From IMG/VR virus record IMGVR_UViG_3300009703_001822: a stretch of 64,000 bases of DNA; one strand, 5' to 3'. Made by a program: the position numbers and the translations under genes. The notes below the pieces were generated by a model. It did not search any database and was not told the DNA's origin. It worked only from the letters and a program-made list of their open reading frames with translations. This stretch comes from a virus. Numbering within the stretch: the stretch's first letter is position 1; the number at the start of each line of letters is the position of its first letter. Shown here in pieces: positions 1-64,000 of this stretch.

Positions 1-359
1 TGTTCAAAGAAACTTCTCAAGAACCAATCTTGATCTGTAAGAAATGTAAAGTTAATTTCGTTTCCTAAGAAACCTACTTTTGTGTTTCTAAAGAAAGTCC
101 AAGGACCTACATTATATTCTTTGTTACTTAATATCATACCAGGTATTTGTACTTCTTCACAAAATAGACAAACATCGGTTGTAAGATTTTTAACACCATC
201 GGCATATTGCCAGTTCTTAAGATCTTCATTTGCTGATGGGCCTTCAATTAATTTACCAATATTGAATTCTACTTCAAATCTTTCTGCACGGGCAAAGGTT
301 CTTTGTTTAAGTTCCTCTCTATACCGTTTAAAGGTTCCCCATGATTTTCCTTGAGCCAC
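1..359 (-). CDS. g54: Baseplate tail-tube initiator (gp54-like), runs off the left edge; not in ORF track
   Basis: Manual translation from GTG at 359, abutting the g2 stop: MAQGKSWGTFKRYREELKQRTFARAERFEVEF...LFCEEVQIPG...INFTF; tail-tube (gp19/gp54) family pattern. Confidence 0.7.
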   Translation of the reverse strand, partial: MAQGKSWGTFKRYREELKQRTFARAERFEVEFNIGKLIEGPSANEDLKNWQYADGVKNLTTDVCLFCEEVQIPGMILSNKEYNVGPWTFFRNTKVGFLGNEINFTFLTDQDWFLRSFFE

Positions 360-983
360 TTACTTTCTCCTACTTAATGCCGCTGTATTTACTGACATGC
401 GTCGTTTTCTTTCTGGTTTTTCCATTGTGTTTTGATATACAGTTCTCTCTGTAGCTCCTACAAATTTTTGTACAGGAAGAAATATAGCTGATTTCCAATT
501 TTTAGGATCTACTTCTATCATCTCTCCTGTTATATTAGCTGTTAAATATTTTTTAACAGAACCTCTAACTTCTGGGAACCTTGAGAAGTTTCTTACAGAA
601 GCCCATGTTGATCTTAATGTACTTTTATCTGTAATATTTTGCTGATCTACAGGATATATTTTATCCAATAGATTAGCTCTAAATGTAGGAGCCAGATAAT
701 GTAAATTAATACCACTAAAACCTTGTGGCATAGGTTCTGTAATCACTACAAGAGGAACAGTATCATAATAAGGTAAGTCTGCTTTCCATTTAGGATCGTA
801 AGAAAACATATACATTTTACCTACTTCTAATTGTCTAGCTTTTTTACCAAGATCTGTACTTCGTGCCTCTTGGAATGTATTAACTCCTCTAGCATAATCA
901 CGGACAGCACGAACATACCATTGGACTGATCTGTCCAAGTTATCTCCAGCTGCTTGTCGTATGTCTGCAAAAGGTGTCGCCAT
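360..983 (-). CDS. g2: DNA end protector protein gp2
   Basis: GKMYMFSYDPKWKADLPYYDTVPLV and GINLHYL motifs; next to g4. Confidence 0.9.
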   Translation of the reverse strand: MATPFADIRQAAGDNLDRSVQWYVRAVRDYARGVNTFQEARSTDLGKKARQLEVGKMYMFSYDPKWKADLPYYDTVPLVVITEPMPQGFSGINLHYLAPTFRANLLDKIYPVDQQNITDKSTLRSTWASVRNFSRFPEVRGSVKKYLTANITGEMIEVDPKNWKSAIFLPVQKFVGATERTVYQNTMEKPERKRRMSVNTAALSRRK

Positions 984-988
984 GTAAG

Positions 989-996
989 TATTTATA
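989..996 (-). promoter_or_regulatory. T4-type late promoter TATAAATA for g2
   Basis: tatttata on + strand, 5 nt upstream of the g2 ATG. Confidence 0.75.
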
Positions 997-1443
997 CTAG
1001 ATACCCAATTCTTTTTCAGTAACTATCTTAAATTCCATGCCTTGAGCTTTACAAAAATCCTTTGCATGTTTCCATTTGGCCTCGTTTACTCCGTATTGTG
1101 CTATCTCTTGCAGATGTCTTTTGGTTCTACGCTTCTGAGGTGAGGGAGGTTTAGTAAATCTTTCTGGTTTTACTTCGATTAAATATTTCTTTATCTTATT
1201 TTTTTCTTGTACTTCTATATAGAAATCAACCATATACCTATGTACTTTATTGTCTAAAGGATTACGATAGGGTATTGCAATCTCTTCTGATACCCAACCT
1301 TTTATAGAACTGCTTAGATCACACCAGTTCATAAACTTTAATTCATAACTTGATCTATAGGTTATTGCATTGAAGTCGCCAAGATATTTCATTGGATTAC
1401 GAGGAATAAACTTTCCTTTATATATTTCTTTGGCATAAACCAT
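997..1443 (-). CDS. g4: Head completion nuclease gp4
   Basis: YKGKFIPRNPMKYLGD, YRSSYE, YMVDF, IEVKP (TnsA-like PD-(D/E)xK); start re-called at ATG 1443 (MVYAKE). Confidence 0.9.
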   Translation of the reverse strand: MVYAKEIYKGKFIPRNPMKYLGDFNAITYRSSYELKFMNWCDLSSSIKGWVSEEIAIPYRNPLDNKVHRYMVDFYIEVQEKNKIKKYLIEVKPERFTKPPSPQKRRTKRHLQEIAQYGVNEAKWKHAKDFCKAQGMEFKIVTEKELGI

Positions 1444-1450
1444 ATAAATA
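1443..1450 (+). promoter_or_regulatory. Late promoter TATAAATA for the g48 operon
   Basis: Exact consensus in the divergent g4/g48 junction. Confidence 0.75.
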
Positions 1451-1487
1451 AGAATATAAGTTAAATAACTATTTATTAGGATAATAT

Positions 1488-2630
1488 ATGGCAAGTTCCG
1501 ATAAACATTTAGAAAGAGGAGGTACCTACTTCAAATACCCACAAGAACTAGGGCAAGCACAGTTTCCTCATGCTGTTAAATTTTATGTAAATGCTCGAAA
1601 AACTGTAGCAGTAAACAACGAAATTGCCGCTTTCGAATTTACTGACGAGGAAAGACAAAAATTTAATAATGAAAATAGATCCAGTTCAGAACAATACGAA
1701 ACAGCAGCAATGATTTCTGGAGGTTTGGCTGCAGCTGTAGGTACCTATGCAGCAGCAAAAGGTATTACAGGAGAGGGTGTATCAGGCATGATGAGAACAG
1801 TACAAGTGGGTGCAGGTGCCACTGTTGGTGCAGGAATTGCATCTGCAGTTGCAGATAATATGGAACAAGTAAGATTGAAGAATGCGATATCCTTATTCAT
1901 ACCTCAATCAGTCGTTGCAGGATATACAGCCAATTGGGACGAAGCAGATTTAGGACCTGTAGCAGGTATGTTAGGAACAGGCGGTATTTCTAGTGGCGAT
2001 GCATTAGTGGGTAACGCAGCAGAACTTATAGGTAGAGGATTAGTATCAGGTGCAGCGAATATAGCATCCTCAGTAGGTATAGGAGATATTAACTTTAGTG
2101 GAATGTTTGAAGCTACAAGTAAGAAAGTAGAAAATCCATACAAAGAACAATTATTTAAATCAATGGGATTTAGGCAGTTTTCTTTTCAGTATAACTTTTC
2201 ACCTAAAAACGAAGGTGAAGCAAAAGAGGTTCAAGACATTGTAAAATTGTTTAAAGAAAACATGCACCCTTCTGTAGACGAGTCAGGATTGTTTTTAATT
2301 TATCCTTCAGAATTTTCTATAGAGTTTCAATCATTAGATAGTGCCGGCGAGCTAGTAAGAAATCATAACTTACCTGCAATATCATCTTGTGCATTAAAAA
2401 ATGTTAAGGTTACATATGGTCCTGATGGTATGTTTAACGCATTTAAAAATTCAGGCGGTATGCCAACTGAAACTACTATGGAATTACAATTTGTAGAACT
2501 AGAAACTCTCACAAGAGAAAGAATAAATGAATTGGAACCAACTCAAAAAGAAGTAGAAAAAGAAAAGAAAGAGGAAAAAGAACCTGAAGCACCCGTAGCC
2601 CAGAGGGGACATATAGGAAGGAGTATCTAA
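1488..2630 (+). CDS. g48: Baseplate tail-tube cap gp48
   Basis: NPYKEQLFKSMGFRQFSFQYNFSPKN, FLIYPSEFSI, ELQFVELETLTR. Confidence 0.88.
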   Translation: MASSDKHLERGGTYFKYPQELGQAQFPHAVKFYVNARKTVAVNNEIAAFEFTDEERQKFNNENRSSSEQYETAAMISGGLAAAVGTYAAAKGITGEGVSGMMRTVQVGAGATVGAGIASAVADNMEQVRLKNAISLFIPQSVVAGYTANWDEADLGPVAGMLGTGGISSGDALVGNAAELIGRGLVSGAANIASSVGIGDINFSGMFEATSKKVENPYKEQLFKSMGFRQFSFQYNFSPKNEGEAKEVQDIVKLFKENMHPSVDESGLFLIYPSEFSIEFQSLDSAGELVRNHNLPAISSCALKNVKVTYGPDGMFNAFKNSGGMPTETTMELQFVELETLTRERINELEPTQKEVEKEKKEEKEPEAPVAQRGHIGRSI

Positions 2631-3148
2631 TGTATTTTAAAGCACTGCCTAAAATGAAATATCCAGTTCCAACTTCTGACGGCAAAATTAAAGGTAAGAT
2701 TGTTACTGATATTTTTAGGCGTGTTCAATTAGATAGATTTTTTACTAATAGACAAACATTAGTAGATATTATTCTTGACGATAACGACACACCAGAAAGT
2801 GTAGCATATAACTATTATGGCTCTACACAATATCATTGGTTAGTATTGTTGTCTAATAGTATTGTAGATGTGGATAGAGAATGGCCGTTGTCTTATAACC
2901 AACTTAATGATTATATAGCAGATAAGTATGGAGCAAATAATTCTCAAGATGTACATCATTATGTAGACGCTACAAGAGAAGATATAATTGTAGATTGGGA
3001 CGCAGGAAAATTAGCTGCTGGAGAAATAAAAGAAGTTACAAACTTTACATACGAAAACGATAAAAACGATAACAAAAGACAAATATTTTTATTAGATAAA
3101 AGATTCCTTAAGGACATAGTTACACAGTATAAAAAATTGGTGAAGTAA
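2630..3148 (+). CDS. g53: Baseplate wedge gp53 (LysM-like)
   Basis: MYFKALPK, DTPESVAYNYYG, WLVLLSN, EWPLS; follows g48. Confidence 0.88.
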   Translation: MYFKALPKMKYPVPTSDGKIKGKIVTDIFRRVQLDRFFTNRQTLVDIILDDNDTPESVAYNYYGSTQYHWLVLLSNSIVDVDREWPLSYNQLNDYIADKYGANNSQDVHHYVDATREDIIVDWDAGKLAAGEIKEVTNFTYENDKNDNKRQIFLLDKRFLKDIVTQYKKLVK

Positions 3149-3152
3149 TATC

Positions 3153-4535
3153 ATGGCGGAAACAACCGACGAACAATTAAATAAACCCGGTGATGTAAGA
3201 GTAGATGAGTTATTCATCACATTATCTAATGGTGAAAATTATGATCTATTACCCTTCTTTGTAGAATTAAATTTATATGAAGATGTGTGGAATGTTTTCC
3301 TTTCAGGAAATGTTATTTTAAAAGACGCTATTAATTTAATTGGTACAGGACCTATTGCAGGTGGAGAAGGTATTACAATGAAATTAAGAACACCTACTTA
3401 TGATGATATACCTGAAAATGTAATAGACAAAACATTTCAAATATATGCTATAAAAGATAGAGTTTTAAATAACGATAGAGAGCAAATTTATATACTACAT
3501 TTTATTTCTATAGAAGGAATGAATGATCAAGGTGTAGTATTGTCCCAAAGATTCCAAGGTAATACAGGTGAAATAGCAGAAAAAATATATGCAGATTATG
3601 TAGTAGAATCTAGAAGACCCTTAGAAGGTACAGAACCTACAAAGATGCTTATAGGAGATTTACCACACGCTTCTAAAGTAAATTTTCTAGCAAACTTATG
3701 GACACCAATACAAACATTACAATTTTTATCTAAGTATTGTAAGGGCAACAAACACATAGGAGCTGATTTCATATTTTTTGAAAGTAATAAACAGTTTTAT
3801 TATACATCAATACAAAATTTAATATCAGCACAAAGGGATTTAATATTTGACGAATATATTTATACGCCTCCAGGCATGGATTTGCCTCACAGAGATGGTG
3901 GAGAAACTTATACAGGAGTTAAATTACCTAAGACATTCGTTACTATAAGTTCTATACAAGTACCTAGAACAATTGATATTATAAATGGACAAGATAGTGG
4001 GTATTATTCTCAAACTGTAAGAGCATATGATTTGTTTACAAAAGAAAGAGTAGAACAGAAGTTAGATGTAAGAGAAGACTTTGATAAGTTTGCTCACACA
4101 GATCCTGGAATACCTATACCAGAAGGCATACAAAGAAATCCTTTTGCAATGACTACAATAAAAGTTTTAAATAGTGTAAACAATATGACACAATCATTTA
4201 ACTTGCCAGGCTCATCATCAGGTAATTCAGATAATGAAAATATAATTGGTGCAAGTTTATATAGAGACAATTATTTTAATTCTTTCAAGGACTATACATT
4301 TGAAATAGAAGCTCCTGGAAGAACAGATATAGAAGTAGGAAGACTAATTAATTTACAATACCCTTCTCCTATAACTAAAACAGAAGATGTAAATCCAGAC
4401 GATTTGTTTGATAAACAATTATCTGGTAAATATTTAATAACAGCAATAAGACATAAAATAGATACTGTTGCACATATAATGAAAATGGAAATAGTTAAAA
4501 ATGGATTACCAGAATCCATGGGGGAGCCTGAATAA
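3153..4535 (+). CDS. Baseplate hub protein (gp27-like)
   Basis: Between g53 and g5; C-terminal PGRTDIEVGRLINL...SGKYLITAIRHKI typical of hub proteins. Confidence 0.65.
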   Translation: MAETTDEQLNKPGDVRVDELFITLSNGENYDLLPFFVELNLYEDVWNVFLSGNVILKDAINLIGTGPIAGGEGITMKLRTPTYDDIPENVIDKTFQIYAIKDRVLNNDREQIYILHFISIEGMNDQGVVLSQRFQGNTGEIAEKIYADYVVESRRPLEGTEPTKMLIGDLPHASKVNFLANLWTPIQTLQFLSKYCKGNKHIGADFIFFESNKQFYYTSIQNLISAQRDLIFDEYIYTPPGMDLPHRDGGETYTGVKLPKTFVTISSIQVPRTIDIINGQDSGYYSQTVRAYDLFTKERVEQKLDVREDFDKFAHTDPGIPIPEGIQRNPFAMTTIKVLNSVNNMTQSFNLPGSSSGNSDNENIIGASLYRDNYFNSFKDYTFEIEAPGRTDIEVGRLINLQYPSPITKTEDVNPDDLFDKQLSGKYLITAIRHKIDTVAHIMKMEIVKNGLPESMGEPE

Positions 4536-6061
4536 TGAGTAGTTTAAAAAACTTTGGAAAATTAAATATACCAGATTGGATTTGGTGGATAGGTATTATT
4601 GAATCCAGAGCTGATGTAACACAGACAGGAAGATATAGAGTTAGAATAATGGGGTATCATACTGCTGATACTGAAGAATTACCTACAAAAGATTTACCTT
4701 TTGCCACCGTTGTTAATAGTGTTACAAATGCAAGCACATCAGGCATTATGGAAAATCCTAATCTATTACCTGGCTCAACAGTAGTAGGATTTTTTGCAGA
4801 TGGAGAAGAAGGACAATTTCCTATTATACTAGGTTCTTTTGCAGGACTGCCTCAGAAAAAGAATGAAGATCTTACAATAGAAGATGGATTCAACGATCCA
4901 AATAAAAAATATCCTAGAGGAGGCTTTGATGAAGACGCTCCTGAAGGATTTGCAGGTGTAGGTGAACCAGACATTTCTAGACTTGCAAGAGGAGAGAAGG
5001 CAGAAGAACATTACAGTCTAGTTACTAAAAGAGCAGAAAGAGAAAAAGATATAAGAACAGCTTCTGCACCTACAGTAGAAGCAGACGGTGTATTAGATGA
5101 TATATCAAATAAAGACTATGAAGGTAAAACATGGGAAGAGCCATATGCAAGAGGACAAGGACCATATGATACTTTTGAAATGTCTGAATTCAAACCTAAG
5201 TATTGGGACTCACTTAAAGATTTAAAAGAAGGTGGAGATGGTGTCCCTAAAGAACCTGGAACATATACATCTATGTATCCTTTTAATCTTGTTAGAGAAA
5301 CAGAAGCAGGGTTTACACAAGAAATAGACAATACAACAGGAAATGAAAGATATGCTTGGTATCATCCTGTAGGAAACTTTGAAGAAGTACAAGCAGACGG
5401 AACAAGAATTAATAAAATTAAAGGATCGGATTATGAGATTACAGTTAAAGACAAAAATGTTCTTATCAGAGGTTCTTGTAATGTAACTATTGCAGGTGAT
5501 GCTAAATTATTAGTACATGGAGACAAATACGAAGAAGTAGAAGGCAATTACTTTTTAAAAGTACATGGAGACAGAGTAACTAAAATACAAGGCAACGATG
5601 CCAAGGTAGTTAATTCAGATCAAAACTACAGCATAGGAGGTAATAGATCTGTTCGTGTAGCATTAGACGACTCTGCTACAATAGTAGGAAAACAAACACA
5701 AACAGTTGCAAAAACAAAAACAGAATCAGTAGCTGGAAAAGTTTCAGAGGATTTTGGAGATGGGCAATTAACAAAAGTAACAGGCAATATAATACAAAGA
5801 ACATCTAACGCATTCCAACAAATGGCAGGTGGTATTATGTCTATATTGTCTGGTTCAGATATGACATTAAAAACAGCTACCAAGATGACAGTAGAAGCAC
5901 AAACAGAAATGACAATAGATGCTCCTACAATGTCTATAGATGGACCGGCTGGAAACATTACTTCTAATGATGTAACATTACATACGCATACACATGCACA
6001 AGGTAATGATACAAGAGGTGATGGACAATCGGAAACAAACGCACCAACAGGAGGATCATAA
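4535..6061 (+). CDS. g5: Baseplate central spike gp5 (no recognisable lysozyme domain)
   Basis: N-terminal OB fold (GRYRVRIMGYH, VVGFFADG), YPFN..ETEAG..EIDNT.GNER, beta-helix repeats, C-terminal HTHTH. Confidence 0.88.
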   Translation: MSSLKNFGKLNIPDWIWWIGIIESRADVTQTGRYRVRIMGYHTADTEELPTKDLPFATVVNSVTNASTSGIMENPNLLPGSTVVGFFADGEEGQFPIILGSFAGLPQKKNEDLTIEDGFNDPNKKYPRGGFDEDAPEGFAGVGEPDISRLARGEKAEEHYSLVTKRAEREKDIRTASAPTVEADGVLDDISNKDYEGKTWEEPYARGQGPYDTFEMSEFKPKYWDSLKDLKEGGDGVPKEPGTYTSMYPFNLVRETEAGFTQEIDNTTGNERYAWYHPVGNFEEVQADGTRINKIKGSDYEITVKDKNVLIRGSCNVTIAGDAKLLVHGDKYEEVEGNYFLKVHGDRVTKIQGNDAKVVNSDQNYSIGGNRSVRVALDDSATIVGKQTQTVAKTKTESVAGKVSEDFGDGQLTKVTGNIIQRTSNAFQQMAGGIMSILSGSDMTLKTATKMTVEAQTEMTIDAPTMSIDGPAGNITSNDVTLHTHTHAQGNDTRGDGQSETNAPTGGS

Positions 6062-6062
6062 T

Positions 6063-6665
6063 ATGAGTTGCGGACCGTCAAAAGAATTATTAGCAGTTGC
6101 AGATCAAATAGATGCGTTGAACGCACAATTAGACGCAGCTATAATGGATATACCTGGCATGGGTGAACTTGCAGGATTAAAAGGCAAAGTAGAAGGAGAG
6201 GCACAAAAATTAAAAGATAAGTTAAGCGCTGCTTTACCGTCTATTAGTTTCCCTAATGTACCTTTTGGCCAACAGTCATTACAAGATCAAATAAAATCTG
6301 TAGCCGGTTTAATTGCATTAGGTATAGCGGGTAAAGATCAATTAGAGAATCAAATAGATTTTCTAAAAGCAAAATACAGTGGTATGGATGTTGATATTGA
6401 TAATATTGCAGACTTGTTACGACAAGGAGCAATGGATTTAGACTCTATTTGTAAAATGGTTCCTAATATACAAACACAAGGAATAGATCTTACAGTAAAA
6501 GGAATACCTACATCTTTTCCTGATATAGATCCTGTAGCTATTATTAGAGGCAACCCTGTACCAGAGATGCCTTCAATAGATAATGTTTACATAGATAAGA
6601 ATGTAAGATCAAAAGAACAAGCAGAGGAATTTTTAAATATTGAACTGCCTAACTTTGACTTTTAA
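6063..6665 (+). CDS. Hypothetical protein, probably baseplate-associated
   Basis: Start re-called at ATG 6063 (MSCGPSKE) after AGGAGG; lies between g5 and g25. Confidence 0.6.
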   Translation: MSCGPSKELLAVADQIDALNAQLDAAIMDIPGMGELAGLKGKVEGEAQKLKDKLSAALPSISFPNVPFGQQSLQDQIKSVAGLIALGIAGKDQLENQIDFLKAKYSGMDVDIDNIADLLRQGAMDLDSICKMVPNIQTQGIDLTVKGIPTSFPDIDPVAIIRGNPVPEMPSIDNVYIDKNVRSKEQAEEFLNIELPNFDF

Positions 6666-6666
6666 G

Positions 6667-6674
6667 TATAAATA
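6667..6674 (+). promoter_or_regulatory. Late promoter TATAAATA for g25
   Basis: Exact consensus 5 nt before ATG 6680. Confidence 0.75.
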
Positions 6675-6679
6675 CTAAT

Positions 6680-7084
6680 ATGGCTATACTTAAACAAAAA
6701 AGAGCAAGAATTTATAAAGACTTTGATCTCTCGTTTGGTAAAAATTCTTTATCGGGAGATATTAATAAAAAACTTGATGTAAATGCCGTGAAACAGGCAA
6801 TGATTAATTTAGTCATGACTCAACCTTTTGAAAGGCCTTTTAATCCTTTACTAGGATCTGAGATAAATAATTTGTTATTTGAACATATGGATACTTTTAC
6901 TAGCGATGCTATACAAAAGAATTTATTATATTTGTTTAGAAATTATGAACCCAGATGTAGGATAACGGATCTAAGAGTAAAACCTTATTATGAATTAAAT
7001 GAATATGTAGTATCAATAGATTTTCATATTACAGGTATAAATGAACCACAAGAATTAGAAGTAAGACTAGAGAGGCTAAGGTAA
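6680..7084 (+). CDS. g25: Baseplate wedge gp25
   Basis: YKDFDLSF, AVKQAMINLVMT, ERPFNPLLGS, YEPR. Confidence 0.92.
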   Translation: MAILKQKRARIYKDFDLSFGKNSLSGDINKKLDVNAVKQAMINLVMTQPFERPFNPLLGSEINNLLFEHMDTFTSDAIQKNLLYLFRNYEPRCRITDLRVKPYYELNEYVVSIDFHITGINEPQELEVRLERLR

Positions 7085-8988
7085 TGGCGCAATTAAATAC
7101 AACAGAATTAGACTTTGAGAATATAAAAATAAATTTAAAAAATTTCTTAAAGTCACAGACAGAATTTTCAGATTACAATTTTGAAGGTTCTGGTATGGCA
7201 GTAATGATAGATTTATTGGCATACAATACACACTATCAAGGTATGTTAGCACACATGTTAGCTAACGAAAATTTTATAGATACAGCAGTTAAAAGAGAGT
7301 CTGTAGTATCTATTGCAAAAGCATTAGGTTATACACCGAGATCTTATTTAGGAGCCAGCGCAACAGTATCAATAACAGTTACACCTCCTGGTTCATTTAC
7401 AGGAACGAATCTTACATTATCCAGAAATGCAATTTTTACAAGTTCAGTCAACGGTACAACATATAAATTTTATCCTTTAGAGGATGTTACAACAGCTGCT
7501 ATAATAGATGAGGGTGTAAAGAAATTTGTTTTTACTGATCTAATTTTAAAAGAAGGATTAAGAACTGCAAATTCTTTTACAGTACAAGCAGCAAATCCTC
7601 AAGGCCCTTATATTATTCCTAATGAGAGTATAGACGCTACTACAATAAGAGCGAGAGTACAAACATCTTTATCTGATACATCTTTAACTACATGGAATAA
7701 ATCTACAACATTATTAGATGTTAAAAACGATTCTAGAGTATATTGGTGTGAAGAAGGTATAGATGGTTTAACACAATTAAGATTTGGAGATGGTGTACTA
7801 GGACAAAAATTATCTGTAGACAATGTTTTAATTGTAGACTATATTGCAAGTTCAGGTAAAACAGCAAACACTGCTAAAACATTCTCAGCAACATCTACAA
7901 TATCAGCAAGTGGAGAAACAGTTTCAGTTACCACGACAAGTCCTTCATCAGGCGGTAATATACAAGAATCAGTAGATGAGATTAGATTTAATGCACCTCG
8001 TTACAACGCTACAAGAGATAGAGCAGTAACTGAAACAGATTATAAGACACTAATATTACAAAGCAATGCTAATATACAATCTGTTGCAGTGTGGGGAGGA
8101 GAGAAAAACGATCCTCCTATGTATGGAAAAGTTTTTATATCTCTAAATCCTGTACCAGGACAGGTTATCACAGAACAAGATAAAGATAATATTAAGAACA
8201 GTATTATTGATCCTAAAACACCTGTAGCAATTATGCCAGAGTTTGTTGATCCTGAATACACATACATACAGTTAGAAATTGATACTACATATGATCCTAA
8301 AATTACATCACTGGCAAAAGGACAAGTAGAGGCAGCTGTATTACAACAAGTAGATGCGTATTTTTCAAATCAATTAAACAAATTAAATAAAAGTTTCTAT
8401 TATAGTAGACTACATGATTTGATTAACAAACAAACACAATCAATTATATCTACTAATATAAGATTAGGACTACAAAAAAGACAAAAACCTGAATTTAATA
8501 CTACACATAATTATACGGTTAGTTTTAATCAAAAATTACAACCCAGAGAATTAGGAAGCACATATTTTGATATAGAAATATCAGGTGTTACACATAAAGC
8601 CATATTATCAGACACACCGGCATCTACAGTAGTTGCTCCTTCATATAGTGGAACAGGTACAGTTAATGCAATTGGAACAGACGGACAAAACTTAGGTGCA
8701 GTAGGCACAATAGATTACGATTCCGGAAAAGTAGATTTACCTTCCATGACACTTAAAAAATTATATGGAACAGAAACAAATTTAAGAATTAATGTTACAC
8801 CACATGATAGTATTAAAGACATTACTACACAAGCTCTTATTAGAACTTCCGATACTAGCACAGCAGCAATCGTTGCTAAACCTTCTAGAAATACAGTTCT
8901 ATTATTAGATGATAGTGTTTTGAATGCTACAATTAATACACTATCAGGTGTAAGAATAACAGCAACTAAAGAAGTAGAAGAAGTTTAA
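7084..8988 (+). CDS. g6: Baseplate wedge gp6
   Basis: [45 protein letters not shown]. Confidence 0.93.
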
Positions 8989-11900
8989 TGGCGGATTATA
9001 TCCCATCATTTTATAGATATGTAAAATCTATAACAGTAACTAATGGAGGCACAGGATACTTTTCTGGAACGCCTACCATTGAAATTACTGGCGGTGGAGG
9101 TACAGGAGCAACAGCTACAGCAACAGTATCTAGTGGAGCAGTTACAAGTTTTACTATTACAAACAAGGGTACAGGTTATACATCGGTACCTACAGTTACA
9201 ATAACAGGTGGTGGCGGATCAGGCGCTGTTGGTACAGCAGTTTTAGATTCAGCACAGGACAATGCGTCTTTAGAAATAAGAAATAGAAGTTATTTAGTTA
9301 AAGAACAAATACCCGAACACATAAGAGATAGTTACCCTGTCTTTGTAACATTCCTAGAAAAGTATTATGCTTTTATGGATACAAATTACAAAGATCCAAC
9401 AAACTATACTTCTGATATAGATTATACAAATACACAATTCTTAGATAAATGGAGAGGAGCATTAGTATCAGACTTCCCTTCATTACTATCAGTTGATAAA
9501 GCTTTTTTCTACAAAAGAGCAAAAGACTTTTATGAATCTAAGGGTAGTAGACGATCTATAGAAGCGTGGTTTAGAATAATATATGATGAGAATGTAGATG
9601 TAACTTATCCTTATCAGTATGTTTTAAAACCTTCTGATGGTATCTACAATGTAGAAAAAACAATTAAAATACAAGAAGCAGAACATGGCGGAGGTAGTTT
9701 AGAGCCTTTAAATTTAGAAGGTAAAAAGATTGATATACGATATTCTGAAACTACAGGTACGGTTACAGTAACAAAACATACAAACGCTAATGTTAAAAGA
9801 GTAGAAAAGAATACATATCAAACAAATGGTTTGACATTACAAAGATTTGAATTAGTATTAGACTTTGATGATGCTAATGTTACAACTATTAATGGACCAG
9901 GTGCTGGAGCCGTTGTAACAGCCACAGTATCCGGCGGAGCAATTACAGACTTCACAGTAACAGATGGTGGTTCAGGATATATTGCAGCACCAATAGTACA
10001 AATATTTCCTAATGCAAGCGATACAATTACAACAACTGCAACGGCACATGCTCTAGTAGAGAATGGAGTAATAAAAGATGTTGTAGTAGATAACGGAGGA
10101 GCAGGATATAACAATGCGCCTGGAATAGAGTTTGATACAGATACAATTAGATCTTATGTTGTAGATGATGGTGCAGGTAACGCAGACGAAGATATATATG
10201 GTTATCTTGTTAGAGTATTAACAAGTGTAGGATTTAAATCTTATAGTGGTTCAGAGGCAGACGCAGGATTTAAGATAGGACAAATTTATGCTATTAATGA
10301 AACTGGCGATGACGGTAAAGCGTATGCTGTAACAGGTTATTTTGCTGATGACTATACATTTATAGGTGGACAAAACGATGCCTTTATAAGAATAACAGCA
10401 GTAACAAGTGCGGGGCTACCTTCGGCGTTCACAGTAATTAATCCAGGATCTACATTCTTAAATGACACAGCAGATATTCAAATAACTTCTCCTAAGGGAG
10501 AAACATGTACAATTACATTAACAACAGGTTATCTATTCGAGTATGAAGGTAAATGGAAAAACGATCAAGGTAAATTGTCTGATGTTAATGTAATTGCAGA
10601 TAACAAAAGATATCAACCATTCTCTTATGTAATTAAATCAGGCATATCACAAACCAATTGGGATAGAGGTTTGAGAGATACAGTACACCCTGCAGGTATG
10701 GAGGTGTTCGGAGATTTAATTATAAGAAGTGTGGTAGACTTTAATGTACTATACGAAGTCGAATCTACAGGATATACATTCTACATATTTGATGCAGATG
10801 ATATTGTTACAACTGTTGAAACAGGTCCATTGTTTGACTTTACTAAACTTCTTACAGAGGCACCTAGTGCAACAGAGGCACATGCAATAGCATTTACACC
10901 AGGAGGTAAGACAGATACAGCACTTGCTACAGACCAAGGATCTAATCCTTATGTTGTAAGTGGATATTGGAATGATGATAGTGATGGTGTATCATCAGAT
11001 AACTATAATATTGGAGATGAGCAATTTGTTAAAGCAATCTCCAAACCATTCACAGAAGTATTATCAGTAAATGATACAATAACAGAAAGTGATATAGATA
11101 TATCCTTCTTTAGAACATTTACTGAAACAAGAAATGCTACGGAGTCAATGGCAAAAGCATTTACTAAAGTGTTTGATGATGGTTTTGTAAACAATTATTG
11201 GACACCGGCAAATGGAACAAGCGCATATACAAATGACTTAGCAGATAATGGTGATTATCAGTATTATGTTGCAACAAGTTTAGGAGCAGTATCAGTATCA
11301 GACTCTGTTAATGTATTAAGAATATTAGGAGTTCAACCTACTGATACAGTTAGCGTAACTGAAGTTGCACAAATCGTGGCACAATTTAACATATCACCAA
11401 GTGATACAGGTACTGCACAAGAAAGTATAGCAGTTACATTTATTACATCATTTAGCGAAACGGGTACGGCTAGTGATGCCCAAGCGAAAACAATTGGTAA
11501 AGTATTAGCACATTCAACTTCTAATACTGATTCAGAAGTTTTAGCTCTTTCATTAGCAAAAACAGAAACAGTAACAACAAGCGATACAGATACATATTCT
11601 CTCAGCAAGTTTGCTACAGATACGACTTCAGGAGTTTCCGAAAGTCTATCAAGGACACTTACATGGCAGAGAACATTTACAGAATCGCCTAGTGCTACTG
11701 GACTTCCGATAAAAGCTCTATCCAAGCCTTTCTCGGATTCAGCAAGTGCTGGAGATAACTTGAGTTCTCAACTTACTAGGCAGGTAACAGCGTCAGATAC
11801 TTTGAGCAACATTACAAGTACTCAAGTACTACAAATTAATAAAGCAGTTTCGGAAACAATATCTACATCCGAGGCTATAAACAGTATAAATACAAGTAAA

Positions 11901-12068
11901 GGATTAACAGAAACACCAAATGGTACAGAATCCTTAGCAAGTGCGCTATCCAAACCAGCAACCGATAGTAGTACTGCTACAGATACGGGTACTGGTAAGA
12001 TGCAGGATTATGTAGATCCCACTTACTTAGACTCAGACTATGTTGGTTCTAGTTGGAACTTTACATAA
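8988..12068 (+). CDS. g7: Baseplate wedge gp7-like protein with extended repetitive C-terminus
   Basis: [45 protein letters not shown]; between g6 and g8. Confidence 0.75.
11885..11892 (+). promoter_or_regulatory. Internal late promoter TATAAATA, probably for the 12094 gene
   Basis: Exact consensus about 200 nt upstream of the next start. Confidence 0.5.
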
Positions 12069-12093
12069 CGGATAAACATATTAGGAGAATAAA

Positions 12094-12537
12094 ATGTTTA
12101 AAAATGATAAATCGAAAGCTACAGGTAAGCTTACCGTTGAAATCAAGAACAAGCAAGGCAAAGTAATCGACACTAGGGAAGTTAAAAACCTAGTAGTTGA
12201 TGATGGCCTTGAGTACATTGCATCTAGAATGAAAGATGCATCAGCTACAGCTATGTCTCACATGGGTATAGGAACAGGATCATCAGCAGCAGCTGCTAGT
12301 GATACTGCTCTAGGTACTGAGGCAGCTAGAGTAGCTCTTACTTCTACCACAGTTACAGCTAATGCTGTTGCTTATGTTGCTTCTTTTGGAGCAGGTACAG
12401 GTACAGGAGCTATTACAGAAGCAGGTATTTTAAATGCAGCTTCAAGTGGTACTCTTCTTTGTAGGACTGTTTTCTCAGTCGTAAACAAAGGCGCGTCAGA
12501 TTCAATGACAATTACTTGGACAGTAACAATTTCGTAA
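12094..12537 (+). CDS. Virion structural protein (baseplate/fibre-attachment type)
   Basis: AGGAG SD; NLVVDDG..., MGIGTG, ITEAGILNA pattern seen in phage tail/baseplate proteins. Confidence 0.6.
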   Translation: MFKNDKSKATGKLTVEIKNKQGKVIDTREVKNLVVDDGLEYIASRMKDASATAMSHMGIGTGSSAAAASDTALGTEAARVALTSTTVTANAVAYVASFGAGTGTGAITEAGILNAASSGTLLCRTVFSVVNKGASDSMTITWTVTIS

Positions 12538-12546
12538 GGTAAATAG

Positions 12547-14133
12547 ATGGCTCTAGTACTTCGAAGACTAGGTAGGGTTGAATTAGCAAGGACATTCCAT
12601 AGAGATGTTCGTAATAACAACGACTACTTTCATTTTGCTGTAGGCAGAACAGAGGCTTGGACAGATGAGACAAGCCCTGAAACACCTATTGACAATGATT
12701 CTTATGTCTCGAAGTTTAGAAGGAGCATGATGTTTACACAACGGATTGACTCTGCAGATGTTTGCTTACTAGCAAAACGAGTAAATTGGGCTACAGGCAC
12801 GGTGTATGATGAATATGATGATAATATTTCGTCTAGTAATCAATCATACTCCGGAGCCTCCAATTTAGCAGATGCGAATTTCTTTGTTGTAACAGATGAA
12901 TTCAAGGTATATAAATGTATCAGTAATAATAATAACGGACAAAGTACAGTCAAACCTACAAGTACAGGAACATCTGTATTTGAGTTGGCTGATAATTATA
13001 ACTGGAAATTTATGTTCCAAATCTCGGCATCCGATCAAAACAAATTTTTGGATGCCGATTTTGTTCCTGTTAGAAAACTTACAGGAAATCCTACACATGA
13101 TGTTACCGGCGAAGTAGATAGTGTTACAATTACAGCAGGAGGCACAGGTTATACAAGTGCACCTACAGTAGTTATACAAGGCGACGGAGATGGTTTAGCA
13201 GCAGGAACTGCAACTATATCAGGCGGTGCAGTAACAGGTGTTACAATCACAGCATCCGGTTCAGGTTATAGTTTTGCATTTATAACTTTTAATGGCGGTG
13301 GTGGTTCAGGAGCAGTAGGAAGTGTTAATTTAGGAGACGCAGATTCATTACCAGCATTACAAAGTGCTGTAGAAGGAGCGTCTGTAAACGGCACATTAGA
13401 TAGAGTTATTGTTACAACAGCAGGACAAGACTACGCAGCTAATGATGTACAGGTTACAGTAACAGGAGATGGCACAGGAGCAGAAGCAAGTGCTTATGTC
13501 AACGCAGCTACAGGAGCTATTACAAAAATAAGAATTACAAATCCTGGATCTAATTATTCTTATGCCGATATAGCTATTGTAAACACATCAGCTCCTGGCA
13601 CAGGAGCAGTAGCAAGAGCCATAGTATCTCCTCAAGGGGGACATGGTTCAAATGCACCTAGAGAATTATTTGCTAATAATTTAGGTGTTACAGTATCATT
13701 CTCAGATAATGATAATAAAGATTTAGTATTAGGCAATGACTTTAGACAAATTGCACTAATTAAAAATATAAAAACACCAGCAGGTGTTACATATACAACG
13801 AACACAGCAACGGCTTGTCATATTATTAATGTAGCAAGCGTTGCAAGTTATGCTGTCGATGACATCATAACAACAGATGACGGAGGATCGTTTACAGTCA
13901 TACAAATAGATTCAACTAATAAAAATATTTACTTGACATCTACAATTCCTGTGATGACAACCAATTCCGTTTTAACAAATACTACTCAAAACATCAGCAG
14001 TTTGAGTATAAATAGTATAACAGATCCAGAAGTAGATAATGCTACAGGAGAGGTTATTTACTTAGACAACAGGTCGCCGGTTATTAGATCGGCGGATCAA
14101 GTAGAACAGATAAAGGCATTGATTAGGTTTTAA
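12547..14133 (+). CDS. g8: Baseplate wedge gp8
   Basis: W..GTVYDEY, VYKCISNN, YNWKFM, GGHG, NDFRQIALIKN, GEVIYLDNRSPV. Confidence 0.88.
   Translation: MALVLRRLGRVELARTFHRDVRNNNDYFHFAVGRTEAWTDETSPETPIDNDSYVSKFRRSMMFTQRIDSADVCLLAKRVNWATGTVYDEYDDNISSSNQSYSGASNLADANFFVVTDEFKVYKCISNNNNGQSTVKPTSTGTSVFELADNYNWKFMFQISASDQNKFLDADFVPVRKLTGNPTHDVTGEVDSVTITAGGTGYTSAPTVVIQGDGDGLAAGTATISGGAVTGVTITASGSGYSFAFITFNGGGGSGAVGSVNLGDADSLPALQSAVEGASVNGTLDRVIVTTAGQDYAANDVQVTVTGDGTGAEASAYVNAATGAITKIRITNPGSNYSYADIAIVNTSAPGTGAVARAIVSPQGGHGSNAPRELFANNLGVTVSFSDNDNKDLVLGNDFRQIALIKNIKTPAGVTYTTNTATACHIINVASVASYAVDDIITTDDGGSFTVIQIDSTNKNIYLTSTIPVMTTNSVLTNTTQNISSLSINSITDPEVDNATGEVIYLDNRSPVIRSADQVEQIKALIRF
14007..14014 (+). 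promoter_or_regulatory. Internal late promoter TATAAATA upstream of the VrlC-like gene
   Basis: Exact consensus in the 3' end of g8. Confidence 0.55.
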
Positions 14134-14136
14134 CAA

Positions 14137-17100
14137 ATGGCATTAAATTTAAATACATCACCATATTACGACGACTTTAACGATGACAACAGATTCCATC
14201 GTGTGTTGTTTAAACCTGGCGTACCAGTACAAGCTAGAGAGCTTACACAATTACAAACTATCTTACAAGACCAAATGGAAAAAGGTTTTGGTTTTGTTGT
14301 ACAAGAAGGTGCAGTAATAACAGGTTGTGCAGAGACACTTAGAGATGTAGATTATATTAAAGTCAACGACACAGACGCAGCAGCTGTTACAATAAACAAT
14401 ACAGACCTAGTAAAATATAAAGATAAAGAAATTGTAGGTTCTGTTACAGGTTTAAGAGCAGTAATACAAGATACAGAAACAGGTACTGTAGCAGGAAATC
14501 CTAACTTAAAAACTTTATATATTAAATATTTAAATACAATTTCAGGACATACACACTTTGCTTCTGGAGAAACTTTAACAGTTTATACAGCAAATGAAGG
14601 CACAACTGCATCTATAGCAGCAGGAACAGATTTAAATGGATACACTTTTGTTGTAAACAATTTAACAGATAATACAAGAGCAGGAACATATTATGGTAAT
14701 ACAAGTGATATTACCTTACAGCCAGGCATTATACATGCTCGTGGCTCATTTATTAAAACAGATAAGATTACAGTAAGATTAGACAAATACAACAATTTAA
14801 AAAGAAAACATATAGGGTTTGTTGTAACAGAATCTTTACAACAATCTGCAACAGACACTACACTATTAGATCCTGCACAGGGTTCATATAACTATAATGC
14901 ACCTGGAGCAGACAGATTAAAATATACAGTTACATTAGCATCGTATGATGATACAGCAACTAAACCTGAAAACTTTTACACATACGCACATGCTAGTATA
15001 GATGGTATAGAAAGAATAGGCCTTAAAGATAATCCTTTATCAGGCTTAGGAGAAATATTAGCAAATAGAACATACGACGAATCGGGTAATTATCTTGTTA
15101 GAGGTAATAATGTTTCATTAAGAGAACATTTAAATGATGGCACAAATGGTGGTGTTTACGCATCCGGAGATGCTGGTTCAAGAGCAGCTCTTGTAGTACA
15201 AGTAGATCCTGGTGTTTCTTATGTAGGAGGTTTCAAAAGAGAATTACAAAGTTCTAAAAGAATACCTATAATGAAGGCTAGTCAGTTTATCACTAAAGAG
15301 GCACAGCCCATTTCAACTTCATATGGTAACTACATAGAGATTAATTATGTAGAAGGATTATTTGATGTTGATGGTGGCGCTAAAATAGAATTATATAACG
15401 CAGTACAAGACGGAAATGCCTCAGCACAAGGAAGCAAAGTTGGAGAAGCCAAAGTAAGACAACTTGTTTATTCAAGTGGCACACCAGGTAATACAGCAGC
15501 AGTTTATAGACTTTATGTTTATGATCTCCAAATGTTAAGTGGAGACTTTACAGCAGTTAAAGGTGTAAGGTATAATAGCGGCGATACTTGGGGAGGAGTA
15601 GCTAATACAGTTCTTGTATCAAGTAAATCAGAAATTAAAGAAAGTAAAGTAAACAAATTGGTTTACAGATTATCTGAAAATAATATTAAAACATTAAAAG
15701 CAGAATCAGGTGGAACATACGATTACACATATCAATATCAAAAGGAATTTGATATATCACTAAACACTACTGATGGAACAGGTTCATTAACATTATCAGG
15801 TAACGAAACATTCCCTTATTCAGGAACATTAACAGACACACAAAAAAGAGATTTCATACTTATAGCAAAAGCAGGCTTTACACAAAACTCTGCTACAGTT
15901 GCAGTAGGCGAACATATAGACCTAACTTCAAATAATAGTAATGCATCTGTTACAGTAAACAGTGCAACATCAATTACTATTGATACAGGTGGAGCTATTA
16001 CAGGAACAAGTACAGTAAGAGTTTATGTACCTGTACAAGTATCAGATGCTACACCAATTGCTAAAACATTATCATCTGATAAGTATGTAAAAATAGATAC
16101 AAATTCACACTCTGCATCAACATCAGGAGAATATAGTATTGGTGTTGCAGACTTATATAAAGTAGAAAGTATTAGAGCACATACATCTGCTTTAACATCA
16201 GATACAGATGGAATAGATGTTACAAACGACTTTAGAGTATCTGACGGACAGGAAGATAACTTCTACGGACTTGCAAAAATAATTAAGAAAAATTCAAGTA
16301 CATTAAATCTTACAACTTACGATCATTTATTAATTAAATATTCTTACTTTGACTCTACAGTATCAAGCGCTTCATTTGCTTGTTTTGATAGTTATCCTGT
16401 AGATGATACAACAGCAAGTTTACCCTCAGGTAAAGTTAGAACAGAGGATATACCTAACTTCCAATCACAAAAATATGGAGAGTTTAATTTAAGAGATTGT
16501 GTTGACTTCCGTCCTTATATGACAAACACAGCAACAATTACAGGAACAATAGCAAGTGCTACAACAAACCCTGCTAATGATAAAATAATAAATAGACCAG
16601 GTTCAGGGCTAACTAATCCTTTACCTACAAAAACATTTAGTACAGATTTAGCTTATTACATAGGTAAAAAACTTAGAATTGTATTAGACTTTGATGGCAA
16701 TTATAGAGTAGTAGAAGGATCGTATAGTCAAAATCCTAAAATGCCAGCAGAACCTTCACAGTCTATGACAATGGCAGAAATAGATCTTGTACCTTTTCCT
16801 TGTTTATCACCTGAGTATGGTAAGGTAAAACAAAAAGGACAATATACAACTTCTATTAAAAATGTATCTCAAAAACGATACACAATGAAAAATATTAGTG
16901 GCCTAGAACAAAGAATTAAAAACTTAGAATACTATGCCTCATTAAACTTATTAGAAAATTATGCTAAAGATCAAACTATTGTTAATTCCTCAGGTACAGA
17001 TAGATTTAAAAATGGTATCTTAGTAGATCCATTTACAGGACACAATGTAGGATCTGTATTAGATCCTGATTATAAAATATCAATTGATCCTGAGAAAAAA

Positions 17101-20100
17101 CATGCAAGGCCATTTTTTGTATTAGAAAATATAGACACAAAAGTAGCAAGTAATATAGACAGAGATGCTACTTTCGCAGGTACACAATTAAAATTAACAG
17201 GCAATACAGTAACATTACCGTTCAATAGAATGGTTCTTACAGACCAAATGCAAGCTTCTCAGACAGAGAACTTAACAAAAGAATTATTATTTAAATACAA
17301 CGGAGAGATGGAACTAACTCCTGATGTAGACAACTTTATAGACACAGCAGTTCAACCAGCAGTCAATGTAAACTTTGATGGTAACTATGATGCTTGGGAG
17401 AACATGGCAAATGCTTGGGGCACACAATGGGGTTCATGGGAAGATTCAGGTGCTGCCAATGTAACAAGTTCTACTTCAGCATTAGACACATACAGCACAA
17501 GCACTGAGCGCTTTGGCGGAAGCAGTGCAACATTTACCACTACAACAACAGAACAACAGCAGACAAGATCAGGTATAGCGTTAAATGTTTCTGCCATAAC
17601 TGAAGTAAACTCTCTAGGAGAGAAAATAGTAGACATGGCAATAGCGCCATTTATGAGAAGTCGTCAGGTTACAGTTACATGTACTAGATTAAAACCTGAG
17701 ACAAGAGTTTATCCATTCTTTGATGGAGAGGCTGTATCAGATTTTTGTACATTACCAGATGGAACTACAACTACATTATCAACAGACGAAGATGGAAAAG
17801 TAACATTTTTGTTTACAATTCCTGCAGGAAGATTTAAAGCGGGTTCAAGAGTATTAAAAGTAACTAACAATTCAGATAATGGAACAAACAATGTTACAAC
17901 ACAGGCAAATGCTATTTACGAATCTTCAGGTTTCATACAACAGAAACAAGATACTATTGTAGGATTTAAATCTGCAAATGTAAATTCAACACAATTTTCG
18001 GATAGTAGAGTAGTAACGGAGACATCTTTTGATGTTAGTATAGGAGCAGGAACACCTTTACCACCTCCTCCTCCACCTACTATTATTAATAACCCAGTAC
18101 CTGTACCGGTACCGGTTACACCTGCACCGACGCCTCCTCCTGATGTAGGTTTACCTCCTGCAACAACTTCACCGTCGGCTATAACATCAACACCGGAGGT
18201 AACACCTGTTACAACAACGGCTGCAACTACAACGACGGCTAGTCCACCAATATCAACACCGGTGGTAACAACACCATCCCCAATAATAGACCGTGTTACA
18301 ACAACACCGGCACCACCTACAACTACGCCTTTTGTTATTGATTTTGATGTAGATGAGTTCTTGGCAGACTTTAGATGGGACTTTAATTTCGGTTGGGGTA
18401 TGGACCCATTAGCACAAACATTCACAGTACCTAATGTTCCTGGCGGAGCGTTTATTACTGACATTGAAATATTCTTTAAAAACAGGCCTGCTACAGGTAA
18501 TAATGGTGTTACAATGCAAATAAGAGAGGTTATTAATGGTGTGCCTGGACCTCGTATTTTGCCTAACGGTAGTAAGAGAGTGGAAAGAGCAGATATTATT
18601 ACTTCATCAGAATCGGGAGGCACAACAACAATTAATCCAACATCATTTACATTTAATAATCCTGTTTACTTACAAGGAGACAAAGAATATTGTTTCGTTC
18701 CCAAACCTGAAAATGATGATACAGGATATGACATATACATTTCTCAATTAGGAGAAAATCAAGTAGGAACAACAGAAAGAATTACAAAACAACCACATGG
18801 TGGTATGATGTTCTCATCAGCTAACGATAGAACTTGGAACGCACATCAGAATCAAGACATAATGTTTAAGATGCACAGAGCATCATTTAAACAAGGAACA
18901 GTTTCAGGTAAAGTTTCCAATGATAATTTAGATTGGATAAACTTTAGTTCTTACAGTACAACATCAGCAATAGCTTGGACGGCAGGAACAAGTTTAGTAG
19001 GACATACACCTACAATTACTAATGCAGGAACAGGATATACAGGACTTACACCTACAGTTACGGTAACTAATACAGGAACTAATGGTACAGGTTTAACAAT
19101 GACAGCAACAGTAACAGGAGATGTTATAACAGCTCTTACAGTTACTAACCCTGGTTCAGGTTATACAAGTGCTCCTACAATAGCAATTTCTGCAGGAACA
19201 GGAACACAAGCAACAGGAACATTAACCTTACAACAAGGTAAAGTAGTAAACTATAATGGATTAGACGAACAAGTTACAGTAGATAGAGGAACAGACACAA
19301 CAGCGTTCACTGCCTCACAATTAATAGGTAATACACAAGGCTATGGAACAATTAGTTCGTTTACAGATAAAGTTATAAATGAAGTTGCACTAAACGCAGC
19401 TCTAATGACACCACATCAAACAACAACTGCTACTGCAAGAGTTTCAATTAATGAAACAGGTGCAGGAAGTGCAGTAGGAGATCCTGGTGTAACAGAAGTT
19501 TATAGTGAATTAGACTTTAATACTACAACACAATTAGATAAAGAACATACAATTTATAGTAGATCAAACGAAATTAGTACTTACAGTGCTAATAAAACAG
19601 CACTATTAGAAGTTTCAATGTCAACCAACTTTGAAAATATTAGTCCAGCAATAACATTAGATCAATTAGATCTTTTATGTATTGCTAATAGTGTAAACAA
19701 TGATTCTACTAATGAAGATACAAGATATAAAGGAAATTCTTCTTCTCGGTATATAACAAGAAGAGTTAATCTTGAGGATGGCCAAGACGCTGAAGATATT
19801 ATGGTATATCTAGATGCTGCCATTCCGACAGAAGGAAATGTTAAGGTATATGGAAAACTAATGAATTCCTCAGACCAAGGCAATTTCCAAGAAGATTTAA
19901 GCTGGGTTGAATTATCATCAAGAACTGACCCGTTTGAATCAACAACTGATTTTGCAGAGTATAAGTATAACTTACCTTCCAAAGGTTCTAACGCAGCAGG
20001 ACTTAATGGTTCAGGTATATACGAATACGATGTTAAATCTTTATTAAGTATTGCGGTTACAGCAGGAGGTTCTAGTTATAGTTCTTCTCCTACTATAACA

Positions 20101-20379
20101 ATAACTGGCGGAGGTGGTTATGGAGCAGCAGCTACAGCAACCGTATCCGGCGGAGTAATACAATCCATCGAGATTACTAATCCAGGTAGAGAATATACAT
20201 CTACACCAACGGTTACAATTACAGACAGTGGTGGCTCAAGTGCTACGGCAACTGCTACTGTAGGTACAGTAACACATACAGGCTTTAAAACCTTTGCAGT
20301 TAAGGTAGTGCCTTTAAGTACAACAACATCTAAAGTACCTTTCTTTAAGGACTTAAGAGCTATAGCGTTGCAGGTGTAA
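14137..20379 (+). CDS. Large virion structural protein, VrlC/DUF4815-like
   Basis: NLNTSPYYDDF, VLFKPG.PVQARELTQLQ, APGADRLK, RTYDESGNY, RFKNGILVDPF, DPLAQTF, DLRAIALQ. Confidence 0.85.
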   Translation: MALNLNTSPYYDDFNDDNRFHRVLFKPGVPVQARELTQLQTILQDQMEKGFGFVVQEGAVITGCAETLRDVDYIKVNDTDAAAVTINNTDLVKYKDKEIVGSVTGLRAVIQDTETGTVAGNPNLKTLYIKYLNTISGHTHFASGETLTVYTANEGTTASIAAGTDLNGYTFVVNNLTDNTRAGTYYGNTSDITLQPGIIHARGSFIKTDKITVRLDKYNNLKRKHIGFVVTESLQQSATDTTLLDPAQGSYNYNAPGADRLKYTVTLASYDDTATKPENFYTYAHASIDGIERIGLKDNPLSGLGEILANRTYDESGNYLVRGNNVSLREHLNDGTNGGVYASGDAGSRAALVVQVDPGVSYVGGFKRELQSSKRIPIMKASQFITKEAQPISTSYGNYIEINYVEGLFDVDGGAKIELYNAVQDGNASAQGSKVGEAKVRQLVYSSGTPGNTAAVYRLYVYDLQMLSGDFTAVKGVRYNSGDTWGGVANTVLVSSKSEIKESKVNKLVYRLSENNIKTLKAESGGTYDYTYQYQKEFDISLNTTDGTGSLTLSGNETFPYSGTLTDTQKRDFILIAKAGFTQNSATVAVGEHIDLTSNNSNASVTVNSATSITIDTGGAITGTSTVRVYVPVQVSDATPIAKTLSSDKYVKIDTNSHSASTSGEYSIGVADLYKVESIRAHTSALTSDTDGIDVTNDFRVSDGQEDNFYGLAKIIKKNSSTLNLTTYDHLLIKYSYFDSTVSSASFACFDSYPVDDTTASLPSGKVRTEDIPNFQSQKYGEFNLRDCVDFRPYMTNTATITGTIASATTNPANDKIINRPGSGLTNPLPTKTFSTDLAYYIGKKLRIVLDFDGNYRVVEGSYSQNPKMPAEPSQSMTMAEIDLVPFPCLSPEYGKVKQKGQYTTSIKNVSQKRYTMKNISGLEQRIKNLEYYASLNLLENYAKDQTIVNSSGTDRFKNGILVDPFTGHNVGSVLDPDYKISIDPEKKHARPFFVLENIDTKVASNIDRDATFAGTQLKLTGNTVTLPFNRMVLTDQMQASQTENLTKELLFKYNGEMELTPDVDNFIDTAVQPAVNVNFDGNYDAWENMANAWGTQWGSWEDSGAANVTSSTSALDTYSTSTERFGGSSATFTTTTTEQQQTRSGIALNVSAITEVNSLGEKIVDMAIAPFMRSRQVTVTCTRLKPETRVYPFFDGEAVSDFCTLPDGTTTTLSTDEDGKVTFLFTIPAGRFKAGSRVLKVTNNSDNGTNNVTTQANAIYESSGFIQQKQDTIVGFKSANVNSTQFSDSRVVTETSFDVSIGAGTPLPPPPPPTIINNPVPVPVPVTPAPTPPPDVGLPPATTSPSAITSTPEVTPVTTTAATTTTASPPISTPVVTTPSPIIDRVTTTPAPPTTTPFVIDFDVDEFLADFRWDFNFGWGMDPLAQTFTVPNVPGGAFITDIEIFFKNRPATGNNGVTMQIREVINGVPGPRILPNGSKRVERADIITSSESGGTTTINPTSFTFNNPVYLQGDKEYCFVPKPENDDTGYDIYISQLGENQVGTTERITKQPHGGMMFSSANDRTWNAHQNQDIMFKMHRASFKQGTVSGKVSNDNLDWINFSSYSTTSAIAWTAGTSLVGHTPTITNAGTGYTGLTPTVTVTNTGTNGTGLTMTATVTGDVITALTVTNPGSGYTSAPTIAISAGTGTQATGTLTLQQGKVVNYNGLDEQVTVDRGTDTTAFTASQLIGNTQGYGTISSFTDKVINEVALNAALMTPHQTTTATARVSINETGAGSAVGDPGVTEVYSELDFNTTTQLDKEHTIYSRSNEISTYSANKTALLEVSMSTNFENISPAITLDQLDLLCIANSVNNDSTNEDTRYKGNSSSRYITRRVNLEDGQDAEDIMVYLDAAIPTEGNVKVYGKLMNSSDQGNFQEDLSWVELSSRTDPFESTTDFAEYKYNLPSKGSNAAGLNGSGIYEYDVKSLLSIAVTAGGSSYSSSPTITITGGGGYGAAATATVSGGVIQSIEITNPGREYTSTPTVTITDSGGSSATATATVGTVTHTGFKTFAVKVVPLSTTTSKVPFFKDLRAIALQV
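18052..18330 (+). repeat. Pro/Thr-rich low-complexity segment inside the VrlC-like protein
   Basis: TPLPPPPPPT...PVPVPVPVTPAPTPPP...TTTAATTTT...TTTPAPPTTTP. Confidence 0.85.
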
Positions 20380-20380
20380 G

Positions 20381-20611
20381 ATGAATAAGATACCTACAGG
20401 GATTATAAATATTGAAGGAGAAAGGGATCTTGTAAGAGATCGTAACTCAAAGGCCTTACTCAATACAAACAACGAAAGTCTTAAAGCATATAAAATCAAA
20501 AGAAATGCTAATCTTAAGATAATAGAGTATGAAAATGATATAAATACTTTAAAGACTGAAATTGTTGAGATAAGGAAAACTTTAGAAATTTTAGTCAACA
20601 AAATTACATAG
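20381..20611 (+). CDS. Small coiled-coil hypothetical protein
   Basis: LVRD..SKALLN then heptads; typical position after VrlC-like genes. Confidence 0.7.
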   Translation: MNKIPTGIINIEGERDLVRDRNSKALLNTNNESLKAYKIKRNANLKIIEYENDINTLKTEIVEIRKTLEILVNKIT

Positions 20612-20619
20612 GAAGAAAC

Positions 20620-21150
20620 ATGGCAACTTTAACATTAAGATCAGCAAAAGGTAGTCCTCTTACTAACAATGAGGTTGACGCTAACTTTACCAATCTTAAT
20701 ACTGATAAATACGAGTCAGGTAATAATGCTACATTTGGCACTATTGCAGGAACAACTGTATCTGTTACTTCTGTTACAACAACAGGTGCTTTAAGTGTAG
20801 GAGGTTCTTCCACACTAAGTACATCTGCTACAGTATCAGCAGCAGGCACAGATCAAGCAGGTGGTACAGCATTAACAAAGTCATATAATATTGTAACAAC
20901 TTGTGCAGCTAACGCGGGGGTAGTACTCCCAGATTGTGCATCAGGTTTGGAATCATTTATATTAAATGACACGGCTAACAATCTTAAGGTTTATCCTGCT
21001 TCAGGTGAATCTATAGACGGAGGCTCTGCAAACGCAGCAGTTGATTTGTCACCTGGACACTCATTAAAATTGGTAGGAGTAAGCGCAACAAAATGGAATA
21101 GGTTAAGTCCTGTTATCATTTATAACTCATCGGGAACAAGAGTAAACTAA
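20620..21150 (+). CDS. Virion fibre/adaptor protein
   Basis: LRSAKGSPLTNNEVDANF N-terminus typical of fibre proteins; Thr/Ser/Gly-rich. Confidence 0.65.
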   Translation: MATLTLRSAKGSPLTNNEVDANFTNLNTDKYESGNNATFGTIAGTTVSVTSVTTTGALSVGGSSTLSTSATVSAAGTDQAGGTALTKSYNIVTTCAANAGVVLPDCASGLESFILNDTANNLKVYPASGESIDGGSANAAVDLSPGHSLKLVGVSATKWNRLSPVIIYNSSGTRVN

Positions 21151-21164
21151 AGAGAAGATAGAAT

Positions 21165-22445
21165 ATGAGACCTCTAAGAATTAAAGCATCAGCATATCCA
21201 GTTAGTTCTGGCAACCTTCAGGGCTTGCAAGAAATGACAGACGCAGAAATTGAGCAGTATTATAGTGCAATTCTAACAAAAGACTTCGCAGACAATACTG
21301 ACGGATCGGGTACGGCAGAGATTAATATCAATGGAGGATCTGGTACATCTATTGGAACAGCAACCGATACTAAAAGAGATGACGCAGTAGGAACACACCC
21401 AACAGATGGTGCAAGTTCTACGGTTACAACTTACACTGCTAAACAAATAGAAACAGCAGCATCAGAAAGTATTACTAACAGACCTTTAGGATATGTATCC
21501 TCAGGAACAGTTGGTGTACATGAATTCGATGATACAGAATTAGACACAGACATTTTAGATAAAGTAGCAGATGATTTTGCTGCACAAGGCGACTATACAA
21601 TAGGTCAATATAAATTGTCTACAAGCTCACCATCAGGTGGTACTTGGACTTCTCGCTACACATTAGCAAACACAGAAATAGATGGTACAACCACAAATTA
21701 TTACATTTGGCAAAAAACAACAGCTACAAGTTCTGCAGTAGATAATTACAAGCCATTAAAAGTAACAGGTGGCGGAGCTGGTGTACAGGAAATGACAGTT
21801 GCAGAGATGGAACAAATTGTTCCTAATTTAAGAAACTACATGATTTCTAGTGGTAAAGGGAAATATGTATTACAAGCAGCAGCCCCAGGTTCAGGTACTT
21901 GGGTAGATCAAGGTTCATTTATTGATACAAAGAAAGAAGTAGCAGCACAAAACTACACAGGAGCTTATTCAGGTACATACACCGGAGCTTATACTGGTGG
22001 TTATACAGGTGCTAAAAACTATGCAGGCAACTACACAGGCGCTAAAAACTATGCAGGAAGTTATGTAGGAACCTCAGGCTATTCAGGCACATACACAGGA
22101 ACCTCAGGTTATTCAGGCAACTACTCAGGTAACTACACAGGAAACTATGCAGCAGACTATGATGGTTATGCAGGTACTACATACTCAGGAACCTACACAG
22201 GTACATATACAGGATACTACACAGGCGCCAAAAACTATACAGGATATTATACAGGTGCTAAAACATATGGTGGAACCTACACAGGAACATCTGCTTATGC
22301 GGGCACATACACAGGAACATCTGCTTACTCAGGCTCATATTCAGGTAACTATACAGGATATTACTCAGGTACATATTCAGGAGATACAATCCAAAGTTCA
22401 AATGAGAATGTCAGTACGGTAAAACTGTGGCTTAGAACTGCTTAA
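21165..22445 (+). CDS. Putative fibre/needle protein with Y-x-G repeats
   Basis: Internally duplicated N-terminal domain (QEMTDAEIEQ / QEMTVAEMEQ; GGTWT / SGTWV) followed by about 30 Y-x-G units. Confidence 0.7.
   Translation: MRPLRIKASAYPVSSGNLQGLQEMTDAEIEQYYSAILTKDFADNTDGSGTAEININGGSGTSIGTATDTKRDDAVGTHPTDGASSTVTTYTAKQIETAASESITNRPLGYVSSGTVGVHEFDDTELDTDILDKVADDFAAQGDYTIGQYKLSTSSPSGGTWTSRYTLANTEIDGTTTNYYIWQKTTATSSAVDNYKPLKVTGGGAGVQEMTVAEMEQIVPNLRNYMISSGKGKYVLQAAAPGSGTWVDQGSFIDTKKEVAAQNYTGAYSGTYTGAYTGGYTGAKNYAGNYTGAKNYAGSYVGTSGYSGTYTGTSGYSGNYSGNYTGNYAADYDGYAGTTYSGTYTGTYTGYYTGAKNYTGYYTGAKTYGGTYTGTSAYAGTYTGTSAYSGSYSGNYTGYYSGTYSGDTIQSSNENVSTVKLWLRTA
21954..22385 (+). repeat. Coding tandem array of Y-[TSAVG]-G-x 4-mers and 6-mers
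   Basis: YTGA YSGT ... YTGAKN ... YTGTSG ... YSGD read directly from the translation. Confidence 0.9.
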
Positions 22446-22452
22446 TTAGCAG

Positions 22453-22460
22453 TATAAATA
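22453..22460 (+). promoter_or_regulatory. Late promoter TATAAATA for the 22482-24362 operon
   Basis: Exact consensus, intergenic. Confidence 0.75.
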
Positions 22461-22481
22461 AATTTACATTATGGAGATATT

Positions 22482-22982
22482 ATGGCAAACGAAAAAGTCG
22501 TACTTGAAATTGATCCTAAAGATATAAGTACAGTCCCAGAAGAAATAAAGAAAAGAAACTTTGTTTACAAAGCTCCTTATTGGTCTAATAAGGAAGCCAA
22601 ACACATTATCGTTACACTAGAGTATGAAGACGGTAGAAAGTCTACAGCATCAATACAAGACAAAGATGGAACCAATCCAGACTACATAGCAATACTAGAA
22701 GAATTTGGAGAGGAAGTATTAGATAAAAATACTGAAGAAGGTGTAAAGCGCCGTGATGAACAAATCAAGAAAAGACTTCAACGAAAAGAAACAGAAGCAG
22801 TTAGAGCTAGACAGGAACAATTATTTGGCGCTAAATTACAAGCATTTGAAATAGGTGCAGTTAAAGAATCTAAGAATACAAATCTAAAACGACTTATCCG
22901 TAAAGCCAAATCTCCTATGGAAGTACAAGCATATACAACTATATTATTAATGGAGACAATGGATGAACACAAGGAATCCTGA
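22482..22982 (+). CDS. Hypothetical protein (possible fibre assembly chaperone)
   Basis: GGAG SD; charged helical C-terminus; directly follows the repeat fibre gene. Confidence 0.55.
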   Translation: MANEKVVLEIDPKDISTVPEEIKKRNFVYKAPYWSNKEAKHIIVTLEYEDGRKSTASIQDKDGTNPDYIAILEEFGEEVLDKNTEEGVKRRDEQIKKRLQRKETEAVRARQEQLFGAKLQAFEIGAVKESKNTNLKRLIRKAKSPMEVQAYTTILLMETMDEHKES

Positions 22983-23715
22983 AGATTTTCCTGAGAACGG
23001 TTTTGTAATTGTAGCATCCTTAAAGGAAAGATATTATCAAGCAGCTATAGAATGTGCTGAGTCAGTTAAACTCTTTTGGCCTGACGCACATATAACAGTA
23101 TATGTAGATCATGAAGAATGGATTAGACCTTCTGATTGGAATGTAGCAGATTGGATAGTACATTGGGAAGTACCTAAACACATTAGAGCAAAACTTTGGG
23201 CTTTAGGCAACACACCTTATAAAGGAATAACTTGTTATTTGGATGCTGATATGTATTGTCAGCATGAAGATGTAGAGTTTATATTTGATCAACTACCTGA
23301 CGATTTAGATTTATTGTTTACAAAAATTAGACCTTACAATGCTAAGGTAACTAAACTTACAAACACAGAAGAAATGACAGCACATTGTGGTATGTTCTTA
23401 TATAGAAATAATCCTCATACAATTAAACTTATGGAAGATTGGTATGGAGAGTATTGTAAACAAAATTTAAAAAATAAAAAAGGTGGTTGGGTACACGAAT
23501 TAGATGGTGATTATCCAGACGATGTAAGAAAGTGGGACACTTTTACAATGTGGCGATTACTTACATACGGAGATGGAAAAGTTAAGTGGGATGAAAACTT
23601 ACATATAAGATGGAATTTTATTAATGGACACATGGATGACGAACTTGAAGGTGAGGATATTGTTTTTTGGCATTACACTATCCCAGAACATGAAGTACAT
23701 TTAGGCAGAAAATAA
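22963..23715 (+). CDS. GT-A fold nucleotide-sugar glycosyltransferase
   Basis: GFVIVAS, SVK..WPDAHIT, AKLWAL.NTPY, YLDAD (DxD), RWNF, FWHY. Confidence 0.75.
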   Translation: MNTRNPEDFPENGFVIVASLKERYYQAAIECAESVKLFWPDAHITVYVDHEEWIRPSDWNVADWIVHWEVPKHIRAKLWALGNTPYKGITCYLDADMYCQHEDVEFIFDQLPDDLDLLFTKIRPYNAKVTKLTNTEEMTAHCGMFLYRNNPHTIKLMEDWYGEYCKQNLKNKKGGWVHELDGDYPDDVRKWDTFTMWRLLTYGDGKVKWDENLHIRWNFINGHMDDELEGEDIVFWHYTIPEHEVHLGRK

Positions 23716-24362
23716 TGAAATGGATCAACATATCAGATGAACTTCTAGAAATGTTAGATCCTTATGCCGAATGGTTTTTCCAACAAGACTTAAATTGGAT
23801 AAACGAAAAGGCAAACAAAAACGAAAAGAACACTAATACAATAGACCATGCTTGTGGAGATGATTATCTAAAAGAAATAGTAGATAAAGATGGAAGGCAT
23901 GAGGGATATCCTGAGATATCATATAGTTTTGATCTTAACCAGGGAGGAGTACCTGGTGAGTTTCAAGAGAAATACAATGAGCTAACTGATGAACTCCTGG
24001 CATTCTTAGGTGCCAGGAACCAAGCTGTTCATGTATATTATCCTAAGAATGGATTCATGGGTTGGCACAATAATTGGAATGCACATGGATACAATATATT
24101 ATTATCATATACGAAACATGGGGGTGGGTTCTTTAAGTATAGAGATCCTGCCACCCATGAAGTAGTAAAGATGTTAGATCCTGGTGGATGGTCTGGTAAA
24201 GTAGGATATTATGGCAGGGGCAGAGAACCCGATAAAGTCTACTATCATTGTGCTGGAACACACGAACCTAGGCTCACATTAGGGTTTGTTATCCCTAATA
24301 TCGACATGTGGCGGTCCATGATTGAGGAAATATCTGGAGAAGATGCCTCACATTTCTCCTAA
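23715..24362 (+). CDS. 2OG-Fe(II) oxygenase / cupin-like protein
   Basis: YYPKNGFMGWHNN, distal YYHCAG and RLTLGF double-stranded beta-helix pattern. Confidence 0.6.
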   Translation: MKWINISDELLEMLDPYAEWFFQQDLNWINEKANKNEKNTNTIDHACGDDYLKEIVDKDGRHEGYPEISYSFDLNQGGVPGEFQEKYNELTDELLAFLGARNQAVHVYYPKNGFMGWHNNWNAHGYNILLSYTKHGGGFFKYRDPATHEVVKMLDPGGWSGKVGYYGRGREPDKVYYHCAGTHEPRLTLGFVIPNIDMWRSMIEEISGEDASHFS

Positions 24363-24411
24363 ACCCTTGTTCTTACAGTAAAAAAGATTTCAAAAAAACC
24401 CTATAAATCGC

Positions 24412-24440
24412 TTGACTTATGGTCCGTAAGAGTGCATAAT
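24412..24440 (+). promoter_or_regulatory. Sigma70-type early promoter
   Basis: TTGACT-17 nt-CATAAT with upstream A-tracts. Confidence 0.75.
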
Positions 24441-24473
24441 GTACGCATAAACAATAAAAAGTGAGGACTTAAT

Positions 24474-24890
24474 ATGTATTTAGATAACGAAGTAACAATA
24501 GCAGGTGAAACAGTTCGTAAGGAACGATTTGGAATGGCCAGCATCCACAATGAGAACAAGACTTTTACAGGCGATGTACTGTATAAAGATCAAGTTCGTA
24601 ATTCATACGACAATTCAATTGAAACCAAATTCCAAGACACAGCTCAAGTAGATGGTCTTACAGTTTGGAAATCAAATGGTGAGGTTCCATTCGCAGACAT
24701 GCTATTAGACTTTGTACAAATTGGTGCAATTACTTTAGAACAAGCAGAGTTCTCACTAATACAAAAACAAAAAGATCAAAGCGCAAGTCTTGATACTTTG
24801 TTTAGAGCAGACGACGGCAACATTTACTTAGGTGAAGGTGCCCTAGACTACCGTGAAGAAAGACTAGCAAAACTAGCGGAGGTGGCGTAA
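24474..24890 (+). CDS. Hypothetical early protein
   Basis: GAGG SD, first gene after the early promoter; stop overlaps the ligase start. Confidence 0.7.
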   Translation: MYLDNEVTIAGETVRKERFGMASIHNENKTFTGDVLYKDQVRNSYDNSIETKFQDTAQVDGLTVWKSNGEVPFADMLLDFVQIGAITLEQAEFSLIQKQKDQSASLDTLFRADDGNIYLGEGALDYREERLAKLAEVA

Positions 24891-25993
24891 TGATATTTCC
24901 TTTACCAACACTCTACAAAAGAGACACGAACGGAAACATTCGTGAACTAACAGTTGAATATTCTAATGGCGTAGTAAATGCTACTAGAACTATTGCTGGT
25001 ATAAAAGACGGCAACCTAGTTACAAGTGGTTGGAAAGATGCTATAGGCAAGAACACAGGCAAAGCAAATGCTACTACAGATGCTGAACAAGCACAAAAAG
25101 AAGCACAAGCAATGTGGGATAAGAAAGTAGAAAAAGAATACTTTGAAGATATCTCTAAGGTTGATACTTACGATAAGTTCAAGCCACAACTAGCACATGA
25201 CTACACAAAAAGACCACAGTCAGATGGTTTCAGTCAACCTAAGTTAGATGGTATTAGATGTATTGCAAGAAAAGATGGTTTGTTTACAAGAGCAGGAAAA
25301 GAAATTACAACATGCGATCATATCTTTACAGCACTATATTCATTCTTTGATCAGAATCCTAATGTTATATTAGATGGTGAACTTTATAATCACGAACTAA
25401 AAGAAGACTTCAACAAGATTACAAGTCTTGTTAGGAAAGTAAAACCTACACAAGAAGAACAGGAAGAATGTTTTAAACTTGTTGAGTATCATGTATATGA
25501 TATGGTTTGGACTGATGGTGTTGAGCCTTACTTTAAAACTAGAATGGATTTTATAGAAGCACAAAACTTTGAACTTCCAATAGTTACTGTTGAAACTAAG
25601 ATGTGTGATACACAAGAAGAACTAGACGAACTGTATTCACAATACACAGAAGATGGTTACGAAGGACAGATGGTTCGTAACAATACAGTCTACGAAAACA
25701 AAAGAAGTAAGAACTTACTTAAAAGAAAAGAGTTCATTACAGAAGAGTTTGATGTTATAGAAGTATTAGAAGGCTCTGGTAATTGGGCAGGATATGCTAA
25801 ACACTTTGTTCTTACAGACGGAACAGAAACATTTAAGAGTGGTGTTAGAGGTAATCAAGCAACACTTAAAGCTCTACTAGAACAGGAGGAGAAACCTACT
25901 TGGGTTACATGTAGATTCTTTGAAAGATCAATTGACAATATACCTAGATTCCCGGTTGTAATTGACTGGGGTGTAGGTAGTAGGGAGGACTAG
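24890..25993 (+). CDS. g30: ATP-dependent DNA ligase
   Basis: QPKLDGIRC (motif I), LDGELY, YHVYD, GYEGQMVR, LLKRK, PRFP. Confidence 0.92.
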   Translation: MIFPLPTLYKRDTNGNIRELTVEYSNGVVNATRTIAGIKDGNLVTSGWKDAIGKNTGKANATTDAEQAQKEAQAMWDKKVEKEYFEDISKVDTYDKFKPQLAHDYTKRPQSDGFSQPKLDGIRCIARKDGLFTRAGKEITTCDHIFTALYSFFDQNPNVILDGELYNHELKEDFNKITSLVRKVKPTQEEQEECFKLVEYHVYDMVWTDGVEPYFKTRMDFIEAQNFELPIVTVETKMCDTQEELDELYSQYTEDGYEGQMVRNNTVYENKRSKNLLKRKEFITEEFDVIEVLEGSGNWAGYAKHFVLTDGTETFKSGVRGNQATLKALLEQEEKPTWVTCRFFERSIDNIPRFPVVIDWGVGSRED

Positions 25994-26151
25994 TGTTAGA
26001 ACTAATAGGACTTATAGCCTTAATATGGGTTGCACTCAAATTTCTGCCAAACTTTTTAATGTTTGTGCTTAAATTACTGGTTGCATTAGTAATATTATAT
26101 TTAATTTTATACATATTTGCTGGCTTTATACAGTGGCATTTAATCATATGA
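25993..26151 (+). CDS. 52-aa hydrophobic membrane protein (not in ORF track)
   Basis: GTG after GGGAGG; MLELIGLIALIWVALKFLPNFLMFVLKLLVALVILYLILYIFAGFIQWHLII; overlaps both neighbours (TAGTG, ATGA). Confidence 0.7.
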   Translation: MLELIGLIALIWVALKFLPNFLMFVLKLLVALVILYLILYIFAGFIQWHLII

Positions 26152-26666
26152 TAAAATATTATGATGGTGTCTTTACATCTAAACAATGTAAAGATTTAAT
26201 TAAAATGTATGATAAAAACAAAGAGGCTCATCAAGAAATTAATACGCCTCTTATGAAGTTTAATCAATATAACTTTACATCTAATGAAATGACAACGCCC
26301 TTACACCAGGAAATGGTAGAAGGGTTTATGTCATTAGGTCGTAAATATTTTTCTGATGTAGAAGCAAGAATACTTCCTAATATAGGTGGCTTTGAGGAAT
26401 TTAGAATTAAAAAATATGTTGAAGGAGGAGACTTCAAAGAACATATTGATGTAATGAACTATGCTAGTTCAAGAAGATTTGTAGGGTTTTTGCTTTACTT
26501 AAATGATTGTGATGGTGTTACAACATTTTCTAATCATGATGTAACTATAGAACCTAAGACAGGTCGTGTATTAGTTTTTCCACCTACTTGGGAATATCCT
26601 CACACAGGACACAAATCATCTACAGACAAATATATAATGTCTACTTACTTGCACTTAGCAGACTAA
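26148..26666 (+). CDS. 2OG-Fe(II) oxygenase, prolyl-4-hydroxylase-like
   Basis: FKEHID (HxD), LLYLND, LVFPPTW.YPHTG, KYIMSTY; start re-called at ATG 26148. Confidence 0.85.
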   Translation: MIKYYDGVFTSKQCKDLIKMYDKNKEAHQEINTPLMKFNQYNFTSNEMTTPLHQEMVEGFMSLGRKYFSDVEARILPNIGGFEEFRIKKYVEGGDFKEHIDVMNYASSRRFVGFLLYLNDCDGVTTFSNHDVTIEPKTGRVLVFPPTWEYPHTGHKSSTDKYIMSTYLHLAD

Positions 26667-26929
26667 TCCCATTCAGAAAATTTAAGTCTAACAAGAGCTT
26701 TTCTTACAATAGCAATACCTGTTAATCCTATAAAATTAATAAACGCAGCCATCTCAGATGAGGTGCCTGCGTAGTCAATGCAAGACTTAATAATGAATAC
26801 ACTTAAAGGGAACATAATGATTGCTCCTATTGCTGTATCTACTGTTGCTTCGTGTAACGCTTTTCGTAATTTGTTACTTTGTACCAATCGCCATAAACCT
26901 TTCATAATATACTTTGCCATTCCAATCAT
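26663..26929 (-). CDS. Small membrane protein
   Basis: Two hydrophobic segments; last gene of the minus-strand operon; true start probably near 26885. Confidence 0.55.
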   Translation of the reverse strand: MIGMAKYIMKGLWRLVQSNKLRKALHEATVDTAIGAIIMFPLSVFIIKSCIDYAGTSSEMAAFINFIGLTGIAIVRKALVRLKFSEWD

Positions 26930-27542
26930 AATAGAATTGCTTAGTTTTACCGCTGTAGGATGTATCCTTTAAACCAGCATTTTCAATTAACGCTTTCTCA
27001 CTATCAACACAATTGATGCCATACATCTCTTCTATGACATTCGAATTCTGTACAGCAAATATAGCGTGTTTGTTTGCTGTTTTTAAATCCTTCAATGGAT
27101 ACATTTGCTCAGCTCCCATTGTAATAACTACATCAACCTTTAATTGATTTAACTCATCAAATGCGAACGGAATATCCATGTTCCAGTGATTTATTTTTAT
27201 GTATTCTTCTGCTATATAATGCTTATTAAACACCTTAGAGAGCTCTAAAGCTTCTTTATCGATGTCAACTAGGTGCATTTCTCCTACGGATAAGTTCTCA
27301 CATAAGAGAGGAACTAAAGGAACTCCTAACCAGCTGTTTAAGATAAGAATGTTGAATTGCTCATCTTTCATATAGTCATCTAGACTATTCTTTAGTTCTT
27401 CAACTAGCCATATAGCAGCTTCCATTGTATTAGGATTCAATGCTTGTCTAAAGTCATCATGTTTATGTTTCATTTCATGCTCTACTTTAGCAAGAGCATT
27501 GCCCCAATGTTGTAAGTTATTTAAAAAATTAAAATTTAACAT
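26874..27542 (-). CDS. Class I SAM-methyltransferase-fold protein, degenerate glycine motif
   Basis: ILILNSWLG (motif I-like), HLVDIDKEA, DVVIT..AEQM, YERFMAIG; start re-called at ATG 27542. Confidence 0.55.
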   Translation of the reverse strand: MLNFNFLNNLQHWGNALAKVEHEMKHKHDDFRQALNPNTMEAAIWLVEELKNSLDDYMKDEQFNILILNSWLGVPLVPLLCENLSVGEMHLVDIDKEALELSKVFNKHYIAEEYIKINHWNMDIPFAFDELNQLKVDVVITMGAEQMYPLKDLKTANKHAIFAVQNSNVIEEMYGINCVDSEKALIENAGLKDTSYSGKTKQFYYDWNGKVYYERFMAIGTK

Positions 27543-28203
27543 CTTCTTTTCTTCCCATTGAATCAAATAAACAGACATATGGTATTTGTCTGAATACATG
27601 TTTTTCTATATCATGTGGATATATATAGCCTTGGTTATAACTATAAAACCACCCTAACGGAAAATATTTAATTCTTGCTACACCCTTGTGCATAAAGAAA
27701 TTATCTATTCCACGATAGTACCATAATATTTTTTCTTTGTGTGCTTTAAAATAAAGAGATATATTCTCTTTATCTAAGTTATCATTCCATCTTAATATAC
27801 TAGAATTCAAATCTGTATATCTGTGAGGAACATGTTCTGTTTCTTTTTGTTGTGTTTCTAAATCATGCCAATGTGTCTGTCCAAAACATAGACAATCTTC
27901 AGGATCAAAGTTGGCTATATCATCTATATTCTTTTGTATAATAATATCTAAATCAAAGAAAAGATTATCACCTTTTTGTCTTACGACATTATCATCGAAT
28001 AGATACATTTTGTTCCACCACTTTTCTAATTTGTTTCCATTAGGAAAAGGTATAACTTTTATATCTTTATCTAGTCCTTTAGGCTTTTCAGTTAAACAAT
28101 AGAAAGTGAAGTCTTGAGATATGAACTCTTTACAAGATTCGTATATCTTATTCACATGTTTGGCAGAATATTTACTGCCCCATTTAACTGTATATATGTT
28201 CAT
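27529..28203 (-). CDS. Glycosyltransferase-like protein (KWG.KY family)
   Basis: TVKWGSKYSAKHVN, FYCLTE, WWNKMYLF, FFDLDIII, NSSILRW. Confidence 0.72.
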   Translation of the reverse strand: MNIYTVKWGSKYSAKHVNKIYESCKEFISQDFTFYCLTEKPKGLDKDIKVIPFPNGNKLEKWWNKMYLFDDNVVRQKGDNLFFDLDIIIQKNIDDIANFDPEDCLCFGQTHWHDLETQQKETEHVPHRYTDLNSSILRWNDNLDKENISLYFKAHKEKILWYYRGIDNFFMHKGVARIKYFPLGWFYSYNQGYIYPHDIEKHVFRQIPYVCLFDSMGRKEDVKF

Positions 28204-29015
28204 TGCCAATGTTTTAATAAATCCGGGTCCACCAATTCATTTTGTTTAACACTACCTCTACCTTTAAGCATAGGTGTAGGTAATAGATCAATATTAAATA
28301 CACAAAGGATTGGTGTGTCCCTGTATATTTCTGTTTCTAAGTCGTCGTCTTGCCAACTACGACCTCGGTTATATGAGTAGGCATAGTCTGCTGGGAAATG
28401 ATCCCATAATTTTTTGCCCCAATCTCCCCATCGCCATGAATGATAATTGTCTGTTCCGTCTGTATAAGTAAACCATATTTTTTCTTTGTTTGCTAATACA
28501 TCTTCCCATATACATTCACATTGATCGTCGGACCAAACTTGGCAACTGCCATTAGTATATGCTCCGTGAGATAATTTAAATCTCCGCGTCTTCATTGGGC
28601 GCGGGTCTTGCCACCAACTTCTTAGCTTTGTCGGTCTTTCCATATTATAGGTTAAAATAGGCTCTATATTATTTTGGATTATTACATCCAAATCAAAGAA
28701 GACGAAGCGGCCCGTTGGGTTATCTGGTGCGAAATTGTGAGTATTGAAGACCATTGTTTTAGGTCTGTCCCAGCATCTAGCCATGCCATACTTAAAGTCA
28801 TCAGAGCCGAACCAATACCTAGGATGTATGGTATCGATATCTGGAAATGGTATAACCTTAATATCGTTATCCAATCCCTCAGCGTCATCAGTATAACAGT
28901 AAAAATGGAAATCGTGCTTATCATCTGTATGCCTCCTTGCCATGTTCTTTAGTTTATTTACAAAATGAGGACCATATCTGGTTCCCCATTTTGAACATAC
29001 TATATTTACTCTCAT
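28200..29015 (-). CDS. Glycosyltransferase-like protein (KWG.KY family)
   Basis: CSKWGTRYGPHFVN, FYCYTDD, FFDLDVII, NGSCQVW. Confidence 0.72.
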   Translation of the reverse strand: MRVNIVCSKWGTRYGPHFVNKLKNMARRHTDDKHDFHFYCYTDDAEGLDNDIKVIPFPDIDTIHPRYWFGSDDFKYGMARCWDRPKTMVFNTHNFAPDNPTGRFVFFDLDVIIQNNIEPILTYNMERPTKLRSWWQDPRPMKTRRFKLSHGAYTNGSCQVWSDDQCECIWEDVLANKEKIWFTYTDGTDNYHSWRWGDWGKKLWDHFPADYAYSYNRGRSWQDDDLETEIYRDTPILCVFNIDLLPTPMLKGRGSVKQNELVDPDLLKHWQ

Positions 29016-29695
29016 ATTTCCTTGCCTTTAAATTCTTTTGCTAGCGGAAATACATTACTTATAACTTTGGCAACTTCATTTGCTATAGCTATATGTTCTT
29101 TTTGGGTTCCGTTAGCACCTCTTAATTCTATGTAATGAATCCAACTTCTTAAGGTTCCATTTACATACATTCTGCTCATAGTGTTGCCCTCGGGCAACAC
29201 GGCTCTTGCCTGTTCTTTGGCAATGCCATTTTCTATTGCCCAACAATATGCCTGTCTAGCATAACGAATAATATCTTTTTGATACTCGTCCCATTGTTTG
29301 GCAATTTGAAAACTTTCTATATCAGTACCTATCTCGATACTATTTTGTCTGTTCTTTTCATCTTGTAGTCTAGCCTCTCTTGTTACAAACTCTAAATCCT
29401 TTGTTGGGTCTGCATATCGTTGACTAAACTCTTGAAAGCTAAAACTCCTGTGTCTAAGAATTTGCCTACCGATGTCTCTAGTAGTTTCTATTTCTAAACA
29501 TACACTAACCATTTCTAATGGCGACCAGTGTTTGTGTTTCATTAGATACTTAATAAGTTTCTCGCTTGTTTCCTTGTTGTTTTGGTTATCAGGATTACTA
29601 ACCCTCGCACAATATGCAACAAGTTCTGTTGCGCTTGTGGACATTAATAATTCTTTACCATCTGTTTGACTGTGGCTGATTAACTTAACCTGCAT
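29012..29695 (-). CDS. thyX: Flavin-dependent thymidylate synthase
   Basis: AYCARVS, HWSPLE, RHRSFSFQEFSQRY, EQARAVLP, RSWIHY..LR, TQKEH. Confidence 0.95.
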   Translation of the reverse strand: MQVKLISHSQTDGKELLMSTSATELVAYCARVSNPDNQNNKETSEKLIKYLMKHKHWSPLEMVSVCLEIETTRDIGRQILRHRSFSFQEFSQRYADPTKDLEFVTREARLQDEKNRQNSIEIGTDIESFQIAKQWDEYQKDIIRYARQAYCWAIENGIAKEQARAVLPEGNTMSRMYVNGTLRSWIHYIELRGANGTQKEHIAIANEVAKVISNVFPLAKEFKGKEI

Positions 29696-29895
29696 ATGAC
29701 ATAGTCCTTACCGTATTGTTGTTTGTGTTTAGCAAGTTCATCCGTAACTTGCACCGTTTTATATTCAAAGTCTGTAATATCAGCTTTTACAATAAGCACA
29801 GCAAAATCAGACTCTTCAACTATTGGTATATAGTTATCGTAGTCTTCAAATGTGCCTTCTAATATTACTGACTTCTTGTTTGTTACTTTTAACAT
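29680..29895 (-). CDS. Hypothetical protein
   Basis: Fills the operon with short overlaps on both sides. Confidence 0.55.
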   Translation of the reverse strand: MLKVTNKKSVILEGTFEDYDNYIPIVEESDFAVLIVKADITDFEYKTVQVTDELAKHKQQYGKDYVICRLS

Positions 29896-31376
29896 TTTCC
29901 ACCTTGTTCATTATGTATTACTGCTGGATTTAACTTTAATAAATTATTAAAGTATCCTTTATAGAAGTCATTTGTAAAAATTTCTTCCAATGTGTGTTCT
30001 TTTATATTGTTCTTATCCCAACTATATAATAACTCTGTCTTATGTTCAGGAGAGTTATCTGCTGTAATTAGATTAAGAGCCACATGCTTACAAGGGAACA
30101 CATTACCTGTTGCGCTTAGATAAAATTTGTTTTCAACTTTGCCTTCGCACTTTACATGTGGAGAAAAATTTATTGTTCTCTCTTTATATATGTCATCTTT
30201 TTTTCGTGTCTGTAGAGTCTCTAGTTCTATAAGTTTATAGTCAGGCATATCCTGCTGTTCGTTTTTCTCAATAATTTTTTCTTCTTTAGGGACATTGTTT
30301 TCATATATAAATCCTGAGAACTTGTATTGTTTACATAGTTTCTTTGCTTGTTGTATATCATTGTCTAGTTGATTGGTATGTATATAACTCCAAAACACTC
30401 TACACCCTACATTGATTAGAGCTTTAGCATTATCTAATATTCTTTTATCAGGATTTCCTGTGTTTATATTAAAGGTTATATTGCCTGTATCTGCAAACAT
30501 AACACCTATATTTTTCCACCATAATATATCGTGGTCCTTTCCTTCGGTTACCATATCAACACCTATGCCCCAATCGGACATAAAATAATGAGATATATCC
30601 ATTAGTTCAGGATATAAAATAGGGTCTCCCTTATCATTAATAAATTTAATTCTTTTTAATTTAGCCTTAAGTAGGAAGTCTGAATTAAATCTATCTTTTA
30701 TTAATTCGTAATCTAAGAACTTTCCCTCACCATTTAAACACATTTCTACTCTTTCAGGTAAGTAAGGATACAAGTCTGTTTCCTTGTTATACATTAAGTC
30801 TATTTGTTCTTCTGTAAAATCATCATACCAAAATGGTAATGCTATTATATTACCTTCTAATTTTTCTGGATATGTTGCAGTAGTGTCTTGCAAGAAAGGT
30901 AGTTCGCCATCTTCTATAAAAAATTTATTATGGAAAGCATCATATTCATATAATAAATCATCTTCATTCTCTTCCCATTCTTCTAGAATTTTTTCCACTT
31001 TATTGTTTCGGAAAATAAAATATGCTAGGTTACCATCCTCTAGTCGAATACGCTTGTTGGTCTTATAAGTCTCTATGTCCCCTATATTGTTAATAATAGT
31101 ATTAGGAGTAATAAACAAAGAGCTACTCTTAGGCTTTGTGTATCTCATTATATCTATTTCTAACCAATCTAATCCATACTTAGGAACATGAAACTCTATA
31201 CCTTCAATATAGCCGTCCATCTTTTTCGTTGACATAAGTAAATCCATTTCATCATCTTGTACAAAGACAACGAAGTCAAAAGGATCTTCTATCAGCTTCT
31301 TGCACTGCGTATATAAAGCGTTTATTTGTACCTGACTATAATTATTATCTAGCTGATTTGCTATAATTGTTACCAT
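29889..31376 (-). CDS. Fusion of degenerate glycosyltransferase-like and degenerate radical-SAM/SPASM-like domains
   Basis: N-terminus aligns by eye to the KWG GTs (YSQVQINALY..CKK..EDPFDFVVF); C-terminus GDP..YP, WWK, RILDNAKALI, C..YLSATGNVFPC. Confidence 0.5.
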   Translation of the reverse strand: MVTIIANQLDNNYSQVQINALYTQCKKLIEDPFDFVVFVQDDEMDLLMSTKKMDGYIEGIEFHVPKYGLDWLEIDIMRYTKPKSSSLFITPNTIINNIGDIETYKTNKRIRLEDGNLAYFIFRNNKVEKILEEWEENEDDLLYEYDAFHNKFFIEDGELPFLQDTTATYPEKLEGNIIALPFWYDDFTEEQIDLMYNKETDLYPYLPERVEMCLNGEGKFLDYELIKDRFNSDFLLKAKLKRIKFINDKGDPILYPELMDISHYFMSDWGIGVDMVTEGKDHDILWWKNIGVMFADTGNITFNINTGNPDKRILDNAKALINVGCRVFWSYIHTNQLDNDIQQAKKLCKQYKFSGFIYENNVPKEEKIIEKNEQQDMPDYKLIELETLQTRKKDDIYKERTINFSPHVKCEGKVENKFYLSATGNVFPCKHVALNLITADNSPEHKTELLYSWDKNNIKEHTLEEIFTNDFYKGYFNNLLKLNPAVIHNEQGGKC

Positions 31377-32118
31377 GCCAAATTCTCAAAAGTGTTTCAT
31401 TTTCTAATTCATCTATTTTTATTTGTTTCTTACTAGGATTAGAATCCACATTGAACAAACAAAACTTAGGTTCTTCTCTATATTTATGTGCCTCTAAATC
31501 CGTCGGATGTGTCATACCTCTATTCCAACTGTATATCCATTCAAAAGGAATGTTATTCCAAAAATCTCTCTGACGCCAGAAGTGATAGTTATCTGTACCC
31601 TTAAAGAATGTTCTAAATATTTGTTGCTCTTCATCTAATGCGTCCCAGAATATATGTTCACATTGATCTTTATTCCAACACATTACACTAGAGTTATATA
31701 ATGTACCTCTAATCTCTATAAACAATCTTTCATGTATTCTTTTATTCCAATTATCCCATTTAACATGAATTATTCTAGGTTTAAGAGCTAACTCATCTAA
31801 GTCTGTTATATCATTTTGTATAATTACATCTAAGTCTAAGTAACACCATTTACCGTCATATTGTAAAAAGTTATGAGAGTTGAATACCAAAAACTTAGAT
31901 CTATCCCAACAATAGTTTTCTTTTCCAAACCAATATTTAGGATGTAAAGGTTCTATATCAGGTATATCACGAGTATCACATTCTAATCCTTTATTGTCAT
32001 CTGTAAAACATGTAAAGGTAAAGTCTTTTTTGTAATACTCCTGTACCATACGATACAGATTGTTTACATAATGTGGTTCGTATTTAGTGCCCCACTTGAT
32101 GCATACAAAGTTCATCAT
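31345..32118 (-). CDS. Glycosyltransferase-like protein (KWG.KY family)
   Basis: CIKWGTKYEPHYVNNLYRMV, FTCFTDD, YLDLDVII, YNSSVMCW. Confidence 0.75.
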   Translation of the reverse strand: MMNFVCIKWGTKYEPHYVNNLYRMVQEYYKKDFTFTCFTDDNKGLECDTRDIPDIEPLHPKYWFGKENYCWDRSKFLVFNSHNFLQYDGKWCYLDLDVIIQNDITDLDELALKPRIIHVKWDNWNKRIHERLFIEIRGTLYNSSVMCWNKDQCEHIFWDALDEEQQIFRTFFKGTDNYHFWRQRDFWNNIPFEWIYSWNRGMTHPTDLEAHKYREEPKFCLFNVDSNPSKKQIKIDELENETLLRIWHGNNYSKSAR

Positions 32119-32752
32119 ATTCTTTTGCTATCTCCGGTCTTCTATCTAATCCATTTAATAAGCATATAGTATATTCTGGCCTATACTTTCTACCAGCAGC
32201 TACATACGCATATACTTCATTATGTGGTAAGTGTTCAAATGTAAATCCTTCATGATATAAAAATGTATCATCACCATATGGATATTGTACATCATATGTT
32301 TCTGGATATTTATTATAGTGATTCCATATATGTGTAGCATCTTTCCACAACATTACACTAGAATTATAGTTACTTAAAGGCCCTACAAACTCTGGTTGCC
32401 ACGGAAAATCGTGTATGCTTATTTGTTTATCGCCTTTATCTTTCCACCATGTATATACAATTACGGGGTTATCTTGGCAGTAATCAAACAAATGATCTAT
32501 GGGTTTTTGTATTCTTACATCTAAATCTAAGTATAATATAGTACCTAGATCCTTTAATTGAAAGAGTTTTAACTTTTCCATATTGCCGTTTGGCTCGTGT
32601 TCGAGATACAATACACCTATATCTGGGTGTAATCCTTTAGGATCATCGGTTACACAGACATAGTTATACTTGCCTTCTGTATGCTCGTATATAGAATTTA
32701 CAGCATCTGCGCTGTATTTCTCACCATATTTTAAAGTTAAAATAGTTTTCAT
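32084..32752 (-). CDS. Glycosyltransferase-like protein (KWG.KY family)
   Basis: LKYGEKYSADAVN, VCVTDD, KLKLF, YLDLDV, YNSSVMLW, GDD.FL. Confidence 0.72.
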   Translation of the reverse strand: MKTILTLKYGEKYSADAVNSIYEHTEGKYNYVCVTDDPKGLHPDIGVLYLEHEPNGNMEKLKLFQLKDLGTILYLDLDVRIQKPIDHLFDYCQDNPVIVYTWWKDKGDKQISIHDFPWQPEFVGPLSNYNSSVMLWKDATHIWNHYNKYPETYDVQYPYGDDTFLYHEGFTFEHLPHNEVYAYVAAGRKYRPEYTICLLNGLDRRPEIAKEYDELCMHQVGH

Positions 32753-32764
32753 TGTAATCAATAT

Positions 32765-32795
32765 TATTTATAAATAAGAGTGTACGATATTTATA
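32765..32795. promoter_or_regulatory. Divergent late promoters: palindrome TATTTATAAATA plus a second leftward box
   Basis: TATAAATA on + at 32769-32776, on - at 32765-32772 and 32788-32795. Confidence 0.7.
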
Positions 32796-32808
32796 GACGA
32801 AGGAACCA

Positions 32809-33138
32809 ATGGCAACCATTTCAAACATAGTCATAGATCAGGGCACAACATTCAGTTTGGAACTGAATTTAACGAATGATGATAATTCTGCTAAAAATTT
32901 AGCAGATTATACAGTCACCTCTCAAATGAGGAAAAGTTATGAGGCAACAACAGCTACTGATTTTACTACAGCGAAAGTAGATGCTACAGGTAAAATAACA
33001 ATATCGTTGACTGCAGTACAAACGGCTGCACTCAAATCAGGACGATATGTTTACGATATAGAGATAGCATCTTCATCGGAAACATTAAGAGTCTTAGAAG
33101 GATTAGTAACCGTAACACCTAATGTTACAAGAGCTTAG
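32809..33138 (+). CDS. Virion adaptor protein (BppU N-terminal-like Ig fold)
   Basis: NIVIDQGTTF, SQMRKSY, GRYVYDIEI, RVLEGLVTVTP. Confidence 0.65.
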   Translation: MATISNIVIDQGTTFSLELNLTNDDNSAKNLADYTVTSQMRKSYEATTATDFTTAKVDATGKITISLTAVQTAALKSGRYVYDIEIASSSETLRVLEGLVTVTPNVTRA

Positions 33139-33146
33139 GAGATAAT

Positions 33147-33404
33147 ATGGCAACGACAGTAAACGCATCTAATACACCTATTAAAGTTTCAACTTCTATT
33201 GGTAGTACTAGAGTCGTTTCATCTACAACCACTCAATCACAAGTAGCGACGGCTACAGAATTAGGAGATCTCACAGGCATAGATGTTTCAGGAAAACAAA
33301 ACGGATACACCTTAGTATATGATAGCGGCAGTGGTAATTGGCAAGCAAAACCGGCATCGGATGTTGCTTCATCGGTTACTTCTATTGACGGTGGCACATT
33401 TTAG
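33147..33404 (+). CDS. Small virion fibre-associated protein
   Basis: LGDLTGIDVSGKQNGYTLVYDSGSGNW; ends IDGGTF. Confidence 0.65.
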   Translation: MATTVNASNTPIKVSTSIGSTRVVSSTTTQSQVATATELGDLTGIDVSGKQNGYTLVYDSGSGNWQAKPASDVASSVTSIDGGTF

Positions 33405-33455
33405 TATGATATAAAGCTTTATATGATAATAAAAAATTTTACTAGGAGAAAATAA

Positions 33456-34850
33456 ATGAGCACAACAATTCAAATTAAAAGGAGCACAGGGTCAGCAGCC
33501 CCAGGCGCTTCTGATTTGGTTGAAGGCGAATTAGCGTACGCAGAAGATAGATCCGGCGACGGAGCATCTGCTAAGTTATATATTTCTTCCATTGATTCCG
33601 GCAGTAGCGAGGTAATCCAAGCAATAGGTGGTAAATACTATACAGATTTACTAGATGGTGCTACCAATGCTAACACAGCTAGCAAACTCGTAAAAAGAGA
33701 TGGCTCCGGGAACTTTAATGGTGGGACAATAACTGGAAGTACCTTAACAGACGGAACAGCAAGTATAGCATCTGGCGCTATTACAGGAGCAACAAATATA
33801 ACAGCTTCTGGAACAGTACAGTTTGGTTCAATATCTGATGGTACAATAACAGCAACTGCATTTGTAGACGAAGACAATATGTCTTCAAACAGTGCAACGC
33901 TTATTCCCACACAACAATCAGTCAAAGCTTATGTTGACGCACAAGTAACAGCAAGTGATTTAGACGCAGCTGGTGATTCTGGAACAATAGATATAGATCT
34001 AGATTCAGAAACATTTACAGTAGCAGGTGGTACAGGTATTACAACTGCAGCATCTGGCACAACTATTACAGCAACTCTAGACGATACAGCAGTTTCAGCA
34101 GGTTCATACGGTTCTACAACAGCAGTTCCAGTAATTACTGTTGACGCACAGGGTCGTATTACAGCAGCTTCAACATCAGCAATCTCAACCTCATACACAT
34201 TAGCAGCTGACTCAGGTTCTAATGATTCTGTAGCAGGTGGAGAAACAATAACATTTAGTGGTACAGCAAACGAGATTGAAACAACAGTTTCTAATAACGA
34301 AATTACAATCGGCTTACCAAACAATGTAACAATATCAGGTAACCTAACGGTTAGTGGTACAACCACAACTGTAGATTCCACAACTTTATCCGTAGCAGAT
34401 CCATTGATCTCACTAGCAACAGGTAACAATTCATCTGACGCAGTGGACATTGGTCTATATGGTTTGTATGACACTTCAGGTTCAACAGACTTGTATGGTG
34501 GTTTATTCAGAGACGCTAATGACTCTGGTAAATGGAAGTTATTTAAAGACAACCAAGCAGCACCTACTACAACTGTAAACACAGGCGGAACAGGTTACGC
34601 AGTAGCTACATTAGTAGCAAACTTAGAATCATCTAGTGTAACAATTACAGGCGGTTCTATAACAGGTATTACTGATCTGGTAGTAGCAGACGGTGGTACA
34701 GGAGCAGGAACATTTACAAGTAAAGGTATTATTTACGGTAATGGAACAGGAGCTCTACAAGTAACAGCAGCAGGCACAGATGGACAAGTCCTACAAGCAG
34801 GCTCAGGCGGAACACCAGAGTTCGGTGGAATTGATGGTGGAACATATTAA
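33456..34850 (+). CDS. Tail fibre protein
   Basis: IQIKRS...GELAY N-terminus, PTQQSVKAYVD, VDAQGRIT, GNLTVSGTTTTV; ends IDGGTY. Confidence 0.8.
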   Translation: MSTTIQIKRSTGSAAPGASDLVEGELAYAEDRSGDGASAKLYISSIDSGSSEVIQAIGGKYYTDLLDGATNANTASKLVKRDGSGNFNGGTITGSTLTDGTASIASGAITGATNITASGTVQFGSISDGTITATAFVDEDNMSSNSATLIPTQQSVKAYVDAQVTASDLDAAGDSGTIDIDLDSETFTVAGGTGITTAASGTTITATLDDTAVSAGSYGSTTAVPVITVDAQGRITAASTSAISTSYTLAADSGSNDSVAGGETITFSGTANEIETTVSNNEITIGLPNNVTISGNLTVSGTTTTVDSTTLSVADPLISLATGNNSSDAVDIGLYGLYDTSGSTDLYGGLFRDANDSGKWKLFKDNQAAPTTTVNTGGTGYAVATLVANLESSSVTITGGSITGITDLVVADGGTGAGTFTSKGIIYGNGTGALQVTAAGTDGQVLQAGSGGTPEFGGIDGGTY

Positions 34851-34870
34851 TAAATTTTAAGGATTTTGAA

Positions 34871-35068
34871 ATGGATGAACAATTAATTAATGAATACATA
34901 AACAACTTGGCAAATCAGGTTAATACTCTGACCCAAGAAAATATTTTACTTAAGACTAGATTAGCTATTTTTGAGAAGAGAGAACAGGAAAAGGCTAAGG
35001 CTTCAGAAGAGTCTCAGCCTTCCTCACAAAAAGAGGAGACTCCTCCTCTCGTCTCTAAAGAGGAATAA
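34871..35068 (+). CDS. Small coiled-coil protein
   Basis: LANQVNTLTQENILLKTRL heptads; within the fibre cluster. Confidence 0.65.
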   Translation: MDEQLINEYINNLANQVNTLTQENILLKTRLAIFEKREQEKAKASEESQPSSQKEETPPLVSKEE

Positions 35069-35071
35069 TAG

Positions 35072-35392
35072 ATGGCAACGGTAATCAAGATCAAAAAATC
35101 CGAAACTTCTGGTAGTGCACCTACCACTTCGGATTTAGTTGCAGGTGAGGTAGCACTCAATACTGCGGATAAGATTGCCTATGTAAGAGACTCTAGCAAT
35201 CAGATTATAAAGTTTGCAAACTTTACTGATGCAGATGAATCTTTAACATTCCCTACAGGAGATTGGGGAAGTGTAGCTTCTAGTTTAAGTACAGATGCTT
35301 TTGGACAACTTCTGGATAAAGAATATGATATGAATACAAGTATTAAATATCGTTTAGCAACAGAAGATATGGGTTCAGACTCATCAATATAA
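35072..35392 (+). CDS. Short fibre-type virion protein
   Basis: IKIKKS...P..SDLVAGEVALNTAD, paralogous to the 33456 N-terminus. Confidence 0.7.
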   Translation: MATVIKIKKSETSGSAPTTSDLVAGEVALNTADKIAYVRDSSNQIIKFANFTDADESLTFPTGDWGSVASSLSTDAFGQLLDKEYDMNTSIKYRLATEDMGSDSSI

Positions 35393-35395
35393 ATA
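35388..35395 (+). promoter_or_regulatory. Late promoter TATAAATA
   Basis: Exact consensus overlapping the stop codon, upstream of 35414. Confidence 0.7.
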
Positions 35396-35413
35396 AGAAT
35401 ATAGGAGAGAATA

Positions 35414-36784
35414 ATGCCAACACAGGTACAATTTAGAAGAGGGACAACTACACAAAACGAATCCTTCACGGGTGCTGTGGGTGAGCTTTCCGTAGATACT
35501 ACGCTAGACACAATAAGAGTACACGACGGTTCCACAGCAGGTGGTATTAGACTCGCTAAGTTTTCTGAGATACAAGCAGGAGATATTACAGCAGTCGTAG
35601 CAGGTACAGGTTTATCAGGAGGAGCAACAAGCGGTAGTGCAACGGTTAACTTGTCTCACCTGGGTTTGGAAAGTTTATCAGATCCAAATGATGATCAAAT
35701 AATTTTCTGGGACGACTCAGCAGGAGCAACAGCATTTTTAGATTTAGGCACAGGATTGTCTATATCAGGAACAACAATTTCTGTAGGAACCCTTAATCAG
35801 GATACTACAGGCAACGCAGCTACGGCAACAGCTTTAGAAACTGCAAGAACAATTCATGGTGTATCATTTGATGGTACAGCAAACATAGACTTATCCGAAG
35901 TAGTACAAGATACTGTCGGTGCTATGTTCTCAAGTAATACTGAGACAGGTATTACAGTTAGTTATGAAGATGGTGATGGTACTATTGATCTAGTGGTAGG
36001 AACACTTAACCAAAACACCACAGGTTCAGCAGCAACATTAACAACAGCAAGAACTATTAATGGTGTTAGTTTTGATGGTAGTGCTAATATAACAACATTA
36101 ACAGCAGGAACTGGTGTATCAGTTTCAGGTACAGCAGTTTCAATAGGACAAGCAGTAGCAACATCAAGTAATGTTACATTTGCAGATCTAGCAGCAACAG
36201 GTAATGTAACTATTACAGGTAACCTAGATGTAAACGGAACAACTACAACATTAGATACTACAAACTCTACAATAGCAGATAGACTAATAGAGTTAGGAAC
36301 AGGAACATCAGGAACACCAGCAAATGATATGGGTATTGTTCTTGAAAGAGGTTCTTCAGACAACGCATTTATAGGTTGGGACGAAAGTGCAGACAAGTTC
36401 CTAATGGGTACAGGCTCATTTACAGGAGCAAGCACAGGCGATCTTACAGTTACAACAGGAACACTTGTAGCAAACTTAGAAGGTAATGTTACAGGTAACT
36501 TAACAGGTAATGCAGATACAGCTACAGCACTTGCAACAGCAAGAACTTTATCGTTTACAGGAGATGTAACAGGTACAGGAGACTTTGACGGTTCAGGTAA
36601 CTTAGCAACAGCATTAACAATTGCAGCTAATAGTGTTGCATTAGGCACAGACACTACAGGTAATTATATGGCACAGGTAAGTGGAGGAGATGGTATTACT
36701 GTTTCTCACTCACAGGGAGAAGGCTCAACAGCTACAATTACAGGTACAGCAATTTATGACGCATCAGGATCAAAACTTAACTAG
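35414..36784 (+). CDS. Tail fibre protein with Mtd-N-like N-terminus
   Basis: VQFRRGTT...FTGAVGELSVDT...VHDG.TAGG; repeated GNAATATAL.TARTI.GVSFDG.ANI. Confidence 0.8.
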   Translation: MPTQVQFRRGTTTQNESFTGAVGELSVDTTLDTIRVHDGSTAGGIRLAKFSEIQAGDITAVVAGTGLSGGATSGSATVNLSHLGLESLSDPNDDQIIFWDDSAGATAFLDLGTGLSISGTTISVGTLNQDTTGNAATATALETARTIHGVSFDGTANIDLSEVVQDTVGAMFSSNTETGITVSYEDGDGTIDLVVGTLNQNTTGSAATLTTARTINGVSFDGSANITTLTAGTGVSVSGTAVSIGQAVATSSNVTFADLAATGNVTITGNLDVNGTTTTLDTTNSTIADRLIELGTGTSGTPANDMGIVLERGSSDNAFIGWDESADKFLMGTGSFTGASTGDLTVTTGTLVANLEGNVTGNLTGNADTATALATARTLSFTGDVTGTGDFDGSGNLATALTIAANSVALGTDTTGNYMAQVSGGDGITVSHSQGEGSTATITGTAIYDASGSKLN

Positions 36785-36793
36785 GGGTAGAAA

Positions 36794-37771
36794 ATGGCAT
36801 TAGCTAGCAGACAAGATTTACAAGATTACGCCTTAAGAAGGCTAGGTCACCCTGTTATTGAAATAAATGTAGATGAAGGCCAACTATCAGATAGAATAGA
36901 TGACGCTCTACAATTCTTTCAGGAGTATCACTTTGATGGTGTAGAAAAAACTTATGTAAAACACCAAATAACAGGCTCAAAGTTAAAACTAACTGCTAAC
37001 CTAGCAAACAATTTTCAGAAAGCAGAAGTAATTACAGGTGGCACATCAGGAGCTACAGCAGTAGTAGATGGTGCTGACGATACAGCACAATTTATAATGT
37101 TGGAACAAACTAGAACAGGTACCTTTGTAGGTGGAGAAACTATTACAGGTGCTGAGTCAGGTGCAACAGCAACTACACACGGAACAGACACATATACAAA
37201 AGGCGATATTGAAAATGGATATTTGCCTATTAGTAATAATATACTAGGTATAACCAGAGTGTTTAACTTTGGAGGTGCAGCAACAAACAATACAAGGGAC
37301 GGACAACTATTTGATCTAATGTACCAATTTAGAATGAATGATCTGTATAACCTAATGGGTGCAGACATGATTTACTATTCAGTCGTACAAACTCACTTAA
37401 CTACATTAGAAAAACTATTAACAGGGGATAGACAAATCCGTTGGAATAGAAAAACAGATAGACTGTATATAGATACTGATTGGGATAAAACATTTAATGT
37501 TGGAGACTTTATTGTAGCAGAAGCTTATGCTATTGTAGATCCTGCTACATACACAGAAGTCTATGATGATATGTTCCTTAAAAAGTATGTAACTGCTTTA
37601 TTTAAAAAACAATGGGGTGAAAATATTAAGAAATTTGCTGGAATACAAATGCCTGGAGGAGTAACATTAGATGGACAAACTATCTATCAAGAAGCAATTC
37701 AGGAGATACAGGCAATAGAACAGGAGATGCAACTTAAATACGAACTACCACCTCAATTTATGATAGGATAA
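36794..37771 (+). CDS. g13: Neck protein gp13
   Basis: YALRRLGHPVIEINV, FQEYHFDG, KQWGENIKKF.G.QMPGG. Confidence 0.93.
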   Translation: MALASRQDLQDYALRRLGHPVIEINVDEGQLSDRIDDALQFFQEYHFDGVEKTYVKHQITGSKLKLTANLANNFQKAEVITGGTSGATAVVDGADDTAQFIMLEQTRTGTFVGGETITGAESGATATTHGTDTYTKGDIENGYLPISNNILGITRVFNFGGAATNNTRDGQLFDLMYQFRMNDLYNLMGADMIYYSVVQTHLTTLEKLLTGDRQIRWNRKTDRLYIDTDWDKTFNVGDFIVAEAYAIVDPATYTEVYDDMFLKKYVTALFKKQWGENIKKFAGIQMPGGVTLDGQTIYQEAIQEIQAIEQEMQLKYELPPQFMIG

Positions 37772-37775
37772 ACCC

Positions 37776-38525
37776 ATGCCAACGAATAATTATTTTCAGA
37801 ACGGCGGTGGTATTGGTACAACAAACGAACAGCGCTTAATAGAAGATCTAATTATCGAGAGCCTTAAAATCTATGGCCACGATACTTTTTACTTACCTAG
37901 AACAATGGTAAATAAAGATACAATCTTTGATGAGGCACAACTTTCTTCCTTTACACAAGCATATCCTTTAGAAATGTACTTGGACAATGTCCAGGGTTTT
38001 GAAGGACAGGGAGATATATTCACAAGATTTGGTATGGAAGTTAGAGATCAAGCAACTTTCATACTAGCAAAAAGACGATGGGAGGACATGGTAACAAGAC
38101 AAGGTCCTACCGTTTCTCGTAAAGCAAGACCTGTAGAAGGAGACTTAATTTATTTTAGTAAAACGAAATCAATGTTTGAAATTAAATATGTTGATTTCCA
38201 AAATCCTTTTTATCAGGCAGGACAAATATATGTATTTAGATTGGTATGTGAATTGTTCGAATACAGTTCAGAAGATATAGATACAGGCATATCAGAAATA
38301 GATGCTATAGAAACAAAATACTCTCAAGACATGTTGGAGTATCAGTTCAAACTAGAGTCAGGAGATTTACTGTTGAAAGAAGATACAGGCTCATTAATTA
38401 CAGAAGCATATCAAACAACTGTATCTGAACCAATAGATAACGCAGACTTTGATAGCTTAATAACACTAGAAGGTATATTAGACTTTAGTGAATCTAATCC
38501 ATTTGGTGAAATAGGAGGCTCGTAA
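37776..38525 (+). CDS. g14: Neck protein gp14
   Basis: EDLIIESLKIYG, YLPR, RP.EGDLIY, FYQ.G, DFSESNPFG. Confidence 0.93.
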   Translation: MPTNNYFQNGGGIGTTNEQRLIEDLIIESLKIYGHDTFYLPRTMVNKDTIFDEAQLSSFTQAYPLEMYLDNVQGFEGQGDIFTRFGMEVRDQATFILAKRRWEDMVTRQGPTVSRKARPVEGDLIYFSKTKSMFEIKYVDFQNPFYQAGQIYVFRLVCELFEYSSEDIDTGISEIDAIETKYSQDMLEYQFKLESGDLLLKEDTGSLITEAYQTTVSEPIDNADFDSLITLEGILDFSESNPFGEIGGS

Positions 38526-39313
38526 TGTTTAAGAATAAAGTCTTCTATCATCAACATGTAAGAAAAGCAATTATTGCCTTTGGAACTATATTCAATGATA
38601 TAAACATTGAAAGAAAGAATAGTTCAGGTGCAGTTACACAAGCATTAAGAGTACCTTTAGCATACTCTACTAAACAAAAGTTTTTAACAAGGATTGCTAG
38701 GGTTGCAGATACAAGTACAAGAGGCGAGGTAGCAATTACATTGCCTAGAATGGGTTTTGAAATAGATGGATTGGGTTATGATCCTGCAAGAAAAGTAGCA
38801 CCTATACAAAGGAACAGAGCAATTGGCACAGGAGATGATGCCAATCAACAAAGAACAGTATTCAGTTCGGCACCATGGAACATGAATTTATCCTTATATA
38901 TATTTGCGAAGAATCAAAACGATGGATTAGCAATAATAGAACAGATACTTCCTTATTTTAATCCTGACTTTAATATAACAATAAACGATCTCCCAGAAGT
39001 GGGAATCAAAAGAGATATAAAAATAACTTTAGATAATGTTGGTTATGAAGATGAATATGAAGGCGAATTCGCTAGTAGACTAAGTGTAGTATGGACATTA
39101 AATTTTACAATGAGACTTAATTTTTACAGTCATGTTTCTAATGTAGAAACTATTAAGAAAGCGGTAGTAGACGCTTACAATGATCCTGAGCTAAACTTAA
39201 TCAAGGACCCGAATCAAAGAGTACGAGCAACAGTACAGGTTAATCCTAATACTGCTACTCCAGCCGATACATATACATTCTTGGAGGAATTTGATGAAGC
39301 ATTCGAAGACTAA
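38525..39313 (+). CDS. g15: Tail sheath stabiliser / terminator gp15
   Basis: FYH..RK.IIAFGTIFN, VPLAY, LPRMGFE, EQILPYF.P. Confidence 0.93.
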   Translation: MFKNKVFYHQHVRKAIIAFGTIFNDINIERKNSSGAVTQALRVPLAYSTKQKFLTRIARVADTSTRGEVAITLPRMGFEIDGLGYDPARKVAPIQRNRAIGTGDDANQQRTVFSSAPWNMNLSLYIFAKNQNDGLAIIEQILPYFNPDFNITINDLPEVGIKRDIKITLDNVGYEDEYEGEFASRLSVVWTLNFTMRLNFYSHVSNVETIKKAVVDAYNDPELNLIKDPNQRVRATVQVNPNTATPADTYTFLEEFDEAFED

Positions 39314-39794
39314 AAATACTTTTGAGGAATTAGATAAGAGCTTTAATACAAAAGAAATAACAAAAGCTCTTGAAACAAACCTTAAAAAGACACAAGAAGA
39401 AAGACAACTCCCTGCAGTAGACATGTCCGAAGAGGATAAACAGGAGCTTGCAATAAAACAACAAGAAGAAGATTTACAGTATGCCAGAATGATGTTAAAA
39501 CAGGCAGAGGCATACAATGCTGAGGCTATTGAAGGCATACTACACATAGCAAGGAACTCAGATCAACCTCGTGCATACGAAGTAGCAGGTGGTTTAATTA
39601 AAAATTTACAAGACAATGCTAAAGATATGTTAGATGTACATGAGAAACAAAAGAGAATAACAGCAGACGATCCTAAGGCAAGAAATATTAAAACACAAAA
39701 TAATGTATTCGTAGGAAGTACAAAAGATTTATTAAAGGCTATAAAAGAAGACGATACTAAAACTATCGATATAGAACCAGATGCCACAACCTGA
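39294..39794 (+). CDS. g16: Terminase small subunit gp16
   Basis: PRAYEVAG, NNVFVGSTKDL. Confidence 0.9.
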   Translation: MKHSKTKNTFEELDKSFNTKEITKALETNLKKTQEERQLPAVDMSEEDKQELAIKQQEEDLQYARMMLKQAEAYNAEAIEGILHIARNSDQPRAYEVAGGLIKNLQDNAKDMLDVHEKQKRITADDPKARNIKTQNNVFVGSTKDLLKAIKEDDTKTIDIEPDATT

Positions 39795-41442
39795 ACAAAC
39801 CTCATATCACGGTAATCCTAACCTTAAGCCGTTAGCATATCAACACGACTTTACAAAAGAAGAGATAAAAGAGTATGTTAAATGTAAAGAAGATCCAGTA
39901 TATTTCATAGAAAACTATGTAAAAATTATTACACTTGACTCTGGTCTACAACCATTTAAATTATACGATTGCCAAAAAGAAAAAGTAGATGTAATAATGA
40001 ATAACAGGCGTGTGGTTCTTATGGAAGGACGACAGCAAGGCAAAACAGTTACAGCAGCTGCGTGTATATTACATTATACTATATTTGAGGAAGACAAAAC
40101 AGTAGCTATAATGGCTAATAAATCAGCAGCTGCAAGAGAAGTATTAAACAGATACCAAATAATGTATGAGAACTTACCTTTATGGATGCAACAAGGTGTT
40201 AGAGTGTGGAATAAGGGTGATGTAGAATTAGAAAATAATAGTAAAGTACTAACAGCAGCAACAACAGCAGCTGCCATCAGGGGTAAATCAGTAAACTGGT
40301 TGTACATTGATGAGGCAGCAATCATACCTAATAATGTAGCAGATGAATTCTTTACATCTGTTTATCCTACCATTTCTGCTGGTGAGACAACTAAAATTCT
40401 ACTTACATCTACACCATTAGGTTACAATCACTTTTGGAAGTTCTGGAATGAGGCAGAGAAAAAAACAAATGGTTTTGAACACATGTTCATTCCTTACTAT
40501 GAGATACCAGGAAGAGATGAAAAATGGTTGGAAGAGCAGAAACAACTCTTAGGTGAGGTTAAATTTAACCAAGAGGTTATGTGTGAGTTTCTTGGTTCTA
40601 CAAATACTTTAATTAATTCTCAAACAATTGGTAGACTAAGTTCAAAGACACCAGAGTTTCAAAATAACGGATTAGATATATATGAGAACCCTGAAGAAGG
40701 ACATTACTACGCAATAGCGTGTGATACTGCTAGAGGCATAGGTGGAGATTATTCTGCTTTTGTGGTAATAGATATTACAGATATGCCTTATAAAGTGGTT
40801 GCAAAGTATCGTAAAAACGATATTGCTCCTATGTTATACCCAGATGTAATAGGCAAAGTAGGTAGAGACTATAATAATGCTTTTATATTAGTAGAGGTTA
40901 ATGATATAGGACAACAGGTTGCAGAAATACTGCACCAAGAAGTAGAATACGAAAACATTCTAAGTACGGTTACAGAACAACAGAGGCAATATGTAAGCCC
41001 TGGGTTTGGTAAAGCTACAAAGCATGGAGTAACTACTTCAAAGCAAGTAAAAAGACAAGGGTGTTTTACATTTAAGTCGTTACTTGAAGAACAAAAACTG
41101 TTGATATTTGATGAACATATAATACATGAAATATCAACTTTTATAGAGAAGGGCAATACATACCAAGCCGACGAAGGCTATCATGATGACTTGGTAATGT
41201 GTATGGTATTGTTTGGTTGGCTTACAAGTCAGAACTTCTTTAAAGATATGACAGATGTCAATGTTAGAGAAGGATTATATGGACAACAAATGGGAGAAAT
41301 AGAAAGTAACTTAACTCCATTTATAAGAGTCGACGGACAAGAACCAGAAGTAGAAGTATTAGGTAATGATGTTTGGTTATTAGAAGACGAATATCACCCT
41401 CGAAGCTTACAGAAAAAATTGAAAGACCTGATAAACAGGTAA
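39781..41442 (+). CDS. g17: Terminase large subunit gp17
   Basis: RQQGKT Walker A, YIDEAA Walker B, STPLG.NHF, DYSA, HDDLVM. Confidence 0.96.
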   Translation: MPQPEQTSYHGNPNLKPLAYQHDFTKEEIKEYVKCKEDPVYFIENYVKIITLDSGLQPFKLYDCQKEKVDVIMNNRRVVLMEGRQQGKTVTAAACILHYTIFEEDKTVAIMANKSAAAREVLNRYQIMYENLPLWMQQGVRVWNKGDVELENNSKVLTAATTAAAIRGKSVNWLYIDEAAIIPNNVADEFFTSVYPTISAGETTKILLTSTPLGYNHFWKFWNEAEKKTNGFEHMFIPYYEIPGRDEKWLEEQKQLLGEVKFNQEVMCEFLGSTNTLINSQTIGRLSSKTPEFQNNGLDIYENPEEGHYYAIACDTARGIGGDYSAFVVIDITDMPYKVVAKYRKNDIAPMLYPDVIGKVGRDYNNAFILVEVNDIGQQVAEILHQEVEYENILSTVTEQQRQYVSPGFGKATKHGVTTSKQVKRQGCFTFKSLLEEQKLLIFDEHIIHEISTFIEKGNTYQADEGYHDDLVMCMVLFGWLTSQNFFKDMTDVNVREGLYGQQMGEIESNLTPFIRVDGQEPEVEVLGNDVWLLEDEYHPRSLQKKLKDLINR

Positions 41443-41498
41443 TGTAAATACAAAAAATATATCGTATTTACAAAATTGAAGGTTAAAATATTGTCATG

Positions 41499-41506
41499 TA
41501 TAAATA
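41499..41506 (+). promoter_or_regulatory. Late promoter TATAAATA for g18
   Basis: Exact consensus, intergenic. Confidence 0.75.
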
Positions 41507-41567
41507 GTAGGATGATAATTAATAAACTTGTGTCATTCATAAGATAATATAAACCGAGGAGAAAAAC

Positions 41568-43484
41568 ATGGCATTTCAGCTATCACCAGGTGTTCTTGTT
41601 AAAGAAACAGACCTTACTAGCGTTATCCCTGCAGTCGCAACATCAGTTGGAGCGTTTGTAGGAGATTTAGCGTGGGGTCCGGCAGGCGAGATCACAACAA
41701 TTAGTTCAGAGAACCAGCTCGTTGAGCGGTTCGGAGAGCCAAATGACACTACTGCAATAAGTTTTTTTAGTGCAGCGAGTTTCTTGGCTTATGGAAATAA
41801 CCTTAAGGTAGTCAGAGCAATAGATGATACTACAGCAGTTAATGCTGTTGCATCAGGTTCAGCAACACTGATTAAAAATGCAGATGATTACAACGAAAAC
41901 CATTCAACCGGTTCAGGTTCAAATGGTATGTGGGCAGCTAAATATCCTGGCGCTTTAGGTAATTCACTTAAAGTTGCACTAGCGGATTCTAGTAATTTTG
42001 ATACTAACTCTGTAGCATCTGCTACTATTACAGCAGCAGGATCTGGTTATTCATCAGCTCCTACTTTGACATTTGCAGCGGCACCAGCAGGCGGAACTAC
42101 TGCTACAGGTACAGCTACAGTAAGTGGCGGAGCAGTTACAGCAATCACTATTACTAATCCAGGTGAAGGATACACTTCAGCCCCAGCAATAACTTTCAGT
42201 GGCGGAGGCGGTTCTGGCGGAGCAGCTACAGCAGTCTTGTCTACTGAATGGACATATAATAACGAATTCGACAGAGCCCCTGGCACTTCTATTGGAGCAG
42301 CTAGAGTAAGTGGTTCAAATGATGAAGTTCATATTGTCGTAATTGATGAAGACGGATTGTTCTCAGGAACAATTGGTACAGTATTAGAAAGATTTGCAAA
42401 TTGTTCTAAAGCATCTGATGTTAAAGGACTAGAAGGCGGATCTATTTTCTATAAAGATGTAGTAAATACCCAGTCTAAATATGTATATTGGACAGACCAC
42501 CCAGCAAGTGATGCTACTTGGGGTGTTTCTGCTGCCAATCAAGCATTTACATCAGGGTTTACAACAGCAGAAGCAACTGTTTCATTAACAGGCGGTGTTT
42601 CTGATAGTCCTGACTCAGGAGATTTACAAACAGCATGGAGTTTGTTTGCAGACTCAGAGCAGATAGATGTAAACTTGTTAATAACAGGTGGCATCGGACT
42701 TACTGATCAAAAATATGTTCAAGACAACATTGCTAAAGTAAGAAAAGATTGCGTATCTTTCCACTCACCGCTATTTGCCTCATGCGTTAATAACGCAGGT
42801 TCAGAAGTAACAAGTATTACTACTGATAAAGGCTCACTAGCATCAACCAGTTACAGTTTCATGGATAGTAACTGGAAATATATGTACGATCGTTATAACG
42901 ATGTGTACAGATGGGTTCCACTAAATGGAGACACAGCAGGTCTTTGTGTTGCAACAGACAACGCAAGGGATGCTTGGTTCTCACCAGCAGGATTTAACAG
43001 AGGTCAAATAAGAAACGCTGTTAAATTAGCTTGGAGTCCTAGTAAGGCTAACAGAGATGACTTATACAAAATTGGAGTCAACCCTGTAATAAACAGCCCA
43101 GGAAACGGTATTGTACTGTTCGGAGATAAAACTCTATTAGCAGCACCTAGTGCGTTTGATAGAATTAATGTTCGAAGATTGTTTATTGTTCTTGAAAAAG
43201 CAATATCTACAGCAGCTAAATTCCAGCTGTTTGAGTTCAACGATGCATTTACAAGAAATCAGTTTACATCGATAGTTAATCCTTTCTTAAGGAATGTTCA
43301 AGGTCGTAGAGGAATACACGACTTTAAAGTAGTATGTAATGAAAGCAACAACACAGATCAAGTTATTTCAACTAACTCTTTTGTTGCAGACATTTTCATT
43401 AAACCTAACAGGTCAATAAACTTTATTACATTAAACTTTATTGCTACTAGAACAGGCGTTAGCTTCGAAGAAATTGGTGGTTAA
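41568..43484 (+). CDS. g18: Tail sheath protein gp18
   Basis: LSPGVLVKETDLT, WFSPAGFNRG, FDRINVRRLF, IKPNRSINFITLNF. Confidence 0.96.
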   Translation: MAFQLSPGVLVKETDLTSVIPAVATSVGAFVGDLAWGPAGEITTISSENQLVERFGEPNDTTAISFFSAASFLAYGNNLKVVRAIDDTTAVNAVASGSATLIKNADDYNENHSTGSGSNGMWAAKYPGALGNSLKVALADSSNFDTNSVASATITAAGSGYSSAPTLTFAAAPAGGTTATGTATVSGGAVTAITITNPGEGYTSAPAITFSGGGGSGGAATAVLSTEWTYNNEFDRAPGTSIGAARVSGSNDEVHIVVIDEDGLFSGTIGTVLERFANCSKASDVKGLEGGSIFYKDVVNTQSKYVYWTDHPASDATWGVSAANQAFTSGFTTAEATVSLTGGVSDSPDSGDLQTAWSLFADSEQIDVNLLITGGIGLTDQKYVQDNIAKVRKDCVSFHSPLFASCVNNAGSEVTSITTDKGSLASTSYSFMDSNWKYMYDRYNDVYRWVPLNGDTAGLCVATDNARDAWFSPAGFNRGQIRNAVKLAWSPSKANRDDLYKIGVNPVINSPGNGIVLFGDKTLLAAPSAFDRINVRRLFIVLEKAISTAAKFQLFEFNDAFTRNQFTSIVNPFLRNVQGRRGIHDFKVVCNESNNTDQVISTNSFVADIFIKPNRSINFITLNFIATRTGVSFEEIGG

Positions 43485-43488
43485 CACT

Positions 43489-43496
43489 TATAAATA
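43489..43496 (+). promoter_or_regulatory. Late promoter TATAAATA for g19
   Basis: Exact consensus, intergenic. Confidence 0.75.
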
Positions 43497-43519
43497 ACTT
43501 AAAGAATTAGGAGAAAAAG

Positions 43520-44035
43520 ATGGATGTAAATAAATTTAAGGCAGCACTAGCCCAAGGTGGCGCTCGTCCTAATCAGTTTAAAGTTACACTTGCATTTCCA
43601 AGTGTACCCGATGTTCCTAAAGTAGAGGAACAATTATTGATTAGTGGAGCAGCTTTGCCGGCTTCTACCGTTAACCCAGTTATTACACAATACAGGGGTA
43701 GGGAAGTGAAGTTTGCTGGCGAAAGAATTTTTGATCCTTGGACTATAACCGTAATTAACGATGCTAGTCAATCGTTAAGGCGTCCTTTCGAGAACTGGAT
43801 GGAGTTGATTAACAATAAAGAAGATAATTCTGGTAACCTAAATTGGACAGAGTATCAGAAACAAATTATTGTTGAACACCTAGACAGAAACGACAAAGTA
43901 TTACCAGGTGGTAAATACATATTAGAAGACGCGTTTCCTATTAATATGTCAGAAGTTGCATTACAATATGCACAGAACGACATAATTGAAGAATACACGG
44001 TTACATTCCAATATCAACATTATGAAGTATTTTAA
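43520..44035 (+). CDS. g19: Tail tube protein gp19
   Basis: GGARPNQF, YRGREVKFAGER.FDPWTITVIND, IEEYTVTF. Confidence 0.95.
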   Translation: MDVNKFKAALAQGGARPNQFKVTLAFPSVPDVPKVEEQLLISGAALPASTVNPVITQYRGREVKFAGERIFDPWTITVINDASQSLRRPFENWMELINNKEDNSGNLNWTEYQKQIIVEHLDRNDKVLPGGKYILEDAFPINMSEVALQYAQNDIIEEYTVTFQYQHYEVF

Positions 44036-44061
44036 GCAATAGTGCTTAACAGGTAAAAATT

Positions 44062-45654
44062 ATGGATTTATTTGGGTTTGAAATAAAGCGGAAAGAGCCA
44101 CAGAAGAACGATAAATCGTTCGTGGCTCCGTCCACAGACGATGCAATAGAAAGCATACGAGCCGGTGGGTATTACGGCACTTATCTAGACTTAGAAGGTG
44201 TCGCCCATACGGAAGCAGAGCTTGTAAAAAGGTATCGCGACATTGCCAATATGGCTGATGTAGATACCGCAGTAGAAGATATTATTAATGAATCTATTGC
44301 ACAGTTAGAAAACGAATCGCCTGTGGAAATAAATCTCGACAATGTAGAATTGTCGTCTGCTATTCGTAAATCAATATCCAAAGAATTTGAAGAACTTAAA
44401 AATATGATGGACTTTAAAAGTAGAGCCCAGGATTATTTTAGAAGATGGTATATAGATGGCAAATTGTTTTTTCATAAAGTCATCGATATAGACAATCCTA
44501 AACAAGGGATTACAGATATTAGATATATCGATCCTAGGAAAATTAGGAAAGTGCGTGAAGTCAAGAAGGAAAAGAATCCTACTGGCGTAATGTTTGTTAA
44601 AGATGTAGAAGAGTTTTACATCTATAATGATAAAGGAGTAACTACAAAGCCAGGTGCTTATGTAGCTCCAGAGAACCAACAAGGTTTGAAGATAACAAAA
44701 GACGCCATAGCATACGCACCAAGTGGTTTGGTAGATCACGATAAGAATATTTCACTATCGTATCTACATAAGGCAATTAGGCCTGCAAACCAGCTTCGTA
44801 TGATGGAGAATGCTGTTGTTATATATAGAATAACAAGAGCACCTGAAAGAAGGATATTTTATGTAGATGTTGGTAACTTGCCGAAGATGAAGGCAGAACA
44901 ATATCTAAAAGACATCATGGATAGATATCGTAATAAATTAGTTTACGATGCTAACACAGGTGAAATTAGAGATGATAAGAAGTTCATGTCTATGTTGGAA
45001 GACTTCTGGTTACCTAGAAGGGAAGGCGGAACAGGAACAAGTATTGATACATTGCCAGCAGGTCAAAACCTAGGGCAGATTGAAGATGTAGAATATTTTC
45101 AGCGTAAATTGTATCAGTCATTAAACATTCCTGTATCGAGATTAGAACAACAGGCTGGATTAAACTTTGGTAGAGCAGCTGAGATAAATCGAGACGAGAT
45201 GAAGTTTACAAAATTCATCATCAAGTTAAGAAGAAAGTTCTCGGTATTGTTAAGCGATCTTTTAAGAACGCAGCTCTTACTAAAAGGTGTTATAACAGAA
45301 GACGATTGGGATTCTATTAAAGATGATATAGAATACGAATTTGCTACTGATGCCTACTACACAGAATCTAAAGAACAAGAGATTTTACGAAGTAGGGTAG
45401 AAGTATTAAATGGTCTTGCTGCTTACATAGGAACATTTTTTAGTAAGCGTTACATTCAAAAGAATGTTTTAATGCTAACTGATGAGGAAATTGATACTAT
45501 TGAAACTGAATTACTAAGTGAACCACAGTATCAAAGACAATATCAATGGAGTCCATTAAGTGCCGTTCAACAAGACGGACCTCAAGGACCCGAAGGACCG
45601 GCCGGCGAAGGAGTACCTGATCCAGGACAACCTGAACCCGGACCAGACCAATAA
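44062..45654 (+). CDS. g20: Portal protein gp20
   Basis: YIDPRKI, SYLHKAI, YRITRAPERRIFYVDVGN, EDFWLPRREGG. Confidence 0.96.
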   Translation: MDLFGFEIKRKEPQKNDKSFVAPSTDDAIESIRAGGYYGTYLDLEGVAHTEAELVKRYRDIANMADVDTAVEDIINESIAQLENESPVEINLDNVELSSAIRKSISKEFEELKNMMDFKSRAQDYFRRWYIDGKLFFHKVIDIDNPKQGITDIRYIDPRKIRKVREVKKEKNPTGVMFVKDVEEFYIYNDKGVTTKPGAYVAPENQQGLKITKDAIAYAPSGLVDHDKNISLSYLHKAIRPANQLRMMENAVVIYRITRAPERRIFYVDVGNLPKMKAEQYLKDIMDRYRNKLVYDANTGEIRDDKKFMSMLEDFWLPRREGGTGTSIDTLPAGQNLGQIEDVEYFQRKLYQSLNIPVSRLEQQAGLNFGRAAEINRDEMKFTKFIIKLRRKFSVLLSDLLRTQLLLKGVITEDDWDSIKDDIEYEFATDAYYTESKEQEILRSRVEVLNGLAAYIGTFFSKRYIQKNVLMLTDEEIDTIETELLSEPQYQRQYQWSPLSAVQQDGPQGPEGPAGEGVPDPGQPEPGPDQ

Positions 45655-45678
45655 ATATAATGATGGAGATATAAAAAT

Positions 45679-45969
45679 ATGTCAGAACAAGATAGAACAA
45701 AGGAAGTTACAGATTTAGTGAGCGATATACTAGCAGGTAATACTGCAGATGCTCAAGAAAAATTTAACGACCAAATGGCATCTAGAGCTAATGAAGTTTT
45801 AGATGACAATAGAGCAGGTATAGCAACTGATGTCTTTAATAAGCATAGTGTAGATCCTGACATGGAACCACAAGGTGTTAGTTTAGAAGACTCACTTGTG
45901 GATATAGATCAAACAACAGGCAGGCCCGTTGAGGAACCTGGAGAAGGAGAAACAAATGAAGACATTTAA
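45679..45969 (+). CDS. Prohead core protein (gp67-like)
   Basis: Small acidic protein immediately after the portal gene. Confidence 0.6.
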   Translation: MSEQDRTKEVTDLVSDILAGNTADAQEKFNDQMASRANEVLDDNRAGIATDVFNKHSVDPDMEPQGVSLEDSLVDIDQTTGRPVEEPGEGETNEDI

Positions 45970-46255
45970 AGATTTTAGAAACGGGACTATTACCGAAAGT
46001 CCTGTAGATGGTGTCTCTAAAGGCTCACTAGAAGGCGATAAGCACATGTGCGCTAGCAAAATTTTCAAAGAAGGTTTTGGTGAGGGAACACCTATTATTG
46101 GAGAACATGCAGAACCAGTTGATGGCGAAGTGTCTTGGTATAAAGTAATGTTTGAACACGGTATCGAAACAGTTGAAGTGGATGATCCTAATGTTGAAAT
46201 TATAGAGGAAGGTTCTCACGGGAATCATGCCAAAAAACCAGCAAAAAAATATTAA
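45956..46255 (+). CDS. Prohead core/internal protein (gp68-like position)
   Basis: MKTFKDFR..ITE N-terminus resembling a capsid-targeting sequence; start re-called at ATG 45956. Confidence 0.6.
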   Translation: MKTFKDFRNGTITESPVDGVSKGSLEGDKHMCASKIFKEGFGEGTPIIGEHAEPVDGEVSWYKVMFEHGIETVEVDDPNVEIIEEGSHGNHAKKPAKKY

Positions 46256-46271
46256 ATAAAAGGAATAACAC

Positions 46272-46697
46272 ATGGCAGTCACAGTAAACGCACTTAAATT
46301 AACCCAAGTCCAGGGTGTAATTTCTGTAAGGGGGACTGCTGCTACCGGAACAATTGCTCTAGCAACAACGCTAAAGAAATCAACTGAGACGCAAAGCTCC
46401 CCAGCAGTCAATATAAAAGGACTACATTGGACCTTGTCTAGCGGTGCTAGCGCCAAGGTGCAAAGAAACTCCGTCGTATTATTTGAGCTTATGGAAAGTG
46501 GCTCATTAGATATGTACGGGTACGCAGACAATTCAGAAAACACATCAAATATTGAAGTGGTTATAGCAGGCGGAGCAGGAGGCACAGTTATAGTAGATTG
46601 TGCTAAAATATCAGGCTATGGCTCACAACAACATCAAGATGCACCATTAGACACTAACGACTCAGGTAATGTCTATGATGGTGGTTCATTAGGTTAA
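46272..46697 (+). CDS. Hypothetical virion protein
   Basis: AGGA SD; in the head cluster before g21. Confidence 0.65.
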   Translation: MAVTVNALKLTQVQGVISVRGTAATGTIALATTLKKSTETQSSPAVNIKGLHWTLSSGASAKVQRNSVVLFELMESGSLDMYGYADNSENTSNIEVVIAGGAGGTVIVDCAKISGYGSQQHQDAPLDTNDSGNVYDGGSLG

Positions 46698-46707
46698 GGA
46701 GAAATAG

Positions 46708-47367
46708 ATGAGATTAATTAAAGAATTTAACGAAACAATTAATTATTTGGTTGAAGATAGTAAAGATCCTAAGAAACCTAATGTATTCATAGAAGGTGTT
46801 TTCTTACAATCAGATTTAAAAAACAAAAACGGCAGAGTCTATCCTAGAGAGATCATGCAGAGAGAAGTCAACAGATATGTTGAAGAAAATGTAAAAACTA
46901 AAAGAGCTTACGGTGAATTAGGACACCCTGAAGGCCCTACAGTTAATTTAGATAGAGTTTCTCACATGATTACTTCACTTAAAGAGGATGGAAACAATTA
47001 TGTTGGTAGAGCCAAAATTATGGACACACCAATGGGTCGTATTGTAAAAGAACTTATTAGCGAAGGCGCTCAACTAGGTGTATCATCTAGAGGTTTGGGT
47101 AGTCTAAAAGAAAGAAATGGCATTAATGAAGTACAAGATGACTTCATGTTAGCTACAGCAGCTGACATAGTGGCAGATCCTTCAGCACCAGACGCTTTTG
47201 TTTCCGGCATAATGGAAGGGAAAGAATGGGTTTTTGTTAATGGTAAATGGACAGAACAGGATATAGAGGAGACGCATAATATAATCTCTAATACATCATC
47301 GAAAGAACTAGAAGAAGCTAAGATGGCTGTTTTTAGTAATTTCTTGAACAAACTGTCTAAATTTTAG
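46708..47367 (+). CDS. g21: Prohead protease gp21
   Basis: NKNGRVYP, GELGHP, GVSSRGLGS, DIVADPSAPDA. Confidence 0.96.
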   Translation: MRLIKEFNETINYLVEDSKDPKKPNVFIEGVFLQSDLKNKNGRVYPREIMQREVNRYVEENVKTKRAYGELGHPEGPTVNLDRVSHMITSLKEDGNNYVGRAKIMDTPMGRIVKELISEGAQLGVSSRGLGSLKERNGINEVQDDFMLATAADIVADPSAPDAFVSGIMEGKEWVFVNGKWTEQDIEETHNIISNTSSKELEEAKMAVFSNFLNKLSKF

Positions 47368-47377
47368 TAGAAATCTG

Positions 47378-47391
47378 TATAAATATAAATA
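47378..47391 (+). promoter_or_regulatory. Two overlapping late promoters for g22
   Basis: TATAAATATAAATA. Confidence 0.72.
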
Positions 47392-47439
47392 GTTTATTAG
47401 ATTATATTACAATTTAAATAATCCTAAAAGGAGAGTAAC

Positions 47440-48798
47440 ATGGGAGTAGAATCCAAAATCAGAGAACTGCTAGAAGGTAAGTTGCAAGACGACACCGTAG
47501 CAGTTATAGACGAGCAGATTGCTGGAGATCAACAACCGCCTATGCAAGGTGGTAGTTCCAAAGCTAATTTGCCAACGTCTTCGGCGGATGCACATCGTCC
47601 TTTGGACAAGAAAAGCAACGGCGACGCTACACCTCCTACTCAAGGAAGCTCAAATCCAAATCCTGAACAGCAAGACCTAAGTGGTACAAGTAACCCAGAA
47701 GGTGGATTGACAAGCGAAGTTGGTAAAGCAGCTTCAGCTAAAGCTTCTAAAGCTCCTGGCCTAGAAGGCTCAGGCGCTGGCCAAGCTCCTAACTACACGA
47801 ACGGGCAAGATGCTCAATCAGTAGTTAATCAAAAATCTTCAGAAGGCGTTCGAGGACCTATTGGTGAAGACGAAGAAGTCGAAACCGAAGAGGACCAAGA
47901 AGTACTTGATTCAGAAGTCGAAGAGATGGAAGATCAAGAAGTAGTAGCTGAAGAAGAGCTTGAGGAAGGGGAAGTAGAGTATGTTAACGAAGGTGAAGAA
48001 GGTGATGAAGAGGAAGAATTAGTCGAGGAAGAAGAACTTGACGAAGACGAACTCGAAGCTCAAACACTATTCGAAGACGACATTGCTAACTTATTTAAAG
48101 ACGAAGAGCACCTTTCAGAAGAATTTAAAACACAAGCCGCTTCACTTTTTGAAGCAACGGTTGTGGCTCGAGTCAATCAACAAGTAGAGATCATTGAGAA
48201 CGAACTTGTTGAGGAAGCTTCTAAAGCTTTCGACGAAGCAAAAGAAAAACTTGTAGAAAATGTAGACAAATACCTCAGTTATGTAACTGAGCAATGGCTC
48301 AAAGAAAACGAGTTGGCTGTTGAATCAGGCTTACGCAACGAAATTACTGAATCATTCATTAACGGAATGAAACAGGTCTTTACAGAGCATTACATTGAAA
48401 TGCCTGAAGAGAAATACGATGTGTTAGCAGAACAACAGAACCAAATAGATGAGTTAAGATCTAAGTTAGACGAAGAGATTAACAAATCTGTTTCTATCAG
48501 CGAGGACAGAGAACAACTACAGAAGGAAAAAGTTTTTCGTTCCGTGGTTAACGATCTAGCTGAAACTGAAGTTGAAAAGTTTGCATCACTCATTGAAGAT
48601 GTTTCATACGACAATGAGGAAATGTACACTTCTAAACTTAATGTTATCAAGGAAAATTATTTTCCTAAAGCAAAATCTGATGACACAGACAAGCTAGGTG
48701 ATAGCGTTGATCAGGGAACTTTAACAGACAACACCGTGATGAGTAAATATGTACAAGGTATTTCTCAAGCAGCGAAGTTTGATAAGGTTAAAAATTAA
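47440..48798 (+). CDS. g22: Prohead scaffold gp22
   Basis: Acidic; LSEEFK..A..LFEA, DKYLSYV.EQW..EN.LAVE.G, KL..IKENYF. Confidence 0.92.
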   Translation: MGVESKIRELLEGKLQDDTVAVIDEQIAGDQQPPMQGGSSKANLPTSSADAHRPLDKKSNGDATPPTQGSSNPNPEQQDLSGTSNPEGGLTSEVGKAASAKASKAPGLEGSGAGQAPNYTNGQDAQSVVNQKSSEGVRGPIGEDEEVETEEDQEVLDSEVEEMEDQEVVAEEELEEGEVEYVNEGEEGDEEEELVEEEELDEDELEAQTLFEDDIANLFKDEEHLSEEFKTQAASLFEATVVARVNQQVEIIENELVEEASKAFDEAKEKLVENVDKYLSYVTEQWLKENELAVESGLRNEITESFINGMKQVFTEHYIEMPEEKYDVLAEQQNQIDELRSKLDEEINKSVSISEDREQLQKEKVFRSVVNDLAETEVEKFASLIEDVSYDNEEMYTSKLNVIKENYFPKAKSDDTDKLGDSVDQGTLTDNTVMSKYVQGISQAAKFDKVKN

Positions 48799-48804
48799 CA
48801 TTTT

Positions 48805-48812
48805 TATAAATA
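48805..48812 (+). promoter_or_regulatory. Late promoter TATAAATA for g23
   Basis: Exact consensus, intergenic. Confidence 0.78.
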
Positions 48813-48858
48813 ATTAGGTTATAAAATATAACAAACAAAGTAAAACAAGGAGAAACTG

Positions 48859-50124
48859 ATGTATCTTTCAGAAGAACTACAAAAGAAGTGGCAACCAGTT
48901 CTTGAGCACGGTGACTTACCTGAGATTCAGGACCCGTACAAAAAAGCTGTTACCACAGTAGTACTCGAAAACCAAGAGAAGGCTCTTCGTGAAGAAAAAG
49001 AAGCTCTTTTCGAGGCTACACATGCTAACCAAACAGGTGCAGGCGTTGATAACTATGATCCTATTTTAATATCATTAGTTAGACGTGCTTTACCTAACCT
49101 TATGGCTTACGATGTTTGCGGAGTACAACCAATGTCTGGACCAACAGGTCTAATCTTCGCTATGAAGTCACACTATACTAGTCAAACTGGTACAGAGGCT
49201 TTATTTAACGAAGCAGACACTGATTTCTCAGGTGCAGGAACACATGCTGGAGCTAATCCAGTAGATGGAACTTACACTACAGGAACAGGTGTATCTACAA
49301 GCACTGCAGAAGGCTTTGGAGACAGCACTACACTAAATGAAATGGCATTCTCGATTGAGAAGACAACTGTTACTGCTAAATCAAGAGCATTGAAAGCAGA
49401 ATATACAGTTGAACTAGCTCAAGACTTGAAAGCTGTTCATGGTTTAGATGCAGAATCCGAGCTAAGTAATATCCTTTCACAGGAAATACTTGCAGAGATC
49501 AACCGTGAGGTAATTAGAACTATTTACAAAGTGGCAAAAACAGGCTCAGCCTCAACTGCTACAGCTGGAACATTTGATTTAGATGTTGACAGTAATGGTA
49601 GATGGTCAGTAGAAAGATTTAAAGGTCTTTTATTCAATATCGAGCGTGACGCTAATGTTATAGCACAAGACACCAGGCGTGGAAAAGGTAACTTCATCAT
49701 CTGTTCATCAGATGTTGCAAGTGCTCTTTCAATGTCAGGCGTACTTGACTATGCACCAGCATTATCAACTAACTTAAATGTTGATGACACAGGTAATACA
49801 TTCGCTGGTGTATTAAACGGTCGTTATAGAGTTTACATAGACCCTTATTCAGCTAACACAGGAGCTGCTAGTCAGTTCTATGTAGTTGGTTATAAAGGAA
49901 CTAGCGCATATGACGCAGGTCTTTTCTACTGTCCGTATGTACCGCTCCAAATGGTTAGGGCTATTGACCCTAGCACATTCCAACCTAAGATTGGTTTCAA
50001 AACTAGGTATGGCATGATCGCTAATCCATTTGTAATGCAGTCAGACGGAACTACAGATGCAGACACATTTACTGCAGACCGTAACCAGTACTACAGATCA
50101 GTCAAAGTTACAAACTTAATGTAA
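48859..50124 (+). CDS. g23: Major capsid protein gp23
   Basis: KWQPVL, GVQPMSGPTGLIFAM, KSRALKAEYT.ELAQDLKAVHG, QPKIGFKTRYG. Confidence 0.97.
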   Translation: MYLSEELQKKWQPVLEHGDLPEIQDPYKKAVTTVVLENQEKALREEKEALFEATHANQTGAGVDNYDPILISLVRRALPNLMAYDVCGVQPMSGPTGLIFAMKSHYTSQTGTEALFNEADTDFSGAGTHAGANPVDGTYTTGTGVSTSTAEGFGDSTTLNEMAFSIEKTTVTAKSRALKAEYTVELAQDLKAVHGLDAESELSNILSQEILAEINREVIRTIYKVAKTGSASTATAGTFDLDVDSNGRWSVERFKGLLFNIERDANVIAQDTRRGKGNFIICSSDVASALSMSGVLDYAPALSTNLNVDDTGNTFAGVLNGRYRVYIDPYSANTGAASQFYVVGYKGTSAYDAGLFYCPYVPLQMVRAIDPSTFQPKIGFKTRYGMIANPFVMQSDGTTDADTFTADRNQYYRSVKVTNLM

Positions 50125-50153
50125 TTTAGATCTAATTCTAGAAATAGAATTCT

Positions 50154-50184
50154 AAAAGGGCTTCAGATTTGGAGCCCTTTTTTT
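50154..50184 (+). terminator. Rho-independent terminator after g23
   Basis: AAAAGGGCTTC-agattt-GGAGCCCTTTT followed by a T run. Confidence 0.85.
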
Positions 50185-50204
50185 ATCTTGAAAACCTATT
50201 TTTG

Positions 50205-50212
50205 TATAAATA
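50205..50212 (+). promoter_or_regulatory. Late promoter TATAAATA ahead of the riboswitch
   Basis: Exact consensus 5 nt before the ATCGTTC start of the RNA motif. Confidence 0.75.
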
Positions 50213-50217
50213 ATTAT

Positions 50218-50334
50218 ATCGTTCATGTGTAAGTTCATTAACATACACACGGAAGTAGACCTGAAAACCTCTCACATTCGTGGGGTTAGCTAGTAGGCAG
50301 TCAGCCGAACGAGACCGAAAGTCGAAGGAACGCA
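50218..50334 (+). ncRNA. glnA-type (glutamine-I) riboswitch with expanded P3
   Basis: ATCGTTCA / P2 TGTGTAAGTT-CATT-AACATACACA / CGGAAGTAGAC ... GTCGAAGGAACGCA; P1 CGTTC:GAACG and E-loop strands match the glnA motif. Confidence 0.8.
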
Positions 50335-50368
50335 TTCTTTTAACCGTAAAAAAGTATAAGGAGGCGAT

Positions 50369-50527
50369 ATGACTTATAGAGGCATAACATACACCAAAGA
50401 AACTTTGATTACAGAAGCGAGGAAAGCTCGTGCTGGCATTTACAGAGGTGTAAAACATGGTCCTATGAAGACTGAGTCCAAGGGTATGCAACATGGCATA
50501 TACCGTGGCATCAAATGGTCTAATTAA
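50369..50527 (+). CDS. 52-aa peptide with three YRG motifs (DUF4278-like); not in ORF track
   Basis: TAAGGAGG SD; MTYRGITYTKETLITEARKARAGIYRGVKHGPMKTESKGMQHGIYRGIKWSN. Confidence 0.85.
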   Translation: MTYRGITYTKETLITEARKARAGIYRGVKHGPMKTESKGMQHGIYRGIKWSN

Positions 50528-50538
50528 TTAGGAACAGG

Positions 50539-50569
50539 AAAAGGGGCGATCTCGAGTCGCCCCTTTTTT
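50539..50569 (+). terminator. Rho-independent terminator after the YRG peptide
   Basis: AAAAGGGGCGA-tctcgag-TCGCCCCTTTTTT. Confidence 0.88.
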
Positions 50570-50586
50570 ATCACATAAATACAGAT

Positions 50587-51621
50587 ATGAAGTTCCATAT
50601 ATTATATAATAATGAAAAGATTATACCAAACATAAGTCAGAACATAAGAAAATGGCCAGTTAGTTATGATATAGATAATGCAGAAGTGGTTCTTACATTT
50701 AAACTTAATACATACTCTGTTACAAAAAAATTTGCTAATCTATGGGAAACTACTCACTCTAATGCACTAAGACAAAATGGAGGTAGACAGTTTGAACAAC
50801 AGCAGCAGGTGTTTACACGACCTACACCTGAAAGAATCATGCGTTCACGAGAATTATATAATAAAACATTACAAGAAATTATTCCTTTTGTAAGTAGACA
50901 AAGTGCAGCAATAATTGTAGGTGGAGATTTAAATGTAGAAATATCTACAAAGCCTTATTTAGAAAAGTTTAATAGGGCTCATGAATTGTTTGAAAAGGAA
51001 TGTGCTAGTGTTATGCCTACAGGTAATAAGTATGAAGGTTCATGGGAAAAATGGCAAATAATACATAGAAATAGATTACAGTTATTGAATTCCATAATAC
51101 ATTTTAATGAAGAAGAAATAAGACCTAATCCTTCGCCTAAATATACAACTATAATATCTACTTCATATAACAGCGATCATATGGGAGACAATAACGATTC
51201 ATTTTTAATGGCAGATCATTTTTATAGGGACATGGTACCTTCAGATTATAGAGCCTTTTCCTTTGGTAAAGCAGTGCCTGGTACTTTATATTTAGACTTT
51301 GCTACTTTAGGTAAATGTTTAACAGAAATAGCAGGTACTAATGATGTAAGATTGTTAAGAACAGAAGGACCTTCTCAACAAAAAACAATATGGCCTTGGG
51401 TAAGATATTCCTGGGAGCCACCTCAACCACTTAGAGTTAAACAATATAATAAATGGATAATAAAAAACAAAGTAGGAAAGATACTAGACTTATCTAACCC
51501 TATGTACAAACCTGGTTTACACCCTTTAGGTGTATGCACATCTCATGATTTTACAAATGCTAAACAATTTGAGGACTTTATACAAGATAGAGCTGTAGTA
51601 GGAACAGTACTAGAAAGGTAA
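50587..51621 (+). CDS. Hypothetical protein
   Basis: 344-aa ORF preceded by the late-like box CATAAATA (50574-50581). Confidence 0.7.
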   Translation: MKFHILYNNEKIIPNISQNIRKWPVSYDIDNAEVVLTFKLNTYSVTKKFANLWETTHSNALRQNGGRQFEQQQQVFTRPTPERIMRSRELYNKTLQEIIPFVSRQSAAIIVGGDLNVEISTKPYLEKFNRAHELFEKECASVMPTGNKYEGSWEKWQIIHRNRLQLLNSIIHFNEEEIRPNPSPKYTTIISTSYNSDHMGDNNDSFLMADHFYRDMVPSDYRAFSFGKAVPGTLYLDFATLGKCLTEIAGTNDVRLLRTEGPSQQKTIWPWVRYSWEPPQPLRVKQYNKWIIKNKVGKILDLSNPMYKPGLHPLGVCTSHDFTNAKQFEDFIQDRAVVGTVLER

Positions 51622-51652
51622 CATAGAGTTTGATTTTAGGTTCGCCATTTGT

Positions 51653-51660
51653 TATAAATA
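51653..51660 (+). promoter_or_regulatory. Late promoter TATAAATA for iscU operon
   Basis: Exact consensus, intergenic. Confidence 0.72.
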
Positions 51661-51681
51661 CTAATATAACTCGGAGGATAT

Positions 51682-52116
51682 ATGGCATATAGTAAAAAGG
51701 TAGTAGATAGATTTAATGATGTATTGAATAATCCACAACAGCATGGGGTAGGACGATTTGATCCTAATGACCCTAATGTTGCTACAGGAATGACTGGAGC
51801 ACCAGCATGTGGAGATGTTATGAAACTAGATCTAAAAGTAAATCCTGATACAGATGTTATAGAAGATGTTAAGTTTAAAACATATGGTTGTGGTTCAGCT
51901 ATTGCTAGTTCAACTATGTTCGTTGAAATGCTTAAAGGTATTACAATGAAACAAGCCTTAGAAATTAAGGATAAAGATATAGCAGCAGCACTTGAATTAC
52001 CACCTATTAAGTTACATTGCTCTGTACTAGCAGAAGATAGTATTAAAAGAGCATTGAAAGATTGGGACGAAAAGAAAGCACACCGTGAACACAATGGAGC
52101 GCCAGTTGCAACCTAG
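51682..52116 (+). CDS. iscU: Fe-S cluster scaffold IscU
   Basis: GAPACGDVMKL, FKTYGCGSAIASS, LPPIKLHCSVLAED; three Cys and the His conserved. Confidence 0.95.
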   Translation: MAYSKKVVDRFNDVLNNPQQHGVGRFDPNDPNVATGMTGAPACGDVMKLDLKVNPDTDVIEDVKFKTYGCGSAIASSTMFVEMLKGITMKQALEIKDKDIAAALELPPIKLHCSVLAEDSIKRALKDWDEKKAHREHNGAPVAT

Positions 52117-52480
52117 TACTTTTGATCCTAACAATCTTATTGCTACATCGAGACCGCCTTTGGTTGACTTTTCACCTGAGGCTCTCGAACAAGTCTTAGA
52201 TAGGTTAGATAAGAAAGGACACAAAGGAATATTCTTTGGATTAACAGGCGGTGGCTGTGCAGGTTTTTCGTATGTATTTAATTATGCTGATGGACCAAAT
52301 CAGGAAAGTGATATAGAAATAGACTTTGGTAAATTTAAAGTCTGGATGGATGTAATGTCAGAAATGTACTTAACAGGTACGGTTATATCATGGAAAGTAG
52401 AAGGTTTGAATGAGGGTTTTGAATTCGTAAATCCTGCAGAACAATCTGCTTGTGGTTGTGGTGTAAGCGTATCATTTTAG
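52094..52480 (+). CDS. iscA: A-type Fe-S carrier IscA/HesB family
   Basis: GGGCAGFSY, F.NP...ACGCG.S. Confidence 0.9.
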   Translation: MERQLQPSTFDPNNLIATSRPPLVDFSPEALEQVLDRLDKKGHKGIFFGLTGGGCAGFSYVFNYADGPNQESDIEIDFGKFKVWMDVMSEMYLTGTVISWKVEGLNEGFEFVNPAEQSACGCGVSVSF

Positions 52481-52489
52481 GAGTATATT

Positions 52490-52648
52490 ATGGCAAAATC
52501 ATGGAGTGGAAAACTCACACATACTGGTGTTAAAAAATCGACATCACAAGGACAAGGCGGTAGAGGAAGAAAAGTAAAAATTTCTACTTCTACGATGAAT
52601 AAAAATAAAAAACGATCGTATAAGAGATATAGAGGACAAGGTAAATGA
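52490..52648 (+). CDS. 52-aa highly basic peptide ending YRGQGK (not in ORF track)
   Basis: AGGAG SD; MAKSWSGKLTHTGVKKSTSQGQGGRGRKVKISTSTMNKNKKRSYKRYRGQGK; ATGA overlap with g3. Confidence 0.8.
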   Translation: MAKSWSGKLTHTGVKKSTSQGQGGRGRKVKISTSTMNKNKKRSYKRYRGQGK

Positions 52649-53235
52649 CAACAACTAATATTACGAATGTTACAGAAGCATCGTGGAGTAATAATAATCC
52701 TAATGAATTAGATTATTTGCGTCCTAACGCATTTAAATTTCAGATACATAACATTCCTAATACAAGTTATTTTTGTCAAGCAGCAAACATACCTGAAATG
52801 AATTTGCCTCCTGCTATTCAACCCAGTCCTTTAGTTGATATAGGACAACCGGGAGACAAGATAGAGTTTGGTAACTTAATGATACGATTCCTCATACAAG
52901 AGGACATGAAAAATTACAAAGAGTTATATGACTGGGTAGTTGGTTTAGGATTTCCTAAGAACCATAAACAGTTTGCAGACTATGGCCAAACACAGGAATA
53001 TAGATTTCCTGATATAGACCCTCAAAAACAAAAAAGTTTAGCACAATTTAGTGATGCTTCACTTACACTATTAGATTCAAACAATAACCCTAAAATAATA
53101 TTTAGATTTACAGATGCTTTTCCAATTAGTCTACAAGGTTTAGACTTTGAGATATCTACAGGACAAACAGATTATATGATTGGTGTAGCATTCTTTAAAT
53201 ACAGCTATTACGATATAGAAGTTTTAGGTACATAA
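52645..53235 (+). CDS. g3: Tail completion / sheath stabiliser gp3
   Basis: YL.PNAFKF, YFCQAANIP, PGDK..FG.L..RFL..EDM.NY, SDASL, AFP.SL. Confidence 0.88.
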   Translation: MTTTNITNVTEASWSNNNPNELDYLRPNAFKFQIHNIPNTSYFCQAANIPEMNLPPAIQPSPLVDIGQPGDKIEFGNLMIRFLIQEDMKNYKELYDWVVGLGFPKNHKQFADYGQTQEYRFPDIDPQKQKSLAQFSDASLTLLDSNNNPKIIFRFTDAFPISLQGLDFEISTGQTDYMIGVAFFKYSYYDIEVLGT

Positions 53236-53257
53236 TACCAATTGGTACAATAACCTA

Positions 53258-53286
53258 TTGACTCTTAGTACATAAGAGCCTATAAT
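53258..53286 (+). promoter_or_regulatory. Sigma70-type promoter for uvsY-uvsW-g55
   Basis: TTGACT-17 nt-TATAAT. Confidence 0.8.
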
Positions 53287-53295
53287 GTGTATATT

Positions 53296-53739
53296 ATGAT
53301 TAGTCTACAAGAATTACAAGAGATGTGGCAAGAAGACTGTAAAGTTGATCAACTCAACTTAGGACAGGAATCTACACGCATACCTGAATTACATTCTAAA
53401 TACTTAAATCATCTAACAACCTTACGACTACAATGTAGAAAGGCACAGAGTGAATTACTAAAGCACAGAAGGTTGAAGTGGAAATATTACAGAGGCGAAC
53501 TAGACCAAAAAGAACTAAATGAATTAGGTTGGGATCAATATTTAGGTAATGCACCACTCAATAATCAGATGAATGACTTCTTAGATACAGACGACGATGT
53601 AATTAAACTTACAGACAAATTAGAATATCTAAATACATGTTTAACATTCGTAGAAAGTTGCATGAAAGCTATTGGAAGTAGGTCTTTCGATATTAAAAAT
53701 GCAATTGAGTGGACAAAGTTTACAAATGGCTCTTATTAA
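53296..53739 (+). CDS. uvsY: Recombination mediator UvsY
   Basis: ES.RIPELHSKYL, KWKYYRG, R.FDIKNAIEW.KF. Confidence 0.9.
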   Translation: MISLQELQEMWQEDCKVDQLNLGQESTRIPELHSKYLNHLTTLRLQCRKAQSELLKHRRLKWKYYRGELDQKELNELGWDQYLGNAPLNNQMNDFLDTDDDVIKLTDKLEYLNTCLTFVESCMKAIGSRSFDIKNAIEWTKFTNGSY

Positions 53740-55198
53740 AATTATTAAGAAAGACGAAGTACATATAAAAGTAGATACAGATCCAAGTACTGCACAAGAA
53801 ATATGTGACTTCTTTACATTTGATGTACCCGGTGCCAGATTTATGCCACTATACAGAAAGAAAGTATGGGACGGCAAAGCAAGATTATTTAATGTGTATA
53901 ATAGAGAGTTATACATAGGACTATTACCGTATTTAAAAGAGTTTGCAGAAACACTTGAATACGATATTGAAGTAAACATGCCTAACATAGGCGAAGAGAT
54001 AGACATTGAACGATTCACTAATGAACTGAGGTTACAAGCTAATGGAAAACCTATCGAAATCCGAGACTATCAGAAACAAGCAGTTACACAGGCAATTACT
54101 ACGGGGAGAACTTTACTCTTATCTCCTACTGCTAGTGGGAAGTCTCTCATTATATACGCTCTTATTCGTTATCACCAACTAAAGGGAAGAAAACAATTAA
54201 TAATAGTTCCTACTACATCATTGGTAGAACAAATGTACGGAGACTTTCAAGACTATTCTACAGCCAATGGTTGGAAGGTACAGGAAAATTGTCATAGGAT
54301 ATATGGTGGCAAAGAAAAAACAAATGAATACCCTATAACAATAAGTACATGGCAATCTATATACAAGTATCCTAAAAAATGGTTTGAACAATTTGATGTT
54401 GTATATGGAGATGAGGCACACTTGTTTAAGGCAAAGTCTTTAACAACATTAATGAACAAACTTGTTGCAACACCTTATAGAGTAGGAACAACAGGCACAT
54501 TAGATGGCACAAAGACACATAGATTAGTATTAGAAGGTGTGTTTGGACAAGTACATAAGGTTACTACAACTAAAAAATTAATGGATGATAAACAACTTGC
54601 CAATCTTAAGATTGTTTGTTGTATGATTAACTGGAAGGACGCACATAGAAAAGAAGTTAAGGGTATGACTTACCAAGAAGAGATTGATTGGATAGTAACA
54701 CACCCAGATCGTAATGAAATTATAAAAAACTTAACTATTGCACAAGAAGGTAATACACTTGTCCTGTTTCAGTATGTGGAAAAGCATGGTGTAGTATTAC
54801 ATGAAATGATAAGTAAGGCAGTAAAAGCAAATAGAAAAGTGTTCTTTGTATATGGAGGCACAGATACAGAGGTTAGAGAAGAAATAAGAGCTATTACAGA
54901 GAAACAAGACGATGCTATTATAATTGCCTCATACGGCACATTTTCCACGGGTATAAATATAAGGAACCTACATAATATTGTTTTCGCCTCACCTAGTAAG
55001 AGTAGAATACGAAACTTACAAAGTATAGGAAGAGGTTTGAGAAAAGGAGACAACAAAGTTGAGTGTAGACTTTTTGATATAGGAGATGATTTATCCTGGA
55101 AGTCTAAAAAGAACTACACAATGAACCATTTAATAGAAAGGATCAAGCTTTATAATGAAGAAGGCTTCAATTATAAACTTGTTAAACTAGATGTCTGA
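53726..55198 (+). CDS. uvsW: SF2 helicase UvsW
   Basis: SPTASGKS, DEAH, TGT, STGINI, QSIGRGLR; start re-called at ATG 53726. Confidence 0.95.
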   Translation: MALIKIIKKDEVHIKVDTDPSTAQEICDFFTFDVPGARFMPLYRKKVWDGKARLFNVYNRELYIGLLPYLKEFAETLEYDIEVNMPNIGEEIDIERFTNELRLQANGKPIEIRDYQKQAVTQAITTGRTLLLSPTASGKSLIIYALIRYHQLKGRKQLIIVPTTSLVEQMYGDFQDYSTANGWKVQENCHRIYGGKEKTNEYPITISTWQSIYKYPKKWFEQFDVVYGDEAHLFKAKSLTTLMNKLVATPYRVGTTGTLDGTKTHRLVLEGVFGQVHKVTTTKKLMDDKQLANLKIVCCMINWKDAHRKEVKGMTYQEEIDWIVTHPDRNEIIKNLTIAQEGNTLVLFQYVEKHGVVLHEMISKAVKANRKVFFVYGGTDTEVREEIRAITEKQDDAIIIASYGTFSTGINIRNLHNIVFASPSKSRIRNLQSIGRGLRKGDNKVECRLFDIGDDLSWKSKKNYTMNHLIERIKLYNEEGFNYKLVKLDV

Positions 55199-55583
55199 AC
55201 AAATATCAATATTAAAACTTAAGGACGGAAGTACAATAGTAGGGAAGGTGAAAACTTCTGGAGATATAGTAGAAATAGAACATCCAATAGAATTGGTATC
55301 TAATGTAATGCCTTTGAGCGGAGTATTAGGAGAACAAATTAATTTAAGACCTTGGGTGGCTATATCTGAGGAAACAACATTCACAATTGAAAGGTATAAT
55401 GTTATTACAATAGCAACCTTACAGGAGAATTTTAGAGAAGGGTATGGTAGAATGGTGGAAACAATTTATCTTAATCCTCCAGATTGGGACGGTCCAATGA
55501 CAGAGGAAGAGATACAAGCATCAGAAGATATTGATACCCTAGCAGAGCTTGCCGAAGCTATGCTAAAGAACAAAATACATTAG
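55191..55583 (+). CDS. Conserved hypothetical protein (Sm-like fold) between uvsW and g55
   Basis: ILKLKDGSTIVG, L.PW; synteny. Confidence 0.65.
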   Translation: MSEQISILKLKDGSTIVGKVKTSGDIVEIEHPIELVSNVMPLSGVLGEQINLRPWVAISEETTFTIERYNVITIATLQENFREGYGRMVETIYLNPPDWDGPMTEEEIQASEDIDTLAELAEAMLKNKIH

Positions 55584-55592
55584 GAGTATATT

Positions 55593-56198
55593 ATGGCAAA
55601 AAGACGTGACCCAAATTCGGCTCACTATATAAACAACAAGGAGTTCCTTGTGGCAATGACTGAATATAGGGAGTTAAGATTAGAAGCAGAAGAGAGTGGT
55701 GAGGATAGACCACGAGTAACCAACTATATAGGAGAGTGCTTTGTTAAAATAGCAAATCACTTAGCTTATAAATCCAATTTCGTAAATTATACATTTAGAG
55801 ATGAAATGATTTTAGACGGTATTGAAAATTGTCTTACATATATGGACAACTTTGATCCAGCAAAATCTAAAAATCCATTTGCATACTTTACACAAATTAC
55901 ATACTACGCATTCATTAGGCGTATTCAAAAAGAAAAAAGACAAATGGAGACTAAGTTCAAATATATTAAGAGCTTAGACATAGATCAAATTTTGGAACAG
56001 AGTGCAGACGGAAGTGAACACTCTAATGATTACCTTAGTTATATGAGAGGTATCATTGAACAGGCAGAGGCAGATAACGCAGCTGCTGATAAAGCTAATG
56101 AAGGTAAGAAAGTTCATAAGCGTAGACCAAAATACTTAGACGAAAAAATTAAGGCAGAAGAGGCAGAAAAGGCCAAAAAAGGTAAACAAGACTCTTGA
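55593..56198 (+). CDS. g55: Late-transcription sigma factor gp55
   Basis: HYINNKEF, YIGECF.KIA.HL, NF.NYT, NPFAYFTQI.YYAF.RRI.KEK. Confidence 0.95.
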   Translation: MAKRRDPNSAHYINNKEFLVAMTEYRELRLEAEESGEDRPRVTNYIGECFVKIANHLAYKSNFVNYTFRDEMILDGIENCLTYMDNFDPAKSKNPFAYFTQITYYAFIRRIQKEKRQMETKFKYIKSLDIDQILEQSADGSEHSNDYLSYMRGIIEQAEADNAAADKANEGKKVHKRRPKYLDEKIKAEEAEKAKKGKQDS

Positions 56199-56224
56199 TA
56201 ATAGGTTCAGGTATCATATATAAT
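56195..56224 (+). promoter_or_regulatory. Possible sigma70-type promoter for queE
   Basis: TTGATA-18 nt-TATAAT, 8 nt before the ATG. Confidence 0.5.
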
Positions 56225-56232
56225 ATCACACT

Positions 56233-57114
56233 ATGGCAAAGTTAAGATATAGCGAAGCATTTTATAGCGTACAAGGTGAGGGTAGATTCGTAGGTGTTCC
56301 TAGTGTCTTCCTAAGAGTCTTTGGTTGCAATTTTGAATGTAGAGGTTTTGGACAGGAACGAGGCAATATTATTCCTGTAGAAGAAATGCCCTATATGACA
56401 GACGAGCGTGCTGAAAAAACACATGAACTGGCATACAAATCCATAGAAGAACTTCCTGTTACACCTATTGGGTGTGATAGTTCTGCCTCATGGGCTATGA
56501 AATACAAACATCTACAACTAACAAAGACAACAGACGAGGTGTTTGAACATATTGTAAGTTTACTTCCTAATGGTAAATTTAATGAGAGTGAAGACATACA
56601 TCTTGTTATTACAGGTGGTGAACCTTTACTAGGTTGGCAAAGAGTATGGCCTGAATTATTAGAAATGTGTAAAGAAATAGGTTTGAAAAATGTAACCTAT
56701 GAAACAAATGGCACACAGAATTTACAACAACAATTTATTGACTACCTAAATGGAGATGGTAAAGACATACATATTACATGGTCCACATCTCCTAAATTAT
56801 CTATCTCAGGTGAAGAACAATTTGACGCACTTATACCTGAGGCACTATTAGATATGAATATGGTAAGCAATAGTCATCTATATAATAAATTTGTCGTCAG
56901 AGATATAGAAGACTTTAAAGAAGTAGATATCTTCGTGGAGGCTTACAAAGAGGCAGGTGTAAAACTAGATGCCATTTATTGTATGCCTGAAGGAGCTACA
57001 TTAGAACAACAACATTTGACGGCAAAAGGTGTTGCAGACGCTTGTATGCAGACAGGTTACAAGTATAGCCCTAGATTACATATAGATTTGTTTGGCAATG
57101 CCTGGGGAACTTAA
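56233..57114 (+). CDS. queE: 7-carboxy-7-deazaguanine synthase (radical SAM)
   Basis: EAFYSVQGEG..G.PSVFLR..GCN..C...CDS, ITGGEP, ETNGT, SPKL, SPRLH. Confidence 0.9.
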   Translation: MAKLRYSEAFYSVQGEGRFVGVPSVFLRVFGCNFECRGFGQERGNIIPVEEMPYMTDERAEKTHELAYKSIEELPVTPIGCDSSASWAMKYKHLQLTKTTDEVFEHIVSLLPNGKFNESEDIHLVITGGEPLLGWQRVWPELLEMCKEIGLKNVTYETNGTQNLQQQFIDYLNGDGKDIHITWSTSPKLSISGEEQFDALIPEALLDMNMVSNSHLYNKFVVRDIEDFKEVDIFVEAYKEAGVKLDAIYCMPEGATLEQQHLTAKGVADACMQTGYKYSPRLHIDLFGNAWGT

Positions 57115-57116
57115 TT

Positions 57117-57317
57117 ATGAAATGGTGGAAAATACTATGGCAACAAAATCCTGAAAAGGATATTGATACATACAAAGAACCTGATCCAGATGAAGTAACA
57201 ATAGACAATGCTTACAAGACAAGATGGATTTGGTATCATACTATATTAGCAGTAGAATTATTATTGGTTGTTATTATACAACTTTGTATATTACTATTAT
57301 TGGCGGTAAAACTTTGA
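57117..57317 (+). CDS. Small membrane-anchored protein
   Basis: C-terminal hydrophobic helix. Confidence 0.65.
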   Translation: MKWWKILWQQNPEKDIDTYKEPDPDEVTIDNAYKTRWIWYHTILAVELLLVVIIQLCILLLLAVKL

Positions 57318-57568
57318 GTGTCAATTTAGTAAAATTAAATAATGGAGAACTCGTGTACGGTGAGAAAGAGGAAATAAAAGAATACTGTGAACAAAAGGAA
57401 ACAGATGTAGAAACTTGGTATAACTATGTTGCTCCTAGTACGGTACAATCTCATTTCACATACATAGGTAAAAGAATGTGTGATCCTTATTCAATAGCAA
57501 GACCTATTTACCAAAGAGATGAGAATGGAGAGTATGTAGGTCTTACGGAGTTTAAAGAAAAATGGTAG
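57314..57568 (+). CDS. Hypothetical protein
   Basis: Probable TTG start overlapping the upstream stop; fills the operon. Confidence 0.55.
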   Translation: MSVNLVKLNNGELVYGEKEEIKEYCEQKETDVETWYNYVAPSTVQSHFTYIGKRMCDPYSIARPIYQRDENGEYVGLTEFKEKW

Positions 57569-57987
57569 GTGACGCAATAAAACTTTATGTATCATGGGAT
57601 GATGTTAATGCCATGGTCTTCAAATTATACAAACAATTAAAGAATGAGAACATAGACAAAGTGGTAGGTATATCACGAGGTGGATTGATACCAGGTGTTA
57701 TGCTTTCTCATTGGCTAGATGCTGGCTTTGAACCTCTTGAATGGCAAACCAGAGATGGAGAGTTTCAGGATAAGATTAAAGCTAACGGGTTCAACAAAAA
57801 TTTAAGAGGCACCATTTTTGTTGATGATATTTGTGATAGTGCCTTAACAATTAATCAGATCAAGGAAATTATTCCAAAGAGCCGGTGGGCTGTATTACAC
57901 CAAAAAGCTGATATAGAGCTTGACTTTGTAGCCGAAAGACTGCATAATAACGACAAAAGATGGATAATTTACCCTTGGGAGGAGTAA
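57562..57987 (+). CDS. Purine phosphoribosyltransferase (xanthine-guanine PRT-like)
   Basis: VSWDDV, GISRGGLIP, FVDDICDS PRPP loop, WIIYPWE. Confidence 0.85.
   Translation: MVGDAIKLYVSWDDVNAMVFKLYKQLKNENIDKVVGISRGGLIPGVMLSHWLDAGFEPLEWQTRDGEFQDKIKANGFNKNLRGTIFVDDICDSALTINQIKEIIPKSRWAVLHQKADIELDFVAERLHNNDKRWIIYPWEE
57920..57948 (+). promoter_or_regulatory. Internal sigma70-type promoter upstream of folE
   Basis: TTGACT-17 nt-CATAAT, closely similar to the 24412 promoter. Confidence 0.65.
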
Positions 57988-58005
57988 TCTCATACAGGAG
58001 AAAAT

Positions 58006-58686
58006 ATGATTAGTAAAGAGATAATAGCAAGACTAAAGGACAAAGGCAAACGCTTTTATGCTGGTGATAATATATCAGAAGTCCTAGAGCCTGGCGACAA
58101 GGAGAAACTAATTGACGAACTACAAGGCAAGTTCTATGAAGTTCTAAAGTCATTAGTTATTGATACAGAAAACGATCCTAACAGTATGGACACACCTAGG
58201 CGATTAGCAAAGATGTATGTTAATGAAATTATGTCAGGTAGGTATAACACTATGCCTAACCCTAATGCTTTTCCTAATTATGTGGAAGGCGGATATGAAG
58301 GCATGTTGGTAGTGAGAAGTGAATTAAAAAGTATGTGTTCACATCATCATCAACCTGTTACAGGTATTGCATACATAGGAATAATTGCTGGTGATAAACT
58401 ATTAGGTTTATCTAAATACACAAGGATAGCACAATGGTGTGCTAGACGAGGTACATTACAAGAAGAACTTAATGTAATGATAGCAGATGAAATCCAGAGG
58501 CAATGTGAAACAGAACATGTAGGAGTCTATATACAGGCAACACATGGTTGTTGCGAGAATAGAGGCATAATGGCTAACAGTTCTTTAACACAGACTACTG
58601 TTTTACGAGGTGGTTTTAAGAAAGAAGACTTGAAGAAAGAATTCTTTGATAATATAACACAACAACAAATGGTATCACCTAGATAA
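58006..58686 (+). CDS. folE: GTP cyclohydrolase I
   Basis: TPRRLAKMY, SMCSHHH, GLSK..R, LQE, HGCC..RG. Confidence 0.95.
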   Translation: MISKEIIARLKDKGKRFYAGDNISEVLEPGDKEKLIDELQGKFYEVLKSLVIDTENDPNSMDTPRRLAKMYVNEIMSGRYNTMPNPNAFPNYVEGGYEGMLVVRSELKSMCSHHHQPVTGIAYIGIIAGDKLLGLSKYTRIAQWCARRGTLQEELNVMIADEIQRQCETEHVGVYIQATHGCCENRGIMANSSLTQTTVLRGGFKKEDLKKEFFDNITQQQMVSPR

Positions 58687-59195
58687 TGGATATTAATAGT
58701 AAACATATAGTAGTAGATTTAGAAACTTTAAGTACACATTCTAATGCGTGTATAGTTTCTATTGGAGCGTGTCTTGTAGAAAATTTAGAAATTACAGACA
58801 CATTTTATATTAATGTAAACGGAGTCGAAGGACGACAGGCAGGATTACATGTTGAAACGGAAACGATTAAGTGGTGGGAAGAACAACCTAAAGAGGCAAG
58901 AGAGGCATGGCAACGAGATCCACAACCTCTCAAAGATTCTTTGGAGTCTTTCAGTAAGTATTATGGCATTGATTCTATTCCTATTTGGGGTTATGGCGCT
59001 AACTTTGATGTAGTCATATTAGAAAATGCTTACAGAGCTATGGGTATGCAAATACCTTGGAAGTTCTGGGACATATACTGTTTAAGAACTCTAATGAATG
59101 TATTAGATAGGAGACTCCCTAAGGCAAATAATCATAATGCTTTGGACGATGCAACAGCCCAAGCAAATATGTTAATTGAAATATTGAAAACATGA
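58686..59195 (+). CDS. DEDDh 3'-5' exonuclease (DexA-like)
   Basis: VDLETL, WGYGANFD, HNALDDA. Confidence 0.85.
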   Translation: MDINSKHIVVDLETLSTHSNACIVSIGACLVENLEITDTFYINVNGVEGRQAGLHVETETIKWWEEQPKEAREAWQRDPQPLKDSLESFSKYYGIDSIPIWGYGANFDVVILENAYRAMGMQIPWKFWDIYCLRTLMNVLDRRLPKANNHNALDDATAQANMLIEILKT

Positions 59196-60460
59196 GTAGA
59201 CAATTAGATTATGTAGTTTCAGGCACTTCCTATATGAGGTTTAGTAACCCTGGGATTGCTAAGGACGAAACAAATTCACAGATTATTAATATGTTACTAG
59301 ATAAATTGGTAACAGGCGTGCATTCACACAAATTTTCTATGCTATACAACGGACATACAGAGTCTAGTTTTGGAGAAAGATTCCTAGCATATAAAGATCA
59401 TGTACATAGTATCCATGCAGACTCAGGTGGCTTACAAATTGTTACACAAGGTATGACTATTACTGATGAACTCAAAGATAAAGTATATGAGAACCAAGCA
59501 GAGTGGGCAGATGTAGGTATGTGTTTTGATGAGATACCTGTAATACTTACAGGCGATAGATCAGACAGAAACGATACTAAACAAAGGTTCTTTGACTTTG
59601 AAAACTACGAAGAGCTAGCTAGGAAAACAGGTCGTAATATAAAACGACAACTAGAAGTATTTGATAGTAAGGAAAGCACTTGCAAACCTTATATTATTCT
59701 ACAAGGTAATTGTGTAGACACATATTTAAGATGGTATGAACTATTGTTAGAACAGATACCTGCAGAGTGGCATGATAGAATAGGTGGTGTGGCAATGGGA
59801 GCAGCAGCACTAGGTACAGGTCCTTTAGAAGATGTAAAAAGAGCTTTTATTGCTAGTGAAATTGCTAAGTTCTGGCCACAAGATAAAATGCACTTACATG
59901 TATTAGGTGTAGGTAGTATTAGGCGTATAATTCCTTATCTAGTCTTTTGTCAGAACGGTTTATATGATAATGTAGATATATCATATGACTCTACAACTCA
60001 TAGTAGGGCGGTTGAGACAGGGTTATATTACATGGGACAAGGCACAACTAAGTTCAGTAGAAAAATGTCCAATTTGTATCGAGAAATGTACGATAATGTG
60101 CAGGAAACTGTCCAATTGGGAGTAGATTTAGACGAATTTCACACTATTATGAACACACCTAGCATGAAGGCAAAAGAGAAATATGGCAACTTGAACAAGT
60201 GGATATATGTTAGAACAGCATTTATCCTTATGTCCATACAAAACTTTATGAAACACCTAGAAACTATGATGTTAGATGAAGAAGCACTAATTAAATTTAC
60301 GGGTAAGATGAAACTTGACGGACAGTTCAGGAACCTCTATAATGTACGCAATAAAGATGATTTTAACTATTGGGAGAACAACCAATACTTAGGTGGAGCA
60401 ATGAAATCTATGGCAGTAGGTAGTGAACCACCAGCAAGTTTAGAGGATTTATTTACATGA
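59192..60460 (+). CDS. dpdA: DNA-guanine transglycosylase (DpdA/DpdA2-like, TGT fold)
   Basis: ADSGGLQ, FDEIP, ILQG, HLHVLGVG, SYDSTT; embedded among queE/folE/queD. Confidence 0.8.
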   Translation: MSRQLDYVVSGTSYMRFSNPGIAKDETNSQIINMLLDKLVTGVHSHKFSMLYNGHTESSFGERFLAYKDHVHSIHADSGGLQIVTQGMTITDELKDKVYENQAEWADVGMCFDEIPVILTGDRSDRNDTKQRFFDFENYEELARKTGRNIKRQLEVFDSKESTCKPYIILQGNCVDTYLRWYELLLEQIPAEWHDRIGGVAMGAAALGTGPLEDVKRAFIASEIAKFWPQDKMHLHVLGVGSIRRIIPYLVFCQNGLYDNVDISYDSTTHSRAVETGLYYMGQGTTKFSRKMSNLYREMYDNVQETVQLGVDLDEFHTIMNTPSMKAKEKYGNLNKWIYVRTAFILMSIQNFMKHLETMMLDEEALIKFTGKMKLDGQFRNLYNVRNKDDFNYWENNQYLGGAMKSMAVGSEPPASLEDLFT

Positions 60461-61014
60461 ACATATTTTTACTACATGAAAATCCTGTACTATGTGCAGA
60501 ACAGCATTGTGATAAACATGTCGTTAAAATGGTTATTGAGTACGCACAGCTCATGTCAACAGCACACCGGGTATTAGACGGAGATCTATATGAAGACAAA
60601 ACAGCAGCAGGAAGACGAATTAAAAGATGGCGACATCCTAATTCTAATATGGAGGCTACACTTTACAAGGCTAGCCACATCAATCACCCAGATGGTATAT
60701 GGGTTAGAAGCAGTGATGCCAATTATAATTACCTATATAATCTATGGTGTAGGTTATCTGAGGAATATACTCACAGGTATGGTAGGACACACTTGACACA
60801 GGAAAAACTAGAAAATTTACTTAGGTTTGCTCCTAAGAATATTGAACATGCACCAATGGCAGATGTCCATGGCTTGCCACTTGCTATGCCAGATGATGTA
60901 AAAGGTAAGAGTGTAGTAAAATCTTATCGTAGGTATTACAACAAATACAAAATTGACTTTGCTAAATATACAAACAGAGAGGAACCAGAATGGCTATTAA
61001 GAACAGGTACATAA
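60457..61014 (+). CDS. Pyrimidine-dimer DNA glycosylase / DenV-like family protein
   Basis: MNIF.L..NP..CA..HCDKHVVKM..EYAQL.STAH, H.NHP..W, EY..RYG..H. Confidence 0.8.
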   Translation: MNIFLLHENPVLCAEQHCDKHVVKMVIEYAQLMSTAHRVLDGDLYEDKTAAGRRIKRWRHPNSNMEATLYKASHINHPDGIWVRSSDANYNYLYNLWCRLSEEYTHRYGRTHLTQEKLENLLRFAPKNIEHAPMADVHGLPLAMPDDVKGKSVVKSYRRYYNKYKIDFAKYTNREEPEWLLRTGT

Positions 61015-61376
61015 AAGTATCATTTCAAAGAGAAGGAATACATAAGTTTCCAGGAGCAGATACAAATCCTGATTATGCTACAGGTGACTGGCGAGATGTT
61101 AGTTTCCTAGGTTATCCTCATAGGCATATCTTTTATTTTTATGTAACACTAGGTGTTTCTCATAACGATAGAGATGTAGAGTTCATACAATTTAAGCGAG
61201 AACTAGAAAGACAGTTTGAACAAGGAACATTACAACTAGATTACCAGTCTTGTGAGATGATAGCAGAGTCTCTTATAAATTATATAGAAGAGAAGTATCC
61301 TAATCGTGCAGTAAGAGTTGAAGTGTATGAAGATAATGAAAATGGAGGCATACTAGAGAATGATTTATTTAATTGA
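60990..61376 (+). CDS. QueD-paralogous T-fold protein (DpdL-like)
   Basis: FLGYPHRHIF, HNDRDVEFI, SCEMIAE, EDNENG. Confidence 0.7.
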   Translation: MAIKNRYIKVSFQREGIHKFPGADTNPDYATGDWRDVSFLGYPHRHIFYFYVTLGVSHNDRDVEFIQFKRELERQFEQGTLQLDYQSCEMIAESLINYIEEKYPNRAVRVEVYEDNENGGILENDLFN

Positions 61377-62424
61377 TTTAGAATATGTCGAGACACGATA
61401 CACAGCACAATGGAAAACAGAATTTCCTCAGCAAATAGCAGATCAAACAGGACAAGATATAACAGTTATTGAAGGTCCAGAAGATATTGCAGCGTGTACA
61501 ACACCAGGTGCCTTCTTAAACTTTGCAGGCACAAACATATACAAATCAGAACAAGTAAAACTTCTTGCAGAATATTTTAACAACAATGAGATTAAGAACG
61601 GAGATCATTTTGTCTTTGCAGACGCTTGGCATCCAGGTATTCTTAATCTTAAATACATGTTAGATTTATTTCAGATAGATGCAACAATACATGCACTATG
61701 GCATGCAGGCAGTTATGATCCTCAGGATTTTTTAGGTAGATTAATAGGAAATAAACCTTGGGTTAGGCATACAGAACTAGCTTTCTTTGATGCTATAGAT
61801 AAAAACTATTTTGCTAGTAACTTTCATATTGAATTATTTGTTAATACAATGTTTCCTGGCAATAATGATCCTGAATATTTAAATAGTAAAATTGTTAGAA
61901 CAGGTTGGCCTATGGAATACTTAGGCAACTATATACAACCTCAAAGATTAGTGAAAGAAGATATTATTTTGTTTCCTCACAGGGACGCACCCGAGAAACA
62001 ATTAAATATATTTCAAGACTTGGCAAAAGAATTGCCACAGTATAAATGGATTAATTGTAATGAATTGAATCTTACGAAACCAGAATACAATTCATTATTG
62101 GAACAATCTAAAATGGTTTTCTCAGCAAACTTACAAGAGACATTAGGTATTAGCTGTTATGAAATACTAATGGCAGGTGGTATTCCACTTGTACCTAACA
62201 GACTTTCTTATGTAGAAATGTATGAGGATATATTTAAGTATCCTTCTATTTGTACATTAGACTGGAAAGGCTATCAGGATAATAAACAAATGCTTATAGG
62301 AAAGATAGAAACAATGATGGAAAATTTCCAAGCAGAAGAAATACAAACGGCAATTAAGAATAATAGAACAATGTTGCAGGAGGAATACTTTACGGCAACA
62401 AACTTATATCAGGAGTTAAGATGA
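61360..62424 (+). CDS. GT-B fold glycosyltransferase (GT4-like)
   Basis: FPHR.APEKQ, EY..LL..SK.VFSANLQETLGIS..E, PLVPNRLSY.EM. Confidence 0.75.
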   Translation: MIYLIDLEYVETRYTAQWKTEFPQQIADQTGQDITVIEGPEDIAACTTPGAFLNFAGTNIYKSEQVKLLAEYFNNNEIKNGDHFVFADAWHPGILNLKYMLDLFQIDATIHALWHAGSYDPQDFLGRLIGNKPWVRHTELAFFDAIDKNYFASNFHIELFVNTMFPGNNDPEYLNSKIVRTGWPMEYLGNYIQPQRLVKEDIILFPHRDAPEKQLNIFQDLAKELPQYKWINCNELNLTKPEYNSLLEQSKMVFSANLQETLGISCYEILMAGGIPLVPNRLSYVEMYEDIFKYPSICTLDWKGYQDNKQMLIGKIETMMENFQAEEIQTAIKNNRTMLQEEYFTATNLYQELR

Positions 62425-62876
62425 GAGATTACAAATACTACTCAACAAAAACCTATGGACATGAAGAAGGTCTTTCATGTATGTTTAGACAACCTTTAGC
62501 AACGCATAGTCATTGTAGTTTACTACATGGTTACGCTTTGTCTTTTAGTTTCAAGTTTGGTTGTAACCACCTTGACGATAAAAATTGGGTAGTTGATTTT
62601 GGAGATTTAAAAGACTTAAAGGCATGGTTAAAAGATTCTTTTGATCACAAACATGCAGTGGCTAAAGACGATCCTGAACTACAAGAGTTTTTATTAATAG
62701 AACAAAAAGGATTATCAGAAGTAAGAGTAATGAACGGAGTAGGATGTGAAAAGTTTGCAGAACAAGCTTTCCATTTTGCTAATGATTTAGTAAGCAAAAA
62801 AAGTAATGGTAGATGTTATTGCGTATCATGTGAAGTTCGAGAACACGGAGCTAACAGCGCAATATACGAGGGCTAA
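62421..62876 (+). CDS. queD: 6-carboxy-5,6,7,8-tetrahydropterin synthase
   Basis: HCSLLHGY, WVVDFG.LK, FDH, GCEKFAE, EH.ANSA.Y. Confidence 0.9.
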   Translation: MRDYKYYSTKTYGHEEGLSCMFRQPLATHSHCSLLHGYALSFSFKFGCNHLDDKNWVVDFGDLKDLKAWLKDSFDHKHAVAKDDPELQEFLLIEQKGLSEVRVMNGVGCEKFAEQAFHFANDLVSKKSNGRCYCVSCEVREHGANSAIYEG

Positions 62877-62878
62877 TT

Positions 62879-63940
62879 ATGAAAGTAGCCCTTGTTACAG
62901 ACACCCATTTTGGTGCCAGATCAGATAGTTTAGCATTTGATGCTTACTTTGCCAAATTTTATGATGAATGTTTCTTTCCTTACTTAGAGAAGGAAGGTAT
63001 AAAAACAGTATGTCATTTAGGTGATATATTTGATAGGCGTAAGTATATAAATTTTAATACTTTGAAGTCTTGTAAAAGATATTTCTTTCAGAAGGCACAG
63101 GATTTAGGTATTGAAATACACATGATTCCAGGTAATCATGATACTTATTTTAAAAATACAAATGATGTAAACAGCCCTGACTTATTGTTAGGAGAATACA
63201 ATAACATAATATTATATCAGGAACCTACTGAGATAATGTTAGACAGACATAAGGTATTATATTTACCTTGGATATGTGGAGAAAATTATGACAGGACTAT
63301 GGCCAAAATTAAAGAGTCTGACGCAAAGACTTGCTTCGGACATTTCGAATTCGCAGGTTACTTCCTTCTGCCTGGAATGCCTAATCTCCATGGCATGGAT
63401 ACTGACGCTTTTACTGATTTTAATCTTGTGGTCAGTGGCCACTTTCATCATCGTCATAGCAGAGGCAATATTACATACATGGGAAACCCTTATGAAATCA
63501 CTTGGTCTGACTACAAAGACCCTCGTGGATTCGCCTTATTCGATACGGTTAAAGGAGATTTGGAATACATCAACAACCCGTTTAGAATCTTCCACAAAGT
63601 TTATTACGACGATTCAGATTTCGAAGGTAGCAATGCTCTTAGCAATTTTGATTTTAATAGTATTGTTGGTGGTAGTGTTAAATTAATAGTAACAAAGAAA
63701 ACAGACTTCTCTAAATTTGATAACTTCGTAGATAAATTATATACATGTAATCTAATTGATCTTAAAATTATAGAAGACTTCTCAGAGTTTGAAGACGAAG
63801 CTCTAGGAGAAGATATAGATTTAGAGGATACAATGACACTACTAAAAGAATATGTAGATGTTGTTGAAACAGATTTAGATAAACAAAGGATTAAGAACTT
63901 ACTACAAAGCCTCTACATCGAGGCACAAGATACAGTATGA
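62879..63940 (+). CDS. g47: Recombination endonuclease subunit gp47 (Mre11/SbcD-like)
   Basis: TDTHFG, HLGD.FDRR, GNHD, SGHFH. Confidence 0.95.
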   Translation: MKVALVTDTHFGARSDSLAFDAYFAKFYDECFFPYLEKEGIKTVCHLGDIFDRRKYINFNTLKSCKRYFFQKAQDLGIEIHMIPGNHDTYFKNTNDVNSPDLLLGEYNNIILYQEPTEIMLDRHKVLYLPWICGENYDRTMAKIKESDAKTCFGHFEFAGYFLLPGMPNLHGMDTDAFTDFNLVVSGHFHHRHSRGNITYMGNPYEITWSDYKDPRGFALFDTVKGDLEYINNPFRIFHKVYYDDSDFEGSNALSNFDFNSIVGGSVKLIVTKKTDFSKFDNFVDKLYTCNLIDLKIIEDFSEFEDEALGEDIDLEDTMTLLKEYVDVVETDLDKQRIKNLLQSLYIEAQDTV

Positions 63941-64000
63941 TACATTTTAAAAATATTAAATGGAAGAACTTCCTATCTACAGGTAATGCATGGACAGAGA
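63937..64000 (+). CDS. g46: Recombination ATPase gp46, N-terminal fragment
   Basis: MIHFKNIKWKNFLSTGNAWTE, ATGA overlap with g47. Confidence 0.85.
   Translation, partial: MIHFKNIKWKNFLSTGNAWTE

Follow-up and report, generated by a model that had tools for sequence, protein, structure and literature searches.

In cyanobacteria, a glutamine-I (glnA) aptamer followed by a DUF4278 gene is the rule, and for the gifB/IF17 leader of Synechocystis PCC 6803 the ON logic of such a glutamine-I switch has been shown (PMC6212724). Glutamine switches in ocean phages are already known as well: one paper describes them in Melnitz, Mosig and pelagimyophage-like contigs (PMC9004378), another in cyanophage S-CREM1 (PMC9964418). 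A glutamine aptamer with an unannotated YRG peptide is also the theme of the downstream-peptide (glutamine-II, RF01704) RNAs, which include one in the phage record NC_006882; a likeness to PII and a decoy role were proposed for their ORFs in 2010, AmtB not being proposed as a target (PMC2864571 supplement). According to the same source, DUF4278/YRG peptides are among the most expressed Prochlorococcus genes. They are the commonest glutamine-riboswitch product in the ocean.

The window, by which we mean the whole stretch of 64,000 nucleotides that was analysed, comes from a T4-like phage whose gp23 is 71% identical to that of Melnitz, 69% to that of HTVC008M and 67% to that of Mosig, all phages of marine heterotrophs. 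Its plus strand carries a unit (50205-50569) made of a late promoter, a glutamine-I aptamer, a ribosome site and a DUF4278 ORF, with flanking terminators. Upstream lies the major capsid gene g23 (48859-50124, stop at 50124; Pfam Gp23, E 4e-143), closed by an intrinsic terminator consisting of an A tract, a GC stem and a U tract (50154-50184, -16.7 kcal/mol). The T4-type late promoter TATAAATA (50205-50212) ends 5 nt before the aptamer (50218-50336), which is followed by the Shine-Dalgarno sequence TAAGGAGG (50357-50364), the 52-aa ORF (50369-50527) and a second intrinsic terminator (50539-50569; hairpin and U tract, -21.1 kcal/mol). The latter is absent from the list of a simple scanner and was found by folding; in a rough test, a hairpin with a U tract also followed 47 of 79 homologous ORFs. 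Every one of these elements lies where the preliminary description had placed it, and its view of a self-contained unit behind a T4-type late promoter is supported, the promoter starting at 50205 and both terminators folding well. Searching the unit against isolate phages by blastn gave no match, and tblastn with the peptide gave a single weak one (E 4). Against the nearest relative, 8 codons differ synonymously and 8 non-synonymously, numbers too low to carry weight.

The aptamer was recognized by cmscan as RF01739 with 46.3 bits (gathering score 35, E 6e-7) and is the sole Rfam match at gathering level within the 64 kb, which upholds the glutamine-I identity first proposed for it. The Downstream-peptide model (RF01704), suggested alongside, gave no match even at E values up to 10, so that the aptamer class differs from that of the downstream-peptide RNAs. 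P1 (50220-50224/50328-50332; CGUUC/GAACG), the junction (50250-50257; CGGAAGUA), the E-loop partner GAAG and, in the 3' core (50324-50333), the conserved C after P1 all agree with the RF01739 consensus. P2 (50226-50249) keeps its pairs in 83 of 83 copies at four positions, with four pair types, and P3 is present but longer by a 58-nt module that the RF01739 model lacks. Since the folding energy of the whole leader is no better than that of shuffled sequences (z -0.05), the structural support rests on covariation.

Folding suggested how the leader may act. In the free RNA starting at 50218 (the assumed start), the end of the P1 3' strand with the conserved C and the following bases (50331-50339) pairs with the ribosome site (50359-50367) when the aptamer is not formed, and thus reads as an anti-Shine-Dalgarno element. 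Forcing P1 raised the unpaired probability over AAGGA from 0.01-0.11 to 0.13-0.64, and over the GCG that follows it from <0.05 to about 0.9. A similar helix is possible in 11 of 11 short-leader copies, each time with modest strength (p 0.007-0.13). On the basis of these folds and by analogy with the tested gifB switch, we infer a translational ON switch: at low glutamine, the P1 3' strand and the bases after it would pair with the ribosome site and keep translation off, and glutamine would lock P1 and the conserved C behind it, thus freeing the ribosome site and turning translation on. The unit resembles the gifB/IF17 leader in its aptamer core, its downstream DUF4278 gene and its predicted ON logic, but it differs in having a 58-nt module in P3, three YRG repeats without the inhibitory region, a phage late promoter, and cellular relatives in SAR86. 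In long-leader copies, a further conserved element, the third, follows the aptamer ahead of the start codon; it consists of a purine-rich motif, a hairpin and a conserved stretch (e.g. L376:7220-7280, L406:1654-1715, L290, L299). Its two motifs occur in 52 and 40 of 69 copies, and it is absent in the window.

What the unit has in common with the switches of Melnitz, Mosig, the pelagimyophage contigs and S-CREM1 is an RF01739 aptamer borne by marine T4-like phages, some of which infect heterotrophs. In Melnitz and Mosig, however, plain short-P3 aptamers lie elsewhere in the genome and precede peptides without YRG: a ribosome site and a 32-aa ORF follow the aptamer in Melnitz (MZ577097, 46398-46446), and a 51-aa basic ORF follows it in Mosig (MT647606, 92197-92250). 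The paper on these phages describes no peptide (PMC9004378). This arrangement suggests that both switches control downstream peptides and not, as proposed there for Melnitz, an upstream tmRNA.

The dots in the motif of the preliminary description conceal the 58-nt insert, a nested RNA module that it overlooked, as it did the chromosomal SAR86 copies treated below. Indeed, cmscan had to pass over 58 nt of the extended P3 (50258-50323) in order to match the aptamer. The module (about 58 nt) contains, in this order, GAAAAC-CUC, hairpin P4 (50272-50283), GG-x-AGC, a second AGUA/GAA loop, which surrounds hairpin P5 (50296-50306) and resembles the loop of the outer aptamer, and GAG-ACCGA. Addition of the SAR86 copies brought the number of distinct module sequences to 83, all nested in a glutamine aptamer among the matches listed; they combine an invariant core with two variable, covarying hairpins. 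The first pairs of P4 and P5 are kept in 99% of cells, as compared with 67% and 56% with shuffled partners, a contrast that is inflated by relatedness, yet several pair types occur at each position. The invariance of the core is partly built into the search patterns, yet some 15 copies found without those patterns keep the same core. Judged by this comparison of copies, the module is conserved and structured, and we regard it as a candidate second aptamer or folding aid that would tune the glutamine switch or sense a second ligand. It has no match in Rfam, and no credible stand-alone copy was present among the matches listed from viral, metagenome and genome scans, which included two loose matches without context. 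We found no paper on it in a largely open-access literature, and a review of tandem riboswitches mentions, in its accessible part, glutamine doublets and triplets but no nested form (PMC9481103). As an orphan candidate for an aptamer, the module is well conserved, and its 83 sequences are at hand for screening ligands.

Pattern scans that were blind to the insert separated three P3 classes among the 246 aptamers listed: at least 142 with a short P3, at least 55 with this insert and at least 45 with a second nested type. Among the matches listed, every insert-bearing copy with a called ORF (53 of 53) stands before a peptide that has two or three YRG-type repeats, as against 95 of 107 short-P3 copies with an ORF that precede peptides without such repeats. 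We considered the possibility that the module is a circularly permuted glycine aptamer (RF00504). The segment order fits, but the segment scores (13-22) were half those of true aptamers (35-43; p 0.007-0.46, the comparison being post hoc) and the last G of GAAG in the glycine pocket is not kept; the idea was not adopted. The second nested type looks like a circularly permuted glutamine-II aptamer inside a glutamine-I P3 and stands before two-YRG peptides in at least 45 sequences (e.g. L039, L078, L092, L111, L115, L448, L528 and 38 more). On one phage contig, the nested cassette is accompanied by an alphaproteobacterial-type permuted tmRNA (L186:1848-2164).

The ORF behind this leader (50369-50527) encodes, as had been noticed initially, a 52-aa peptide with three YRG motifs, which start at residues 3, 25 and 45. 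The HMM comparison proposed at the time gave 26.3 bits for Pfam DUF4278 (PF14105; cut-off 25.3), all 49 aligned relatives match DUF4278 at E 0.01, and the first match in Atlas is DUF4278 (0.91). YRG is invariant in all three repeats across these 49 relatives, which are otherwise 33-52% identical (one 85%); the repeats are spaced by 20-22 residues, and two-repeat forms make up 7 of 53 among the matches listed. The peptide is basic and Lys-rich, with Arg-Gly and Tyr repeats. AlphaFold predicted three hairpins with RG at each turn (pLDDT 77) and no fixed overall fold (pTM 0.27), and a Foldseek search of this model against the PDB gave no match. As compared with the downstream-peptide ORFs, most of which have a single YRGxxY, there are three repeats here, mostly without the second Tyr. 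The Tyr that GlnD modifies in PII (Tyr51) is kept in only 24 of 221 repeats; the corresponding residues in the window are Y, H and W, and the first repeat keeps YRGxxY.

By its score, the peptide belongs to DUF4278; it is neither IF17 nor a PII protein. It matches no other Pfam or NCBIfam family and lacks the inhibitory C-terminal region of IF17. This bears on the idea that it would be an IF17-like inhibitor of host glutamine synthetase, turned on by glutamine. It is true that IF17 contains DUF4278 and that gifB is under the control of the same aptamer (PMC6212724), and another brake on glutamine synthetase would be useful in SAR86, where 151 genomes gave no GlnE match. However, DUF4278 makes up the N-terminal portion of IF17, without which inhibition still occurs (PMC6316151, PMC6212724), and the inhibitory part is absent here. 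Moreover, the majority of the SAR86 genomes searched have no synthetase but a short GlnII-like one, mostly beside ntrB, a full type-I match being found in 6 of 151. We therefore think such an inhibitor quite improbable. In the accessible part of the PirA paper, no homology to DUF4278 or IF17 is given, and a link to PirA was dropped.

The promoter box recurs at related loci. In 16 of 53 viral or metagenome copies, the aptamer follows TATAAATA at a distance of 11-15 nt, whereas about 0.0008 such boxes are expected per locus. The box is found within 60 nt of the aptamer in 26 of the 53, as compared with 0 of 30 SAR86 copies; this difference argues that the phages put the unit under a promoter of their own. 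TATAAATA occurs 16 times on the plus strand of the window, for the most part ahead of genes, and a sigma-like gene (55593-56198), identified by a weak sigma match and synteny, lies in the position of gp55; these two observations support the late-promoter reading. By analogy with T4 spacing, transcription probably starts about 13 nt behind the box at approximately 50218, the first base of the aptamer, and the late sigma factor would produce an RNA of about 350 nt beginning with the aptamer. The slot after g23 is the commonest one (12 of 52 other viral or metagenome copies, with gp23 there 59-72% identical), but the tie to virion assembly that had been proposed is weak: the cassette also lies after gp43, gp32, gp55, nrdB and phoH, and 12 of the 53 viral or metagenome copies lack TAAATA within 60 nt. 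In four metatranscriptomes selected on g23, coverage extends over g23 and hardly over the cassette, but their contigs come from mixed relatives and have no bearing on expression. Many viral short-P3 glutamine aptamers also lie 13-14 nt behind TATAAATA, before other conserved families of basic peptides of 45-65 aa without YRG (L010, L016, L031, L033, L047, L100, L105, L116, L118).

If the late promoter and the frequent slot after g23 were the clue to function, the peptide might bind RNA, ribosomes, membranes or the virion and couple late phage output, for instance lysis timing, to glutamine, its likeness to PII being due to chance. Its Lys-rich composition with Arg-Gly and Tyr repeats would suit such a role, and lysis timing has been speculated upon for the Melnitz switch (PMC9004378). 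Yet SAR86 chromosomes encode the same peptide amid genes for housekeeping and nitrogen functions and without a late promoter in front of it (0 of 30), indicating that its function is first of all cellular, and we hold this explanation to be improbable.

Within the SAR86 order, 48 of 151 genomes matched the cassette pattern (about 44 after dropping four without the hairpin), and among 401 Gammaproteobacteria genomes from across the class only two, both SAR86, did. Among the matches listed from a genome scan, three uncultured SAR86 genomes have the entire cassette amid housekeeping genes. RF01739 has already been recorded in SAR86 (PMC12379486); on the triple-YRG gene of SAR86 we found no paper in a largely open-access literature. 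An unrooted tree built from cassette DNA unites the SAR86 copies in one clade (97/97) and places that of the window among short-leader viral copies. A recent pick-up from a sequenced SAR86 was rejected because of this position of the window copy outside the SAR86 clade. The unit is best explained as a portable nitrogen-control cassette common to SAR86 bacteria and marine T4-like phages.

A clue to the host came from a gene located 1.1 kb downstream, encoding IscU (51682-52116, plus strand; Pfam and similarity scores). The phage protein scores 175-191 bits against many SAR86 IscUs, and for 150 other Pseudomonadota the score does not exceed 164. It shares with the SAR86 proteins an N-terminal insertion of 6 residues that is absent from nine other proteobacterial IscUs. 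Because the phage IscU is of the SAR86 type, SAR86 is probably the host, although the position of the window copy outside the SAR86 clade keeps this from being proof. The preliminary description had seen nothing pointing to a cyanobacterium, and a non-cyanobacterial host agrees with both the nearest gp23 relatives (Melnitz, HTVC008M and Mosig) and the IscU type. The iscU gene forms part of a segment (51682-52480) that also contains an iscA-like gene, and close IscU relatives (63-80% identity) are found near the cassette in other phages.

What the peptide may do is suggested by PII. In E. coli, the T-loop tips of GlnK insert into the pore exits of AmtB, where Arg47 blocks conduction (PMC4274968; PDB 2ns1, 2nuu). 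The peptide would be a flexible chain of three beta-hairpins whose YRG tips copy the tip of the PII/GlnK T-loop; in the manner of Arg47 of GlnK, its three Arg tips would occupy the pore exits on the cytoplasmic side of the trimeric host AmtB, three in number, and stop ammonium flow when glutamine is high. The likeness to the GlnK-AmtB complex concerns YRG at a hairpin tip, the three copies and an action expected under nitrogen excess. It is a claim about working alike, not about PII membership: GlnK is a folded trimer under the control of ADP/ATP, 2-oxoglutarate and uridylylation, whereas the peptide is one short chain controlled at the level of its synthesis, without a PII body or the PII core fold of about 112 aa. 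We put forward this glutamine-gated, three-headed T-loop mimic shutting ammonium uptake via AmtB as a tentative reading, with a probability falling somewhat short of even. Of the targets initially listed, Amt would be the most likely one and inactivation of glutamine synthetase the least likely, the inhibitory part of IF17 being missing.

The spacing of the three repeats (20-22 residues) matches a trimeric target, and the SAR86 GlnK T-loops, including that of the GlnK encoded beside the cassette, carry the same YRG, a motif of three residues. In SAR86, the cassette directly adjoins amtB in two arrangements. Cassette and PII gene were both located in 12 genomes; no more than 2.3 kb separates them in 7 of these, and no more than 5.1 kb in 8. 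It is found in 35 of 77 SAR86 genomes without a GlnD match and in 9 of 74 with one. This split and the neighbourhood follow lineages and are weak arguments; with all SAR86 copies in a single clade, they amount to one or a few events. Several observations speak against a plug of AmtB: two SAR86 contexts (era-recO, G012) are far from amt, forms with two repeats occur, free hairpins have no PII body, Arg47 is dispensable for the binding of GlnK to AmtB (PMC4274968), two places after YRG the repeat has Lys where PII has Glu, and the likeness to PII amounts to three residues, profile comparison by hhalign giving a probability of 3.7% over 15 columns.

Instead of acting on Amt, the peptide might imitate PII towards a soluble protein that binds the T-loop, such as NtrB, GlnD or N-acetylglutamate kinase; this glutamine-gated decoy would reset the host nitrogen regulon. 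A PII-related decoy was what was proposed for the YRGxxY peptides (Weinberg 2010; PMC2864571 additional file 1), the first repeat in the window keeps this motif, and an NtrB-like kinase gene adjoins that of glutamine synthetase in SAR86. The rarity of the modifiable Tyr fits a plug better than a GlnD decoy, however, and most cassette-bearing SAR86 genomes have no GlnD match. Three repeats also suit a trimer better than dimers such as NtrB, GlnD or N-acetylglutamate kinase. A decoy of this type consequently appears unlikely to us.

Contact with AmtB was assessed by complex prediction. Two chains of a SAR86 AmtB, taken as a stand-in for the host protein, together with the window peptide scored 0.43 (runs 0.42-0.51), as compared with 0.00 for the best of 3 controls; the runs shared at least 44% of contacts, with a partner pLDDT of at least 58. 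Of 80 solved pairs 58 pass the mark, and of 110 mismatched pairs 2; with a score of 0.60 or under, however, only 7 of the 80 pass it, as do both mismatches. At 0.43, a pass is wrong in more cases than it is right, except where the contact was likely beforehand. The prediction took two AmtB chains, not the trimer, and returned no interface, and its pass may reflect memorized structures because GlnK-AmtB complexes have been solved. It gives weak support to a contact between peptide and AmtB. AmtB as a candidate target of these peptides and this prediction are the new elements of the analysis; no paper proposing AmtB as the target of DUF4278/YRG proteins was found in a largely open-access literature.

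The same structural evidence (AlphaFold model and complex prediction) would also fit a peptide that binds AmtB and competes with GlnK without blocking, keeping the channel open to feed virion synthesis, and a phage gains from more nitrogen. Yet every repeat has the blocking Arg, the peptide would be made when glutamine is already high, and the host carries the same gene; channel opening is very improbable on these grounds. Closure of AmtB by the peptide, as preferred here, would bring a glutamine input to the control of Amt without GlnD, and would let the phage keep this control once host genes are silenced. If true, it explains how glutamine reaches transport control in streamlined bacteria without GlnD, and means that phages carry an ammonium valve under their own promoter.

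The complete picture, in which a two-in-one riboswitch with a nested second aptamer gates a single-chain, three-headed T-loop copy controlling the ammonium channel in SAR86 and T4-like phages, is rather unlikely to hold in all its parts. If it does, it gives the DUF4278 proteins a function and replaces GlnD as glutamine sensor, and a phage protein gates host ammonium uptake. To call the combination surprising in itself would be an overstatement. Its parts are real, but both phage glutamine riboswitches and the pairing of glnA aptamer and DUF4278 were already published, and should plug and module both fail, a further phage glutamine riboswitch of the published kind remains.

Other arrangements of glutamine aptamers and nitrogen genes were seen in passing. 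On marine metagenome contigs, tandem short glutamine aptamers directly precede amt or type-I glnA (L568, L582, L589, L590, L602, L604, L619, L624, L648; L562, L634), and the T-loop of the adjacent PII lacks YRG (L562, L567, L634, L654). One SAR86 genome (G003; L663:1500-1700) has a plain glutamine-I aptamer (68.5 bits) before a gene reading like glutamate synthase gltB. Among the SAR86 genomes searched, with L702:1401-2381 as the locus noted, GlnD was present in about half, and one group has no PII match at all.

Further genes of the window lie downstream of the unit. A 344-aa ORF (50587-51621) stands behind a CATAAATA box (50574-50581); it has no Pfam or NCBIfam match and is absent from related loci. 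A basic 52-aa ORF (52490-52648) without a Pfam match has copies of 76-79% identity in L201, L323 and L327. Finally, the segment 56233-62876 contains queE, folE, queD-like and glycosyltransferase-like genes, as read from ORF starts only, and is probably a 7-deazaguanine DNA-modification cluster.
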